A program made the position numbers and the translations under genes. A stretch of DNA of 64,000 bases from an uncultured Candidatus Saccharibacteria bacterium (lineage in GTDB: Bacteria > Patescibacteriota > Doudnabacteria > UBA920), in contig CAZHYL010000002.1 of assembly GCA_964536745.1 (NCBI GenBank), positions 68,969 through 132,968 of the forward strand, written 5' to 3'. Below the pieces are notes generated by a model. The model worked only from the letters and a program-made list of their open reading frames with translations, was not told where the DNA came from and made no database searches. Of this stretch, positions 1 through 64,000 are shown one piece after another; the stretch's first letter is position 1, and every line of letters starts with the position of its first letter.

Positions 1-1032
1 CCAGACATTCAGGAATTCGTCTTTAGCCTGATCTAATCTACAAAACACATGAGCATCATCTTGAGCAAACGCTCTTACTCGAGATAATCCGGAAAGTTCC
101 CCAGATTGTTCGTCTCGGTAGCAAGCAGTTGTATTGGCGTATCTTTGTGGAAGTTCACGGTAGCTCCAGCGCTTTCTGTTATAGATTTGAGTATGATGAG
201 GACAATTCATGGGTTTCATTGCGAATTCATGTCCTTCACGAGTAGTGATTCTAAACAATTCATCTTTAAATTTATCCCAATGTCCGCTAGTTTCGTATAA
301 ATCTTTTTTGGTGATGTGAGGAATTTCAACTTTCTGATAACCTTTTGGTTTGCGAAGTTGCCAGACAAAGTCATCTAACAGATGTCTTACCATTGTTCCT
401 TTTGGTGTCCACAACGGTAGTCCTGCGCCGACAAGGTCAGAGAAAACAAATAAATCCAATTCTGGACCAAGTTTCTTATGATCACGCTTTAGGGCTTCTT
501 CGCGCATATTTAAGTACTCATCAAGTTCGGCTTTAGTATCGAATGCCAAACCATAGATGCGAGTCATCATTGGATTTTTTTCATCACCTCGCCAGTATGC
601 GCCAGCTAGTTTGTCGAGCTTAAAAGAGTCGGTATCGATTTCTGAAGTGTTTACCACGTGACCGCCCCTACAAAGATCTATAAATTCCCCGGTCTGGTAT
701 AACGAAATCTGTTCGCCAGATTTTTCCAACTCGGAAATCAAATCTAATTTAAAATCTTGGTTTTTGTCTTTGAAGAAGTCTTTTGCTTCAGCATAGCTTT
801 TTTCCTGTCTCTCAAAATCTAAATTAGATTTAGCTAACTCTTTCATTCTTTTTTCGAGTTTTGGTAAATCATCGGTAGAGAGCGGACTCGAAAATATAAA
901 ATCATAGTAAAAACCATTATCGATTACCGGACCAATACCTAGTTTTGCATCTGGATATTGTTCCAGTACAGCGCTTGCTAAAAGATGTGCTAGCGAATGA
1001 CGCTTATTGTTGAGTTGTTCTTGATTTGGCAT
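1..1032 (-). CDS. thrS: Threonyl-tRNA synthetase, 5' part of the gene. The CDS runs off the window start; the N-terminus is at 1032.
   Basis: Manual translation of the minus strand from the ATG at 1030-1032 gives MPNQEQLNNKRHSLAHLLASAVLEQYPDAKLGIGPVIDNGFYYDF...DHKKLGPELDLF...GHWDKFKDELF...KPMNCPHHTQIY. These are the class II ThrRS tRNA_SAD HxxxH region and catalytic core motifs. The ORF track only shows spurious antisense ORFs here. Confidence 0.85.
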   Translation of the reverse strand, partial: MPNQEQLNNKRHSLAHLLASAVLEQYPDAKLGIGPVIDNGFYYDFIFSSPLSTDDLPKLEKRMKELAKSNLDFERQEKSYAEAKDFFKDKNQDFKLDLISELEKSGEQISLYQTGEFIDLCRGGHVVNTSEIDTDSFKLDKLAGAYWRGDEKNPMMTRIYGLAFDTKAELDEYLNMREEALKRDHKKLGPELDLFVFSDLVGAGLPLWTPKGTMVRHLLDDFVWQLRKPKGYQKVEIPHITKKDLYETSGHWDKFKDELFRITTREGHEFAMKPMNCPHHTQIYNRKRWSYRELPQRYANTTACYRDEQSGELSGLSRVRAFAQDDAHVFCRLDQAKDEFLNVW

Positions 1033-1053
1033 GGTTATAGTGTTAATAAACAA

Positions 1054-1104
1054 AACCCCAGAACTTTAAACAATTTTCTCGTTCAAGGCTCTGGGGTCTT
1101 TTAT
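1054..1104. terminator. Hairpin with extended stem (CCCCAGA...TCTGGGG) flanked by A/T runs. Probably a rho-independent terminator for dnaE; usable on either strand.
   Basis: Inverted repeat aaccccagaac...ctctggggtctttt seen directly in the sequence. Confidence 0.4.
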
Positions 1105-1583
1105 TTATAATAATAGACGATTCCGTCCCAGTTCTCCCGAGTTATACACGGGACTTTTAGTATTTAATTTGTTTGAGCTATTCGGTTGGTAGCCGTTTTA
1201 AGCACTCAAAAAATACAATCCAATTATATACTATTTTTGCAGAAAAAGAAACCCCGAATCTAAATGATTCGGGGCACGAGGAGAAGATAGTCGCTGACAG
1301 GAAAAATGAAAGAGAATAGCAGAGAAAGAAAAGAATAACGGAAAAATAAGAAAAAATGCGACTATAGGAAATGTCCTCCTTGGACAAAAGGGTGGTGGCT
1401 GAAGAGAAATGAATTATACATCAGCCATCGGAGCTCTCAGAATAGAGAGCTGGAGAGAAAATTGATGGGGATTAAGAAACTTAAAGCCCCCATAGTATCA
1501 CTTGCATAAGCAAGCTTAGAGATTTAGACTGCAAGCAATCTTTATCTCACTTTTAGTATACTCTTTGAGGGCTGTTTGTCAAG

Positions 1584-4500
1584 CTAAAAATCCATCCGGT
1601 CATAAATCATTGTGACCTCAGGGATATTGCGAAGTTGTTGTATAAGTGAGCTGGTGATACGAACACTGCTCTTAGTTTTTATAGTATTAGCCTCACCACC
1701 GCTTCCTACATTTAAATATACTTGTGCTTGTCCTGGATTTGCTTCTAGGAGCTGCTTTATTTTGTGAAGAGTTGCCTGATTCTTAATATCGGGAAGGTGA
1801 ATGGTGAGTTGTTTTTGCTTTTCAAGTTCTGCAATTGCCATAAAATACAATTCATCGTTAGGTAAATCTTTGATCTCATTTGCGATTAGTTTTGGCTCGC
1901 CGTCTTTGTAAGAAATTTTTCCACTAACTCTTATCACAGAATCGGAGTCTAGATAGGGAACAGCTGCTGGCATAACTGTCGGGAAGACTAAGACTTCCAC
2001 TCCACCCGTTTTATCTTCTAGAGTGAAGAATGCCATCGGGTCATTTTTCTTTGTGATTGTTCTTTTGGATTTAGTGATAATGCCTGCCACTTGAACAGCA
2101 TGGTTATCCATATTTTCATTTATATCTTTTATTTTTAAATACTCCTTTGCGACTTCAGTAAATTGATCTAGCGGATGACCAGTTACAAAAAGCCCCAAAT
2201 GTTCTTTTTCGTATCTTAGTCTGTCTGTTTCGCTCATTGGTTTTGCGGGTTGTAGTTTTAGCTTTCCAATTTGCATGGATTTCCCGAACAGAGAACTTTG
2301 ACCAGAATTGTTATTTTTCGTATGTTCACGTAGGAAATCTAAGACGTGTTCAGTGCTGGCTAATAATTCTGCTCGTTCACCAAACATATCTAAAGCACCT
2401 GCTTTGACCAAAGCTTCCCAAGATTTTTTATTTAAATTCTTTGTATAACACTTTAGTAAAAAGTCTTCGAGATTGTCGAATTTTATACCAGCTTTGTGGC
2501 AATCAATTATTTTTCTTACCACATCTGACCCAAGATTTTTTATTGCCCTAAGTCCAAAGCGAATTGTTTTTTCATTAATAACAGTAAAGTCGCCATAGCT
2601 TTCAGTTACTGCTGGAGGTAAAACAGAAATGCCTAAAGCTTTACACTCTTCTACTGCAGCGTAAATTTTATCTTCATCACCACTCTCTGCTGTCATTAAC
2701 GAAGCCATAAACTCTACAGTGTAGTTAGCTTTCATGTAAGCAGTTTGGTAAGAAACTTGGCTGTATGATGCAGCGTGAGCTTTGTTAAACCCATAAGCTG
2801 CGAAAGGTTCGATAAGTTTGAATAATTCTTCTGCTTGAACGGCAGGCATCCCACCGGCGATACAACCTGAAGTAAACTTTTCCTTTTGCTTGGCCATTTC
2901 TGCTGGAATTTTTTTACCCATAGCTTTTCTTAACTTGTCGGCTTCTTCCCATGTATAACCAGCAATTCTAATCGCTGTTAGCAAAACATCATCTTGGTAA
3001 ACCAATAATCCTAAAGAACGCGCTAAGTAATCTTCCATTTCAGGTACAAAGAATTTAACTAAGCTAGGATTTTTTTTGCGCGCAATGTATTCGGGGATAA
3101 TACCCATAGGGCCCGGTCGATATAACGCTATCATTGCTGAAATATCAAAAATTGTGTTTGGTTGAAGTTCTTTTAGATAACGGGTCATTCCAGATGATCC
3201 TAGTTGAAATACACCAAAGGTAAATCCGTTCGAAAGTAATTCAAAGGTCTTTGTATCATTCAAAGGAATTTGGTTTGGATCAATCACGATTCCGTGTCTA
3301 ATTTTTACAAGTCTAATTGCTTGCTCTAAAATTGATAGGTTTCTAATCCCTAACAAATCCATTTTAATTACACCAATCGCATGACTGTCTGCGCCAACGT
3401 CTAGCGCATACATATCATATTGTGTGATTAAGCGATTACCATCTGGTTCAGTCTGAAGTGGGGTATAGTCTGTGAGTGGTGTAGGGGTGATTGCTAGAGC
3501 TGCTGCATGAATCGAGGCATGTCTAACACACCCTTCCAATTTATGAGCGATATCGATAATTTTTTTTGTTTCTTCGTCGGTTTCGTAAATGGCTTTGAGC
3601 TCTGGGTTCTGATCCATTGCTTTATCTAAAGTCATCAAAAAGCCTTGTTTCCCAAGAGGAATCATTTTGGCGATACGATCACACTTTCCGTAAGGGACTG
3701 CTAAGGCTCTGCCTACATCTCTTACCACTGCACGAGCTTTCATGGTTCCAAAGGTAATGATCTGTGCAACTTTGTCGTGTCCATATTTATCAGAAATCCA
3801 AGCAATAACTTCATCGCGTCTATCATCGGCAATGTCTAAATCGATATCAGGAGGTGTGGGGCGATGTTTGGTTAAGAATCGTTCGAAGGGAAGTTGATAT
3901 TCGAGTGGGTCAATCGCACTAATTTTGAGCAGGTAACCAACAATACTTCCAGCAGCACTACCTCTTGTATTAGTTAACGCACCAAGTCCATGTGCACCTG
4001 CGACAATATCTGCCACCATTAAAAAGTACACTGCAAAGCCCATCTGACAAATAATGTCGAGCTCATATTCGATACGTTCAACTACAGTATCCGATAATAT
4101 TTTTGTTTCGTAGACTTCATATGCTCTTTCGTACACAATACGTTTCAGTTCTGACTCTGCAGTAGTACCTTCTGGTAATTCCACTTTGGCAAAGTACCGC
4201 TGATTGATTGGAATTTCAATATCAATTTGGGAAGCGATTTTTTGAGTGTTTGCGATGGCCTCTGGTAAATCTGAAAACTTTTTTATCATTTCACTTGGGC
4301 TAGAGAGTGAAAGGTCGTGGGATCTCATATCTAGTCGATTAGGGTCATCAACATTTTTCCCAGTGCCAATACAAACCATAACGTCCTGCGCTTCGGCATC
4401 GTCTTTATTAATATAGTGGCAATCTTGGGTTGCTACGATTCCAATATCAAACTTTTTACCCAATTCAACTAAAAGGTCATTTGGCATCAGTTCATGCCCG

Positions 4501-5039
4501 TCTAGCGAATTTCGCTGTAGTTCTAAATAAAAATTTTCTTTGCCAAATATTTCCAAGTGTTTTTTGAGTGCTTCTTCAGCCGCTTCAACTGATACCTTGA
4601 AGGCTCTCGGGATTTGACCTCTAGGGCAACCAGACAAAGCAATTAGGCCTTCACTGTGCTTACGAAGGAGCTCTAAATCTATTCTGGGTTTGTAGTAATA
4701 ACCCTCGAGATGAGCTTGGGTGGTTAGTTTTATTAAATTGAGATAACCTTGGTAGTTTTTTGCAAGCAGGGTAAGGTGGTGATAATCGGCATCAATTTTT
4801 CCCTCTTTTACTAACATACCTCGCGGGGCAATATATGCTTCCATCCCAATAATTGGCTTAATCTCCTCTGCAATGCAGGTGTTGTAGAATTCAATCGCAC
4901 CGTACATCACGCCATGATCCGTGATTGCCAGACTAGACATACCCATTTCTTTGGCAGATTTAACTAGCGATGAGATCTTTGAGAGTCCATCCAAAAGGGA
5001 AAAATGGGAGTGGCAATGTAAATGGGTGAATTGCTCCAT
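1584..5039 (-). CDS. dnaE: DNA polymerase III alpha subunit
   Basis: 1151 aa. N-terminal PHP domain (HLHCHSHFSLLDG...ITDHG), polymerase core and OB fold. Confidence 0.95.
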   Translation of the reverse strand: MEQFTHLHCHSHFSLLDGLSKISSLVKSAKEMGMSSLAITDHGVMYGAIEFYNTCIAEEIKPIIGMEAYIAPRGMLVKEGKIDADYHHLTLLAKNYQGYLNLIKLTTQAHLEGYYYKPRIDLELLRKHSEGLIALSGCPRGQIPRAFKVSVEAAEEALKKHLEIFGKENFYLELQRNSLDGHELMPNDLLVELGKKFDIGIVATQDCHYINKDDAEAQDVMVCIGTGKNVDDPNRLDMRSHDLSLSSPSEMIKKFSDLPEAIANTQKIASQIDIEIPINQRYFAKVELPEGTTAESELKRIVYERAYEVYETKILSDTVVERIEYELDIICQMGFAVYFLMVADIVAGAHGLGALTNTRGSAAGSIVGYLLKISAIDPLEYQLPFERFLTKHRPTPPDIDLDIADDRRDEVIAWISDKYGHDKVAQIITFGTMKARAVVRDVGRALAVPYGKCDRIAKMIPLGKQGFLMTLDKAMDQNPELKAIYETDEETKKIIDIAHKLEGCVRHASIHAAALAITPTPLTDYTPLQTEPDGNRLITQYDMYALDVGADSHAIGVIKMDLLGIRNLSILEQAIRLVKIRHGIVIDPNQIPLNDTKTFELLSNGFTFGVFQLGSSGMTRYLKELQPNTIFDISAMIALYRPGPMGIIPEYIARKKNPSLVKFFVPEMEDYLARSLGLLVYQDDVLLTAIRIAGYTWEEADKLRKAMGKKIPAEMAKQKEKFTSGCIAGGMPAVQAEELFKLIEPFAAYGFNKAHAASYSQVSYQTAYMKANYTVEFMASLMTAESGDEDKIYAAVEECKALGISVLPPAVTESYGDFTVINEKTIRFGLRAIKNLGSDVVRKIIDCHKAGIKFDNLEDFLLKCYTKNLNKKSWEALVKAGALDMFGERAELLASTEHVLDFLREHTKNNNSGQSSLFGKSMQIGKLKLQPAKPMSETDRLRYEKEHLGLFVTGHPLDQFTEVAKEYLKIKDINENMDNHAVQVAGIITKSKRTITKKNDPMAFFTLEDKTGGVEVLVFPTVMPAAVPYLDSDSVIRVSGKISYKDGEPKLIANEIKDLPNDELYFMAIAELEKQKQLTIHLPDIKNQATLHKIKQLLEANPGQAQVYLNVGSGGEANTIKTKSSVRITSSLIQQLRNIPEVTMIYDRMDF

Positions 5040-5093
5040 GTTTAGCCTTTAATTTGCTATACTTAAATTATCATAACATACTGAATTTAGCTT

Positions 5094-5942
5094 ATGGCAT
5101 CTATTAAGGAAAACATAGAAATACAAACTGGCGGGGCTGTTCTAGCTGCACAGGAGGGTTTGTATAAGAGTAAACAAACCTTTTTCAATCTCCCACTCTG
5201 GGAGAGAATACTTTTAATAATCGTTCTGGTCTCCTTAGTCCCTGGTTATACAGCTGTTCGCTATGGTACAGAGTTGGTCTTAACGAAACTTAATGCCAGA
5301 GATTCATTAGTTGCCCAGCCATCATTTTCTGTTCCAGAACCCTTAGAAGTAGGGAAGGTTACAGTTATCAAGAATGCTAATGACACGTATTCAGCATTTG
5401 CTACTGTTACGAATCCGAATTTAGATTTAGCTCTACCAAATTTAAAGTACACTTTTAAGTTTAGTACTAGTAACGCAGAACAGGTTGCGACTCAAGGCGG
5501 TCAGAATTATTTATTACCAGATCAGCAAAAATTAATCGTTGCGCCACGAGTAGTTAGCTCGCAATCCATAACTAGTGCAACCATCGAAATAGAAGAACCA
5601 CAATGGCAAAAACGATTAACTGTTCCTGAAGTTGAATTGCGAATGGCCGAGCCTTATGTCTATGAAGAAGTGAACCCTTTAGCTACAATCGTTGAGGGAT
5701 CAGTTGTTAATAATAGTGAGTTTGCATTGAAGCAAGCATCATTGGTAATAGTTTTATACGGGGATAACAATAAAATCTTGGCTGTTTCTCAAAGAGAAGA
5801 GTATACTCTAAAACCTTACGAACGAAGAGCTTACCGACTTTCTTGGCCGGGAATAAACAGAGCTTCAGTTAAAAAAGTAGATTTAAAAGCATATACAAAT
5901 TTGTTAGATGAAACCAATCTCTCAGTAGATACAGAAAGGTAA
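5094..5942 (+). CDS. Hypothetical membrane-anchored protein
   Basis: 282 aa ORF with one N-terminal TM segment (ILLIIVLVSLVPGY). No recognisable domain. Confidence 0.6.
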   Translation: MASIKENIEIQTGGAVLAAQEGLYKSKQTFFNLPLWERILLIIVLVSLVPGYTAVRYGTELVLTKLNARDSLVAQPSFSVPEPLEVGKVTVIKNANDTYSAFATVTNPNLDLALPNLKYTFKFSTSNAEQVATQGGQNYLLPDQQKLIVAPRVVSSQSITSATIEIEEPQWQKRLTVPEVELRMAEPYVYEEVNPLATIVEGSVVNNSEFALKQASLVIVLYGDNNKILAVSQREEYTLKPYERRAYRLSWPGINRASVKKVDLKAYTNLLDETNLSVDTER

Positions 5943-7046
5943 TTGATGAGTTCAGTGTTTAACAAGCTTAAATTTTTTGATATACCGCTGCTTGTTGTCA
6001 GCGGTCTATTATTAGTTGTGGGATTAGCGGTGCAGTACGCCATATCCTTAGGAGAAGGAAATTTAGAATTTTTCTATAGACAGGCAATCTTTGCCTTAGG
6101 TTCTATTGTTGTGTTTGCATTGGTAGCAAATTATAATTATCAAATTTTAGCTAAGCGCAATCGGATCTTTTATATAATTTTAGTTTTTGCTTTGCTCTAT
6201 TTAGTTGTCTTTGGTGACCCTATCCGTGGAAGTGCAAGGTGGATAGAATTAGGGTTTTTCAGACTTCAGCCTGCCGAGCTAGCTAAAATTATCATCGCTT
6301 TGGGTTTATCCCGTTGGCTTTATTTAAATAGAGGGCAGATTAATTCGTGGAAAAATATTATCACCACATTTTTATATGCTGGTATACCTGCGGTGTTAAT
6401 TGCTCTAGAGCCAGACTTGGGCTCAACGATAATCATTTTAGCAATCTGGTTTGGAATTATACTTCTAAGCCCAATTAAAAAATCTTATATAGCCATTTTC
6501 ATCTTGGCCGGTTTGATTTTTGCTGGCACTGCGTGGGCATTTTTATTGCAAGACTATCAGATTAACAGAATTGAAGTATTCTTAAATCCCGATAAGGATC
6601 CACAAGGTAAAGGCTATAATGTCCGGCAAGCGATGATTGCAGTTGGTAGTGGACAATGGTTTGGCAGGGGATTAGGGCAAGGGGTTCAAAGTGGTTTAAA
6701 GTTTTTACCAGAAAAACATACTGATTTCGTATTCGCAGCTAGTAGTGAAGAAGTCGGCTTAGTGGGCTCGGTTTCAATTTTAATTTTGTTCTTTATATTA
6801 ATGTACCGGACTTTGGCAGTGATGAAACTCGCAAGGGATGATTTGGGTATGTACATAGCTGGTGGGGTATTTTTCTTTTTCGCCTCACAGGTAGTTATTA
6901 ATATCGGTATGAACATTGGGCTACTGCCCGTTACTGGAATTCCACTTCCATTAATTACTTATGGGGGTAGTGCGATGCTAGTTACTGCGATTGCCTTAGG
7001 GGTTGTGCAGAACATCGCAAAACAGTCAAAAGTACTAAGGTTTTAA
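5943..7046 (+). CDS. SEDS-family peptidoglycan glycosyltransferase (FtsW/RodA/SpoVE), probably RodA
   Basis: 367 aa polytopic membrane protein with SEDS hallmarks. A second copy in dcw context at 50684 is the likelier FtsW. Confidence 0.85.
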   Translation: MMSSVFNKLKFFDIPLLVVSGLLLVVGLAVQYAISLGEGNLEFFYRQAIFALGSIVVFALVANYNYQILAKRNRIFYIILVFALLYLVVFGDPIRGSARWIELGFFRLQPAELAKIIIALGLSRWLYLNRGQINSWKNIITTFLYAGIPAVLIALEPDLGSTIIILAIWFGIILLSPIKKSYIAIFILAGLIFAGTAWAFLLQDYQINRIEVFLNPDKDPQGKGYNVRQAMIAVGSGQWFGRGLGQGVQSGLKFLPEKHTDFVFAASSEEVGLVGSVSILILFFILMYRTLAVMKLARDDLGMYIAGGVFFFFASQVVINIGMNIGLLPVTGIPLPLITYGGSAMLVTAIALGVVQNIAKQSKVLRF

Positions 7047-7095
7047 CTCTTTAAGTTTATATTCTGGTTTGATATAATAGTAATGAAAGGACACT

Positions 7096-7455
7096 ATGCG
7101 TAAATATGACATCAAAAAAGTACTGGGTTGGTTAGGATTTATGTTGCAATGCCCAGTCTGTAGTACTAAGTATCAATTTTCAAATATTAAAGTTTTAGAC
7201 AGTCAGCAAGAAGAAGAATTACCAGATGCGCACTTACTTATCCATTCTGATTGCCACAAGTGCAAGAGCTCCGTTATGTTTAATATCGATATTAGCGGAA
7301 CGGATGTATTCACAGTTATCGCTAAAACCGATTTAACGAAAAAAGATAGTTCAAGGTTTAGTGATTTACCTGCGCTAGCAGTAGATGATTGTATAAAGAT
7401 TCATCAATCGATCCAAAACTTTGATGGAGACTTTATCCGAGCAATTAAGAGATAA
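7096..7455 (+). CDS. Hypothetical zinc-ribbon protein
   Basis: 119 aa with CPVC...CHKC cysteine pairs. Confidence 0.5.
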   Translation: MRKYDIKKVLGWLGFMLQCPVCSTKYQFSNIKVLDSQQEEELPDAHLLIHSDCHKCKSSVMFNIDISGTDVFTVIAKTDLTKKDSSRFSDLPALAVDDCIKIHQSIQNFDGDFIRAIKR

Positions 7456-7470
7456 TAAATTTCATTGATA

Positions 7471-7506
7471 AAAACAAAAAGGCGATCCAAGCTAGGGTCG
7501 CCTTTT
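7471..7506. terminator. Bidirectional rho-independent terminator (GGCGATCC-aagcta-GGGTCGCC) with A-run and T-run flanks
   Basis: Perfect 8-bp stem seen in the sequence between convergent genes 7096-7455 and 7530-7730. Confidence 0.6.
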
Positions 7507-7529
7507 ATACTATTCAGTGGTTACAGATG

Positions 7530-7730
7530 CTAAATTCTGATGCGCGTGGCGTAATGTACGCCGTTGGTCTCGATCCCGCGCTTGCGCAGCCGAGCCGTTG
7601 CCAGATGGTTTATACCGCCGACTTCGATCTTCTCAACCGCATGGCCGTTGCCGTTGCGGATAACGATTCTCTCGCCTTCGCGAAACTGGACTGTTCCTTG
7701 TCCTGAAACCTGAAAGTTATTCTTTGCCAT
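7530..7730 (-). CDS. Small high-GC protein of unknown function, possibly a DUF2945/Tudor-like beta-barrel protein. Likely horizontally acquired.
   Basis: 66 aa with a GAGGAGA RBS 6 nt upstream of the ATG. About 55% GC with GC-rich third codon positions (cgc, ggc, aac, atc) in a roughly 35% GC genome. Motif FREGERIVIRNGNGHAVEKIEV. Confidence 0.6.
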   Translation of the reverse strand: MAKNNFQVSGQGTVQFREGERIVIRNGNGHAVEKIEVGGINHLATARLRKRGIETNGVHYATRIRI

Positions 7731-7904
7731 TTTTCTCTCCTCTGTGTTTTCTAGCCCTTAAAAAAGAACCATCAAACTATAACATATTTTCATATATTTG
7801 TCAATAAGGCCTTTTCTCGAATAAATTTTTAACTATTTACCTTATAGACCTTGCCAAAAATATTTATTTGTTATACAATGTTTGGGTACTTATTACTTAT
7901 ATTT

Positions 7905-8585
7905 ATGGAAAAAATTCAGTTAAAAGTTGCTGCAAGAGAATTAAATTCTCGAGATGCTAAGCCAGTTTACAGAGCAGGTATGATCCCTGCAGAGCTTTAT
8001 GGTCACAATATTCAAAACACCCATTTAGCCGTTGATGCGATTGAATTTGATAAAGTTCTTCGCAAAGCTGGTGAAAGCACAATTATAGAATTGGTTATGC
8101 CAGATGGCAAAACCAATAATGTTCTTATTCAAGACGTTCAGAATCATTATTTAACTACTAAACCAATCCATGTAGATTTCTTTGCTGTAAACATGTCCGA
8201 AAAGCTTACAGCTGGTGTTCAGATCGAATTTATCGGTGAGTCCGATGCTGTAAGAGTCTTGGCAGGTACTTTGGTCAAGGTAATGACTGAAGTTGAAGTG
8301 GAATGTTTACCAACCGATTTACCTCAACATTTCGAAGTAGATATTTCTAAATTAGCTACTTTCAACGATGTTATTGAAATTAAAGATATACCAGTTTCCG
8401 ATAAAGTTAAAATTTTAGCAGAACCAGATGAAGTAGTTGCTAAAGTACAACCACCTCGTGATATGGAAGCAGAATTGCAAGCCGAACAAGTTGATGAAGC
8501 CGCAGCTGTTGCTGCAGCAGTTGGTCCAGAACCTACTGCAGAAAGTGAAGAACCTGCCGAAGAATCTAAAGAAAAATCTGAATAA
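7905..8585 (+). CDS. rplY: Ribosomal protein L25 / general stress protein Ctc
   Basis: L25 beta-barrel N-terminal domain (KVAARELNSRDAKPVYRAGMIPAELYGHN...) plus an acidic C-terminal extension. Start chosen at the internal Met (MEKIQL) rather than the track start at 7851. Confidence 0.85.
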   Translation: MEKIQLKVAARELNSRDAKPVYRAGMIPAELYGHNIQNTHLAVDAIEFDKVLRKAGESTIIELVMPDGKTNNVLIQDVQNHYLTTKPIHVDFFAVNMSEKLTAGVQIEFIGESDAVRVLAGTLVKVMTEVEVECLPTDLPQHFEVDISKLATFNDVIEIKDIPVSDKVKILAEPDEVVAKVQPPRDMEAELQAEQVDEAAAVAAAVGPEPTAESEEPAEESKEKSE

Positions 8586-8592
8586 ATAAAAA

Positions 8593-8621
8593 GCCGCTTG
8601 GTTAATCCGAGCGGTTTTTTT
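8593..8621 (+). terminator. Rho-independent terminator after rplY
   Basis: gccgcttggttaatccgagcgg followed by ttttttt. Confidence 0.55.
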
Positions 8622-8976
8622 CTTGTATTAAATCTTGCTTGATGTAGTGATCACATAATCCCCAGAAGAACCCTGTAGCTAAAGTAAATATACCCAAAGC
8701 GAAGCCAACACCTTCTTTGTCGTTGGGTTGATCCCAAAACCAAAACATTATTATCTGTCCAAATAGAAATAGGACAACTGCCGCAATTCTATAATCGGCT
8801 ACTTCGCCACTCATTCTTATCCCTAGCCTTAAAAAAAAGATTCCTTGAGCCAGAACCCATACAGCTAAATAGGGCGAGATCCTCGGAGCGTAAATGTTGT
8901 TGGTGAATGCGAGCTCGCATAGGGACATACCTAATAGTAAGACAAGTAAGCTGATGTACAATATCAAGTTTTTCAT
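8602..8976 (-). CDS. Hypothetical integral membrane protein
   Basis: 124 aa with four predicted hydrophobic segments. Confidence 0.5.
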   Translation of the reverse strand: MKNLILYISLLVLLLGMSLCELAFTNNIYAPRISPYLAVWVLAQGIFFLRLGIRMSGEVADYRIAAVVLFLFGQIIMFWFWDQPNDKEGVGFALGIFTLATGFFWGLCDHYIKQDLIQEKNRSD

Positions 8977-9035
8977 AAAGACCTCCCGAAATTTGTGCGT
9001 TTCTGTATGGTATCAATAAAGCCAGTGGTTGCCAA

Positions 9036-9842
9036 CTAGTAATGAATTTCACCGAACCTGTCTAATTGGTGAATATCTTTGTATATTTTAGAGAAGATAT
9101 TTCGGTTTGTTTTAAAATAAAGTGGATCGGATTCAATTAAAATGATTCCACCAGGTTTTATATAGGTTTGAGCTTGCCCTAAGAACTTGCCAAGGAGTTC
9201 AAAATCTTTGGCTTTGTCTACTAAAGCCAGCTTGGGTTCGTACTTTAAATTTTTGTACAACTTCCTGTAATCATTTAACGGTACATAAGGTAGATTGGCA
9301 ATTATTAGATCGTATTTTTTGGAGATGCCATTAAATAGATTATGCTTTGAAAATGAAACTTTAACTTTCTGTATCTTTGCGTTTTCTTTGGCAACTTTTA
9401 GGGCTCTACTGGAAATATCTGTAGCAGTAATCCACACATTTTTACTTTTCAGTGTCTTTGCGATACTTATAGCTATACAGCCAGATCCAGTACCAACCTC
9501 TAAGATATGTATTGATTTTTTATTCTTTACCTTTTGCTTCACCAACTCTAAGGTTCTTTCCACTAGCCATTCGGATTCAGGACGTGGAATCAAAACGTTT
9601 TGGTTCACTAGGAATTTTAGACCGTAAAAGTTTTTAAATCCCACAAGATATGCAACTGGCCAGCCAAGTTTTCTTTTTTTAATTAGACCATCTAACCTCT
9701 TCAACAAATTTACAGGAACTGCTTGAGTGTAATTCATATACAATTGTTCCTTGGTCATACTTAAAAGATGAGACAAAAGTAGTTCTGTCTCATCTGGGTG
9801 GATGCTCTTTCGATATTTTGCTAAAGTCTCTTTGATTGTCAT
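9036..9842 (-). CDS. prmC: Release-factor glutamine N5-methyltransferase (HemK/PrmC)
   Basis: 268 aa with SAM-binding motif LEVGTGSGCIAI and NLPY (NPPY-type) motif. Overlaps prfA by 4 bp, the canonical prfA-prmC pairing. Confidence 0.8.
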   Translation of the reverse strand: MTIKETLAKYRKSIHPDETELLLSHLLSMTKEQLYMNYTQAVPVNLLKRLDGLIKKRKLGWPVAYLVGFKNFYGLKFLVNQNVLIPRPESEWLVERTLELVKQKVKNKKSIHILEVGTGSGCIAISIAKTLKSKNVWITATDISSRALKVAKENAKIQKVKVSFSKHNLFNGISKKYDLIIANLPYVPLNDYRKLYKNLKYEPKLALVDKAKDFELLGKFLGQAQTYIKPGGIILIESDPLYFKTNRNIFSKIYKDIHQLDRFGEIHY

Positions 9843-10909
9843 GACTTAATAGATGCTTTTTTGAGTTCTAGTTCAGCTTTTCTAAGACTGTTCATTATAG
9901 GTTCAAACTGACCTTCCATTATTAAGTTAATCTGGTTGAAGTTCTGGTTTATACGGTGATCTGTTACACGGTCTTGAGGGAAATTGTAAGTTCGAATTTT
10001 TTCGCTGCGATCGCCTGTACCAATCTGACTACGTCTGCTATCTGTAATTTTCTTTTCTTCAATTTCTTGGTAGTAACTAGAGACACGGGCGCGAATAACT
10101 GCCAAAGCTTTTTCTTTATTTTGAGCTTGGCTACGTTCGTCTTGGCAGGTAGCAACTATACCTGTAGGAATGTGAACTATCCGAATCGCGCTGTAAGTTG
10201 TATTAACACTTTGTCCGCCTGCACCAGAAGAAGTTGTAGCTTCAATCTTTAAATCTTTTGGATCGATAGCGTAATCTTTTTCTTCAAGCTCGGGCATCAC
10301 GGCAACTGTAATTGTTGAAGTATGAACACGGCCACTCTTTTCTGTTTCTGGTACGCGCTGGACGCGATGTACTCCAGATTCAAACTTAAAGATACCGTAA
10401 GGGCCTATCCCATTTTGTGGTCTACCTTGGATTTCAAAAATAATTTCTTTGAAACCGCCAACTTCACTTTTGGAATTCGATACTACATGTACTTGCCACT
10501 TGAATTGTTCAGCATATTTAGAATATGCTCTAAACATTTCAGCTACGAATAACGACGCTTCGTCACCACCAGCTCCGGCACGCATTTCGATAATGGTATT
10601 ATTTTCGTCACGTTCATCTTTTGGAATAAGCAAAGTTTCAATCTCTTCGGTAAGAACTAGGATTTTTGACTCAAGATTATGGATCTCTTCCAGAGCCATA
10701 TTTTTTATTTCTTCATCTTGGTTTTCTAAGAGTTCTTGATTATCTTTTAGTTCAGTTTCGCATTTAGAGAGTGTTTGTATCTTTTCAACAATAGGTAAGA
10801 GTTCGGCCTGTCTTTTTCCGGTTTTAGCTAAATCAAAATCACCCCCAGAGCTCATTTGCTCTGTGAGTTGTTGGTATTCATCTAAAATTTTCTGAAATCC
10901 TTTATTCAT
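9839..10909 (-). CDS. prfA: Peptide chain release factor 1
   Basis: 356 aa with GGQ motif (SGAGGQSVNTTYSAIRIVHIPTG) and PxT-type RF1 region. Confidence 0.95.
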   Translation of the reverse strand: MNKGFQKILDEYQQLTEQMSSGGDFDLAKTGKRQAELLPIVEKIQTLSKCETELKDNQELLENQDEEIKNMALEEIHNLESKILVLTEEIETLLIPKDERDENNTIIEMRAGAGGDEASLFVAEMFRAYSKYAEQFKWQVHVVSNSKSEVGGFKEIIFEIQGRPQNGIGPYGIFKFESGVHRVQRVPETEKSGRVHTSTITVAVMPELEEKDYAIDPKDLKIEATTSSGAGGQSVNTTYSAIRIVHIPTGIVATCQDERSQAQNKEKALAVIRARVSSYYQEIEEKKITDSRRSQIGTGDRSEKIRTYNFPQDRVTDHRINQNFNQINLIMEGQFEPIMNSLRKAELELKKASIKS

Positions 10910-11010
10910 AACTATATAATTGTACTTTTTATGCGATTTTTCCGCAAGATAGCACCTTTGACAGCATTGATAAGAATCGATAGAATATGTGTTGGTCTGA
11001 AGGAGGGAAA

Positions 11011-11238
11011 ATGGATAGTAAAATGATTCGATTGATGGACTTTGTTAACAGTCATCCTTTTGTTTGCTTGGTATCTTTCGTTTTAATTGGAATGTATTCA
11101 TACCTATCAGTCATCGTTGATATTTCTTTGGCAAAGAGAATGGTAGGTTACTCACTGATCGTACTTTGTACTAGCGGATCTTTACTTGTGTTGTTCAAGA
11201 TTTTGATTGGTCCAGACACCAAAAAACCACCTAAATAG
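11011..11238 (+). CDS. Small hypothetical membrane protein (two TM segments)
   Basis: GGAGGG RBS before the internal Met (MDSKMIRL...). The track ORF starts earlier, at 10987. Confidence 0.4.
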   Translation: MDSKMIRLMDFVNSHPFVCLVSFVLIGMYSYLSVIVDISLAKRMVGYSLIVLCTSGSLLVLFKILIGPDTKKPPK

Positions 11239-11251
11239 GTGGTCTTTTTTA
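11221..11251. terminator. Bidirectional terminator (CCACCT-aaat-AGGTGG) between 11011-11238 (+) and rpmE (-)
   Basis: Perfect 6-bp stem flanked by an A-run and a T-run. Confidence 0.55.
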
Positions 11252-11515
11252 TTCAGTCTTAGCTCCTCTTGTTTTACGAGGTTTCTTTTCTTTCTTGCTA
11301 CTTGCTGCCATAGCCCCAGCTTCACGGCGCTTCTTGAACCGGTCTACATTACCTGTAGTGTCAAGAATTTTCTGTTTTCCGGTGTAAAATGGGTGGCAAT
11401 TACTGCAAATTTCAGTGTTAATAGCTTCAATTGTAGAGCCAGTAACAAAGGAATTTCCGCAAGAACAAGTGACTTTTACGTCTGAATAATATTGTGGATG
11501 AATTCCAGCTTTCAT
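11249..11515 (-). CDS. rpmE: Ribosomal protein L31
   Basis: [10 protein letters not shown]...CSCGN...[12 protein letters not shown]: L31 zinc-ribbon signature with a basic C-terminal tail. Confidence 0.9.
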
Positions 11516-11575
11516 GATTTTATTGTTAAAAATTTGGAAATTATTTAGTGCAAACTTTTCTAATTGTAGCTATCC

Positions 11576-11604
11576 TTGCGCATTTCGTCAAGACCTGCTA
11601 TAAT
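11576..11604 (+). promoter_or_regulatory. Sigma-70-type promoter for rpsB-tsf (TTGCGC, 17-nt spacer, TATAAT)
   Basis: Hexamers read directly from the sequence. A roughly 95-nt leader follows with a long-range stem (atatctcgg ... ccgagatag) before the rpsB ATG. Confidence 0.5.
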
Positions 11605-11702
11605 TTCGTGGTAATTAACAAACATATCTCGGCGTTGTCCTGTCCCTTCTAGCCATTCTGGTGGAAGCAGATATCCGAGATAGGTGAGAAAGGATAACAA
11701 TT

Positions 11703-12416
11703 ATGAAAGATATTAGTCTTTTAGAATTGCTCAAAAGTGGAGCTCATTTTGGTCACAAAGCTTCTCGCTGGAACCCAAAAATGAAGCCGTTTATCTTCTC
11801 GACCAGAAATAATATTCATATTATTGATCTCGAGAAAACTAGAAACAGTTTGCAGAAAGCTGTTAGTTTTGTAGCTGAAGTAGCGAAAAGTGGTGGGGTA
11901 GTATTGTTTATCGGTACTAAACGCCAGTCTCGTGATGTTGTAAAACAGCAAGCCGAGAGTTGTGGTATGCCATATGTAAACCTACGTTGGCTTGGTGGTA
12001 CTTTCACTAACTTCCGAACAATTCAAAAAACTGTCCGTAAGTTAGAAAAGTTACAAAGTCGTAAAGATTCACCAGACTTTGAACAAAAGTACACAAAGAA
12101 AGAACGTCTATTGATTGAAAGAGAAATTGAAAAGTTAACAAAATTATTCTCTGGAATTAAAGATATGAAGAAAACTCCACAAGCTGTCTTCATTACAGAT
12201 ATTCATCACGATAAAATTGCTTTAACAGAAGCACGAAAAATGAAAGTACCGGTAATTGCGATTACAGATACTAACACTGATCCAAGTTTAGTAGATTACG
12301 CAATTCCAGCAAATGATGATGCTGTTGCTGCGGTCAGCTTGATTACTCAAGTTATTGCAGAAGCAATTAATGCGAACAAATCTGCTGTTACTGCTCCAAG
12401 CGTGTCAGCAGAATAG
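11703..12416 (+). CDS. rpsB: Ribosomal protein S2
   Basis: 237 aa with conserved S2 N-terminus (LLKSGAHFGHKASRWNPKM). Confidence 0.95.
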   Translation: MKDISLLELLKSGAHFGHKASRWNPKMKPFIFSTRNNIHIIDLEKTRNSLQKAVSFVAEVAKSGGVVLFIGTKRQSRDVVKQQAESCGMPYVNLRWLGGTFTNFRTIQKTVRKLEKLQSRKDSPDFEQKYTKKERLLIEREIEKLTKLFSGIKDMKKTPQAVFITDIHHDKIALTEARKMKVPVIAITDTNTDPSLVDYAIPANDDAVAAVSLITQVIAEAINANKSAVTAPSVSAE

Positions 12417-12433
12417 AATTAAAATAAAATACT

Positions 12434-13018
12434 ATGTCTGATAATAATTTAATCAAAGATTTAAGAGAGCAAACTGGCGCAGGTATTATGGATGTAAAAG
12501 AAGCGCTTGAAGAAGCTGGTAACGATAAAGATAAAGCTATCGAAATTTTGCGTAAAAAGGGCTTAGCCAAGCAAGCAAAAAAAGCAGATCGTACTGCTAA
12601 CGAAGGTTTGGTTGAAAGTTACATTCACGCAGGTGGCCGCATTGGTGTTTTGTTAGAAGTTAACTGCGAAACTGATTTCGTAGCTAGAACAGATGATTTC
12701 AAAAACTTAGTTAAAGAAATCGCCTTACATATTGCTGCAAGCAATCCATTATATATTTCCAAAGAAGATGTTCCTGCAGAAGTTATTGAAAAGGAAAAGG
12801 AAATTTATAAAGAGCAATTTGCTGGTAAGCCAGATGATGTAATCGAGAAAATGCTTGAAGGTAAAGTTGCTAAATACTACGAAGAAGTTTGTCTTCTAGA
12901 GCAACCATTCGTAAGAGATGGCGAGAAAACCATTGGTGGACTTCTTGGCGAAGCAACTGGAAAAATGGGTGAGAACATCCAAATCCGAAGGTTCGCAAGA
13001 TTTATGCTAGGTAACTAG
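12434..13018 (+). CDS. tsf: Elongation factor Ts
   Basis: 194 aa with UBA-like N-terminus (IKDLREQTGAGIMDVKEALEEAGND) and EF-Ts core. The rpsB-tsf pairing is the usual one. Confidence 0.9.
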   Translation: MSDNNLIKDLREQTGAGIMDVKEALEEAGNDKDKAIEILRKKGLAKQAKKADRTANEGLVESYIHAGGRIGVLLEVNCETDFVARTDDFKNLVKEIALHIAASNPLYISKEDVPAEVIEKEKEIYKEQFAGKPDDVIEKMLEGKVAKYYEEVCLLEQPFVRDGEKTIGGLLGEATGKMGENIQIRRFARFMLGN

Positions 13019-13030
13019 AATTTGTATAAT

Positions 13031-13064
13031 AAAAGACCTCGATTTATTGTCGAGGTCTTTTATT
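13031..13064 (+). terminator. Rho-independent terminator after tsf
   Basis: agacctcga-tttattg-tcgaggtct followed by a T-run. Confidence 0.6.
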
Positions 13065-13099
13065 TAATGGTATACTAGGTTTAAGTAATTTATATTTTC

Positions 13100-13867
13100 G
13101 TGCCTTATAACATCATTTTGAACATTCTTTTTGTTTTGTCCGCTCTTGGGTTGGTTTTAATGGTCCTAAAAAAACTTCCTGAAGCAACTTCGCAGGCTCA
13201 CACAGAAAAGAAGCAAAAAGATGCTAAGCAAACAGCGGACGAAATTCTCGGACAAAAAGGTTTACCTGCTAAGGCTTACTCTAAGACCAAAGCTTTTGCT
13301 CAGGTTGCAGGTCATAAAGTTTGGCAGTTTTTACTTGAGGCTAAGGGTTTGAAGCATGCCCCAAAGGTTAATTATAATTTCCAGAAAGTACTTAAGACTG
13401 TTCGTCCAGATGTTCAGCCCCCGATAGTGAAGAACGAGAAGTACTATATAAATTTAATTAAACGCAATCCTAGAGATAATTCTTACTATGATATGCTAGG
13501 ACAATTTTATCTAGAAGAAAAGAAATTGAACGATGCGCTTAACGTTTATGATTATTTAGTTAATCACGCTCCAACCAATGCGTTGTACTGGGTTAGATTT
13601 GGTTTAACTGCGCTTCATTTACATCATTACAAAAAAGCTGAAGAAGCATACAGAAAAGCAATCGATTTAGACTCAAGCAACCCTAGCAGGTTTTATAATT
13701 TGGCCTTGGCTCTTCAAGGTCAGAAAAAGTATAAGGAAGGCGCAGAAGCATTGCATCAAGCTTTGGCATTAGAGCCAGGAAACCGTAAATATGCGGATTT
13801 GGCTTTCGAGTTAGAGAGCAAAGCAAAAACAGCGGTCCCTATTGAAAAAATTCATAAAACAGAGTAA
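13100..13867 (+). CDS. TPR-repeat protein with N-terminal TM anchor
   Basis: 255 aa with an N-terminal hydrophobic segment and several TPR-like repeats (YYDMLGQFYLEEKK..., ALYWVRFGLTAL..., AYRKAIDLD...). Confidence 0.65.
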   Translation: MPYNIILNILFVLSALGLVLMVLKKLPEATSQAHTEKKQKDAKQTADEILGQKGLPAKAYSKTKAFAQVAGHKVWQFLLEAKGLKHAPKVNYNFQKVLKTVRPDVQPPIVKNEKYYINLIKRNPRDNSYYDMLGQFYLEEKKLNDALNVYDYLVNHAPTNALYWVRFGLTALHLHHYKKAEEAYRKAIDLDSSNPSRFYNLALALQGQKKYKEGAEALHQALALEPGNRKYADLAFELESKAKTAVPIEKIHKTE

Positions 13868-14011
13868 ACTATCTAAGTACCTATTAGCATTTCTCTTTAT
13901 CTATAATTGTTTCGAGGAATACCCTTTAAGGAGATCCTCTGTTGCCCAGTTTCGCGAAGCGAAACGTAGCACAGGCGATCGACGTAAGGGTGTCCGAGAA
14001 ACATCACACTG

Positions 14012-14087
14012 GCCGTTGTAGCTCAGTTGGTAGAGCATCTCCATGGTAAGGAGAAGGTCTGCGGTTCAATCCCGCACAACGGCTCCA
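14012..14087 (+). tRNA. tRNA-Thr (anticodon GGT)
   Basis: Cloverleaf read manually: acceptor GGCCGTT / AACGGCT, anticodon loop cTCCAtGGTaaGGAGa. Confidence 0.85.
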
Positions 14088-14088
14088 G

Positions 14089-14175
14089 GGTAGGTAGCGA
14101 AGCGGTCAAACGCAGCTGACTGTAAATCAGCCGGCCTTGTGCCTTCACAGGTTCGAATCCTGTCCTGCCCACCAC
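14089..14175 (+). tRNA. tRNA-Tyr (anticodon GTA), long variable arm, CCA encoded
   Basis: Anticodon loop gaCTGTAAAtc, T-arm GGTTCGAATCC, 3' CCCACCA. Confidence 0.85.
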
Positions 14176-14176
14176 A

Positions 14177-14208
14177 AAACAACACTTAAGAAGTGTTGTT
14201 TTGTTTTA
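14177..14208 (+). terminator. Rho-independent terminator after the tRNA-Thr/Tyr pair
   Basis: aacaacactt-aag-aagtgttgtt followed by ttgtttt. Confidence 0.55.
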
Positions 14209-14217
14209 TATACATAA

Positions 14218-14244
14218 AATAAAAAACCGAGCTTTTGGGCTCGG
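14218..14244 (-). terminator. Minus-strand terminator for CDS 14268-14762
   Basis: ccgagc-tttt-gggctcgg preceded on the plus strand by an A-run, which is the U-run on the minus strand. Confidence 0.5.
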
Positions 14245-14267
14245 TGCAACCATTCTTTGTGAAAGGT

Positions 14268-14762
14268 TTACCTGTTACTAACCGGAGTTAGTGTGACAGG
14301 CTTTTTTGCTGCCTCTCTGACAGCTGCCGATTTGATTGTCAAAACATTTTGGATCTCTTTAGGAAGACCTTCAATGTTTTGTAGGAGTTCCTCGTAAAGA
14401 TAAATCTGGGGGACGTTTCTGACATCCGCTTCTAAGATTCGGGGTTTTCCGTCCATGAGGACGTAGATCCCATCGATCACTCCCGGTTTATTGGAAGTGC
14501 TAATCCTCACGGATTTTACGTTGCCGGCCGTATCCAAATCAATCGCGTAGGAGTTAGGCTTTTTGGACATCATGTAGAGCCTGCCTTCGACAGTCATCTC
14601 TTTTGTAAACACTGTGCGAAAGATCCATCCGTTCGAAAGGGTTTGATCCTGCGTGTAACCGCCATCACTCCACCTAACGAGATTTGAAGGAGTTTGACCA
14701 TTGACTTCGGTAATAAGCATGAAGCTGTATAGCAAAGCCAAAGCCACGAAGATTTTTTTCAT
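14268..14762 (-). CDS. Hypothetical secreted protein (signal peptide), higher GC than the surroundings
   Basis: 164 aa with N-terminal MKKIFVALALLYSFMLITEVNG. The gene is about 45% GC, against about 35% for the host average, and sits between two tRNA clusters. Confidence 0.6.
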   Translation of the reverse strand: MKKIFVALALLYSFMLITEVNGQTPSNLVRWSDGGYTQDQTLSNGWIFRTVFTKEMTVEGRLYMMSKKPNSYAIDLDTAGNVKSVRISTSNKPGVIDGIYVLMDGKPRILEADVRNVPQIYLYEELLQNIEGLPKEIQNVLTIKSAAVREAAKKPVTLTPVSNR

Positions 14763-15145
14763 CTATGGTATTCCTCTTTTTGGTTTGTGCTAGAACAAAT
14801 TTTCTGTTCCGCGTTCCCTTCTTCGCGAAACACAAATTAATTGTTTTAAAGTGCGTATACTATAACATTAGTTTGCATTTTTGTCAATACAACATGTTTT
14901 TTGTTGGACATGCTATTGAAAACATTTTAGGCAAAAGAAAAAGCGCGAGGAGGTGCGCGCTTAAAAAAAATGCAAACGGAAACTCCGATTAACCCTATGA
15001 AAACGGTGGTAAAATACGGATTCCCGCGGAGGACAATTCCTCCCTATATAAATTGAAATGCTATAAAAGCAATGCTATTTTAGCAGGCAAACTAGACAAA
15101 GTCAAGGGTTTGTGTTAAACTTTGAAAGTTATTTAAGCCATTTAA

Positions 15146-15222
15146 GCCGGCTTAGCTCAGCTGGTTAGAGCAACGGTTTTGTAAACCGTAGGTCGTCGGT
15201 CCGAATCCGACAGCCGGCTCCA
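15146..15222 (+). tRNA. tRNA-Thr (anticodon TGT), CCA encoded
   Basis: Acceptor GCCGGCT / AGCCGGC, anticodon loop ACGGTtTTGTAaACCGT. Confidence 0.85.
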
Positions 15223-15235
15223 TTAAGAAAACAAT

Positions 15236-15391
15236 ATGTCACAAGACCACAGAATTCAGTTGGAATGCACAGTGTGCCGCAATATCAACTACAATACATC
15301 CAAGAATAAAAAGAACACTCAAGCACGACTTGAAATAAATAAGTATTGTAAGCACTGTCGAAAGCAGACCTCACATAAAGAAACCAAATAA
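15236..15391 (+). CDS. rpmG: Ribosomal protein L33 (51 aa, below the ORF-track length cutoff)
   Basis: Manual translation gives [51 protein letters not shown]: a CxxC...CxxC zinc ribbon. The tRNA-Thr / rpmG / tRNA-Trp neighbourhood is the conserved one. Confidence 0.8.
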
Positions 15392-15396
15392 GACAT

Positions 15397-15420
15397 CCCT
15401 CGCTCTGCGAGGGAGTTTGG
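15397..15420 (+). terminator. Hairpin CCCTCGC-tct-GCGAGGG after rpmG; weak T-tract
   Basis: Perfect 7-bp stem seen in the sequence. Confidence 0.35.
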
Positions 15421-15441
15421 TATAATATGAAGCGAAGATAT

Positions 15442-15515
15442 GGGGGCTTCGTATAATGGTAGTACAATGGTCTCCAAAACCATTTGCGTAGGTTCGATTC
15501 CTACAGCCCCTGCCA
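15442..15515 (+). tRNA. tRNA-Trp (anticodon CCA), CCA encoded
   Basis: Anticodon loop gtCTCCAAAac, T-arm GTAGGTTCGATTCCTAC. Confidence 0.85.
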
Positions 15516-15573
15516 CAAAAATACTCAGCATTTGCTGGGTGTTTTTGTTTGAGGGCAAACGAGAATCGAACTG

Positions 15574-16182
15574 GTGTATAATATTCCTATGGATGACAAA
15601 ACTATCTTAGCTTACGACAATTACGCAGAAAAATATGATGAAGAGACGATAGATTTTTGGGAAAGATTTCCAAGAACATTTTTTGATAAGTTTATTTCTC
15701 TTAGCTCAGGAAAGATTCTAGACATCGGGAGTGGTCCGGGGATAGATGGTAAGATCTTACAAAGTAATGGACTCGAGGTAATTTGCGTAGATGCTTCTCA
15801 GTCTATGGTAGAGTTGTCTGCCAAGCGCGGCTTAAAATCAATCGTTGCTGATTTTGCCGAGTTACCATTTGAAGATAACCATTTTGATGGGGTGTGGGCA
15901 TATACTTCCTTGTTACACGTTCCGAAAAAACAAATGAATCAGTCCATCATTGAACTCAAAAGGGTATTGAAACCAAATGGTATTTTTGGACTAGGAATGA
16001 TTGAAGGGGATACAGAAGAGTATAGAGTTACCTCAAAAGTAATAGAACCTAGATGGTTTAGCTTTTATAATAGAAATGAGCTTGAGACTTTATTGAAAGA
16101 GAACGGATTTGATATTTTGTATTTTGAACAGTTTAAGCCAAACACGAAAAACTATTTAAACTTCATAGCACGTAATAGTTAA
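15574..16182 (+). CDS. Class I SAM-dependent methyltransferase
   Basis: 202 aa with motif I ILDIGSGPGIDG. Confidence 0.7.
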   Translation: MYNIPMDDKTILAYDNYAEKYDEETIDFWERFPRTFFDKFISLSSGKILDIGSGPGIDGKILQSNGLEVICVDASQSMVELSAKRGLKSIVADFAELPFEDNHFDGVWAYTSLLHVPKKQMNQSIIELKRVLKPNGIFGLGMIEGDTEEYRVTSKVIEPRWFSFYNRNELETLLKENGFDILYFEQFKPNTKNYLNFIARNS

Positions 16183-16220
16183 AATAGTTCTAACATCCTC
16201 TACCACGCCCTGCCACAAAA

Positions 16221-16242
16221 ATCGCCGCGATGGCGGTTTTTT
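16221..16242 (+). terminator. Rho-independent terminator (CGCC-gcgat-GGCG followed by tttttt) after the methyltransferase
   Basis: Read directly from the sequence. It immediately follows a repeat of the tRNA-Trp 3' end. Confidence 0.45.
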
Positions 16243-16256
16243 GCTATCCTATAAAT

Positions 16257-17021
16257 ATGAATGAACATAGGGAACAACATTTAAGTCCAGAAAGAATGAA
16301 AGGCGAACAAGTCGCCTCCATGGTAAAGGAAGTGTTTGATAAATTCCCCTTTGAAGTTACACAGCACTTGGTTGATTCAAATGTTGTATTAACGCTTGCA
16401 GGAATGAAAGGTCAGACTGAATTTTTTATAGATGTCCCAGATGAATCTCAAGATGAAAGAATTATTCAAGGGATTAATGAGCTAAGTCAAAAATTACAAT
16501 CAATTGATTCAAATATAATTATGAGGTTGGAGCGTGAACCTTTCCCTGCAGCGAGTGATGGTGTGAGGACGATGATGGTGAATGTTCTGAACCTTTCTAC
16601 TTTAGAGGAGTGGATTCAAAAAACAAAACTTTGTGATTTACCCAAGTTTGATAAATCACAGGGTTTTGCTGGATTTGATAAATGGCGCGAAGACGTCGTC
16701 GAAAAATTTGGAGAAGATAGTGATGAGCAAGAAATGGGGGTCGGCGTTAGAAAAGGCTACCCTGATCAAGCGATTCTAGATTTTATTGATTGGTACAATA
16801 CTGGACGTGAAAAAGTTAAAGAAGATGCGAAAATTCTGAATACTGGTTTATATGATGAAGCTCAGCCGATTTATAGCTATTATGCAGAGCATGCTAATGA
16901 TCCAGAGATAGTCGATAATGTAAATCGATCATCAGAGATTCTCGCTGGTTTTTATCAGAGCCAGTGGCACAAGGAAATCGCTCCACGACTAGAATTTAAA
17001 AAGGGTCGCAATCTTGAATAA
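16257..17021 (+). CDS. Hypothetical protein
   Basis: About 254 aa. Start moved to MNEHREQ, which follows a TATAAAT box. No recognisable domain. Confidence 0.5.
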   Translation: MNEHREQHLSPERMKGEQVASMVKEVFDKFPFEVTQHLVDSNVVLTLAGMKGQTEFFIDVPDESQDERIIQGINELSQKLQSIDSNIIMRLEREPFPAASDGVRTMMVNVLNLSTLEEWIQKTKLCDLPKFDKSQGFAGFDKWREDVVEKFGEDSDEQEMGVGVRKGYPDQAILDFIDWYNTGREKVKEDAKILNTGLYDEAQPIYSYYAEHANDPEIVDNVNRSSEILAGFYQSQWHKEIAPRLEFKKGRNLE

Positions 17022-17072
17022 TATGATGGAGTCTGTGTATAAAACAAGCTTGCGTGAGCAGGATTTAGATTT

Positions 17073-17921
17073 ATGACATACAACCCAGAAATATCGCATC
17101 ATAACTTTATCGATAATAACCGTGAAGTTAGCCCAGAAGCTAAGCTTACTGGTTTAATGAGTTCGGTTTCAGAAAAGCAAAATTTGGAGCTTGAACAGCG
17201 CTTTGGTTTAAGTAAGCTTTTGGATTCAGAAGGTAGAATATCCAGTGCAGATTACGGTTCCGTTTATACTGAACAGGAATTAAATGAGTTTTTGGCTACT
17301 TTAAATAAAATGGAACAGAAATTTTCAGAAAAGAATTCTGGACATTTTTCTGATAGAGAACAATGGAAGGCGGATAAATCAAAAAGTAAAGGTAATCAAA
17401 CAGAGCTGGCTATAACTTGCTTATTGTATAAAATGTTAGGTGATAGATACTTGGTAGCACGAACGAACGAATATGATGATTATACAAATGGTGCAGACAA
17501 CGTGCTGATAGATAAAGAAACAGGGGTTGCGATTTGCGCTTTCGATGAAGTGTATGACCGCGAGGAAGAGCGCACTAATGCAGAAAAGAAGCAATTAAAA
17601 GTTTTAGAGATTGCTCTCGCAGGTGGTACTGATATAAATTTCGGAGTTGTGTCCGAGGAGGGTGTTTTAAAAAGAGGGAAACAAGAAAATTTGCCCATTT
17701 TCTATTTGGGTTTGAATAAGGAAGAATTGAATGAATTACTTCAAGAAATGGCTGACGACCCAAATGAAAAAACTGATTTAGAAAGAGTTGTCTACGCGAA
17801 GTTAATGAAATCTATTGCCCAGCAGTTTGTTGTGCTAATGCGACAGAATCTTCCAGAGAAGGTAAAAGAAAATTTATTTAAATTTAAAGAGTCGTTTAGT
17901 AAAGTTCAGATCCCTAAGTAG
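17073..17921 (+). CDS. Hypothetical protein (acidic, coiled-coil-rich)
   Basis: 282 aa ORF with no recognisable domain. Confidence 0.5.
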   Translation: MTYNPEISHHNFIDNNREVSPEAKLTGLMSSVSEKQNLELEQRFGLSKLLDSEGRISSADYGSVYTEQELNEFLATLNKMEQKFSEKNSGHFSDREQWKADKSKSKGNQTELAITCLLYKMLGDRYLVARTNEYDDYTNGADNVLIDKETGVAICAFDEVYDREEERTNAEKKQLKVLEIALAGGTDINFGVVSEEGVLKRGKQENLPIFYLGLNKEELNELLQEMADDPNEKTDLERVVYAKLMKSIAQQFVVLMRQNLPEKVKENLFKFKESFSKVQIPK

Positions 17922-17922
17922 C

Positions 17923-18810
17923 TTATTGGGCTTCTAACCTCCGCAGAGTCTCGTCGCACCAGCCTAAAAATAGACTGCGAATATCCACGCCTTGCGCCAA
18001 GAGCATTTTTGGAATTAGTGAGGTTTTTGTTAATCCTGGAATGGTGTTGATTTCTAAAAAATACACCTTTCCATTTTTTGAAACCATAAAATCAGACCGC
18101 GTAAGATGTTTGGCACCAATAGAATTGTGAATCAATAGTGCTGATTCTTTGAGTGTTTTTTCTAATTCGGGATGTATATTGGCTGGGCAAATTTCTTCTG
18201 CTAGATACTCGGAATCATATTTACTTTGGTAGTCAAAAACACCGTTGTGAGAAATAATTTCTACTACAGGAAGTGATTGCGCAACACTATGATGCTGTAT
18301 TACTCCCACAGTAAACTCTCTCCCAAAAACAGGCTCTTCTAGTAAAAAATCTTCTGAGGGATTATTCTGCATTAATTTTTGAAGTTCTAATGTACTGGTA
18401 CATAGCTGAGAGGCAATTGAGGACCCTCCAAAATTTGGTTTTGCAAAAAGAGGGAAAGTGGGCGATGGTCCGGCAATTTCTGTGGCGATGTTTATTCCCA
18501 AGTCTTTTGCGACCTGTTTCGTAAATCTTTTGTCTAGAGCAGACTTATGTGTTCTAGGATTAGAGAAAAGGTACGGTAAGTTTACGCTCTCTAAGTACTC
18601 TTGGATCGCTCCATCTTCGCCGCCAACGCCATGAATTATTGGGATTGCAATGTGAAATTCCGCTATTCTATCCTGAAAGCTAGCTTGATCCTCTGGAAAT
18701 ACAAAAACCACAGAATCATCTAGGTTCAGGACTGTTTGCAAATTTTTTGCAGAATTAATAGAGACATCTCGCTCACCAGAAACTCCGCCGGTTATAATCG
18801 CAATTCTCAT
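17923..18810 (-). CDS. ddl: D-alanine--D-alanine ligase (ATP-grasp)
   Basis: 295 aa. N-terminus MRIAIITGGVSGERDVSINSA, then ...HGVGGEDGAIQEYLE..., matching the Ddl N-terminal and central domains. Confidence 0.8.
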   Translation of the reverse strand: MRIAIITGGVSGERDVSINSAKNLQTVLNLDDSVVFVFPEDQASFQDRIAEFHIAIPIIHGVGGEDGAIQEYLESVNLPYLFSNPRTHKSALDKRFTKQVAKDLGINIATEIAGPSPTFPLFAKPNFGGSSIASQLCTSTLELQKLMQNNPSEDFLLEEPVFGREFTVGVIQHHSVAQSLPVVEIISHNGVFDYQSKYDSEYLAEEICPANIHPELEKTLKESALLIHNSIGAKHLTRSDFMVSKNGKVYFLEINTIPGLTKTSLIPKMLLAQGVDIRSLFLGWCDETLRRLEAQ

Positions 18811-18895
18811 ACAATTATTTTAACGAATAACAGTTAAGAATGTAACAACCTTTACCGCTATATCTATATTACCCAGAGGTAGGTATACTAAGGGT

Positions 18896-19291
18896 ATGAG
18901 CGCACACGAAAAAGAAGCAATATTCACTGAATTAAGGGAATATCACCTAAAAAACTTTCCAGAAACCACTAGTTCGGAAAGTTATTCTGACGTCTACAAA
19001 CAGTTTCTTTTAGCAGAGGAAACAATTATAAATATGGTTCTTCAATTAGTAAACGGGAAGTCAGAGTATGTTGACCATAACCCAAAGCTCCAACAATTAA
19101 TGGAAATTGTAAAAAAACAAAGTTTAGCAGACCCGAATTTTACAACAGTAAGTGATATTTTTATAGAGAAGTGTTCACACCTGGGAAAAATTCTTAGTCT
19201 TGCGTCAGTAGGGGATTTTCCTCTTCGCAAGCAAAAGGTGCCTAGGATTTCGTTGGCTACCAAACCTATCATCACTAAGAAAAATAAGTAA
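18896..19291 (+). CDS. Hypothetical protein
   Basis: 131 aa ORF with no recognisable domain. Confidence 0.45.
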   Translation: MSAHEKEAIFTELREYHLKNFPETTSSESYSDVYKQFLLAEETIINMVLQLVNGKSEYVDHNPKLQQLMEIVKKQSLADPNFTTVSDIFIEKCSHLGKILSLASVGDFPLRKQKVPRISLATKPIITKKNK

Positions 19292-19325
19292 ACCCTCCAA
19301 GCGAGGGTTTTGTTATAATATACTC

Positions 19326-19823
19326 ATGTTAACTTGGAAAAATATCATTACCGTTTCTGTATTTGTTTATTGCCTATACTACCTTAGCAGTTTAGACTCG
19401 TGGCACTTTATTGATTACGTTAATTTAGCTATCCATGAAGCAGGACATGTTATATTCATACCTTTCGGATATTTTCTTACAGTTAGCGGGGGTACAATAT
19501 TACAATTACTTATCCCAGTTGTGTTTATTTGCTATTTTGCTTTTCGCAAAGAAAACTATTCAGCGAGTTTACTTGTTTATTGGTTGGCCTTAAATTTATT
19601 TAACATATCCGTCTATGCCAGCGATGCTTTAAAAATGCAACTTCCATTATTAACTGGCGATAAAGACGGTCATGATTGGAATCAAATCTTGTTTACACTA
19701 AATCTGTTACGTCACACACAGTTTATCGGTAAGGCAATTTTGGGACTGGGAGTGGCATCAATTATTATTGCCTTAATTTGGGGTCTATATGAATCTAGAA
19801 GAACTATACAACAGCGCAGTTAA
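19326..19823 (+). CDS. Polytopic membrane protein with an HExxH motif (putative zinc metallopeptidase)
   Basis: 165 aa. AIHEAGHVIF lies at the edge of a TM segment, with GDKDGHDW downstream. Confidence 0.45.
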   Translation: MLTWKNIITVSVFVYCLYYLSSLDSWHFIDYVNLAIHEAGHVIFIPFGYFLTVSGGTILQLLIPVVFICYFAFRKENYSASLLVYWLALNLFNISVYASDALKMQLPLLTGDKDGHDWNQILFTLNLLRHTQFIGKAILGLGVASIIIALIWGLYESRRTIQQRS

Positions 19824-20322
19824 TCATCAAACCAGTCATAATTGTAGTGCGCATCCTTATGAGAGCTATCAAAGGCTGTTTGAGCTAGTTCAAGAACATA
19901 AACCAAAAAATATTCTGGAAATTGGATCAGGAAATGGATTTTCTGCGATGGTTATGTCTCTGGCTAATCCTGATAGTTCTATTTTAAGTCTCGAAAAAGA
20001 TTTAGAGCATTTTAATGTAGCTCAAGAGACTGTAAAATCTCATAACCTGTATAAGAATATAAAGTTTGTCCATGCGATCGCAGAGGAATATTTACCTACC
20101 CTTAATCAGACATTTGATTTAATTTTCTTTGACGGATTCCAAATCCATTACGAATTTCTCCCACACTATTTAAGATTGTTAAAAACTGGTGGTATTCTAG
20201 TGTTAGGCAATAATCACTTGGGAAGCAGAACAAGCGAACAATTCTTTAGCGAACTCGAAAACGGTGGGCATTGGGAAATTCTAGATAAATTTGCTGAAAC
20301 AACAGTCGCAGAGCGTAAATAA
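19789..20322 (+). CDS. SAM-dependent O-methyltransferase-like protein
   Basis: 177 aa with motif I ILEIGSGNGFSA. Overlaps the previous ORF by 35 bp, so the start is uncertain. Confidence 0.6.
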   Translation: MNLEELYNSAVNHQTSHNCSAHPYESYQRLFELVQEHKPKNILEIGSGNGFSAMVMSLANPDSSILSLEKDLEHFNVAQETVKSHNLYKNIKFVHAIAEEYLPTLNQTFDLIFFDGFQIHYEFLPHYLRLLKTGGILVLGNNHLGSRTSEQFFSELENGGHWEILDKFAETTVAERK

Positions 20323-20340
20323 TTAAGATATAATTTTACT

Positions 20341-21141
20341 ATGAAAGTCACGATTTTAGGTTCAGGAACATGCGCCTCAAATTTACCAGGGATTGAAAAC
20401 CGCTTTCCACCGGGGTTTTTTGTTGAGTGGAATGGTGGGTCCATATTATTAGATTGTAGTGAAGGTATCCGGTTCAGGTTAGAAAAGATGGGAATAGATT
20501 ATAATCAAATTCATAATATTGCCATTACTCATTCGCATCCAGATCATTTTGCTTTGGTCCATTATCTTCAGTCGGTATTCTGTAAAAGTATGGTTGGACC
20601 AGATAAGAATAATGAAGTTCATATCTACGCCCCAAAACACATCGTAAAAAACTTTCCATTGCTTTGGTCTTTATACACTCAAGAGCGAGGTGAAGAATTT
20701 TTCGATTATCCTACATTGAAATTCCATAACATGCCGGACGAAACTGCTGTTGTTGGAAATGCAAAGCTTTCTGCTGTAAGTGTTTACCACGGATTTGGGA
20801 AAGTTGATGCAGTTGCATATAAGTTAGAGACTCCGGAAGGGACTGTTGTGTACTCTGGAGACTGCGGGGATAGTCCGGAAATCAGACAGATTGCAAAGAA
20901 TGCAGATTTATTTTTATGCGATACATCTGCAAGAATCGGCGATGCTAATAATGCTACGGGATATGGGCACTTAAATCCCAAGCAAGTTGGTGAAATTAGT
21001 ATGGAAGCAGAAGTAAAACGAGTGGCCCTCACTCATTACTTTGGAGTAGATTCTGACGATGCAATGCTGGCAGACTGTAAATCCTCTGGTTATTCTGGAG
21101 ATGTAATGGTAGCCAAAGATTTTCAAGTAATAGAAATTTAA
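20341..21141 (+). CDS. MBL-fold metallo-hydrolase (RNase Z / beta-lactamase superfamily)
   Basis: 266 aa with the HSHPDH metal-binding motif. Confidence 0.75.
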   Translation: MKVTILGSGTCASNLPGIENRFPPGFFVEWNGGSILLDCSEGIRFRLEKMGIDYNQIHNIAITHSHPDHFALVHYLQSVFCKSMVGPDKNNEVHIYAPKHIVKNFPLLWSLYTQERGEEFFDYPTLKFHNMPDETAVVGNAKLSAVSVYHGFGKVDAVAYKLETPEGTVVYSGDCGDSPEIRQIAKNADLFLCDTSARIGDANNATGYGHLNPKQVGEISMEAEVKRVALTHYFGVDSDDAMLADCKSSGYSGDVMVAKDFQVIEI

Positions 21142-21145
21142 ATAT

Positions 21146-21517
21146 ATGTCCGACAAACAAGTTGAAGAAATTGTTAAAGAGTATGCCGATTTAGCTAAAG
21201 ATAAGAATATTGATGTTTCGGCTCTCATGATGAATGCTCTTGCCCAGCAAGATCAAAATAGGCTAAATCCAAAACACAGACGATGGGCTTATTTAGTATC
21301 ATTATTGTTTCCACCTGTCGGATTTCTGTTGGCGGTATATTTTTATTTTAAATCAGAAACTGATGCAAAAGTTACAGCTTATTGGTGCGTTGGTTTAACA
21401 ACCTTTTCAATCGTGTTATCAATTTTGTTTTTTTACGTAATATTAAGTAGCAGTGGAGTTTCGGTAGAGCAAATTCGTCAGATTGACCCAAACGAAGTGT
21501 ATCAGCTAACTCAATAG
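21146..21517 (+). CDS. Hypothetical membrane protein
   Basis: 123 aa with two C-terminal TM segments. Confidence 0.45.
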   Translation: MSDKQVEEIVKEYADLAKDKNIDVSALMMNALAQQDQNRLNPKHRRWAYLVSLLFPPVGFLLAVYFYFKSETDAKVTAYWCVGLTTFSIVLSILFFYVILSSSGVSVEQIRQIDPNEVYQLTQ

Positions 21518-21569
21518 TTGGTATAAAACCAAACTCGTGATAATATTTACAAGAAATTAATACAAATTT

Positions 21570-22058
21570 ATGCTTACAAAACAAGAATTTATGGAGACTT
21601 TCAAATGGGAATTAGATACTCTATTAAGAGTTATCAAGGCAATTCCAGCGGATAATTACGATTACAGACCCCACGAAAAATCCAAAAGTGCTAAGGAGTT
21701 AGCAAATTCCTTGATTGCAGAAGTTTATATGACCACTGCTTTTTTAAAGGGTGAGTCTATTACTCAAGACAACGCAGGGGCATTCTTTTCAAAATCCCCG
21801 CAATCTGTGGAAGAAACGGCAAAAGATTTAGCCGAGGCTAACGCCAAATTTATAGCAGAGTTATCTCAAGTTTCAGAAGAAAATTTAAAAAATAAAGTTA
21901 CCTTTTTTCACCGCGAAACTACTATTGACGATGCAATTTTTAACATGATGCTGGATATCATCCATCACCGTGGCCAATTATCTGTTTACATTCGCTTAGC
22001 CGGCGGTTCTGTACCTAGTATTTACGGTCCATCCGCAGACGAGGAGTTTGCTGGATAA
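21570..22058 (+). CDS. DinB/YfiT-family (DinB_2) protein
   Basis: 162 aa with the C-terminal IIHHRGQLSVY motif typical of the DinB four-helix-bundle family. Confidence 0.6.
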   Translation: MLTKQEFMETFKWELDTLLRVIKAIPADNYDYRPHEKSKSAKELANSLIAEVYMTTAFLKGESITQDNAGAFFSKSPQSVEETAKDLAEANAKFIAELSQVSEENLKNKVTFFHRETTIDDAIFNMMLDIIHHRGQLSVYIRLAGGSVPSIYGPSADEEFAG

Positions 22059-22750
22059 TGCCGTTACCTAACCATTTAGCAATCATTCCTGATGGTAATC
22101 GAAGATGGGCAAAGGCTCGTCTTTTATTACCATGGCAAGGCCATGCAGAAGGAGCGAAACGCTTTTGGGAATTATCGGAATATCTAGCAACGACTTCAGT
22201 TTCTTTTGGGACCTTCTGGGCTGGCTCATATAGCAACCTATCTAATAGATCTGAAGAGGAAGTTAAATTCTTATTCCAGATTTTGGAGCAAGAACTTTCC
22301 GATAAAAAAGTCATAGATAGTTTAGAGAGAACCGAGACCAGATTTAGATTTATAGGTGAGTGGGCAAGTTTTAACAAGAGCACCAGTCTACCAGATACAA
22401 TTTCAGAATTAGAAAAGAAAACAGAAGGTTATTCAAAACACAACCTAACTATCTTGTTCGGATATGATGGTCAGCGAGAAATGCTATCAGCCGTAAATGA
22501 GCTACAAAAGAGTGGTGAAGAAGTAACCAAAGAAAACTTACGCAAGCATCTTTGGACAGCTGTACTGCCAGACGTCGATTTAGTTATTCGCACTGGCGGC
22601 GAACCGCATTGGTCTGCTGGATTTTTAATGTGGCAAACTGCTAATAGCCAGTTTTATTTCACTGAAGCATTATGGCCGGACTTTAAAGTTCCGCAATTAA
22701 AAACAGCGCTCGAGGATTTCGAGCGCCGTGAGCGCAGGCTAGGTAGGTAG
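22058..22750 (+). CDS. uppS: Undecaprenyl (isoprenyl) diphosphate synthase
   Basis: 230 aa: HLAIIPDGNRRWAK ... RTGGE ... C-terminal RERRLG. Confidence 0.9.
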   Translation: MPLPNHLAIIPDGNRRWAKARLLLPWQGHAEGAKRFWELSEYLATTSVSFGTFWAGSYSNLSNRSEEEVKFLFQILEQELSDKKVIDSLERTETRFRFIGEWASFNKSTSLPDTISELEKKTEGYSKHNLTILFGYDGQREMLSAVNELQKSGEEVTKENLRKHLWTAVLPDVDLVIRTGGEPHWSAGFLMWQTANSQFYFTEALWPDFKVPQLKTALEDFERRERRLGR

Positions 22751-22755
22751 CCGTT

Positions 22756-22983
22756 CTATTCGGTATTTGCTGGTGCTCTTTTGGAAAGCTCTATGCTTAC
22801 CTTTTTTGCCATCGATATCCTGATGGGCGATATACTGGTAAGAATAAATTCTTTATCCGATGCAGATTCTATCCCATCTGCCATCTCCCTAAGTTTCTTT
22901 GCCAACTGATTAACCCTGATGTTAGGCCCAGTCGGCCCACAGATAACATCAAACCCGAATTCCAATATTTGAGTACCCTGCAT
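22756..22983 (-). CDS. Island gene A: small protein of unknown function (about 75 aa; the track ORF extends to 22998)
   Basis: GGGAGGG RBS 6 nt before the ATG of MQGTQILEFGFDVICGPTGPNIRVNQ.... Last gene of a five-gene minus-strand operon and convergent with uppS, with only a 5-bp gap. Confidence 0.55.
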   Translation of the reverse strand: MQGTQILEFGFDVICGPTGPNIRVNQLAKKLREMADGIESASDKEFILTSISPIRISMAKKVSIELSKRAPANTE

Positions 22984-23001
22984 GACCATCCCTCCCATTT
23001 G

Positions 23002-23280
23002 TTACGGCTTTTTTCCGCAAACTTTTATGTACGTTGCAATTTGAAGTGCGTCCATACTATTAGACTTTCCGTCATTTTTAGTCACACATTCACTGACCGC
23101 AAATCTAATCTGTTCCCACTGCTTTGCACTTACTAGAATTTCTACATCGTTGAGTGCTTCCCTGATGGCAAGATACTGTGTAGCCATTTCTTTGGCCCGA
23201 TTGCTTATTTGAGCTGTTGATCTAACACCCAGAAGTGTTTTCCGCTCAATGAATAACGCATCATCAACATTTCTAAACAT
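23002..23280 (-). CDS. Island gene B: small helical protein of unknown function (92 aa)
   Basis: AGGAGGG RBS immediately upstream. No recognisable domain. Confidence 0.55.
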   Translation of the reverse strand: MFRNVDDALFIERKTLLGVRSTAQISNRAKEMATQYLAIREALNDVEILVSAKQWEQIRFAVSECVTKNDGKSNSMDALQIATYIKVCGKKP

Positions 23281-23291
23281 TTCTTACCCTC

Positions 23292-23588
23292 CTATAAACC
23301 CCTATATCCACCGATCCTTTCTTGAGGTTCACATGAATTCAGCCAAGCTGCTGCTGCGAAGAGATCGGCAAGTTGGAAGCCGTTTTTGTTCACAAATACA
23401 CATAGCTCGTTCAACTGTTTGTAGTGTCGGGCTCTAATAATTAAGTGTGGGTCATTGACCAACTCAGCAAGTCTAAACAGGAATTCCTCTCTTCGAGATC
23501 CTTCTCCTTTTGCCAAATTAACTAAATGCATTAAATTTGGGTTGTGAGGTGCCTCTTCAGATCCATTAAGAGCGCTTGATATACCCAT
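23292..23588 (-). CDS. Island gene C: small protein of unknown function (98 aa). Faint Nif11-like helical pattern (EEFLFRLAELVNDPHL...NELCVFVNKNGFQL).
   Basis: AGGGAGG RBS before the internal Met (MGISS...). The track ORF starts 16 codons earlier, without an RBS. Confidence 0.55.
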   Translation of the reverse strand: MGISSALNGSEEAPHNPNLMHLVNLAKGEGSRREEFLFRLAELVNDPHLIIRARHYKQLNELCVFVNKNGFQLADLFAAAAWLNSCEPQERIGGYRGL

Positions 23589-23642
23589 TAATTTGTCCTC
23601 CCTTTTTCGTTGTCTTGAAACTGAAAACAAAAACATCTAACT

Positions 23643-23882
23643 TTATACATCTAACGGAACAATATTGTAGGCCAGTACAGCTGTATATGTTGACACCGTG
23701 TATGGAGTCATACAAACAGACTTACGAATATGTCGTTCCGTTGGATGGTAAGATACAATACTTAAGCCACGATTTTCAGGTTTAAACTTTTCATTAGTTT
23801 TACAAATCCAATCGTTAACTTTTTTGTCTAGTCCTTCTCGTGAGTCAGACGACATTGTGATTACTCCTGAACTTTGATCCAT
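23643..23882 (-). CDS. Island gene D: small protein of unknown function (79 aa)
   Basis: GGGAGGG RBS upstream of MDQSSGV.... No recognisable domain. Confidence 0.55.
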   Translation of the reverse strand: MDQSSGVITMSSDSREGLDKKVNDWICKTNEKFKPENRGLSIVSYHPTERHIRKSVCMTPYTVSTYTAVLAYNIVPLDV

Positions 23883-23935
23883 TGGTGTGCCCTCCCGACT
23901 TATGTACCTATCGTTTCTGTTGAATAATAGAACTC

Positions 23936-24151
23936 TTAGTCCTTTATCTCAGACAGGTCTCTATACGGCTCGACCTGCTTCTCATCCTTTCTTACAGTGA
24001 CATCGATTTTGTAGCTAATTGTGTTTAGAAAATATCCAGCGGCCCTGACTGTTTCTAATTGCGAAACAAAGTCTTTGAATTCTTCCACAACTTTATCTAA
24101 ACTTGAGCTAGATTCAGATCTTAAGCTGAAAGTTTGTGATGTAGTTTTCAT
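23936..24151 (-). CDS. Island gene E: small protein of unknown function (71 aa; the track ORF over-extends to 24346)
   Basis: TTGGAGGATT RBS 4 nt before the ATG of MKTTSQTFSLRSESSSSLDKVVEEFKDFVSQLETVRAAGYFLNTISYKIDVTVRK.... First gene of the operon. Confidence 0.55.
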   Translation of the reverse strand: MKTTSQTFSLRSESSSSLDKVVEEFKDFVSQLETVRAAGYFLNTISYKIDVTVRKDEKQVEPYRDLSEIKD

Positions 24152-24643
24152 AATCCTCCAATGCAGTGTGATTTTCAAACAAAAACACATAACTAAAAAA
24201 GTTGTGTGTTTTTGTTTTGCTTCAAGCAGGTTCGTAAGCCGGATTTTGTGTCTACATGACAATCTATCTAGGCACCTTGTTGCCAAGCTGCTCGTGCTGC
24301 CCACCAAATTTGGCATTGCACTCAAGTAAGAATTTTGCCGTTTCACCCTTATAGTTTCCTATAAGGTTAATCCCGAAGGATTCCTTTGCATCTCTGCTTA
24401 GGCGTCACTGTTCGCATCTCTAGAGTTACCTCAGACGGGCGTTACCCGCTACTATTGTTAAAAGCTCATATGATACTTTCAACTTGAGTGTCCGGACTTT
24501 CCTCTTCAAACAAAGTAAGAAGTAGTCATGCGGCCTGCTTAAAGCTATTAAATAGTGCCACAGATTTGTGTTTTTGTCAATCAGAGAATCCATAATTTGA
24601 TGATATAATTAAGCTAAATTCACTAAATTAACACTATATTTTT

Positions 24644-25750
24644 GTGAAAATAGATAAATCTGATGTAGTTTTAGCGCATGATTCATTTACCCAGTATGGT
24701 GGAGCGGAAAGGGTAATAGAAGCGATCTCGGAAATATACCCAAATAGCGAAATATACACTCTAGCGACCGACCCAAAGGTTCTTAGGCATCTAGCTGGTA
24801 AAGTTTTTAAAACCAGTTTTTTAAACTTGTTTTATAAGATTATCCCTAAACTGCAGTGGTGGTTTCCATTCGCTCCTGCGGCTTTAAGATTTTTAAAAAT
24901 TAGAAATGCAAAAGTCGTGATTAGTAGTAGCTCTGCTTACATGAAAGGGCTCCGCAAGCCAGAGGGTAGTATTCATATAGATTATTGTCATACGCCAACT
25001 CGGTTTCTCTGGAGTGATATTGTCTATGCTGAAGGTGAAGTACCAAAAATCTTACGTCCGCTCATGAGAGCTTACTTATTATGGCTTCGCAAGTGGGACT
25101 TGAAAGCAGCAAGTAACGTTGATTATTTCATAGCTAACTCTAAAGAAGTTCAGAATAGAATCAAACGTTATTACAATCGCGAAAGTAAATTAATTTATCC
25201 TTATATTGATACAAACTTTTGGCGTAACTCTAAATCAAAACAAAATTATTATTTAGTCGCCGGCAGGCTTACTCCATACAAGGGTTACGAAAAAGTAATC
25301 GAAATATTTAACGAATTAGGTTTGCGTCTGCATGTCATTGGTGAAGGTAGATATTCAAGTTACTTGCAATCAATTGCTAACAGAAACATTATCTTTTTTG
25401 GTCGCGTTAGTGATAAAGAATTAAGAGATCAATACAGTTCTGCTCAGGCTTTTATATACCCTCAAGTTGAAGATTTTGGTCTTATGCCTCTTGAAGCGGC
25501 AAGTTGTGGTACCCCAACTATTGCCTTGGCCAAAGCTGGTAGTCTAGAAACTGTACTACCTGGTATCACGGGTGAATTAGTAGAAAACTTTGATTCAGAG
25601 ACAGTTAAAAACCTTATTCACAACTGGGATGTGACTAAATACAATCCAGAACGTATGAAACAACATGCTATGAGTTTTAGCAAAGATGTATTCCAAGAAA
25701 ATATTCGAAATTACGTAAACGAAGTTATCAACCATGCAAGTCGCAATTGA
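24644..25750 (+). CDS. Glycosyltransferase family 4 (GT-B, retaining)
   Basis: 368 aa with C-terminal EDFGLMPLEAASCGTPTIA, the GT4 E-x7-E region. Confidence 0.8.
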   Translation: MKIDKSDVVLAHDSFTQYGGAERVIEAISEIYPNSEIYTLATDPKVLRHLAGKVFKTSFLNLFYKIIPKLQWWFPFAPAALRFLKIRNAKVVISSSSAYMKGLRKPEGSIHIDYCHTPTRFLWSDIVYAEGEVPKILRPLMRAYLLWLRKWDLKAASNVDYFIANSKEVQNRIKRYYNRESKLIYPYIDTNFWRNSKSKQNYYLVAGRLTPYKGYEKVIEIFNELGLRLHVIGEGRYSSYLQSIANRNIIFFGRVSDKELRDQYSSAQAFIYPQVEDFGLMPLEAASCGTPTIALAKAGSLETVLPGITGELVENFDSETVKNLIHNWDVTKYNPERMKQHAMSFSKDVFQENIRNYVNEVINHASRN

Positions 25751-26849
25751 CCTACGTAGCTTACACGCTAAAAATTATAGTGGTGTAGAGCTATTCACAA
25801 TTCAGGCTATTGAAAGGCTGATTGAGCTGGATAAAGAGCGCCAGTATCTACTTTTTTATAATGGGGCTAAACCAAAGACTTTTGATGAGTTTCATTTTTT
25901 GAATGTCAAATACAAGCAAACGAGAATTCCTAATCGGTTATTAAATTTTGGGTTTAGATTCTTAAAATGGCCAAAGATCGAAAGCTTGGCAGATGAACCA
26001 AGAGTTTTATTAATGCCGAATCCGAATATGGTGGCAGTACGGAGCCTAACTAAGCTAGTTTTAGTTATTCATGACTTGTCTCCAGTGGTGATGCCTGAAA
26101 TGTATTCATTTAAGGCCCAAGTTTGGCATAAATTTATCAATGTGAAGAAGTTATGCCAGCGAGCGGATAAAATTTTAGCAGTGTCAGAGTATACCAAGCA
26201 GGCTTTAGTAAACGATCTAGGTATTGAAGAGGAAAAAATTCACACTGGACTATTAGGGGTAGATCATAATCGGTACCACAACGACATTGATATTAATAAA
26301 CTAAGGTCTGTTAGAAATGTGTATGGTCTACCGGGGAAATTTGTACTATTTGTCGGTACACTTGAACCAAGAAAAAATTTAGCAAGGCTCCTTGAGGCGT
26401 TTGAGAGTTTAGATTCAGATCATCATTTAGTAATTGCAGGTAAACTTGGCTGGCGATATTCAGAAGCAATGGACTTAATGAGGAATACAAAAAAACGAAA
26501 TTTTATTCACTACTTAGGATATGTTCCAGAGGAAGATAAACCAGCATTGATTAAATTAGCCAAGGTGTTTGCTTGGCCAAGTTTGTATGAAGGTTTTGGA
26601 CTGCCTGTTTTAGAAGCCATGGCAGTTGGCACCCCTGTTCTAACTTCAAATGTAACATCCCTTCCAGAAGTAGCTGGGGATTGCGCTTTGATGGTTAATC
26701 CTTACAACGTCGATGATATTAGAAAAGGGCTTCAGATGCTTACAACACAATCAAATTTGCGAGAGCGGTATATTAAAGCTGGATTGATCCGTAGTAAAAA
26801 ATTCACTTGGGACCATACAGCATCCGTGTTAAAAGAATTATTGGATTAA
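25734..26849 (+). CDS. Glycosyltransferase family 4
   Basis: 371 aa with [21 protein letters not shown]. Confidence 0.8.
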
Positions 26850-26850
26850 T

Positions 26851-27993
26851 ATGAAAATTGGCTTTGATTTCAGAATGGGTGGAAGTATAAATGCCGGAAT
26901 AGGTCGGTATAGTTTTGAGTTGCTCCAAGCCTTGTTAAGACAGAACCAGCAGCATGAGTTCGTAGTTTTTTATAATGAGTTTAATGTCAACATAAGAGAT
27001 CTAGAAGTTTTACAGAAGCTCAAAGTCCAATTAGTTAAAGCAAATTTTAGACATTATTCATACTCGGAACAGTTCGCATATCCAAAATTACTTAATAGTT
27101 ATGGTTTAGATTTAATGCATTTCCCCAACTTTAATGTACCAATTTTTTACAAAGGAGATTATGTAGTAACAATCCACGATATGGTTCACCATAAAATTAG
27201 TGGACATAAAAAAAGTCGTTATTATAAATTTTTAGCATATAAGTTTATAATTAATAGAGCTGCTCAAAAAGCTCTAAAGATTATTACAATCACTGAAGCA
27301 GCAAAGAAGGAGATTATAGAATTTCTAAGTGTCCCAGCAGATAAGGTTGAAGTTATCTATGAAGCTCCACCAGAACAAATTGAAGAGGCTTCAGATTTTT
27401 CGGAGCTAAAGAAAGCATATTTACTCAACAAACCATATTTATTATTTGTGGGTTCTTTAGAAAGAAAGAAGAATGTAATTAAGCTTTGCCAAGGCTTCGA
27501 TATATTATTGGACAAGTATAAATACGACCTTGATTTAGTAATTGCTGGTAAGGTTGACCCTCATTACCCCGAAATTCGTACTCAAGCGCTGGCGATTAAG
27601 CATCATGACAACCTAGTTTTCACAGGTTATGTTACTAATAGTGACCAGATAACTTTATATAAAAATGCTTTTGCCTTCGTGACGGCGTCTCTCCATGAAG
27701 GGTTCGGGTTGCCTGGCGTTGAGGCTATGCAGTACGGAATTCCTGTATTGGCAGCTAATACTGAAGTTTTTAATGAAGTATACGATAATGCAGCAATATT
27801 TTTTGATGGATCAGACCCAGCAGATATCGCAGAAAAAATTCATCTGTTAATAAGCGATCAACCGTTTTATGAATCTATGCAAAAAAAGAGTGTAGAACGT
27901 GCGAGTATTTTCTCTTGGCAGAAGGCCGCAAAACAGACATTAGAACTTTATCGAAACCTAAAAAGTGTTAGTTACGATCCAGAACAAGAATAA
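26851..27993 (+). CDS. Glycosyltransferase family 4
   Basis: 380 aa with EGFGLPGVEAMQYGIPVLAAN. Confidence 0.8.
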   Translation: MKIGFDFRMGGSINAGIGRYSFELLQALLRQNQQHEFVVFYNEFNVNIRDLEVLQKLKVQLVKANFRHYSYSEQFAYPKLLNSYGLDLMHFPNFNVPIFYKGDYVVTIHDMVHHKISGHKKSRYYKFLAYKFIINRAAQKALKIITITEAAKKEIIEFLSVPADKVEVIYEAPPEQIEEASDFSELKKAYLLNKPYLLFVGSLERKKNVIKLCQGFDILLDKYKYDLDLVIAGKVDPHYPEIRTQALAIKHHDNLVFTGYVTNSDQITLYKNAFAFVTASLHEGFGLPGVEAMQYGIPVLAANTEVFNEVYDNAAIFFDGSDPADIAEKIHLLISDQPFYESMQKKSVERASIFSWQKAAKQTLELYRNLKSVSYDPEQE

Positions 27994-27995
27994 AT

Positions 27996-29120
27996 ATGAA
28001 ATCAAAAAGAAAAAAATATGTCCTTTTGGCGGGTGGGCTAACAGGTGGTCCTATAAAACCACTGCTTGCAGTAGTAAATAAATGGAGGTCCGAAGAACCC
28101 GACATCACTCCCGTTATAGTAGACATAAAAAAGTCTGTTAGTTTGAATATTGCTAAAAATGAAGGGATAGAATTCAAGAGAATAGTTGCCGGTAAGTTAA
28201 GACGTTATTGGTCCATCTATAATCTATTAACACCAATACTATTTGTAATTAGCTTGATACAATCCTTCATTCTAATCAGAAGGTATAAACCGGTTTTAGT
28301 AATGGGAGCAGGAGGTTTTGTGCAACTACCGTTGATTGTAATGGCTTGGGTTTGCAGAATTCCAAGAATGATTCACCAACAAGATGTTACAGTTTCTCTA
28401 TCGAATCAACTAGCTGCACCGTTTGCAAACCTAATTACAACAACTTTTGAGTTTTCGATAAGGGACTTTCCTCAAGGGACAGGTTTGGGAAATAAATATA
28501 TTAACGGTTCAAAAGTTTACTGGACTGGAAACCCAACGGATATTATCAGTGATAAAGTTTCCTCGAAGGATGCTAAGTCAAAGCTATCTTTGCATAACCA
28601 ACTGCCTGTTTTATTTATTTTTGGTGGTGGTTCTGGCTCGCAAAGCCTAAATAAGCTTATTACAGAGAATTTAAAAGAGCTTACAAAAGTTGTTCAGATT
28701 TTACATATCACTGGGATAGGGAAGCAAAAGCCTGTGGTGCACGAAAATTATCATAGCTTTGAATTTGCCGATAATATGGGTGATTTTTATTCTGCAGCCG
28801 ATATTGTGATAGCTAGGGCAGGGATTGGTACCCTTACAGAATTGGCAGAGTTTGGTAAACCCAGTATAATTGTGCCATTGCCACAGACTCATCAAGAAAT
28901 GAATGCAGAACTACTTTTCAGGACGAAATCAGCTCTTGTACTAGATCAGGAAGACTTGGATGCAAAAATCTTGATTAATGCAATTAGAAAGATTTTGTTT
29001 GACCCTAATTATGAAAAACAATTAGTGCATAACCTAAGAGTTATTTTTCCGAAACATGCGAAAGAGAAAGTTGTGGAATTAATCATTAAGTTAATCACTC
29101 ACCGTGGACGAAAAAAATAG
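27996..29120 (+). CDS. murG: Undecaprenyldiphospho-muramoylpentapeptide beta-N-acetylglucosaminyltransferase
   Basis: 374 aa. N-terminal G-loop LAGGLTGGPIKPL and C-terminal ARAGIGTLTELAEFGKPSIIVPLP fit MurG (GT28). Confidence 0.75.
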   Translation: MKSKRKKYVLLAGGLTGGPIKPLLAVVNKWRSEEPDITPVIVDIKKSVSLNIAKNEGIEFKRIVAGKLRRYWSIYNLLTPILFVISLIQSFILIRRYKPVLVMGAGGFVQLPLIVMAWVCRIPRMIHQQDVTVSLSNQLAAPFANLITTTFEFSIRDFPQGTGLGNKYINGSKVYWTGNPTDIISDKVSSKDAKSKLSLHNQLPVLFIFGGGSGSQSLNKLITENLKELTKVVQILHITGIGKQKPVVHENYHSFEFADNMGDFYSAADIVIARAGIGTLTELAEFGKPSIIVPLPQTHQEMNAELLFRTKSALVLDQEDLDAKILINAIRKILFDPNYEKQLVHNLRVIFPKHAKEKVVELIIKLITHRGRKK

Positions 29121-30141
29121 TCATGTAAAAGTTGGGTTCGCTTTTAGTGGAGCATCTACGAGATCAATTTTCTATATTGGTTTTTTAGAAGTGCTTAAAG
29201 AAAATGACTTTCCGATTGATTTTATTGCTGCTTTGTCTGGGGCAACTATAGTAGCAGCTAGTTATGCTTGCAACTCTATGCCACAGTTCAAGAACTTAGC
29301 ACTGCAAATCAACAAAGAAGTAGTTTTCAGTCTAATAGAGCGCAGTAAAGGGAAGGCAGGACTTTACCAATTAGGACAATTCGAAGAATTAATCAGATTT
29401 TACACAAAGAATAAAAATTTTGAGGATGTAAAACCAAGACTAGCTTTTGTGGCAACAGATATCGTTGCTGGAGAAGAGGTCGTTCTACAGGTTGGTGACT
29501 TAGCTAAAGCAATTTGTGCTTCATGTACCTTACCTGTTGTCTTTGAACCAATGCATTGGGGTAATAAGATCTTAGTAGACGGCGGAGTAGTGAATGTAGT
29601 CCCAGGGAACGTTGCAAGAGAAGCGAATGTAGATTTAGTTATCGGAATAGATTTACGCGCTACAAGACACGTCTTTAGCCCTTGGCAAATCTTCTTACGC
29701 AAACTGGTTAACAGTATTAGATTTATTCTTTGGCCTAGGAAGGCACGTATTTTCTGGCAAACCTTAACAGAGAAAATTAAGGATTCGGATTTCTGGCAAA
29801 ATCATTTAATGATGAGTAACTTAAATGATAAGATGAAAGACCCTAAAATTATGACTGTTATTAATAGATCACTAGACATTGCAATCGCTGCTCAACAAAA
29901 GAGCAAGTCTAAAAACTTTGATTGTGATTTGTTAATTAGTCCCGAATTAACAATGCCATTTTGGAGGAAAGCTCTTTTCTTAAGATTTACTCACTTTGAT
30001 AATATGAAAGATTATTATCAAGCTGGGCGCGATTCAGCTTTAGAAAATTTACCGAAAATGTGGCAGTTACTAAAAGATAAAGAGAAAGAAAAGCAAGACA
30101 AGGCCCAAATAGTCAAAGAGTTATTCGAAAAAAATATATGA
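29104..30141 (+). CDS. Patatin-like phospholipase-domain protein. The oxyanion and nucleophile motifs look degenerate.
   Basis: 345 aa. The DGG catalytic-Asp motif (ILVDGGVVNVVPG) is present. The GGxR block reads FSGASTRS, and the expected GxSxG region reads LSGATIVAAS. Confidence 0.6.
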   Translation: MDEKNSHVKVGFAFSGASTRSIFYIGFLEVLKENDFPIDFIAALSGATIVAASYACNSMPQFKNLALQINKEVVFSLIERSKGKAGLYQLGQFEELIRFYTKNKNFEDVKPRLAFVATDIVAGEEVVLQVGDLAKAICASCTLPVVFEPMHWGNKILVDGGVVNVVPGNVAREANVDLVIGIDLRATRHVFSPWQIFLRKLVNSIRFILWPRKARIFWQTLTEKIKDSDFWQNHLMMSNLNDKMKDPKIMTVINRSLDIAIAAQQKSKSKNFDCDLLISPELTMPFWRKALFLRFTHFDNMKDYYQAGRDSALENLPKMWQLLKDKEKEKQDKAQIVKELFEKNI

Positions 30142-31550
30142 TAAATTTAGAAACTAATCCTAAAATTTATTTCATTGGAATCGGCGGCATCGCTATGTCT
30201 GCTACTGCTGGTATAAGTAAACAGTTAGGTTACGAAATTATTGGTAGTGATAGTAAAGAACTTTACGATCCCGCGAAATCAGTCCTTACTTCGTTAGGGA
30301 TAAATTATTCTGTTGGTTACGATGCTAAACACGTCACAGATTTAGGTGACTGCATTTTTATTGCATCAGCTGGAGAAGATTTATCCAACCCAGAAATTAA
30401 ATATCTTCACGACAATCAAATCCCGATTCATTCTTTAAGCGAGCTATTATATGAACTTTCGAAAGATAAAATTCGAATTGTAGTAGCCGGTACTCATGGT
30501 AAATCCACAACTACTGCTATTTTAGGAAAGACCCTGCAAGAAATAGACAACAGTTCATTTATGACTGGAGCAGTGTTGCTAGAAGAGAATCAAAATTTTC
30601 ATTTAGGCGATGGTCACTATTTCACCTTTGAAGGAGATGAATACAAAGCGTTATTCGATGACCCTACTCCAAAATTTCAACAGTATAAAGCAGATATTGC
30701 AATTTTAACCAATCTGGAGTTCGATCATCCTGATGTATTTTCCTCCATTGATGAAGTTAAGGATGAGTTTAGAGAAATGCTAGATTTAATGCCTAGCGAT
30801 GGTGTTATAGTTTACAACGCTGATTCGGTTGAGCTTGTTAGGCTGGCCCATGAAAGCAACCTGGGCCAAGTTAGTTACGCGTTAGATAACAAAGCAGACT
30901 TCGTAGCGACTAATATAGTAACCAATATTGACGGGACAACTTTCGACGTTCTGAAAACTGATCTTACAACAAAAGAAGAGAGTACCGAGCACTACACTAT
31001 CAATGCTTTCGGTAGAATCAACGTTTACAACGCCCTAGCAACTATTGCGACACTGCGAACTTTAGGATTCTCTGCGGAACAGGTAGCTGAAGGCTTGTTA
31101 GAGTTCAAAGGACTCAAGCGTCGTTTTGAATACATTGGAGAGAAAAATGGAATTTCTGTGTTTGATGATTACGCCCACCATCCAACTGCTATAAGTGAAA
31201 CCTTAAATTTAGCAAAACTAAGATTCCCAGATAAAAAGATTTGGGCAGTTTTCGAACCTCATACATTTAGTCGCACCCAAGCTGTTTTAGATGAACTTGC
31301 TAAGTGCTTTGAAGCTGCAGATGAGGTTTTACTTGCAGAAATTTACCCTGCGCGAGAGAAAGCTAGTGCTGGAACTATTACTGGTCAGCAAGTTGTTTCC
31401 GAAATAGCTAAGCATCATAATAATGTTAGATTAGTGGCAGATAAATCTGAAGCAAAATCGATTATTCAAACAGAAGGAAAACCAGGAGATGTTGTGGTTA
31501 TTATGGCTGTTGGAAATTTTAATACTTTAGCGAAAGAACTATGCAGTTAA
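30138..31550 (+). CDS. murC: UDP-N-acetylmuramate--L-alanine ligase
   Basis: 470 aa: IYFIGIGGIAMSATAG, GTHGKSTTTAILG. Confidence 0.9.
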   Translation: MINLETNPKIYFIGIGGIAMSATAGISKQLGYEIIGSDSKELYDPAKSVLTSLGINYSVGYDAKHVTDLGDCIFIASAGEDLSNPEIKYLHDNQIPIHSLSELLYELSKDKIRIVVAGTHGKSTTTAILGKTLQEIDNSSFMTGAVLLEENQNFHLGDGHYFTFEGDEYKALFDDPTPKFQQYKADIAILTNLEFDHPDVFSSIDEVKDEFREMLDLMPSDGVIVYNADSVELVRLAHESNLGQVSYALDNKADFVATNIVTNIDGTTFDVLKTDLTTKEESTEHYTINAFGRINVYNALATIATLRTLGFSAEQVAEGLLEFKGLKRRFEYIGEKNGISVFDDYAHHPTAISETLNLAKLRFPDKKIWAVFEPHTFSRTQAVLDELAKCFEAADEVLLAEIYPAREKASAGTITGQQVVSEIAKHHNNVRLVADKSEAKSIIQTEGKPGDVVVIMAVGNFNTLAKELCS

Positions 31551-32653
31551 TCGAAAATTTTCCTTTAGCGAAGTATTCGACTTTTTATATCGGCGGGCCT
31601 AGCCGATATTTGATTTACGTCACAGACCTAACAGAACTACAAGAAGCAGTAGCGTTTGCAAAATCAAAAGAACTACCCTTTTTCATCTTAGGAGAAGGTA
31701 GTAATTTATTGATTAGTGATAAAGGTTATAAAGGCGTGGTAATTAAAATGGAACTGCTCGGTATTGATTTGATTTCTGAAGATGAGGATTCCGTCATGTT
31801 GAAGATTGCCAGCGGTGAAAATTGGGATGATGTAGTTAGGTTTGCGGTCGAAGAAAACTGGTGGGGAATAGAAAACCTTTCTCATATCCCTGGCACAATG
31901 GGTGCGTTTAGTGTCCAAAATGTTGGAGCGTATGGCCAAGAGGCAAGTCAGGTTGTTTCTGAAGTCGAGGTGCTTGAAATTAATACAAATACGATTAAAG
32001 TTCTTACAGCAGCCGAATTAAATTTTTCTTACAGAAAAAGTATTTTTAACACCACACAAAAAAATAAATATATAATTCTTACGACCACGATTAGATTATC
32101 TAAAAATCCTGAACCAAAATTAGACTATGGTGACTTAAAGACAGAATTTGCAGAAACAGAGAAAGCTGGAAATCCTCCCACTATTAGTGCTATTCGTTCG
32201 GCAATAGTTAAAATACGCAATACTAAGTTTCCGTATCCTGATACTCCAACTCAAGGTAATAGTGGTTCGTTTTTTCGTGGCCCGATTCTTTCCGAATCAG
32301 AATTAGAAAGTTTGGCTGGAAATTTAAAGCAAAACTTTTCTGCAGATTGTTTTTCACGACTCTTGCAAATGAAAGATCGCCTTCAAGTACCACAAGGTTA
32401 TAAGACTCCTGCAGCGTTCCTGATTGAGTTATGTGGACTTAAAGATTTTTCTGTCGGTGGTGCCAAAATCAATCCAAGTCAACCTGCAATTATCTTAAAT
32501 TTTACAGGACGAGCTACCAGTACAGATGTCTTAGAACTATATAAAACTGTGAGTTTGGCAGTTTTAGAAAAGACTTCGGTTAGGCTGGGGATAGAGCCAG
32601 AATTACTTGGTTTTTCTGATGAAGAACTGACCTATTTTTCGGTTAAAAAATGA
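31541..32653 (+). CDS. murB: UDP-N-acetylenolpyruvoylglucosamine reductase
   Basis: 370 aa with an FAD-binding N-terminal domain (YSTFYIGGPSRYL...ILGEGSNLL). Confidence 0.85.
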   Translation: MQLIENFPLAKYSTFYIGGPSRYLIYVTDLTELQEAVAFAKSKELPFFILGEGSNLLISDKGYKGVVIKMELLGIDLISEDEDSVMLKIASGENWDDVVRFAVEENWWGIENLSHIPGTMGAFSVQNVGAYGQEASQVVSEVEVLEINTNTIKVLTAAELNFSYRKSIFNTTQKNKYIILTTTIRLSKNPEPKLDYGDLKTEFAETEKAGNPPTISAIRSAIVKIRNTKFPYPDTPTQGNSGSFFRGPILSESELESLAGNLKQNFSADCFSRLLQMKDRLQVPQGYKTPAAFLIELCGLKDFSVGGAKINPSQPAIILNFTGRATSTDVLELYKTVSLAVLEKTSVRLGIEPELLGFSDEELTYFSVKK

Positions 32654-32679
32654 TATAATAAGTACAGAAAGGAAACTCT

Positions 32680-33012
32680 ATGAATATCAATATAAAGGCA
32701 ACAAACACTACATTAACAGATAGTATAAAGGCAAATATAAACGATAAGTTATCCGTATTGGAAAAGTTTATGAGGCCAGAAGATATGGTCCATATAGAAA
32801 TTGCAGAGGACAGGAAGCATCAGAGTGGCGAGTTCTTCCGAGTAGATATTCAAATTAGCCCAAGAGGTTTTTACGCAGAAGCAAGAGGGAATGATTTTTA
32901 CGAAGCCCTAGATCTAGTAATTCCGAAGATTAAAAATCAGTTTTCAAAGGAAAAAGAGAAAGGTCTAAGTCTAAGGAAACGCTTAGGTAAATGGTTCGGC
33001 AAAGGTGAATAA
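32680..33012 (+). CDS. hpf: Ribosome hibernation-promoting factor / RaiA family
   Basis: 110 aa: MNINIKATNTTLTDSIKANINDKL... Confidence 0.8.
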   Translation: MNINIKATNTTLTDSIKANINDKLSVLEKFMRPEDMVHIEIAEDRKHQSGEFFRVDIQISPRGFYAEARGNDFYEALDLVIPKIKNQFSKEKEKGLSLRKRLGKWFGKGE

Positions 33013-33017
33013 ATATA

Positions 33018-33045
33018 AACAGCTGGAAACAGCTGTTTATTCTTA
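33018..33045 (+). terminator. Rho-independent terminator after hpf
   Basis: aacagctg-gaa-acagctgtt followed by a T-rich tract. Confidence 0.55.
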
Positions 33046-33150
33046 AATTACTACGCAAACTTTGAGTAAATCAGTATATGTATCTAAAAGCGCCCTCAAT
33101 TGTGGAAAATCCGTATTTTAGCTATACTAATCAGGTATTATTTATAAATT

Positions 33151-35883
33151 ATGTCAATATTTTCAAGGGTTTTTAAGTTTGCTTCCAATGATCCAACTAC
33201 GATATTTGGGGCAGATTTAGACAAAATTAACAATTTAAAGGACGAGATTGCAGGTCTCTCTGATGAACAGATAAAAGCGGAAATTCAGGGTTTTAAGGAT
33301 GATTTATCTAAATTCACAGAAAGTGAACAGATCTTCAAAAAATTATACGAGATTAGACCTCGTGTTTTTGCTTTAACCAGAGAAGCGGCAAAAAGAGCTA
33401 TCGGACAGTTCCACTATGACGTTCAAGTTATTGGTGGTCTAGCACTATCACAAGGGAAGATTTCAGAAATGAAGACCGGTGAAGGTAAGACCTTAACCGC
33501 AACTTTACCATTAGCATTATTTGCTCTTGCCGGAAAAGGTGCTCATTTAGTCACAGTTAATGATTACTTGGCAAGATGGCAAGCAAGTCTAATGGGTAAA
33601 GTTTTTCATCAATTGGGTTTATCAACAGCAAGCATCCAGCACGAAGCATCATTTTTGTACGATGAGAGTTATCAACCAGAACAAGAAGAACTTGATAAGC
33701 TAGAAAGTGAAACTCAAGGACTTGTTTTAGATGTTAAACATATGAGACCTGTCTCACGAAAAGAAGCTTATGCAGCAGACATTACTTACGGAACTAATAA
33801 TGAGTTTGGTTTTGATTACTTGCGTGATAACATGGTGCAAAATGTTGGCCAGCTGCGCCAGCGAGACTTATTCTATGCAATTGTCGATGAAGTCGACAGT
33901 ATTTTAATTGATGAAGCCAGAACTCCCTTAATTATCTCTCAACCAGATACTGAACCTACAGACAAGTATTATCAGTTTGCTAAGTTAGTCGAACGGCTTC
34001 AAGACGATGAAGACTATATTGTAGATGAGAAACACAAATCCGCTGGTCTAACCGATGAAGGAATTAATAAAATTGAAGATATCCTAAAAGTTGGTAACAT
34101 CTACGATACTTCTTCAGGAGTTACTACAATTCATCACATCGAACAGGCGTTACGTGCTAAGACTTTGTATAAAAAGGATCGTGATTATGTTGTCCGTGAT
34201 GGAGAAATTATCATTGTAGACGAATTCACTGGTCGTCTAATGTTTGGACGTAGATACAGCCAGGGCCTCCATCAGGCTATTGAAGCTAAAGAGAATGTAA
34301 AAATACAGCAAGAAAGCAAGACCTTAGCTACTATCACTTTCCAAAACCTGTTCCGTCTTTATGATAAACTTTCTGGAATGACTGGTACCGCAAAAACTGA
34401 AGAGGAAGAATTTTTCAAAATATATCAACTAGAAGTACTACAAATCCCGACTAACCGAGATATGGTCAGAATCGACAAACAAGATCTTGTCTATAAAAAT
34501 GAAAAAGGGAAGTTTGAAGCAATAGCTCGCGACGTAAAGGAAATGCATAAAAAGGGCCAACCAGTTCTGATTGGTACTGTTAGCATTGCCAAGAATGAAC
34601 TGCTAGCAGAACAGTTAAAGAAGTCTGGAATTCCTTTTGAAGTTTTAAACGCTAAGAATCACGAAAGAGAAGCACAGATTATCGCACAAGCAGGTAGATT
34701 TGGAGCTGTTACCTTAGCTACAAATATCGCTGGTCGTGGTGTAGACATTCTTTTAGGTGGTAATCCCGTGGATAAAGAAGAAGCACAAAAAGTACGAGAA
34801 GCTGGTGGATTAGCAGTTATTGGTACTGAACGTCACGAATCTAGACGTATTGATAACCAGCTTCGTGGACGTAGTGGTCGTCAGGGAGATCCTGGAATAA
34901 GTCAATTCTATGTTTCGATGGAAGATGACTTAATGCGCCTTTTTGGTGGTGGTAGAATGCAAAGTTTAATGGAAACTCTAAAAATTCCAGACGATCAACC
35001 AGTTGAGGCAAAATTAGTTTCTCGCTCTATAGAATCAGCTCAAAAGAAAATTGAGGGAATTAACTTTGATACTAGAAAGAATGTATTGGAGTTTGATGAT
35101 GTCTTAAACCACCAACGTAAAAATATTTACCGTCGTAGAAAACAATACTTAGTTGGTGCGGCGGATGAAGATGGTAATCAAATCCGTGCAGAAATCTTAG
35201 AATTAATTAAAAAAGAAGTCGCAGAAATTGTCTCTTACCATATTAGTAGCTTTGACTTTACAGAAGCAGTTGATAAGATCTTAGAAACTTGTAGCGGGTT
35301 TATGTTCATCGAACCAAACTACAAATCAATTTTAGATCAGACTTTAGAAAATGTTGCTGATAGGGAATTCGTGCTTATCGACGAACTTAATAAGCTAGCT
35401 TCCCAGCAAATGGATGCTAAAACAGAACAATTGGGAGAAGAATTATATGAGTCAGTGCTCAAATCTTTACTCTTATCTTCTATAGACCGTTTATGGATGC
35501 AGCATCTGGATACTATGGATCATTTAAGAGATTCGGTTAGGCTTCGTGGTTATGGTCAGAGAGACCCTTTGATTGAATATAAAAAAGAGGGCCATTCACT
35601 TTACCAAAGTTTATTAGCAGATATAGACAAACAGGTCATTTATGCAGCACTTAGAATTGGTGTAGAAACCCACACAGAGAATGGAGAACAACATCAACAT
35701 GTCACTCTCTCTAGTGGAAATCAAACAGCAAACCAAACCCAGCAAGCAGTAGTCTCCGAGGCGGACCCAAGAGCAGCTGGAATTGGTCGAAACGACGCTT
35801 GCTATTGCGGTAGTGGTAAGAAATATAAAAAATGCGGACTCTTAAATACTGCAGAGCATCAACAGTTAGTAGCTAAACTCTAA
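33151..35883 (+). CDS. secA: Preprotein translocase ATPase SecA
   Basis: 910 aa with DEAD-like motor motifs and a C-terminal zinc-binding tail (CYCGSGKKYKKC). Confidence 0.95.
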   Translation: MSIFSRVFKFASNDPTTIFGADLDKINNLKDEIAGLSDEQIKAEIQGFKDDLSKFTESEQIFKKLYEIRPRVFALTREAAKRAIGQFHYDVQVIGGLALSQGKISEMKTGEGKTLTATLPLALFALAGKGAHLVTVNDYLARWQASLMGKVFHQLGLSTASIQHEASFLYDESYQPEQEELDKLESETQGLVLDVKHMRPVSRKEAYAADITYGTNNEFGFDYLRDNMVQNVGQLRQRDLFYAIVDEVDSILIDEARTPLIISQPDTEPTDKYYQFAKLVERLQDDEDYIVDEKHKSAGLTDEGINKIEDILKVGNIYDTSSGVTTIHHIEQALRAKTLYKKDRDYVVRDGEIIIVDEFTGRLMFGRRYSQGLHQAIEAKENVKIQQESKTLATITFQNLFRLYDKLSGMTGTAKTEEEEFFKIYQLEVLQIPTNRDMVRIDKQDLVYKNEKGKFEAIARDVKEMHKKGQPVLIGTVSIAKNELLAEQLKKSGIPFEVLNAKNHEREAQIIAQAGRFGAVTLATNIAGRGVDILLGGNPVDKEEAQKVREAGGLAVIGTERHESRRIDNQLRGRSGRQGDPGISQFYVSMEDDLMRLFGGGRMQSLMETLKIPDDQPVEAKLVSRSIESAQKKIEGINFDTRKNVLEFDDVLNHQRKNIYRRRKQYLVGAADEDGNQIRAEILELIKKEVAEIVSYHISSFDFTEAVDKILETCSGFMFIEPNYKSILDQTLENVADREFVLIDELNKLASQQMDAKTEQLGEELYESVLKSLLLSSIDRLWMQHLDTMDHLRDSVRLRGYGQRDPLIEYKKEGHSLYQSLLADIDKQVIYAALRIGVETHTENGEQHQHVTLSSGNQTANQTQQAVVSEADPRAAGIGRNDACYCGSGKKYKKCGLLNTAEHQQLVAKL

Positions 35884-35889
35884 AAGTTT

Positions 35890-36153
35890 ATGACAACGCA
35901 CACAAAGAAAGTTCTGCGGCCATTCTTTGAAGCCTTACTGTCAGGTAAAAAATCTTACGAACTTAGATTAAATAACTTTGAAATAAACGAGGGTGATACA
36001 CTTGTGCTATTGGAGCAAGATGAAACTGGTACACTAACGGGTAGACAACTTGAGAAGATAGTTACTTATGTTGGAAATGTTGATTTAAACAACTCACACT
36101 GGCCTGTAGAGGAAATACTACAGAAAGGCCTAAAGATTATTTCTCTTAAATAA
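35890..36153 (+). CDS. ASCH-like DUF3850 domain protein
   Basis: 87 aa: FFEALLSGKKSYELRLNNFEINEGDTLVLLE matches the DUF3850 consensus pattern. Confidence 0.6.
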   Translation: MTTHTKKVLRPFFEALLSGKKSYELRLNNFEINEGDTLVLLEQDETGTLTGRQLEKIVTYVGNVDLNNSHWPVEEILQKGLKIISLK

Positions 36154-36155
36154 CA

Positions 36156-38684
36156 ATGCCTCAAAATAAACACAGACTAGATTCAAATGTAAAACCAATT
36201 AAATACGACATCACTATTACACCTAACCTAGGTGATTTTAGTTTTGTGGGTGAAGAAGTAATTCAGATTTTATTACAAAGATCTACTAAATCTATTACTC
36301 TTCACTCAGCTGATCTACAGATAGATTCTGCCGAGCTAATTGATAAAAAAAGTTCCCATAAACCTCTACGCATAAGTACAAATTCAAAAGCCGAAACAAT
36401 CAGTTTTCACTTCTCCAAGCAAATCAGTGGAACAGTAAAATTCAAGCTTAAGTTTACCGGAAGTATTAATGATCAACTCAGAGGGTTTTACCGCAGTAAA
36501 TATCACCATAACGGGAAAGAGAAACATATTGCTACAACTCAATTCGAAGCCACAGACGCGAGGCGAATGTTTCCATGTTTCGATGAACCTTCTCACAAAG
36601 CGATCTTTAAATTAAGTGTTGTAGTGCCTAAACACGTTCAAGTTATTTCTAATACAACAGAAGCATCTATTAGTTCTCATGAGCAGGGGATAAAAATTGT
36701 TAGATTTGAACCATCCCCAAAAATGTCGACTTACTTACTAGCTTTGATTATCGGTGAGTTCGAGCATCTAGCAGGAAAGAGTAAAAATGGTGTTAAAATT
36801 CGCGTTCATACTCCAAGAGGTAAAAAAACTCAGGCAAAATTTGCTTTAGATGTCACAAAAAAAGCTTTAGATTATCTAGAAAACTATTTTGGCATAAAAT
36901 ATCCGCTACCTGTCTTAGACCTGATTGCGATTCCAGATTTTTCTGCTGGCGCTATGGAAAACTGGGGTGCTATAACCTTTAAAGAAACGGCCTTGCTTAT
37001 AGATGACCAGAACAGCTCTTTTCTATCAAAACAGAGAGTTGCCGAGGTTGTGGCTCACGAATTAGTACACCAATGGTTTGGGAACCTCGTAACCATGGAG
37101 TGGTGGACTCATCTCTGGCTAAATGAAAGCTTTGCCACTTATATGGCTTATCAGACCGTGGATCACTTGTTCCCAGAATGGAATTTTTGGACAAAATTTA
37201 TATTGAATGAGCAATCTTACGCTTTACAAGCAGATAGTTTGCTTTCTACTCAACCTGTAGAGGTGGAAGTAAAACATCCTGATGAAATCAACGAACAATT
37301 TAATCCTGCGATAGTCTATGCCAAAGGGGCGAGCGTTTTAAGAATGCTGGCAAACTATATCGGTGAAGATAATTTTAGAAAGGGATTAGCTTTATACCTA
37401 CGCAAACACAGTTACAAAAATACATCATCCATCCATCTTTGGGATGCATTTGAACAAGTTTCAAAAATGCCTGTGAAGAAGTTTATGAAAGAGTGGACCA
37501 CTAACCGCGGTTTCCCAGTTTTATCTGCAACAATACAGGAAGGAACCTTAAAATTAACCCAAGAAAAATTTTCATTCTTAAAGAACAACCAGAAATACCT
37601 TTGGCATATTCCTTTGTTCGAAAAAGAAATTAGTTCAAGTATTACATTAACTTCAAAATCCAAACATCATAAAATATCTAACCATGAAGACTTTACCAAG
37701 CTTAATCTAGGTGAAAAAGGCTTCTATATAGTTAACTACAGTATTTCTATGCTTGCCAGATTATTGCCTTTATTAGAAGACAAAACACTGAGCAGTGCCG
37801 ATAGGTTGGCAATAATTCGAAACTGTTTGATGCTGGTTAAGTCTGGTAGATTAGGAAGTGAAATTTATATTGAACTTCTGAAATATGTTAAAAACGATAA
37901 TAGCTACATAGTCTGGTCAGAAGCAGACGATGGACTTCATCAACTGGCAATCGCTCTATCTGATGATAAGGTTGTAAACAAAATTACGAAATTGAAAGTC
38001 TCTCTCTTTGGTAACATCTTGAAACGACTTGGCTTTTCTCCAAAAACAAATGAACCAGAAAATGATTCCGTCCTTAGAGGATTAGCCTTCTTAGAAGCTG
38101 GTTTATCTGGCCAGAGACTTAGCATAAAAAAGGCAAAGGAATTGTTTAATAGGAGGCTGAAGGGTGGATCTATCCCTGCGGACTTAAGAACAGCTGTTTA
38201 TTCAATTGTATCGGCTAATGCAAGGCAACAAGATTTAAATAGACTAATTACATTGCATTCCAAAATTTCTGATGTTCATGAAAAGCAACAGCTTCTCTAT
38301 GCTTTAACACATCTTAAACATACTACTTTGCAAAAAGTTGCGATGAGATTCTTTTTGAGCGACGAGGTCAGAAATCAAGATAAGCCGTTCGTGCTTGCAC
38401 AAGCATTAGCAAATCCTAAGTACAAAAAAATTGCATGGGAAGCAATTCAAAAGAATTGGAATGAGCTAACGGTTCAATTTTCAGGTAGTAAACTCCTTGG
38501 AACAATTCTTAAAGGAGCGAAAAACTTTAATTCAAATGACGAGTTGAAGTCTTTTGACAGATTCATTAAGATTAACAAACCAAAAGGGGTAAAATTAACT
38601 CTGAAACAGGTTAGGGAGAGGATCCTAGTGAATATCCAATGGAGAAAAAGGGATGAAAAGCGGATTTTAAAATACCTACCTTAA
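36156..38684 (+). CDS. pepN: Aminopeptidase N (M1 family)
   Basis: 842 aa with the GAMEN motif (FSAGAMENWGA) and HELVHQWFGNLVTMEWW...E zinc site. Confidence 0.9.
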   Translation: MPQNKHRLDSNVKPIKYDITITPNLGDFSFVGEEVIQILLQRSTKSITLHSADLQIDSAELIDKKSSHKPLRISTNSKAETISFHFSKQISGTVKFKLKFTGSINDQLRGFYRSKYHHNGKEKHIATTQFEATDARRMFPCFDEPSHKAIFKLSVVVPKHVQVISNTTEASISSHEQGIKIVRFEPSPKMSTYLLALIIGEFEHLAGKSKNGVKIRVHTPRGKKTQAKFALDVTKKALDYLENYFGIKYPLPVLDLIAIPDFSAGAMENWGAITFKETALLIDDQNSSFLSKQRVAEVVAHELVHQWFGNLVTMEWWTHLWLNESFATYMAYQTVDHLFPEWNFWTKFILNEQSYALQADSLLSTQPVEVEVKHPDEINEQFNPAIVYAKGASVLRMLANYIGEDNFRKGLALYLRKHSYKNTSSIHLWDAFEQVSKMPVKKFMKEWTTNRGFPVLSATIQEGTLKLTQEKFSFLKNNQKYLWHIPLFEKEISSSITLTSKSKHHKISNHEDFTKLNLGEKGFYIVNYSISMLARLLPLLEDKTLSSADRLAIIRNCLMLVKSGRLGSEIYIELLKYVKNDNSYIVWSEADDGLHQLAIALSDDKVVNKITKLKVSLFGNILKRLGFSPKTNEPENDSVLRGLAFLEAGLSGQRLSIKKAKELFNRRLKGGSIPADLRTAVYSIVSANARQQDLNRLITLHSKISDVHEKQQLLYALTHLKHTTLQKVAMRFFLSDEVRNQDKPFVLAQALANPKYKKIAWEAIQKNWNELTVQFSGSKLLGTILKGAKNFNSNDELKSFDRFIKINKPKGVKLTLKQVRERILVNIQWRKRDEKRILKYLP

Positions 38685-38739
38685 CTTTGCAATATTCCTG
38701 GCTTTTCTATATAATTTTTAAAGAAATTAAAGTAACTTT

Positions 38740-40233
38740 ATGAAATCATTTATCAGACGTTTTGCTGTTTTTTTATTCGTAATTCTGATCGGGCTAGCCG
38801 CAGCCTGGATGGCTTTACCTCAAGGAAGCCGAATAAACCTCACCAAAACTGGTTTAAATTTCAATAAATCTTACCCAATTCAGCTGGGGTTGGATTTGCA
38901 AGGTGGTGCCCACTTAATTTACCAGGCAGACTTCAAGGATATTTCTGAAGGCGATAGGAAAGATGCTTTAACTAGTGTCAGAGACACTATAGAGCGCCGT
39001 GTAAATAGCTTTGGGGTATCTGAACCAGTTGTTCAGGTCCAAGGAAAGGATCAAGTTGTTGTTGAACTTCCTGGTATTACGAATATCGACGACGCTATCA
39101 AACAAATTGGACAAACTCCTTTACTAGAATTTAGAACACAAGGAGATCCAAATGCTAAACCACAACCAGTTATTGGACCTGATGGCAAGATTACCTTAGA
39201 TCCACTGTCAGGCTGGGACCCTACTGGTCTTTCTGGTAAACAACTTAAAAAGGCGACCGCAGACGTTCAAGGAACATCTGGTCTATCTTCTCAATTAGCT
39301 GTAGTCCTTAAATTCGATGACGAAGGAACCAAATTATTCGCAGACTTAACCAAGGCTAATATCAATAGACCAATCGCTATTGTACTAGATGGACAAATCA
39401 TTAGTGCTCCAACTGTTCAAAGTGAAATTACCAATGGGGAAGCTTATATAACTGGTAACTTTACCGCAGACGAAGCAAAACTCTTGGCAACCAGATTAAA
39501 TTCAGGTGCTTTACCAGTTCCGATCAATCTAGTCTCGCAACAAAATGTTGGTGCCAGTCTAGGACAAGAGTCAATCCAAAAATCTCTAATTGCGGGACTA
39601 ATTGGTCTTTTACTGGTAGCACTGTTTATGATTAGTTTTTACAGATACCCAGGACTGCTTGCAGTACTCGCACTTATTATTTATGTCCTAGTATCTATCA
39701 CGATCTTTAAAGTCGGTATTTCTGCTGTTGCTCTGGTACTTGTTGGGCTGTTCTTTATTCTTGGGATTGTTGTGAGTGGTTGGTTTGGGGTACTGGCATT
39801 AATTAGCTATATAGCCCTTATATTCTTGAATGGAGTACAACCAGTTACATTAACTCTAGCTGGTATCGCAGGATTTATTCTTTCGATTGGTATGGCGGTT
39901 GATGCTAACATTCTTATTTTCGAGAGAATGAAAGAAGAATTGCACAGTGGTAAGGACATCTCGAAGGCAGTTACAGATGGATTCGCAAGAGCCTGGTTAT
40001 CTATCCGTGACTCAAACGTTTCCAGCTTGATTACTACCAGCATTCTATATACTTTCGGAACCCCAGCGATTAAGGGATTCGCTATCACTCTGTCTATCGG
40101 TATTCTAATTTCAATGTTTAGTGCAATTACTGCGACTAAGACATTTTTAACACTTCTCACCACCAAGAGGATATCCAACATTCCTTGGTTATTCGGAGTT
40201 AAGTTCAAAAAGACTCAGACAGAAAATAATTAA
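38740..40233 (+). CDS. secD: Protein translocase subunit SecD
   Basis: 497 aa with a periplasmic domain and a C-terminal six-TM bundle. Confidence 0.9.
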   Translation: MKSFIRRFAVFLFVILIGLAAAWMALPQGSRINLTKTGLNFNKSYPIQLGLDLQGGAHLIYQADFKDISEGDRKDALTSVRDTIERRVNSFGVSEPVVQVQGKDQVVVELPGITNIDDAIKQIGQTPLLEFRTQGDPNAKPQPVIGPDGKITLDPLSGWDPTGLSGKQLKKATADVQGTSGLSSQLAVVLKFDDEGTKLFADLTKANINRPIAIVLDGQIISAPTVQSEITNGEAYITGNFTADEAKLLATRLNSGALPVPINLVSQQNVGASLGQESIQKSLIAGLIGLLLVALFMISFYRYPGLLAVLALIIYVLVSITIFKVGISAVALVLVGLFFILGIVVSGWFGVLALISYIALIFLNGVQPVTLTLAGIAGFILSIGMAVDANILIFERMKEELHSGKDISKAVTDGFARAWLSIRDSNVSSLITTSILYTFGTPAIKGFAITLSIGILISMFSAITATKTFLTLLTTKRISNIPWLFGVKFKKTQTENN

Positions 40234-40244
40234 GAATTGTAAAG

Positions 40245-41138
40245 ATGAAATTACTCAATTACTCACGCTTCTTTTTAGGCCTTTCAATTGCATTCTTTGT
40301 AATCGGCGGTTTAGCACTTGGAATTTTTGGACTGAACCTTGGTATCGATTTTAAAGGTGGAACAGTTACTGAAATTCAATTTAGCCAAAGTCCAGATGTT
40401 TCAAAAATTAGATCAATTTTAGAGCAACAAACCATCACAAATGGTTTAGTTCAGCCAACTAGCGACAATGGAGTTATTATAAAGACTCCGGTTCAAGACA
40501 AATCCGCTCACGACAAGCTAATGCAACAGATTAAATCGGATGTTGGAGAATTTCAAGAAAAGCGTTTTGAATCTATTGGTCCTGTAATAGGGGAGCAGCT
40601 CACCAGACAAGCGATTTACCAATTAGCCTTAGTCTCACTTGGTATTGTGCTTTACATCGCTTACGCTTTTAGAAAAGTTTCTAGACCGGTCAGTAGCTGG
40701 CAATTCGGTATTGCCGCTGTAATAGCACTACTTCATGACTTAGTTATCGTTCTTGGTATCTTTGCGATTCTCGGGCATTATTTTGATGTAGAAGTGGATA
40801 GCATGTTTGTTACCGCAATGCTTACTGTGCTTGGGTTTTCTGTTCACGACACCATCATTGTGTTTGATAGAATCAGAGAAAACCTTCGTGTCTATGCTGG
40901 TCAGAGTATGGAATTCGTTGTTAATCACAGTATCTCTCAAACTTTAGTTAGATCATTAAATACTAGTCTTACTGTACTCTTAGTATTACTATCTTTACTA
41001 CTTTTTGGTGGAGAAACAATCAGGTACTTCGTCTTAACTCTGTTTGTCGGTATAATTTTCGGAACTTATTCATCTATATTTGTAGCCAGTCCAATCTTAT
41101 CGATATGGCAGAATCGTCTAAAAAAATCTAGATCATAG
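40245..41138 (+). CDS. secF: Protein translocase subunit SecF
   Basis: 297 aa, adjacent to secD, with a conserved C-terminal TM bundle. Confidence 0.9.
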   Translation: MKLLNYSRFFLGLSIAFFVIGGLALGIFGLNLGIDFKGGTVTEIQFSQSPDVSKIRSILEQQTITNGLVQPTSDNGVIIKTPVQDKSAHDKLMQQIKSDVGEFQEKRFESIGPVIGEQLTRQAIYQLALVSLGIVLYIAYAFRKVSRPVSSWQFGIAAVIALLHDLVIVLGIFAILGHYFDVEVDSMFVTAMLTVLGFSVHDTIIVFDRIRENLRVYAGQSMEFVVNHSISQTLVRSLNTSLTVLLVLLSLLLFGGETIRYFVLTLFVGIIFGTYSSIFVASPILSIWQNRLKKSRS

Positions 41139-41140
41139 AA

Positions 41141-41176
41141 AAAACCCCTTAATTATAAGGGGTTTTATTTTATTTT
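41141..41176 (+). terminator. Rho-independent terminator after secF
   Basis: aacccctt-aatt-ataaggggtt followed by a long T-run. Confidence 0.6.
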
Positions 41177-41240
41177 ACTATATGGATTATTTGACCCGTT
41201 ACAATATATATGTTATAATTGTGAATATTAAAACACGTGT

Positions 41241-42332
41241 ATGGGAATACTCGATACAATCATTGACTCACATCAAAAAGAATCATTGCAGGAATTTGAA
41301 CTAAACCAAATCATTACAAAGATTCTTGAACCATTAAAAGAACGCGAGAAGACTATTTTGTCTAAGCGTTATGGTCTTAATGATGAGCAAATTCAAACTC
41401 TTAAAGTAGTAGGTGAGGAACAGGGGCTTACAAGAGAACGTGTTAGACAAATTGAAAAAGAATTATTGAAAAACCTTAAGCGTGGGGTAAATGAACTAGA
41501 AGATTTTATTGCCGCGAAAGATCTTTTGATTAACACTATCGCTGAACATGGTGGAATTATGTCAGAAGAGGCTCTAACTAATTATTTGGGTTATACCGAA
41601 CCAACAGACGTTCAAGCTCTTAAATTTTTATTAAAGCTTATCGCTGAACTAGAAGAACATTCAGCAGATGAACACATTAGACAATCTTGGACTAAGATTG
41701 GTTTTGATAAAGATTTCTTACATCAGTTCGTAGTTGTCACTAAAGATTTACTAAACAATCATGGAAAGCCTGTTCAACCAGAAGAATTATTGTCAAAGAT
41801 TGAAAAGACCGATTTTTATTCCGAAAATCAAGCTAAGCTAACTCCTAAGGTTATGCTTAACTACTTGCACACCGCAAATAATGTTAAGAAAAATCCATTT
41901 GGTGAGTTTGGTTTAGGACACTGGAATGAAATTAAACCAAAAGATGTAGGTGACAAAGCTTACTTAGTAATGAAGCACCACGGAAAACCAGAGCACTATT
42001 CTGTAATCACTGATATGATTAACGAGCACGGAATAGATAAGCGAAAGGCTTTTAAAGAAACTGTACACAATAAACTAATTAAAGATAAAAGATTTGTCTT
42101 GGTTGGAAGAGGTATTTACGCCCTTACAGAATGGGGATACCAACCCGGCGTTGTTTCAGATATCATTGTTGAAATTTTGAAAGAAAAAGCCGAGCCTATG
42201 ACTCGCGACGAAATTGTTGAAGAAGTCTTGAAGAGACGATTAGTAAAGAAAAATACTGTACTTGTGGGATTGTCTAATAAAAAATTGTTTAAGAAAGTTG
42301 GAAAAAATCTTTACGATTTAACAACCGCCTAA
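41241..42332 (+). CDS. DNA-binding protein: N-terminal sigma-70 region-4-like HTH followed by two HARE-HTH-like winged-helix segments
   Basis: 363 aa. EREKTILSKRYGLNDE...QGLTRERVRQIEKELLKNLKR resembles sigma region 4. RFVLVGRGIYALTEWGY and TVLVGLSNKKLF...NLYDL resemble HARE-HTH. Confidence 0.5.
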   Translation: MGILDTIIDSHQKESLQEFELNQIITKILEPLKEREKTILSKRYGLNDEQIQTLKVVGEEQGLTRERVRQIEKELLKNLKRGVNELEDFIAAKDLLINTIAEHGGIMSEEALTNYLGYTEPTDVQALKFLLKLIAELEEHSADEHIRQSWTKIGFDKDFLHQFVVVTKDLLNNHGKPVQPEELLSKIEKTDFYSENQAKLTPKVMLNYLHTANNVKKNPFGEFGLGHWNEIKPKDVGDKAYLVMKHHGKPEHYSVITDMINEHGIDKRKAFKETVHNKLIKDKRFVLVGRGIYALTEWGYQPGVVSDIIVEILKEKAEPMTRDEIVEEVLKRRLVKKNTVLVGLSNKKLFKKVGKNLYDLTTA

Positions 42333-42367
42333 ATTAAGATTAGTTTTAAAACCAAAACCAGTTAAAT

Positions 42368-43549
42368 ATGAACAACGGCCTACTCCCAGACATAACAAGC
42401 GTACTCAATATTATTTGGTTCCTATTCAGTCATGGTGGATGGGTCGTTTTTGTTTTACTTGTAATCTATATTTTGTATCAATTGTACCTTAATGAAATCC
42501 AAAGTCAGTATCTAAGCACAATTGAATGGACCTTATTGGAAATAAAACCACCTAAAGAGAATGCCACTAGTTTTTACAATGCCGAGCAAGTGTTTATTCA
42601 GTTACACCAATTATTTGATAATTTTAATTTTCAGGAAAAATACTTAGAAGGGAAGTTAGTATTTACTATTTCCTTCGAAATAATCAGCCTTGGTGGAAAG
42701 ATATCTTATCTTGTACGGGTTCCAACAAAGCAGAGAGATTTACTAGAAGCAGCGCTCTATGCAAACTACCCAAGTATAGAACTCACAGAAGTAAAAGATT
42801 ACTTAGATAATTTTAAATATGACCCAGAAAACAAAACTTATGATTTGTTTGGAGCAGAGTTTGTACTGGTAAAACCTCAAAGTTACCCAATTAGAACATG
42901 GCGCGAATTTGAAAGTTTACATGGTCCAGAAACCAGTGAAATTGTTGTAGATCCATTAACACCATTATTTGAAACATTCACCAAGATTAGTGATCAGGAG
43001 TTTTATGGCGTACAATTCATTTTGCAACCTGTTATGGATGATTCTTGGCACGACGAAGCAGAAGAAATTGTCGAAAAATTAAAAGGTGAAAAGGAGTTAA
43101 TCGCTTTAGATGATATAACTAAACAGCAAATTACCTCTATTAAAAATAAACTTGGTCGTCCAGGATATAAAACCAAGATTAGGCTCTTACATTTGGGAGT
43201 TAAGGAACATTTTAATAAGAATGCAAAGAAATTGGTCTTAAGTCCGTTTCGCATTTTCAGTTCTGCTAATTATAATGGTTTCAAGCCTGCATTTGGCCCT
43301 AAGAAAGATTATAAGATCTCACCATCACTAGAAGCTCCCTACCTAGATTGGTGGGTAAAAAGACGTAAACAGCAATTATTTGAGGGTTATAAAGCCAGAA
43401 CACAGTACATAGGTGAAAGTACTTACATTCTAAATACAGAAGAGCTCGCAACCTTGTTCCATTTCCCAATTACAAAGACCGCAGTTACACAACCTGTAGA
43501 AAGCCTAGATACCAAGAAGATTCAACCACCAGCTAATTTACCAATATGA
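42368..43549 (+). CDS. Single-pass membrane protein of unknown function, partner of the downstream coupling-type ATPase
   Basis: 393 aa with an N-terminal TM segment (IIWFLFSHGGWVVFVLLVIYILY). Its stop overlaps the start of the ATPase gene by 4 bp. Confidence 0.55.
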   Translation: MNNGLLPDITSVLNIIWFLFSHGGWVVFVLLVIYILYQLYLNEIQSQYLSTIEWTLLEIKPPKENATSFYNAEQVFIQLHQLFDNFNFQEKYLEGKLVFTISFEIISLGGKISYLVRVPTKQRDLLEAALYANYPSIELTEVKDYLDNFKYDPENKTYDLFGAEFVLVKPQSYPIRTWREFESLHGPETSEIVVDPLTPLFETFTKISDQEFYGVQFILQPVMDDSWHDEAEEIVEKLKGEKELIALDDITKQQITSIKNKLGRPGYKTKIRLLHLGVKEHFNKNAKKLVLSPFRIFSSANYNGFKPAFGPKKDYKISPSLEAPYLDWWVKRRKQQLFEGYKARTQYIGESTYILNTEELATLFHFPITKTAVTQPVESLDTKKIQPPANLPI

Positions 43550-45300
43550 GTTCACAACCAGATCAAATAAATTTTTTCGCTAAAACTAACTTTCGTAACA
43601 AGCAAGTGCCTTTTGGTATAAAAACCGATGATAGGCGCAGGCACATGTATGTAATCGGAAAGACAGGGATGGGAAAGACAACCATGATGGAGAACATGGT
43701 TATTCAAGATATCCGAAATGGCAATGGAGTTTGCTTTATCGACCCGCATGGTGATTCCATCCGAAAAATCCTAGATTTCGTACCACCAAACAGAATTAAT
43801 GACGTGGTATATTTTGATCCATCCGATTTAGATCACCCAATTGCATTTAACATTTTAGAGTCAGTTGAAAGTAGATATAAACATTTGGTAGCTTCAGGCT
43901 TAATGGGTGTGTTCACAAAAATCTGGGCCAGCATGTGGTCTAGTCGTATGGAATACATCTTAAATAACACCATTCTTGCTTTACTAGATAGCCCAGGAAA
44001 CACAATGCTTGGTATAGTCCGTATGTATGTAGATAAAAAGTACCGTAAGAAAATTGTCGACAACATCAAAGATCCTATGGTAAAAGCTTTTTGGGTAGAA
44101 GAATTCGCAAACTACGCAGAAAAATATCGAACAGAAGCTGTGGCACCAATTCAAAATAAAGTTGGGCAGTTCTTATCTTCCGCAGTAATCAGAAATATCG
44201 TTGGTCAGCCAAAATCCACGATTGACCTGCGGGAGATCATGGATAACCGCAAAATCTTACTACTAGACCTTTCTAAAGGAAAAGTAGGTGAGGATAATTC
44301 AGCTTTGCTTGGTGCAATGATCATCACCAAACTTCAGTTAGCAGCACTCTCACGTGTCGATATTCCTGAATCAGAAAGACAAGACTTTTATCTTTACGTG
44401 GACGAATTTCAAAACTTCGTCACAGATAGTTTTGCAACAATTCTATCCGAAGCTAGAAAGTACCGTTTAAATTTAACTATCGGACATCAGTACATTGGAC
44501 AATTAACCCCAGACAACAATACAAAAGTAAGGGATGCTGTGTTTGGAAACGTTGGCTCAATGGTAGTGTTTAGAGTAGGTGCAGCAGATGCAGAGTACTT
44601 GGAAACTGAATTTGAGCCTTCTTTCACCCCAACTGATATCGTGAATCTTCCTAAATTCCACATCATTCTGAAACTCATGATTAATGGAATGACTAGCGAC
44701 CCTTTTACAGCTGTCACAATCCCAGTTGATGAAAACTGGATAGTTGGTAATGGTGAAAAGGTAATAAAGGTTTCAAGGGAACGATATGCAAACCCAAGAG
44801 AACAAGTTGAAGAGAAGATTCAACGTTGGATGGGAACGGAATTCCATGAAGCTTCTGCGGAATCTCATAGTAGTGAACAGGGAGAACAATCTTTAGCAAG
44901 AGTAAAATCTCCTAAAGTAGAATCTACCAAGCCAGAACAGTCCGAAGAGAATGAAGTAAAAATACCAGTTGAACAAAATGACAGCCCTATGCCTAAGCCT
45001 AGTATTCAGATTTCTTCTGATTACTTAGAAAGGGTAAAAACACCGAAACAGAACGCGCAAAAGTTTACGAAGCCGAACCAAAAATCATTCTCTAAAAATA
45101 AGAACCAAAAGCCTGCTTCAAAAAATAATAAGCCAGATGTTTGGAAAACTGCTCAGAATTTACAACAAGATAATCAAAAGAAGGTCGCAGAGGATATTTC
45201 TTCGGCAATTGAGTCCGCCTTCACTAAACAGGCAGAGCCACAGTCGGCCAAGCCTAATGATTCTAGTTCAATAGAGCCTGGTCAAACTTATCAACTCTAA
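43546..45300 (+). CDS. VirD4/TraD/TrwB-like type IV coupling-protein-family ATPase with a disordered C-terminal tail
   Basis: 584 aa. Walker A VIGKTGMGKTT, then FIDPHGD about 20 aa downstream, Walker B LYVDEFQNF. The roughly 150-aa C-terminus is rich in K, Q, N, P and S. Confidence 0.65.
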   Translation: MSSQPDQINFFAKTNFRNKQVPFGIKTDDRRRHMYVIGKTGMGKTTMMENMVIQDIRNGNGVCFIDPHGDSIRKILDFVPPNRINDVVYFDPSDLDHPIAFNILESVESRYKHLVASGLMGVFTKIWASMWSSRMEYILNNTILALLDSPGNTMLGIVRMYVDKKYRKKIVDNIKDPMVKAFWVEEFANYAEKYRTEAVAPIQNKVGQFLSSAVIRNIVGQPKSTIDLREIMDNRKILLLDLSKGKVGEDNSALLGAMIITKLQLAALSRVDIPESERQDFYLYVDEFQNFVTDSFATILSEARKYRLNLTIGHQYIGQLTPDNNTKVRDAVFGNVGSMVVFRVGAADAEYLETEFEPSFTPTDIVNLPKFHIILKLMINGMTSDPFTAVTIPVDENWIVGNGEKVIKVSRERYANPREQVEEKIQRWMGTEFHEASAESHSSEQGEQSLARVKSPKVESTKPEQSEENEVKIPVEQNDSPMPKPSIQISSDYLERVKTPKQNAQKFTKPNQKSFSKNKNQKPASKNNKPDVWKTAQNLQQDNQKKVAEDISSAIESAFTKQAEPQSAKPNDSSSIEPGQTYQL

Positions 45301-45303
45301 AAT

Positions 45304-45338
45304 AAAAAACCCGAAGATTAGTTTCGGGTTTTTTATTT
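45304..45338. terminator. Bidirectional terminator shared by the ATPase gene (+) and trxA (-)
   Basis: aacccgaa-gattagt-ttcgggtt flanked by an A-run and a T-run. Confidence 0.6.
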
Positions 45339-45657
45339 ATATGTGCTTTTGGAGTTCAGCAACAATTGTTGTTTTAGGTGCCGCACCAATAATCTCTCCG
45401 ACTGCTTCACCTGCTTTAAAAAACTTCATTGTTGGAATACTCATAATGTTAAACTTTTGAGTTAACTCTGGTTCTGCGTCAACATCGACTTTTGCAACTT
45501 TTAATTTTCCCTCATACTCAACTGCTAATTCGCTAACAATTGGACCAAGAACCTTGCATGGGCCACACCATTCAGCCCAAAAATCTACTAATACTGGTAC
45601 ATTTGAATTGATTACTTCAGACTCAAAATTATCCTTAGTTACTTTTACTTCGCTCAT
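45337..45657 (-). CDS. trxA: Thioredoxin
   Basis: 106 aa with WAEWCGPCK. Confidence 0.9.
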   Translation of the reverse strand: MSEVKVTKDNFESEVINSNVPVLVDFWAEWCGPCKVLGPIVSELAVEYEGKLKVAKVDVDAEPELTQKFNIMSIPTMKFFKAGEAVGEIIGAAPKTTIVAELQKHI

Positions 45658-45760
45658 AAATATTAAATAAATTAATTGATTCGTCTCAATATTTTACCAG
45701 AGTCACTGCCTTTGGGTCAACCGATTTGCAATTACTCCCAGTTAAAATTATAGTTATCAT

Positions 45761-46672
45761 ATGATTATTTTTGTAAGAATACTTGGGCCATTTGTCGTTA
45801 GTTTTATAACAATAGTTGTGTATATTGCGGGTTTCGCTAATCCTGTCTTTGCTCCTGTGAAATCGGTGAAAATTTTAGGTGCAAACTCCTGGGAAAATAG
45901 TCAGATTCAGGAAATGCAAAGTTATACTTTAGATGACCAAATCAACCCGCCCGACATCAAAAGCACCAGCTACTTAGTTAAGAATCTAACTACAGATCAA
46001 ATCTTGTACAAAAAATATAGCCATAACCCATTACCAATCGCCAGTCTAACAAAATTAATGACAGCTTGGGTGGTATTAAAACACGGATCCCTCGATGACA
46101 CCTATACGATTACCAATTCTGATACAGAAAATATTAGTCCGGTTTTAGGTTTACGAATTGGTGACACTATAAAAGTTAATGATCTTGTCCACGCTTTACT
46201 TATAGGATCTGCAAATGATTCTGCTATGGCATTGGGAGGATACATTAAATCAAAGACGGGAAAAGATATCTCAACCCTAATGAATGCTGAAGCAAAAAAT
46301 CTTGGGCTTAGTGATTCTAGATACCAAAATCCGATTGGGTTCGATAGTGATAATAACTACTCCTCAGCAGAGGATGTTGCTTTGCTTGTTAAAAAGCTCA
46401 AAGAAACTGGAATTTTTGTTACTACACAGAGAGCAAATTCGTATAGTTTTAAGAGCGCTGAAGGAAAACCATACGAAATTAGTGCTACGAATAAACTAAT
46501 CGCAAAGTATAACGACCTAAATGCGGTAAAAACTGGGTTCACAAACCTAGCCCTAGGAAGTATGGTTACTACTTTAACGCTAAATGACGAAGAATATTTG
46601 ATAGTAGTAATAGGGAGCTCAGACAGAGAAGGGGATACATTACTTTTCAGAAAACTAATTTTGGAAAAGTAG
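45761..46672 (+). CDS. D-alanyl-D-alanine carboxypeptidase (peptidase S11, low-molecular-weight PBP)
   Basis: 303 aa: SxxK (ASLTKLMT), SxN (SAND) and KTG (VKTGFT) motifs, with an N-terminal TM anchor. Confidence 0.8.
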   Translation: MIIFVRILGPFVVSFITIVVYIAGFANPVFAPVKSVKILGANSWENSQIQEMQSYTLDDQINPPDIKSTSYLVKNLTTDQILYKKYSHNPLPIASLTKLMTAWVVLKHGSLDDTYTITNSDTENISPVLGLRIGDTIKVNDLVHALLIGSANDSAMALGGYIKSKTGKDISTLMNAEAKNLGLSDSRYQNPIGFDSDNNYSSAEDVALLVKKLKETGIFVTTQRANSYSFKSAEGKPYEISATNKLIAKYNDLNAVKTGFTNLALGSMVTTLTLNDEEYLIVVIGSSDREGDTLLFRKLILEK

Positions 46673-46718
46673 CAAACTTTTAGGAGTTTGACCCTCAAAT
46701 GTGGTATAATTAATATCG

Positions 46719-47759
46719 ATGATAACAGATATTTTAATTAAAATTTTCGGTTTAACGACCATTGCTTTTTTAGTATCGATACTACTTACACCTTTTTTAA
46801 CCAAGATACTGTATCGATACAAACTTGGTAAGCAAATCAGAAATAACGGTTCAACTCCTTTGTTTACAAAGATGCATATGAGCAAAGCTGGTACACCAAC
46901 CATGGGTGGTGTGCTAGTTTGGGGTACAACAGTACTACTTGCGGTAGTTTTTTGGTTTCTAGATCGAACAATGGATTTGGCACAGTTCCACATACTAAAC
47001 TTTCTAACCCGTAAAGAAACCCTACTACCGCTCGGAGCCATGCTTGGAGCTGCTGTTGTAGGTTTAATGGATGACTATCTTGATATTAAAAAACTTGGAC
47101 ATGAAGGCAGGGGATTTAGATTTAGATTTAAAGTTATTCTGTATACCCTCGTAGCTTTAATTGGAGCCTGGTGGTTTTACTACAAGTTAGGTTTTGATTT
47201 TGTTCAAATCCCATTTTACGGTGATATTACTCTTGGCTGGTTATTTATCCCATTCTTTCTTTTGGTCGTTGTTGGTACCAGTTTTGCCGTAAATCAAACA
47301 GATGGACTAGACGGATTAGCGGGCGGTGTTCTGCTAGTTGCATTTTTATGTTACACAGTAATTTCTTTCATGCTTGGTAAAGAAAACCTAGCAGCTATGC
47401 TTGGTGTTGTTTCTGGAAGCTTACTTGCATTTCTTTGGTTCAATGTACATCCGGCAAGATTCTTTATGGGTGATACAGGCTCAATGGGTTTAGGTGTGCT
47501 ACTTGCAATAGTCGCGTTCCTAACTAACAGCGTCTATTTATTACCTTTGATTGGATTTATTTTTGTGTTAGAAGCTTTAAGTTACTTTATTCAAATATTT
47601 TGGAGAAATGTCTTTCATAAAAAGTTTTTTCTATCTGCACCAATACATCACCACCTTGAAGCGATTGGTTGGCCTGAAGCAAAAATTACAATGCGATTTT
47701 GGATTCTGTCTGCAGTAGCAGGAATAACTTCAATAATTATTTTCTTCATAAATAAATAA
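46719..47759 (+). CDS. mraY: Phospho-N-acetylmuramoyl-pentapeptide transferase
   Basis: 346 aa polytopic protein with MraY D-D motifs (MDDYLDI, NQTDGLDGLAGG) and a C-terminal PIHHHLE. Confidence 0.9.
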   Translation: MITDILIKIFGLTTIAFLVSILLTPFLTKILYRYKLGKQIRNNGSTPLFTKMHMSKAGTPTMGGVLVWGTTVLLAVVFWFLDRTMDLAQFHILNFLTRKETLLPLGAMLGAAVVGLMDDYLDIKKLGHEGRGFRFRFKVILYTLVALIGAWWFYYKLGFDFVQIPFYGDITLGWLFIPFFLLVVVGTSFAVNQTDGLDGLAGGVLLVAFLCYTVISFMLGKENLAAMLGVVSGSLLAFLWFNVHPARFFMGDTGSMGLGVLLAIVAFLTNSVYLLPLIGFIFVLEALSYFIQIFWRNVFHKKFFLSAPIHHHLEAIGWPEAKITMRFWILSAVAGITSIIIFFINK

Positions 47760-49319
47760 ATGTTTTCACTTTTGATTAAAAATGCCACTGTCATCGACGG
47801 AACTGGGACAAAATCTATTATCGCTGATGTAGCTGTGGAAGATGATAAGATTGTTGCAATTAACAACAATATTACCAAAGGAGCTAAAACTGTCTGGGAC
47901 GGCACGGGTTTAGTTTTGGCACCTGGGTTTATCGATGTTCAAAACCATAGTGATAGTTACTGGCAATTATTCGATAATCCTAATTTACACAGCTTAATTA
48001 GCCAAGGATACACAACAGTCCTCGTTGGAAATTCTGGAACAAGCTTAGCCCCAATTATCTCAGAACACAGTCTATTATCGGTACAAAAATGGCAATCGAT
48101 CTCTGGTTTAAATGTAAACTGGAGAAGTTTTGAGGAATATAAAGATCAGCTAAACAAGCTGCAATTTGGCTGCAATGTTTCATCACTAATTGGCTACTCT
48201 ACAATCCGAAGAGGTTTATTAGGTGATTCTTTAGAAGCCCCGACTCCTGGTGAATTCGAATCATTACTAAGACTTGTAGAAAGCGGATTAAAAAACGGGG
48301 CAAGTGGTGTTTCGGTGGGTTTACAATATTCTCATGAATTAAATGTTTCCGAAGTAGAGCTAATTGGTTTAGCTGAACTTTGTGCTAAGTATGATCGAAT
48401 TTTGGCTGTGAGCCTCCGCAATGAGACTGATGAAGTTGTAGATAGCGTTAGAGAGTTAGCCAGCATTGCTGAACACACTAAAGTCAAACTAAAAATCAGT
48501 CATCTTAAGATCAGATACAAGCAATACTGGCCACTTTTGAAAGACTTGCTCGACACAATTGAAACAAGCTGGCATAGAGGTGCGAAAATTTATTTTGATT
48601 GCTATCCTTATACCTTTACATGGCAACCACTATACACCTATTTACCTCAGTGGAGTTTAGAAGGAGGGCGAAGTCATTTATTGACCAGGTTAAATGATCC
48701 AGATCAATCTCAAAAAATCTTAACCGAACTCAAAAATTCGCCAGCTAAAATAAGTGAGCTCATTATTGCGTCGACTGCTACTGGACTAAAAGTAAATGGT
48801 AGGAAGCTTTCCGAAATTGGGAAAGATATGAACTGTACGAGTGAACAAGCCCTAATAAACTTAGTTAGGTCTGGTGGAGCAACTACTTTAGTATTTGATG
48901 AGTGTCTTGACCCAGAGAATATGGACGCACTCATCAATCACTCTCTTGCATTTATTGCTACCAATGGTGGTGGTTTTAGCCTAGAACATACCGACAAACT
49001 AATCCACCCAAGGAGCTTTGGAACCGCACCGCTATTTATAAAAAATGTTATTTCAAGGAAACTGATTTCATTAGAAGAAGCCATTGCCAAACTAACTTCT
49101 AGACCAGCAGATTTAGTTGGTCTGAACAAGCGCGGTAAGATTGCAGTAGATTACTATGCGGATTTAGTTCTGTTTAATCCAAAGACTATTAACTCAAAGG
49201 CTAATATTAGCAACCCTTATCAATATCCTAATGGAATAGAAGCTGTATGGGTAAATGGCAATCTCGCAACTCTTAAAAATATCCCGACAGGGCAATTATC
49301 AGGAAAGTTTTTGTACTAG
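47760..49319 (+). CDS. Amidohydrolase-superfamily enzyme related to D-aminoacylase (N-acyl-D-amino-acid deacylase)
   Basis: 519 aa with N-terminal NATVIDGTG...DVAVEDDKIVAI...PGFIDVQNHSD. Sits between mraY and murD. Confidence 0.7.
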   Translation: MFSLLIKNATVIDGTGTKSIIADVAVEDDKIVAINNNITKGAKTVWDGTGLVLAPGFIDVQNHSDSYWQLFDNPNLHSLISQGYTTVLVGNSGTSLAPIISEHSLLSVQKWQSISGLNVNWRSFEEYKDQLNKLQFGCNVSSLIGYSTIRRGLLGDSLEAPTPGEFESLLRLVESGLKNGASGVSVGLQYSHELNVSEVELIGLAELCAKYDRILAVSLRNETDEVVDSVRELASIAEHTKVKLKISHLKIRYKQYWPLLKDLLDTIETSWHRGAKIYFDCYPYTFTWQPLYTYLPQWSLEGGRSHLLTRLNDPDQSQKILTELKNSPAKISELIIASTATGLKVNGRKLSEIGKDMNCTSEQALINLVRSGGATTLVFDECLDPENMDALINHSLAFIATNGGGFSLEHTDKLIHPRSFGTAPLFIKNVISRKLISLEEAIAKLTSRPADLVGLNKRGKIAVDYYADLVLFNPKTINSKANISNPYQYPNGIEAVWVNGNLATLKNIPTGQLSGKFLY

Positions 49320-49321
49320 AT

Positions 49322-50683
49322 ATGAGTTTAGATGATTTGTTAAACAAGAAAATAGGAATCTTAGGGCTAGGCCAAGAAGGGCTAGCAGTTGTTCGATATT
49401 TGCAAAAACATAATATAGATCCCGTAGTTTACGATAAAAAAGATGTGCGACCACAGGATATAAATGTGAAGATAGTCAGCGGAGATCAATACTTGCGAAA
49501 AGCAATAGAAGAATCTGAAATTATTTTTAGGAGCCCAGGTGTGAAGATCCCGTCAGAATTTAATGATTTGATTTCGGAGAAGGGCGTGATTATAACCAGT
49601 CAAACGATTTGGTTTTTTAATAACTGCCCTGCAAGGATAATTGGGGTTACCGGAACTAAAGGTAAGGGAACCACTTGTTCGCTGCTTTTTTCAATCTTAG
49701 AAAAATATTCTGAAACTAAAGATACTTTCAAACCTTATTTAACTGGAAACATTGGAAAAGATCAACCATTTGACTTCATAGAAGATCTCACCAAAAATGA
49801 TTTGGTCGTATATGAGCTTTCAAGTTTTCAACTACAAGACTTAAAAAAAAGTCCCTATCTTGGCATAACCCTAATGGTTACAGAAGACCATTTAGACTAC
49901 CACTCAGATTTAACCGAATACCACGCTGCCAAATCCGCAATAAGTGCTTATCAGAAAGAAAACGATATCCAGATTTTTAATTCAGATTATGAGCCAAGCA
50001 GACAAATAGGAGAGCTTGGGTCTGGGCAAAAATGGATGGTATCGTCTAAATCAGAAATTAATAAAGGAGCAATAATACAGGAATCCTCAATTATGATAAA
50101 GGGTTATAAAGATACGGAAATCACAATTGATACAACAAGGCGAAATTTACGTGGTAAACATAATCTTGAGAATATCGCAGCAGCATCTTTAGCTGCAACT
50201 ATCTTGGGTGTAGATCTAGAGACTATTCAAAGTTGTGTAGATAATTTTAAAGGTCTTAAACATAGATTACAGCTCGTAGCAAACAAAGATGGGGTCACCT
50301 TCTACAACGATTCAATTTCTACTATCCCTGAAGCAACTATGGCTGCCCTAAACTCTTTTACAGAACCCATTATCCTGTTACTTGGTGGTGCTTCCAAAAA
50401 TCTTGACTATACCGAGCTAGTAAAATTTATTGAATCGAAAGAAAATCTAAAGGCAGTAATCACAATCGGAGAAACAGGGGATGAGTTATACAGTTTAATT
50501 GGCAAATCTAATTATCAAGGACAGCTTCATGGTCCTTATACAAATTTTGCAGAAGCAGTAGATAAAGCCAAATCTATCGGAATGTCTGGTGATGTAGTAC
50601 TACTAAGCCCTGCGGCAACTTCATTCGACATGTTTAAAAGTTATGCTGATCGCGGAGAACAATTTATTGAGCTAGTTAGTTAG
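49322..50683 (+). CDS. murD: UDP-N-acetylmuramoylalanine--D-glutamate ligase
   Basis: 453 aa with N-terminal Rossmann IGILGLGQEGLAV and P-loop IGVTGTKGKGTT, in mraY-murD-ftsW context. Confidence 0.85.
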   Translation: MSLDDLLNKKIGILGLGQEGLAVVRYLQKHNIDPVVYDKKDVRPQDINVKIVSGDQYLRKAIEESEIIFRSPGVKIPSEFNDLISEKGVIITSQTIWFFNNCPARIIGVTGTKGKGTTCSLLFSILEKYSETKDTFKPYLTGNIGKDQPFDFIEDLTKNDLVVYELSSFQLQDLKKSPYLGITLMVTEDHLDYHSDLTEYHAAKSAISAYQKENDIQIFNSDYEPSRQIGELGSGQKWMVSSKSEINKGAIIQESSIMIKGYKDTEITIDTTRRNLRGKHNLENIAAASLAATILGVDLETIQSCVDNFKGLKHRLQLVANKDGVTFYNDSISTIPEATMAALNSFTEPIILLLGGASKNLDYTELVKFIESKENLKAVITIGETGDELYSLIGKSNYQGQLHGPYTNFAEAVDKAKSIGMSGDVVLLSPAATSFDMFKSYADRGEQFIELVS

Positions 50684-51793
50684 ATGAAAAATACAAAAAC
50701 TACATTTGATAAACCACTACTTGTTATCACAATAATTCTGTTGTTGATTGGTTTAAGCGTGCTTTGGTCTGCTTCAACAACTGAAGCTGAACAAAATTTT
50801 GGCAGCACGAGTTATTTCATTATAAGACAACTAACTAGGGGAGTATTGGTTGGTCTAATACTAATGTATATATTTAGTAAATTCGATTATCATCGCTTCA
50901 AAAAGCCAGCAGGGATTTTTGTTGTTGTCGCTCTATTGCTACTAATTTTAGTAAAAGTCCCTGGGCTCGGACTTACAGCAAACGGCGCAACTAGATGGTT
51001 AGTAATCGGTCCACTTTTGTTTCAGCCATCAGAATTAGCAAAATTGGCAATGATACTGTATATCTCTGCTTGGTATAGCCAGCCAGGCCGAGGAATGGGT
51101 CACGATTTTTGGAAATCAATTTTTCCACCAGTTGCGATTGTTGGCTTAATGTCATTTCTTATTATTTGGCAACCAGATTTGGGATCAACGATTTCATTAT
51201 TGGGAATCGTAGGATTGATGATTTATGCCGGAGGGACGAGGCTAAAATATCTTTTCTACCTATTTGCCGGTGGAGTTACTGCTGTCGTAGGTTTTGCCAT
51301 AATCGAACCCTACCGACTTCAGAGAATTACGGCTTTTCTTAATCCAAGTGGTGACCCACTCGGAATCAGCTACCAAATTAACCAAGCCCTAATTGCAGTT
51401 GGTACCGGTGGTTTACTAGGGTATGGCTATGGACTATCCAGACAAAAACATTTTTACCTCCCTGAAGCCATCAATGACTCAATCTTCGCTGTTATGGCGG
51501 AAGAGCTAGGTTTTATTCGTGTTGTGCTAATTTTGCTATTGTTTGCGTATTTAGTATTTAGAGGTATTAAAATCAGCTTAAATACTACAGACCAGTTCGG
51601 TAAAATGCTGGCATTCGGTCTTACCTCTCTAATCGGAGTTAATGTTATTATTAATGTAGGGGCAATAATCGGTCTCATCCCTTTAACAGGGATCCCTTTG
51701 CCATTTTTTAGCTATGGAAGCACTGCCATGATAGTTTCGCTGAGCGCAGTCGGTATATTACTTAATATTTCAAAACAGAACAGAGCAGTTTAA
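50684..51793 (+). CDS. ftsW: Cell-division SEDS protein FtsW
   Basis: 369 aa SEDS protein immediately downstream of murD. Confidence 0.85.
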   Translation: MKNTKTTFDKPLLVITIILLLIGLSVLWSASTTEAEQNFGSTSYFIIRQLTRGVLVGLILMYIFSKFDYHRFKKPAGIFVVVALLLLILVKVPGLGLTANGATRWLVIGPLLFQPSELAKLAMILYISAWYSQPGRGMGHDFWKSIFPPVAIVGLMSFLIIWQPDLGSTISLLGIVGLMIYAGGTRLKYLFYLFAGGVTAVVGFAIIEPYRLQRITAFLNPSGDPLGISYQINQALIAVGTGGLLGYGYGLSRQKHFYLPEAINDSIFAVMAEELGFIRVVLILLLFAYLVFRGIKISLNTTDQFGKMLAFGLTSLIGVNVIINVGAIIGLIPLTGIPLPFFSYGSTAMIVSLSAVGILLNISKQNRAV

Positions 51794-51798
51794 AGCAA

Positions 51799-53964
51799 AT
51801 GAAAACCAAACTCAAAGTAATACTTCATCATAATATTTCTGAAGAAGTTACCATGAAATCTAAGCATGGCTTTTTAGGTTTTTTGAAGTTTGCTTGGTTT
51901 AAGATTATCAACCTCATAATGAACTTCTTTTACGCAGTCGGGTTAGCTTTAATAACTATCCCAAAGCTTCCGATACTATTCGCAAAAGAATCAACTTCAT
52001 TATTTAAAAAGCAAAGCTTCACAATCAACTTTTCAAAAGCTGTACCGTTCGTGCTCTTAGTAACAATTGCGAGTGCACCAATACTGCTTGCCAAAACAGC
52101 TTCAGAAGGACAAAGACTCGGCGGCAGGGTATTAGGAATCAGTACAGATGCACTACTTGATGCGGAACAAGCTAAGCACGCTATTACAGAAGAAAATTTT
52201 TCTTTGGCTCAAGACAACTTTACTCTTGCCTTACAAAAGCTAGAGACAGCTCAAGTTGAGCTAGATAAATCTAGTATTTTATTAGAATCTATCGTTAAGT
52301 TATCTCCCGATAAATACAACACAGAAAATATATTAGAGTCGGCGAAGCTCCTTACGGAGAGCGGTGCTCTTGGTTCAGAAATTCTAAATAATCTAACTAA
52401 GATTAAATTTTCTCCGGATGGCATCACTCATACGGATGGGCAGAATATTAAAGAAACATTGGAGAATCTGAATAGTAACTCAAAAAAAATCTCTCAGAAT
52501 TTAAGCAAAGCTAACGAGCTAATGGCACCACTAGACACCTCCTTGTTGCCAGCAGAATATCAACTTCCACTAGAAGCTAGTAAAAGTTTAGTAGCTGATT
52601 TCAGTAAACTGACTGAAACTTTAAGCAAAGCCACCGACTTATTTTATGAATTACTGATTAAAGATCAGACATTTTTGATTGTGATGCAAAACAACAACGA
52701 ACTACGCCCAACAGGTGGTTTTATTGGAACAGTGGGGCAGGGTAAATTAAAAGAAGGCAAAATCACGTCATTAGATATACGGAGCGTTTACGATTTTGAT
52801 GGTCAAATTGTAAACTGGTACACACCGCCAATTCCAATGCAAACTGTAAACAACAGATTGTTTTTAAGGGATAGTAACTGGCTTGCCCATTTTCCAGATT
52901 CTGCTTCACTAATAAATTACAATTATGAAAGATCAGGAGGAGAAACTCCAGATTTAATTATTGCCTTTACACCAGACTTATTCATCCAATTACTCGAATT
53001 AACTGGTCCAATTGTTTTGCCAAATTACAACGTTACTATAAGTAAAGAAAACTTTATAGAACAGATCCAAACTACGACTTCTGTAGAATATAGCAAAGAA
53101 CTTAATCAACCTAAACAAATGCTCGCGGATTTATATCCTGCCTTAATGCAAAGAGTTGGTGAAGTAACAAAAAATGACAGTCTCTCTGTCCTGAATTTAT
53201 TCTTAGAAAATTTAGCTAGCAAGAATATCCAGCTTTACTCTAGGGACCCAGAATTACAATCTAAGATTTTAGCTTTTAACTGGGGTGGCTCCATTAACGA
53301 AACTTCACGAGACTACTTAGAAATGAGCTTTAGTAATTTAAGTGGGACCAAAACTGATCGCAGTCTAATAAGATCAGCCCAACTTAACACTTCTATCGCA
53401 GAGGACGGGTCAATTATAAATGAACTAACTTACAAGGTAAAAAATCCCTTACCAAACCAAGCAGGATTGGGAAATCGGTCGCTACTACGTATTCTCGTAC
53501 CAAATGGTAGTAGGCTAATTTCGACATCTAATTTTTACTCATTTGAATTACCTAAACTCGATGATAGAAGCACCTACTTAACAGATGACTTAATCGCTAC
53601 TTGGAATAATTCATTAAAATTTTCAGATCAATATCAAGTTTGGGAGGGGCAAGAGTCTGGTAAAGATTTTTATGCGGGCTGGGTAAATGTCGACGGGGGC
53701 TCAGAGCAAACCGTTACTATTACATACCAGTTACCGTTTAAAGTTAAGGATAAGGATAGATATAGTCTTTTATGGCAGAAACAAAGCGGAGTTTTACCAT
53801 TTGAAATCACACAAAAGATCTATTTCCCGAACCGCTCAATCATCTGGGATAACTTCCAAAATAAAGAAAATCTGACAAAAAATAGTACCCAAAACAGCTT
53901 AACATGGTCAGGGAAATTAATTACTGATAACTTTATTGGAATGGTACTGGATTCCAAACAATAG
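51799..53964 (+). CDS. Large membrane-anchored extracytoplasmic protein, DUF4012-like
   Basis: 721 aa with N-terminal TM segments and a large exported domain containing ELRPTGGFIGTVGQG. My recollection that this motif belongs to DUF4012 is unverified. Confidence 0.5.
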   Translation: MKTKLKVILHHNISEEVTMKSKHGFLGFLKFAWFKIINLIMNFFYAVGLALITIPKLPILFAKESTSLFKKQSFTINFSKAVPFVLLVTIASAPILLAKTASEGQRLGGRVLGISTDALLDAEQAKHAITEENFSLAQDNFTLALQKLETAQVELDKSSILLESIVKLSPDKYNTENILESAKLLTESGALGSEILNNLTKIKFSPDGITHTDGQNIKETLENLNSNSKKISQNLSKANELMAPLDTSLLPAEYQLPLEASKSLVADFSKLTETLSKATDLFYELLIKDQTFLIVMQNNNELRPTGGFIGTVGQGKLKEGKITSLDIRSVYDFDGQIVNWYTPPIPMQTVNNRLFLRDSNWLAHFPDSASLINYNYERSGGETPDLIIAFTPDLFIQLLELTGPIVLPNYNVTISKENFIEQIQTTTSVEYSKELNQPKQMLADLYPALMQRVGEVTKNDSLSVLNLFLENLASKNIQLYSRDPELQSKILAFNWGGSINETSRDYLEMSFSNLSGTKTDRSLIRSAQLNTSIAEDGSIINELTYKVKNPLPNQAGLGNRSLLRILVPNGSRLISTSNFYSFELPKLDDRSTYLTDDLIATWNNSLKFSDQYQVWEGQESGKDFYAGWVNVDGGSEQTVTITYQLPFKVKDKDRYSLLWQKQSGVLPFEITQKIYFPNRSIIWDNFQNKENLTKNSTQNSLTWSGKLITDNFIGMVLDSKQ

Positions 53965-53967
53965 CCT

Positions 53968-55596
53968 ATGACTAAATTATATAAGTACCTAAGTAAATTA
54001 GAACAGACTTTTCACCTTGGCACTGCTACATTAATTATCGCAGTGCTTACTTTGTTTTCTAGAATCACAGGTTTTCTAAGAGATCTTCTCCTTGCTAGTG
54101 AATTAGGAGTGAGTAGATCGACTGACATTTATTTTACTGCTTTTAGAATTCCAGATTTAATCTATAACTTTTTAATCTTAGGAACCTTAAGTGCCGCCTT
54201 TATTCCTGTCTTCACAAAATATTTCATAAAGAATAAATCTGAAGCTTGGCGATTAACAAACAATGTACTAAATGTTGCGCTTGCTGGAATGGGATTAGTC
54301 TCCCTGATTGCATTTGCATTTGCAAGTCCTTTGATGAAATTAGTTGCACCTGGATTCTCTGATGCGGACCTGATTGAAACAGTAAAATTGACGAGGATAC
54401 TTTTATTGTCCCCGATTATCTTCACTATTTCGAGTGTGTTCTCGAGTACACTACTTAGCTTGAAAAAATTCCTATGGGTTAACACAGCGCCGCTACTCTA
54501 CAACGCAGGGATTGTAATTGGGATTCTATTCTTTCTTCCTATTTGGGGGCTTAAAGGTTTGGCCTTTGGCGTAATCCTTGGTGCAATCTTACACGCTTTA
54601 ATACAGGTCCCTCAGCTTATCTCTTCCGGTTGGAGATGGAAACCAATATTAAATTTTAAAGATAAGGGAGTTAAGCAAGTTATTGCATTGTTAATTCCAA
54701 GAATCCTTGGTCTCGATATTGCGTACGTAAACTTGATTATTGTTTCTGTGATTGGTTCTAGCTTAGCAGCAGGGACAATCGCGGCGTTTAGTTTCGCATC
54801 AAATATTCAAACAGTGCCTTTGGGCGTATTCGCTCTATCAACTTCGCTAGCCATCTTTCCTGTGCTTTCAGAACAATATGCAAAAAAACAATTTACGGCT
54901 TTTGTTAATTCATTTAACAGTGCCTTTGTAAGAATCCTGTATCTAATTCTTCCATTTAGTGTATTGTTATTACTTTTAAGAGCTCATATAGTTAGACTCT
55001 TAATTGGATATGGGAAGTGTGATTGGACCTGCACCATAACTACTTTTGATGCACTTGGGGTATTAAGTCTTGGCCTTATCGCTCAAAGTTTAGTTCCGTT
55101 GTTATCGAGAGCTTTTTACGCAAGAGAGAATACAAAACTGCCAGTAATTATCGGGTTAGGTTGTATCGCACTGAACGGAATTTTATCTTATCTGTTAGCG
55201 CCAGGCTTAGGAATTATTGGAGTCACGGCTGGTTTTGTCATCGCATCATTTTTACAAATGACACTTCTGATAGTTTACTTGCACAGAGATTTGAAAGACG
55301 ATGAAACAAGAAATAATATTGTAAGAGAAAGTGATTACTATATTGCATCCAACACCGCAAAAATTCTAGTTGCAAGCCTAGCTACAGCAATAGCTGCTTA
55401 TCTTATATTAAACATCATGGCTCTATTCTTGGATACTCATACCGTCATTGGTATCTTTACTCAAAGTGCTACCACATGTCTGTTGTCCGCTGCATTATAT
55501 CTCGGAATTACAGCCCAGCTTAATGTCCCAGATGCAGTGAAAATTAAATCTAGCTTAGGGAAAATAGCCAGTTTTTTCAATGTTTCTGGTGTTTAA
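53968..55596 (+). CDS. murJ: Lipid II flippase MurJ/MviN
   Basis: 542 aa, 14-TM MOP-superfamily protein with a MurJ N-terminal region (FSRITGFLRDLLLA...YFTAFRIPDLIYN). Confidence 0.85.
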   Translation: MTKLYKYLSKLEQTFHLGTATLIIAVLTLFSRITGFLRDLLLASELGVSRSTDIYFTAFRIPDLIYNFLILGTLSAAFIPVFTKYFIKNKSEAWRLTNNVLNVALAGMGLVSLIAFAFASPLMKLVAPGFSDADLIETVKLTRILLLSPIIFTISSVFSSTLLSLKKFLWVNTAPLLYNAGIVIGILFFLPIWGLKGLAFGVILGAILHALIQVPQLISSGWRWKPILNFKDKGVKQVIALLIPRILGLDIAYVNLIIVSVIGSSLAAGTIAAFSFASNIQTVPLGVFALSTSLAIFPVLSEQYAKKQFTAFVNSFNSAFVRILYLILPFSVLLLLLRAHIVRLLIGYGKCDWTCTITTFDALGVLSLGLIAQSLVPLLSRAFYARENTKLPVIIGLGCIALNGILSYLLAPGLGIIGVTAGFVIASFLQMTLLIVYLHRDLKDDETRNNIVRESDYYIASNTAKILVASLATAIAAYLILNIMALFLDTHTVIGIFTQSATTCLLSAALYLGITAQLNVPDAVKIKSSLGKIASFFNVSGV

Positions 55597-55635
55597 ACTA
55601 TTGAAGGAATGGTCGCGATTTGATAAGATTAGCCC

Positions 55636-57438
55636 ATGTCTAAAGACTTAAACACAGAGTCAATCCGTAACTTCTGCATTATCGCTCATATTGATCACGG
55701 TAAATCGACCCTTGCCGACAGACTATTAGAAGAAACAAAGACTGTTTCTACTAGAGAAATGAAAGCTCAACTTTTAGATCAAATGGATCTGGAAAGAGAA
55801 CGGGGAATTACTATCAAACTTCAACCCGTTCAAATGAGCTATGAGTATCAAAATCAAAGTTACACTCTAAACCTGATAGATACACCAGGACACGTAGATT
55901 TTAGTTATGAGGTCTCCAGAAGTTTAGCCGCCTGTGAAGGCGCTATTTTAGTAGTGGACAGTACTCAAGGAATTGAAGCACAGACCTTAGCTAACGCCCA
56001 TTTAGCACTACAACATAACCTTGTACTAATTCCAGTAATTAACAAGATTGATTTACCAAATAGTGACAGAGAGAAAGTTGCTGCAGAAATGAAAGCAGTT
56101 TTTGGTTTTAATGACGAAGATTTTCTTTACGCTTCCGGTAAAACCGGTGAAGGAGTTGATAAGATTTTACAGACTATTGTCGAAAAAGTACCTGCCCCAG
56201 CGAAACATACCGACCAACCGCTTCAAGCATTAATTTTCGACTCTAGCTACGACGCTCACAGAGGAGTAGTTACTTACATTAGAGTTGTGAGTGGGGAACT
56301 AAAGCCTAGACAAAAAATCATCATGATGGGAAGTAAAAGTGAGGCTGAAAGCCTCGAAGTAGGCGTGTTCAAACCACAGATGACTAAAACCGATATCATT
56401 CCGACAGGAAGTGTTGGTTATATTGTTACAGGTCTTCGCGAAGTCAGTAAAGCAAGTGTTGGTGATACTATCACCTTAATATCTTCACCATCCAAAGAAC
56501 CACTCCCAGGATACAAACAAGTTAAGCCAATGGTGTATGCGAGTATTTTTCCTGTTTCTGGAGACGATTATCCACTCCTAAGAGACGCTATCGAAAAATT
56601 AAAACTGAACGACGCAGCACTTTCATTTGAACCAGAAAATATTCCAAGTATTGGATTCGGTTTCCGTACCGGCTTTTTAGGTTTGCTCCATATGGACATC
56701 GTTCAAGAACGACTGACTCGTGAGTATGACTTGGATTTAGTTCTTACTGCACCAAGTGTAGTTTATGAAATCGTAAAAACTGGTGGTGAAACAATAACTA
56801 TCTACAATCCTGCTGGGTTCCCAGACCCTTCAAGTATTGTTGAAGTTAGAGAGCCGTGGGCTAAAGTAGCTATTCTGACTCCAGCTAATTATATTGGACC
56901 GATTATGGAGATTGTCACACAGCGCAGAGGTCTTAGTGTGGGAATGGATTACCTTGGACCAGAAAGAGTTGAAATGCAGTTCGAAATGCCACTAGCGACC
57001 ATTATTACCGACTTTTATGATAAACTTAAGAGTGTTTCTAGTGGATATGCTTCATTAAATTACGATGTAATTGAAATGAGACCTAGTAATTTGGTGAAGT
57101 TAGATATCTTAGTTGCAGGAGAACCGATCGAAGCGTTATCTGCCATTGCCCATCGTAGCACAGCAGAGAGCGAAGGCCGTTCACTAGTTGCCAAGCTAAA
57201 AGATTTAATTCCAAGACAGCAGTTTGAAATCGCTATTCAAGCAGCCATCGGCAGTAAAGTTATCGCCAGAGAAACAATCTCTGCTTTAAGAAAAGATGTT
57301 ACGGGATATCTGTACGGTGGGGACGTAACTAGAAAAATGAAACTCCTCCAGAAACAAAAGAGAGGTAAAAAACGAATGAAGAAAGTTGGTAAAGTTGATA
57401 TTCCCCAAGAAGCATTCTTAGCAGTACTCAAAAAATAA
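55636..57438 (+). CDS. lepA: Elongation factor 4 (LepA)
   Basis: 600 aa with G-domain motifs (AHIDHGKST, DTPGH, NKID) and the LepA-specific C-terminal domain. Confidence 0.95.
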   Translation: MSKDLNTESIRNFCIIAHIDHGKSTLADRLLEETKTVSTREMKAQLLDQMDLERERGITIKLQPVQMSYEYQNQSYTLNLIDTPGHVDFSYEVSRSLAACEGAILVVDSTQGIEAQTLANAHLALQHNLVLIPVINKIDLPNSDREKVAAEMKAVFGFNDEDFLYASGKTGEGVDKILQTIVEKVPAPAKHTDQPLQALIFDSSYDAHRGVVTYIRVVSGELKPRQKIIMMGSKSEAESLEVGVFKPQMTKTDIIPTGSVGYIVTGLREVSKASVGDTITLISSPSKEPLPGYKQVKPMVYASIFPVSGDDYPLLRDAIEKLKLNDAALSFEPENIPSIGFGFRTGFLGLLHMDIVQERLTREYDLDLVLTAPSVVYEIVKTGGETITIYNPAGFPDPSSIVEVREPWAKVAILTPANYIGPIMEIVTQRRGLSVGMDYLGPERVEMQFEMPLATIITDFYDKLKSVSSGYASLNYDVIEMRPSNLVKLDILVAGEPIEALSAIAHRSTAESEGRSLVAKLKDLIPRQQFEIAIQAAIGSKVIARETISALRKDVTGYLYGGDVTRKMKLLQKQKRGKKRMKKVGKVDIPQEAFLAVLKK

Positions 57439-57448
57439 ACACCTTAAC

Positions 57449-57547
57449 ATGAGAAACAGAAAAGCACTACAAACTATCATGATCGTTATCTCTGTTCTAA
57501 TTATTGTTTCAATGATTAGCAGTATTTTCTTATTCTCTTATGCATAG
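57449..57547 (+). CDS. Possible 32-aa hydrophobic micropeptide (MRNRKALQTIMIVISVLIIVSMISSIFLFSYA); speculative
   Basis: Manual six-frame reading of the lepA-to-PH-protein spacer. Overlaps the start of the next gene by 8 nt in another frame. No RBS is evident. Confidence 0.2.
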   Translation: MRNRKALQTIMIVISVLIIVSMISSIFLFSYA

Positions 57548-58106
57548 ATTCAGACTATTAGAAGGAGAGCACCATAAAAATACTTACCGAGAAAGTATGC
57601 TATTTTTGTTTGAACCTCTGATAGTAGTTCTGCTCGCAGTATTCCTACCATTATATTTCTTATGGCGTTATGAACTACTTAGTCAATTTGGTTCGATCAT
57701 CCTTATAGTAGCAGTAATCGGTATTGGCTGGTTCTTAAGAGATGCGATGATCTGGTATCGAAATTCGTACGTTTTAACTAATCAGAGGCTAATTATTTTT
57801 GACCATCAAGGACTACTGAAACATGCAGTAATTGAAACCCCGCTGGAAAGAATATTAAATGTCAGCTTTAGAACCACAGGAGTTCTTTCTGCACTATTTG
57901 TCTTTGGCGATGTTGAAGTGCAAGTTGTTGGAGTCGTTGAGCCAGTAATCTTGAAGCACGTTCCAAACCCTGCAGAAATTAAGGATTACCTTTGGGATCT
58001 ACACAAACGAAATAACCCTAAAAACATAAGCCTAGAACCACAAGATTTACCAAAATACTCACGAGATAGCCTACATCACAATTCTGAAAAAACTAACAGA
58101 CATTAA
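57540..58106 (+). CDS. Bacterial PH-domain (bPH_2/YdbS-like) membrane protein
   Basis: 188 aa with two N-terminal TM segments, then NQRLIIFDHQGLLKHAVIETPLERILNVSF. Confidence 0.7.
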   Translation: MHRFRLLEGEHHKNTYRESMLFLFEPLIVVLLAVFLPLYFLWRYELLSQFGSIILIVAVIGIGWFLRDAMIWYRNSYVLTNQRLIIFDHQGLLKHAVIETPLERILNVSFRTTGVLSALFVFGDVEVQVVGVVEPVILKHVPNPAEIKDYLWDLHKRNNPKNISLEPQDLPKYSRDSLHHNSEKTNRH

Positions 58107-58107
58107 T

Positions 58108-58473
58108 TTGAAACTTCCTGCAATATTCAAATCAAAATTATTTATTGTAGTCGCATTAATTGCTTTTTTGGTGACTGCTGGTTTAGAATATAAACAATGG
58201 ACAGCAAGAAGAACAATTGATAATGAGATAGATGCCTTGAAACAAGAAGAACACAGGTTAAATGAAGCGAACAATGAACTAAAAAACTCAATAAGCTTTC
58301 TTTCCAGTCCTGAATATCAAGAAAAGCTTGCTCGAATGCAATTAAACCTCAAAAAAGAAGGTGAAATCGTTGTAAATTTACCCGGTGAGGGACAACAAAC
58401 CAACACTAGTATAGAAAGTCATCAAACCAAATCAAACTTAGTGAACTGGTGGAATTATATATTCGTTAACTAA
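58108..58473 (+). CDS. FtsB/DivIC-like septum-formation initiator
   Basis: 121 aa with an N-terminal TM segment and a coiled coil (IDALKQEEHRLNEANNELKN). Confidence 0.6.
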   Translation: MKLPAIFKSKLFIVVALIAFLVTAGLEYKQWTARRTIDNEIDALKQEEHRLNEANNELKNSISFLSSPEYQEKLARMQLNLKKEGEIVVNLPGEGQQTNTSIESHQTKSNLVNWWNYIFVN

Positions 58474-58478
58474 TCGCT

Positions 58479-59387
58479 ATGGCAAACAAAGAAAAAACTG
58501 AAGCCGTAACAAAGAAAAACAAGAAGTGGATCTTCATAACCCTTGGAGTTATTCTTTTAATCGTGGCTGGAGCAAGCTTTTGGCTATATACAGGAGAAAC
58601 GACTAACGCTAAGAGAACTGTATTTAAGACCTTACCATTGCCACTTGCGAAAGTTGGTACAGAAATGATTTATAGCAATGACTTCTTTTCCAGACTCACT
58701 GTTGCTTCATTAATTTACAATCGAGAAAAGTTACCAACAACAAGTCTAGAACAGGATTTATTGAATCAACTTATCAATTTGAAAAAAATTGAAGTTCTTG
58801 CCAAGCAAAATCATGTGTCAGTTACTAATCAAGAAATAGAAGATAGCTATCAAGCATTTCTAAGTCAAAGTGGACTTAAGTCAGAGGAAGACCTAGAATC
58901 CAAACTTAAGGACCAATACCATTTGTCTATTGGATCATTCAAAGAAGAAGTCCTTAAACAGAAACTTATCCAAGACAAACTAAATTTATGGTTCAATGGT
59001 CAGGAAAGACTCAATCAGGAAAGCTTCATTCTAGCTCGTGAAGTTCTAGCAAAATTGGAAAATGGTGAAAATTTTGAAGAGGTAGCTAAAAAATACACCC
59101 AAGACTATGGTAGTAAAGATTTTGCAGGTGATGGTGGTTTTGTACCATATCAGAGTCTATTACCAGAGTTTAGAGAAGCGGTTAAAGAGCTTTCCATTAA
59201 TCAGAGAAAATTAGTCATCAGTAGATATGGGCTACACATTGTTCAACTTAATGCGGTAGAAGAGTCACCGGAATCAGAAGAGAATAAAAGTTATAATTTA
59301 CAGCAAATCTTTATTAAGCCTGGAGACTTCGGAAAATGGCTAGAAAGCGAGTCGCAGGCTATCTCTACAATAAAATTCCTACAATAA
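58479..59387 (+). CDS. Parvulin-type peptidyl-prolyl cis-trans isomerase (PrsA/SurA-like), membrane-anchored
   Basis: 302 aa with a TM anchor and a PpiC domain (FEEVAKKYTQDYGSKDFAGDGGFV...RYGLHIVQL). Confidence 0.75.
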   Translation: MANKEKTEAVTKKNKKWIFITLGVILLIVAGASFWLYTGETTNAKRTVFKTLPLPLAKVGTEMIYSNDFFSRLTVASLIYNREKLPTTSLEQDLLNQLINLKKIEVLAKQNHVSVTNQEIEDSYQAFLSQSGLKSEEDLESKLKDQYHLSIGSFKEEVLKQKLIQDKLNLWFNGQERLNQESFILAREVLAKLENGENFEEVAKKYTQDYGSKDFAGDGGFVPYQSLLPEFREAVKELSINQRKLVISRYGLHIVQLNAVEESPESEENKSYNLQQIFIKPGDFGKWLESESQAISTIKFLQ

Positions 59388-59414
59388 CCCTGTAATTCAA
59401 ACAGGGTTTTTGTT
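59388..59414 (+). terminator. Rho-independent terminator after the PPIase gene
   Basis: aaccctgt-aattcaaa-cagggtt followed by a T-run. Confidence 0.55.
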
Positions 59415-59429
59415 AAAATGCCTTAGTAA

Positions 59430-59503
59430 GCAGAATTAGTACAATGGTAGTATGCGACCTTCCCAAGGTTGAGACGCGGGTTCGATTCCCGTATTCTGCT
59501 CCA
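59430..59503 (+). tRNA. tRNA-Gly (anticodon CCC), CCA encoded
   Basis: Acceptor GCAGAAT / ATTCTGC, anticodon loop cgaccTTCCCAAggttg. Confidence 0.8.
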
Positions 59504-59519
59504 GTAGCATTCTAGACCC

Positions 59520-59595
59520 GCCGACTTAGCTCAGTTGGTAGAGCAGCGGTATCGTAAACCGCAGGTCATCGGTTCAAACCCGATAGTCGGCTCCA
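59520..59595 (+). tRNA. tRNA-Thr (anticodon CGT), CCA encoded
   Basis: Acceptor GCCGACT / AGTCGGC, anticodon loop gcggtATCGTAAaccgc. Confidence 0.85.
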
Positions 59596-59609
59596 AACCT
59601 AAAAACTCT

Positions 59610-59630
59610 TGCCAAAATGGCATTTTTTTG
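59610..59630 (+). terminator. Short hairpin (TGCCA-aaa-TGGCA) followed by a T7 run after the tRNA pair
   Basis: Seen in the sequence. Confidence 0.4.
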
Positions 59631-59657
59631 ATACTTTTTAAGGGTAGATAGATCCAA

Positions 59658-59894
59658 ATGACTAACAATAACGAGCAGAAAACGATTACTTGGCAAAAAA
59701 CCCTCGTTATTGCGATGGAGTTTGGTTTTATTATTGTATTACCTCTAATTGCCTTTAGTTACGTAGGGAAGTGGCTTGAAAATAAATATGATAATAAAAT
59801 CTTCTTCATGGCCTCATTGCTTGCAGCCCTCATATTTAGCACCATTTGGTTATACCGTAAAATAATGAAACTATACGACGAGTTTACAAAATAA
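59658..59894 (+). CDS. Small membrane protein at the head of the atp operon (AtpZ/AtpI-like)
   Basis: 78 aa with two TM segments, directly upstream of atpB. Confidence 0.55.
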   Translation: MTNNNEQKTITWQKTLVIAMEFGFIIVLPLIAFSYVGKWLENKYDNKIFFMASLLAALIFSTIWLYRKIMKLYDEFTK

Positions 59895-59898
59895 AACC

Positions 59899-60750
59899 AT
59901 GATAGCCTTACCTCCACTGGCAGCCGAACCGATTTTCCATATCAATAATTTTGCTGTTACAAATACAATTATCAATTCAACCTTAACCATGCTTGGTTTT
60001 GTTGCTTTTGCTTTTGTAATAAGCCTTACTATAAAAAATAGTAAGTCCTCGGCTCCAAGGGGAATCTTAAACTTTTTTGAATCAATCCTTGAAACACTTT
60101 ATGGATATTTTGACTCTGTCACCAGAGATCGCAAAAAAACCATTCAGTTTCTTCCATTGGTAGGTACTTTGTTCTTTTTCATTTTAGTATCAAATTGGAT
60201 TGGACTGCTTCCTGGTATCGGTAGTATCGGAAGATACCTGCTACACGAAGGACATGTAGAGCTTATTCCAATCTTCAGACCAGCAACCACTGACCTTAAT
60301 CTAACACTTGCTATGTCCTTAGTAGCAGTTATTACCTCTCATGTTTTAGGTATTGCTGTTATTGGAGCTTTCAAATACTTCAATAAGTTTGTTAAAGTCG
60401 CAGATCTTTGGTACGCAGTTAAATCCTTAAACCCCATGAATATTTTAACTGCAGTTATTGAATTCTTTGTTGGATTCTTAGAAATCATCTCTGAAGTTGC
60501 AAAACTGCTTTCGTTGTCATTGAGGTTATTTGGAAATGTTTTTGCTGGCGAAGTACTCTTAACCGTTCTTGCTGGTATTTTGCCTTTCATCTTACCGCTG
60601 CCTTTTATTACGCTAGAAATTATTGTCGGTGTGGTTCAAGCTACTGTCTTTAGTATGTTAACCTTAGTGTATCTAACCGTGGCTACTACAGAAGTTGCCA
60701 GCCACCATGATAGTCATCCTGAAGATTTAGAGCCAACGCCAACTATGTAA
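59899..60750 (+). CDS. atpB: F0F1 ATP synthase subunit a
   Basis: 283 aa with the conserved Arg region (LSLSLRLFGNVFAGE). Confidence 0.9.
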   Translation: MIALPPLAAEPIFHINNFAVTNTIINSTLTMLGFVAFAFVISLTIKNSKSSAPRGILNFFESILETLYGYFDSVTRDRKKTIQFLPLVGTLFFFILVSNWIGLLPGIGSIGRYLLHEGHVELIPIFRPATTDLNLTLAMSLVAVITSHVLGIAVIGAFKYFNKFVKVADLWYAVKSLNPMNILTAVIEFFVGFLEIISEVAKLLSLSLRLFGNVFAGEVLLTVLAGILPFILPLPFITLEIIVGVVQATVFSMLTLVYLTVATTEVASHHDSHPEDLEPTPTM

Positions 60751-60835
60751 GTCGCATGTTTACGGGTGCGGTATAACCGCCCTCGTAAAGATGTTGTTTA
60801 CATCTAAAGTAATTAATTTGATTAAACGACTTTAA

Positions 60836-61090
<255 letters not shown>

Positions 61091-61144
61091 CTTTTAGATT
61101 CAGCCTTTATACTCATAAAGGCTGGGATTTAAACACTATTCATT

Positions 61145-61822
61145 ATGAAAAAAATCTCACGAATCATTTTTATCTCGGTATTCTTTGGTAGCTTTGTACT
61201 TTTCAATTTTACTATTGTTAATGCAGCTACAACTGCCAGCCCAACAGAAACTACTACCGCTGAAATGCATCAAACCGATTCTGTAGAGTCTGCAAATGCC
61301 ACCACACCAGAGCACTCTGAAGACACAGGAGTTGTTGGACTCTTTGGCTTGAATTGGAAACTATTCCTTGCTCAACTGATTAACTTCGCAATTGTGTTAT
61401 TTGTACTATGGAAATGGGTCTGGAAACCTGTAACTTCTGGAATGGAAGCTCGTACCAAAAAAATTGAAGATTCCTTACTGACTGCAAATAAGATCGAAAA
61501 TGAAAAAATTCTTTTTGAAGAGTGGAAATCAGCAGAGATGAGTAAAGCAAGAACTGAAGCCACTAGTATTATTAACGAAGCCAAAACTACTGCTGTTCGT
61601 ACAAAAGATCAAATTTTAGAACAGACCAAACAAGAACAACAGGGAATCATTGATAGAACAAAAGTTCAACTTGCCAAAGAGCAAGAATTGGCAGTTTCAG
61701 AAGCAAAGCAACAACTCGCAGAACTGGTTGTAATTGCTACTGAAAAGTTACTTCGTTCCAAATTAGATACTAAATCAGACCAAAAGCTTATTAATGCGGC
61801 ATTAAAAGATAGGGAAGAATAA
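61145..61822 (+). CDS. atpF: F0F1 ATP synthase subunit b, with an N-terminal extension
   Basis: 225 aa with signal/TM, Ser/Thr-rich spacer and second TM, then a long charged helix. Confidence 0.75.
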   Translation: MKKISRIIFISVFFGSFVLFNFTIVNAATTASPTETTTAEMHQTDSVESANATTPEHSEDTGVVGLFGLNWKLFLAQLINFAIVLFVLWKWVWKPVTSGMEARTKKIEDSLLTANKIENEKILFEEWKSAEMSKARTEATSIINEAKTTAVRTKDQILEQTKQEQQGIIDRTKVQLAKEQELAVSEAKQQLAELVVIATEKLLRSKLDTKSDQKLINAALKDREE

Positions 61823-61823
61823 T

Positions 61824-62222
61824 ATGAAATTCACCGCCAAACAATATGCTGAAAGCTTGCATGAAGTAATTGAACAAAGTAGTCCCAAGGAACACGATAA
61901 AATTATTAATAATTTCATTGCAATTCTAAATTCTAATGGCGATTTAGCAGCGTACGAAAAGATTGTAAACGAATACGAAAAACTTCTTATTCTAGAAGCA
62001 AACACGAGCAACATAGAAATCACTACAGCTTCTGGAGCAAGTCCCAGCCCTACACTGCTCAAAGAACTCAACCAGTACGCAAAAGATAAAGCGAAAATTA
62101 CCAAGACAACAGATGACTCAATTATCGGAGGGGTAATTATAAAAGTAGATGATACACTAATTGACGCAAGTTTAAAAACCCAACTCAATTCCATGGAAGC
62201 TAATTTAAAGGAAAATCTATGA
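61824..62222 (+). CDS. atpH: F0F1 ATP synthase subunit delta (short form)
   Basis: 132 aa between atpF and atpA with a C-terminal [26 protein letters not shown]-like segment. Confidence 0.7.
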
Positions 62223-63718
62223 ACAGTAATATAATAATTCAAAAACTTAAAGACCAAATTAGTGGCTTTGATCCAAAAGCCGAGATTAGTCATGTAGGAA
62301 TTGTGACAGAAGTAGGGGATGGTATCGCAAAGATTAATGGTTTGTCTGAAGTTGCTGCTATGGAAATGCTCGACTTTGGCAATAATACTTTTGGAGTTGC
62401 GCTTAATCTTGAAGAGAGGAGTGTCGGGGCAATTATTCTTGGAGCATTCGAACATATTAAGCAAGGTGACACTGTAAAAGCAACTGGGAAAATTTTATCC
62501 GTTCCTGTTGGCGAAAATTTAATTGGGCGAGTAGTCGGAGCCCTAGGCGAACCAAAAGATGGCAAGGGCGAGATTAAAGAATCTGCCTTTTTCCCTGTAG
62601 AAAAACTTGCTCCAGGTGTTATCACTCGTCAATCTGTACACCAACCTGTACAGACAGGAATTAAGGCAATTGATGCGCTGATTCCTATCGGTCGTGGTCA
62701 ACGCGAATTAATTATCGGTGATCGTCAGACAGGAAAAACTGCGGTAGCAATCGATACGATTTTAAATCAAAAAGGTCAGAATATGATCTGTGTTTATGTT
62801 GCTGTGGGCCAAAAGGAAAGCAAAATTGCAAAAATCGTTGCGGAATTAGAAGAGCGTGGAGCAATGGACTACACAATCATTGTATCTGCGGGAGCATCTG
62901 AAGCAGCGGCATTATCATACATTGCTCCTTACAGTGGTTGTGCCATGGCTGAGTACTTCATGGACCAAGGTAAAGATGTTTTGATTGTATTTGATGATCT
63001 ATCAAAGCAAGCTGTAGCTTACCGAGAAATTTCTTTGTTACTCCGTCGTCCACCGGGCCGTGAAGCTTATCCAGGAGATGTATTCTACTTGCACTCTCGT
63101 TTATTAGAACGCGCTGCAAAATTAAACAAGGATCATGGTGGGGGATCTATAACCGCTTTACCAATTATTGAAACTCAAGCGGGAGATATTAGCGCCTACA
63201 TTCCTACCAACGTGATTTCCATCACTGATGGACAAATTTTCCTTGAAGGCGATTTATTCTATAAAGGTGTCCGTCCAGCTGTTAACGTTGGTACATCAGT
63301 ATCACGTGTGGGGAGTAGTGCTCAAACCAAAGCTATAAAAAAAGTTGCTGGTAAATTGAAACTTGCGCTTGCTCAATTCCGTGAATTAGAAGCGTTCGCT
63401 CAATTCGGTTCAGATTTAGACGAGGCCACAAGACAACAATTAGAACTAGGTCGCAGATTAACAGAACTACTAAAGCAGCCTCAATATTCACCGGTGCCGA
63501 TGGAGAAGCAAGTTGTCTCGCTTTATGCAGTTAATAACGGATACATGGATGATGTAGAAATAGAACAAGTTGGGAAGTTTGAAAAAGAACTTTATGAATT
63601 TATGGAAACTACTGGAAAAGAAGTCTTAGAAGCAATAGCCGAACAAAAAGAATTAACGGAAGAGATTGAAGGTAAATTAAAAACCTCGCTCGAACAATTC
63701 AAGCAAGGATGGAAGTAG
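62219..63718 (+). CDS. atpA: F0F1 ATP synthase subunit alpha
   Basis: 499 aa with P-loop GDRQTGKT and full alpha-subunit core. Confidence 0.95.
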
Positions 63719-63724
63719 GTTAGT

Positions 63725-63917
63725 ATGGAATATTATCTTCTCACTTGTCCTCGATCCATAAACTCAGACTTCGTGGATCTGCGGAATCGTTCGAAGATAA
63801 TATTCCATACATTAGGTGAGAGGCGGAATCGTTCTAAAATGTACTCGTATTCGCAGAATGGAATGAGATTATTAAGGTTTATGGTCTGCGGAATCGTTCG
63901 AAGATAATATTCCATAT
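63725..63917. repeat. Cluster of direct and inverted copies of a roughly 32-bp element (TCTGCGGAATCGTTCGAAGATAATATTCCATA)
   Basis: Exact 32-bp direct repeats at 63778-63809 and 63885-63916, period 107 bp. There is an inverted copy of the distal 17 bp at 63725-63741, and a degenerate copy (GCGGAATCGTTC...GAATGGAATGAGATTATT) between the direct repeats. The two 60-aa ORFs in the track, both starting MEYYL on opposite strands, are artefacts of this symmetry. Confidence 0.7.
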
Positions 63918-63941
63918 AAAAAAGGGAACCGAAGTTCCCTT
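63916..63941 (-). terminator. Minus-strand rho-independent terminator (GGGAAC-cgaa-GTTCCC) for a convergent gene that runs off the window end
   Basis: The hairpin is preceded on the plus strand by aaaaaa, which is the U-run on the minus strand. Confidence 0.5.
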
Positions 63942-63955
63942 AAGCCTACTCATCA

Positions 63956-64000
63956 CTAGATACCCGCCCAAGCCGACGACGTAGCAACATTGAGTGCCAT
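63956..64000 (-). CDS. 3' end of a high-GC minus-strand gene of unknown function (C-terminus ...ALNVATSSAWAGI)
   Basis: Open frame to the window edge with a TAG stop at 63956-63958 and a terminator just downstream. This stretch is about 58% GC, unlike the host. Confidence 0.3.
   Translation of the reverse strand: MALNVATSSAWAGI

Follow-up and report, generated by a model that had tools for sequence, protein, structure and literature searches.

The window analyzed here, a 64,000-nt stretch of DNA from an uncultured Candidatus Saccharibacteria bacterium, ends shortly after the ATP synthase gene atpA. Where atpG is expected, atpA is followed by a cluster of direct and inverted repeats and by the 3' end of a gene on the opposite strand. 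This raises the questions of whether the operon is broken at this point and what the repeats are. A preliminary description had concluded that the gamma-subunit gene is absent, that the cluster marks a breakpoint in the operon, and that its architecture resembles either a small MITE-like insertion or an iteron or operator array.

The atpA-atpG junction

The gene for the F1 alpha subunit (atpA, 499 amino acids) occupies positions 62219-63718 on the plus strand, and the open reading frame (ORF) call agrees with the stop at 63718 given in the preliminary description. A contig that extends past the window end was retrieved using the exact AtpA protein (L001, ENA ERZ27258512; window coordinate = L001 coordinate + 52218). 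Its AtpA is identical and carries Pfam ATP-synt_ab domains, and its sequence is identical to the window over the aligned overlap at 63600-64000. On this contig, atpG codes for a 285-amino-acid protein (PF00231, E = 2.8e-90) and starts 506 bp past the atpA stop. The start corresponds to window-equivalent position 64225, 225 bp past the window end, and atpD is next. Extension of the sequence, which had been proposed as a check, thus places both missing genes directly downstream. The order matches the canonical atpIBEFHAGDC series, only the junction between atpA and atpG is expanded, and neither the absence of atpG nor the operon breakpoint is upheld. What does hold is that a convergent gene on the minus strand, equipped with a promoter and terminator of its own, lies within the junction and interrupts it. 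The operon is intact, and the earlier alarm was false. Other genomes usually have a shorter gap: of about 75 in which both atpA and atpG were detected, most have roughly 10-100 bp between the two genes. Two other genes of the operon were noted for the lengths of their products (ORFs at 61145-61822 and 61824-62222). AtpF (subunit b) has 225 amino acids, about 70 of them additional N-terminal residues, and AtpH (subunit delta) has only 132 and matches only positions 51-172 of the OSCP profile.

An antisense small gene and two minus-strand terminators

Read on the minus strand from atpG, the 506-bp spacer holds a promoter, a Shine-Dalgarno sequence, a 69-amino-acid ORF, an intrinsic terminator (T1), the repeat block, and the atpA stop. 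The promoter (TTGACA-17-TATAGT, 64195-64223) is near the sigma-70 consensus (11 of 12 positions match), includes an extended TG, and lies directly against the atpG ATG. The Shine-Dalgarno sequence is GGAGGA. The ORF spans 63946-64155 (window-equivalent), and its 3' end was correctly recognized within the window at 63946-64000. Its GC content had been put at about 58%, which is too high; the value is 52.7% for the in-window end and 44.3% for the whole ORF, compared to 37.7% for the window. The encoded protein has two hydrophobic segments, assigned as transmembrane (TM) by hydropathy, and a basic tail. A Pfam search of the protein returned nothing significant, and a single other cluster (P0002, 80% identity) was found among 5.8 billion proteins. 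A profile search (HMMER) of 1.84 billion representatives recovered only the protein itself and low-complexity TM repeats. The ORF is probably a real gene because the comparison to P0002 gives a pN/pS of about 0.48 and the replacements in the TM segments are conservative.

The minus-strand terminator previously noticed beyond the repeats was confirmed as T1 (63917-63941, stem at 63922-63941), a GGGAAC-UUCG-GUUCCC stem-loop followed by U6. It is identical at 26 of 27 positions in a sister species (L003, about 82-85% nucleotide identity) and has no U-tract on the plus strand. A second minus-strand hairpin with a U-run (T2, 63674-63708; 11490-11466 plus tail on L001) lies in the last atpA codons and has 11 pairs, two of them G·U (-14.4 kcal/mol). 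In genomes with an antisense gene, a strong hairpin of the T2 type occupies the last ~40 nt of atpA, where the stem sequence differs between genomes and the pairing is kept. Equivalents with compensatory changes were found in relatives that carry an antisense gene and are weak or absent in relatives that do not.

Composition of the repeat block

The region between atpA and T1 is built from a small set of modules, and the repeats and inverted repeats are real and non-random. The 32-mer TCTGCGGAATCGTTCGAAGATAATATTCCATA occurs as two perfect direct copies, 107 bp apart as described previously, at 63778-63809 (copy B) and 63885-63916 (copy D); no such matches are expected in shuffled sequence. Copy B consists of a 12-nt box, GCGGAATCGTTC (63781-63792), and an arm, R1 (63793-63809). 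Copy D adjoins the terminator and is present in every allele. The degenerate copy reported between the perfect ones is half-unit C (63823-63854), which shares the box (63823-63834) and continues into a second type of arm, TAAAATGTACTCGTATTCGC. The inverted partner of this type-2 arm survives only in other alleles (L005 and L003, see below). The inverted copy at the left edge is also real and is 18 nt long, where 17 bp had been claimed. This arm, L1 (GTATGGAATATTATCTTC, 63723-63740), is an inverted copy of the right half of the 32-mer and is 100% complementary to 63793-63810. A longer outer inverted repeat pairs 63724-63763 with 63877-63916 (40 nt, 78% complementary).

Arm L1 is followed by S12 (TCACTTGTCCTC, 63741-63752), a segment found once in the window and unchanged in L003 and L005. 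Read on the minus strand (GAGGACAAGTGA), it is similar to the Shine-Dalgarno and start region of the small ORF (P about 0.01-0.03). Between S12 and copy B lies an apical stem-loop (GATCCA...TGGATC, 63753-63779), and half-unit C is joined to copy D by a linker (AGAATGGAATGAGATTATTAAGGTTTATGG, 63855-63884) that is ~97% conserved in the sister species by a by-eye count on alignments. A likeness of the linker to the atpA 3' end was considered and dismissed; it is not significant, since 379 of 2,000 shuffles scored as well. The three boxes are in direct orientation with start-to-start distances of 42 and 65 bp, roughly four and six helical turns. Together, arm and box form the 5' half of a core hairpin (described below), and the two perfect 32-mers are duplicates of this half. 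The allele in the window therefore has two half-units in addition to the core hairpin and is referred to as the long allele. Assignments to attC, dif, parS, DnaA-box, and CRISPR sequences were dropped by eye, as consensus and spacing do not fit. A promoter search inside the block found none on either strand, and a stand-alone small RNA or antitoxin promoter was accordingly dropped.

Alleles in related strains

The long allele was also found in an independent assembly (L220), in which the block is identical. Two other assemblies (L004 and L006) are without exactly the 107 bp that separate the 32-mers and keep a single 32-mer. The 107 bp are gained or lost by recombination or slippage between the 32-mers, and strains vary accordingly. 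A third short allele (L005) differs in its atpA-proximal arm, whose sequence is of a second type, GAATACAAGTACATTTTC, and corresponds to the right half of the degenerate copy in the window, inverted. L005 thus combines a type-2 left arm with a type-1 right arm, and the stem is lost; the allele may have arisen by genuine recombination or may be a chimera of the assembly. In the sister species L003, the core is enclosed by type-2 arms; the linker and then a type-1 half-unit come next. Two independent assemblies break within or at the edge of the 32-mer (end of L002, position 4270; end of L007, position 563), as expected because a repeat branches the assembly graph.

Divergence between L220 and L001 is uneven. 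They differ at one site in 695 nt comprising the spacer and about 90 nt on each side (L001 11408-12102), compared to 38 differences in the adjacent 355 nt of the atpA 3' region and several percent divergence in atpG. This mosaic suggests recent recombination around the cassette, with an assembly chimera as the alternative; the L220 contig has low coverage. Identity between the window species and L003 is similar over all segments, and a horizontal transfer of the cassette between the two was rejected on this basis.

A hairpin with conserved pairing

The block folds far better than shuffled sequence on both strands (z = -5.7 and -5.9). Its core is an imperfect hairpin of ~86 nt on the minus strand (63724-63809), identified from folds, pair counts against the sister species, and a covariance model. 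From the outside in, it has a 17-19-bp stem, a GA/GA 2x2 loop, 2 bp, a 3x3 loop, 3 bp, and the variable apical stem-loop. The internal loops are formed by the box and S12, with a tandem G·A in the 2x2 loop when read on the minus strand. The same architecture is found in the short allele and in L003, and the two cores were aligned to compare individual pairs.

All 27 pairs are standard in both sequences, although 11 of them are altered on both sides and three on one side. These values were reached in none of the 500 shuffles, and sliding the partners by 1-3 columns left 31%-54% of cells paired. In the apical stem-loop, three of five pairs changed on both sides, and ACTGC-TTC-GCAGT takes the place of GATCCA...TGGATC in the sister species. 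Core pairing has thus been kept even though both arms and the apex were replaced. The three one-sided changes all yield G·U on the minus strand, which is A·C on the plus strand. Predicted stabilities show the same strand bias, both in the short-allele core (-38.2 kcal/mol on the minus strand vs -34.1 on the plus strand) and in the L003 core (-36.2 vs -21.5). The covariance model (R1) scores 63724-63809 at 110.6 bits on the minus strand and 44.9 bits on the plus strand.

Sequence conservation between the two species is a mosaic. By a by-eye count on alignments, S12 is identical at 12 of 12 positions, the boxes at 23 of 24, the linker at about 30 of 31, and T1 at 26 of 27. The arms (about 26/36, ~72%) and the flanking genes (81%-85%) are less conserved. 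The hairpin is therefore structurally conserved and strand-biased with invariant loops, with the covariation evidence consisting of one comparison between the two diverged lineages that carry the element. A search for Rfam 15 families in the block returned none at the gathering threshold; the best match below it was L10_leader (23 bits vs a threshold of 44), driven mostly by T2.

Copy number and comparison to mobile elements

The 32-mer has no other copy in the 64-kb window even with three mismatches allowed, and there are no further copies of the box, arm, or S12 in the window. Across about 760 kb of loci, a search for the 32-mer, box, arm, and S12 gave no further copy beyond single chance matches with one mismatch. 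With filters off, model R1 identified only 63724-63809 in the whole window, the next best hits being ordinary terminators (<=21 bits), and in related loci totaling 234 kb it recovered only the known alleles. A scan of 185,579 genomes for an exact 26-mer of the repeat gave no match, nor did a search of viral contigs with a 24-mer. An 18-nt degenerate box pattern had two matches in viral contigs and others in metagenome contigs; none of the viral matches, and none among the metagenome matches listed, extends beyond the seed, and all are attributed to chance. Six-frame translations of the block had no match among 5.8 billion proteins, a search that would find ORFs called on other copies. Pfam searches identified no transposase or recombinase in the 40 window ORFs of at least 130 amino acids, which are housekeeping genes or have no Pfam hit, and the genes on L001 are housekeeping genes.

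The copy-number check proposed in the preliminary description therefore found no 32-mer beyond the two known copies in the window, in the related loci, or, as an exact 26-mer, in 185,579 genomes. The same description had named an atpG within the next few hundred bp and a 32-mer confined to this spot as observations that would speak against an insertion; both were made, the second for the sequence searched. Its fallback reading, a local regulatory or structural repeat, is judged better than an insertion element.

A miniature mobile element (MITE, REP/BIME, or BOX type), whether still active or a relic, inserted between atpA and the small gene with terminal inverted repeats of TATGGAATATTATCTTC... 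and a modular internal repeat, is very unlikely, although parts of the architecture fit. The inverted-repeat portion of the MITE comparison is sound: the terminal inverted repeats are perfect over 17-18 nt and 78% complementary over 40 nt. A TA dinucleotide borders TGGAAT...ATTCCA at each end as a target-site duplication would, but TA is self-complementary and merely extends the palindrome, so it is uninformative. The modules vary in copy number like pneumococcal BOX elements, and a position between convergent genes is typical of REP/BIME. Against this, neither the modules nor the hairpin model has a second copy in the window or in the 234 kb from relatives, searches of the genome and viral sequences by exact match and of the protein database by translation gave no copy, and the 40 ORFs include no transposase. 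Because no other copy was found in the sequence searched and no transposase among these ORFs, the MITE-like insertion is unsupported. L003 and L005 also have a different left arm at the same position, which points to local remodeling rather than insertion. REP/BIME membership fails on the same grounds: the hairpin is 86 nt long and confined to a single locus in the sequence searched, and no Y1 transposase is present among the 40 ORFs.

By analogy, the element appears most like a locus-specific instance of two groups of known sequences, intergenic palindromes (REP/BIME, BOX, Correia, ERIC) and intercistronic RNase III hairpins. REPs are about 20-40 nt long, occur in tens to hundreds of dispersed copies, and are associated with RAYT transposases; the REP between malE and malF stabilizes the upstream mRNA. 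The block shares with REP/BIME the imperfect palindromes in direct and inverted orientation, the location at intergenic or convergent 3' ends, the strain-variable number, and the potential for stable transcript hairpins. It differs in its 86-nt hairpin, in its restriction to a single locus in the sequence searched, and in that no RAYT-type gene was seen. BOX elements of pneumococci have the arrangement boxA-boxBn-boxC, and Correia and ERIC elements are MITEs. All are multi-copy, and Correia hairpins are RNase III substrates. These families have modular structures with variable internal units, complementary ends that form a long hairpin, and co-transcription with neighboring genes, all of which are found or, for co-transcription, predicted here. 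In contrast to them, no second copy of the block was found, and its modules swap arms locally. The RNase III sites of the T7 early region are similar in that long stems with conserved internal loops lie between cistrons of a polycistronic message. Here, however, pairing favors the strand opposite the atp mRNA, and cleavage is only putative.

Content of the junction in relatives

The nearest AtpA sequences are from Patescibacteria/Saccharibacteria MAGs (80%-88% identity). The closest relatives have a wider atpA-atpG gap, which contains a small minus-strand ORF other than that of the window species. These ORFs were read from spacer sequences, and hydrophobicity was judged by eye. They are hydrophobic in L008, L009, and L012 (56, ~58, and 76 amino acids), in L210 (60 amino acids), and in L212 and L213 (86 amino acids). 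In L211 and L222, the ORF has 85 amino acids and is basic rather than hydrophobic. Two spacers (L214 and L215) instead hold a plus-strand ORF of 238-252 amino acids with no Pfam hit, and three (L010, L011, and L013) hold nothing. The junction is thus a hypervariable slot in this clade, with minus-strand ORFs of 56-86 amino acids that are unrelated between lineages; the corresponding cassette region of the window is 63946-64224 (window-equivalent; L001 11728-12006). A minus-strand promoter adjoining atpG also occurs in L210, L212, and L012. An essential and normally compact operon can, in some ultra-small bacteria, host an antisense small gene.

Where relatives have an antisense small ORF, its stop lies 0-30 nt from the atpA stop. 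T1 and the repeat block are absent from the spacers of these relatives, which restricts the block to the window species and its sister species L003. A further irregularity was seen in the spacer of L008 (UBA926, about 5700-5920), which has two extra atpG pseudo-starts (ATGCCATCAACTCAAGAACTAACC... and ATGCCATCTACACAAGAACTCAC...), each followed by a GC-rich hairpin-like insert ahead of the real atpG start. Literature searches found nothing on an arrangement of an antisense gene and a hairpin between atpA and atpG.

Possible roles of the element

We tentatively read the repeat cluster as a locus-specific structured element that may act as RNA in a zone of convergent transcription, a reading that is plausible but falls short of probable. 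The quasi-palindromic modules would occupy the 3'-to-3' gap between atpA and an antisense gene for an orphan small membrane protein, and the element would work as folded RNA where the two transcription units converge. The minus-strand hairpin is placed between T1 and T2, the latter inside atpA, and therefore transcripts that read through T1 would carry it. The retention of T2 inside atpA was counted in support of this reading. As T1 lacks a plus-strand U-tract, atp transcription should pass the block, T1, and the antisense of the small ORF and reach atpG, and the atp mRNA would contain the complement of the hairpin between atpA and atpG. Transcription through the block is inferred for both strands. 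The likely role would be a stable duplex that marks or protects transcript ends, or an RNase III-type processing site, and its effect would be to shield the atpIBEFHA message from the overlap of sense and antisense transcription at the small gene. A sequence-specific partner would probably bind the invariant internal loops. Several observations weigh against this reading. T1 looks efficient, and little minus-strand RNA may reach the hairpin. Whole arms can also be replaced by mutation alone, through template switching at quasi-palindromes with no selection on pairing, and with two diverged lineages the covariation amounts to one comparison. L005 has lost the stem, and closer relatives do without any such block.

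The last of these points are also what a neutral origin would predict, in which local duplication, slippage, and quasi-palindrome template switching in the convergent gap produced the block as a by-product of mutational mechanics without function. This is possible but unlikely. The element is limited to one species pair, the corresponding stretch is 0-30 nt long in relatives whose genes are arranged in the same way, strain copy number varies freely, and the arms of L005 are mismatched. The 3' half of the hairpin also resembles a diverged copy of the start region of the small ORF, which suggests a local duplication. What a neutral origin does not explain is the conservation of single-copy modules that are beyond the reach of gene conversion (12/12 for S12 and about 30/31 for the linker, compared to 72%-85% for the arms and neighboring genes), nor that 27 of 27 pairs were kept at about 15%-18% divergence, with every one-sided change a wobble on a single strand. 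The box raises a different alternative, a protein-binding array (operator or iteron) that acts, for example, as a roadblock on read-through from atpA into the antisense gene and atpG. The sequence of the box does not differ between its three copies and hardly differs in the sister species, its flanks vary, and the spacing is roughly in helical phase. However, no regulator gene is adjacent, the box is not palindromic, and the short allele retains only one. A role in the internal loop of the hairpin explains conservation of the box equally well, and a DNA operator leaves the covariation of the arms unexplained, and we consider such an array improbable.

We give a similarly low likelihood to translational control of the small gene by fold-back in the manner of type I toxin mRNAs, in which the arm-plus-box half-units would serve as anti-start sequences that silence the membrane protein in longer transcripts. 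Such control is known in hok (fbi/tac) and Helicobacter aapA1 mRNAs, and the locus shares with these a small hydrophobic ORF, a strong, near-consensus promoter, and 3' sequences related to its own start; a strong Shine-Dalgarno sequence is present as well. When the block is aligned locally to the 5' region of the mRNA, the best match covers the Shine-Dalgarno sequence, start, and first codons in both species (P about 0.028 and 0.012), and the arm in each species tracks its own codons. Unlike in the toxin systems, a canonical terminator (T1) separates the ORF from the half-units and predicted pairing is weak, with duplexes between half-units and start region only around the 2nd percentile of background. 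The protein, at 69 amino acids with two TM segments, is larger than typical type I toxins and has no Pfam match. A broader proposal, slightly less remote but still quite unlikely, takes the junction as a dedicated slot in which antisense orphan small genes, mostly for membrane proteins, are exchanged by recombination. It includes the consensus promoter abutting the atpG start and the terminator written in the last atpA codons. Expression of the genes would be gated by atp transcription, their products would be regulators or toxin-like modules that target the membrane or ATP synthase, and in the window species the block would be the RNA control element of the cassette, either a start-site mimic/anti-start pair or a processing site.

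If ATP synthase expression responds to the hairpin or the small proteins, the locus would illustrate antisense control in a simple form, in organisms that have very few regulators. If there is no such effect, it would be a clear case of quasi-palindromic repeats that arise and are remodeled at a convergent-gene junction.

Other features of the window

Three features away from the atp genes were also recorded. A gene for RNase P RNA was found on the minus strand at 24219-24541 with a score of 113 bits (Rfam threshold, 100); the low score was taken as fitting the reduced RNAs common in Patescibacteria. On the plus strand at 43546-45300, a TrwB-like type IV coupling-protein domain is encoded among housekeeping genes for the cell wall and secretion. 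It is preceded by an ORF (41241-42332) with a sigma-70 region 4/HARE-HTH domain.
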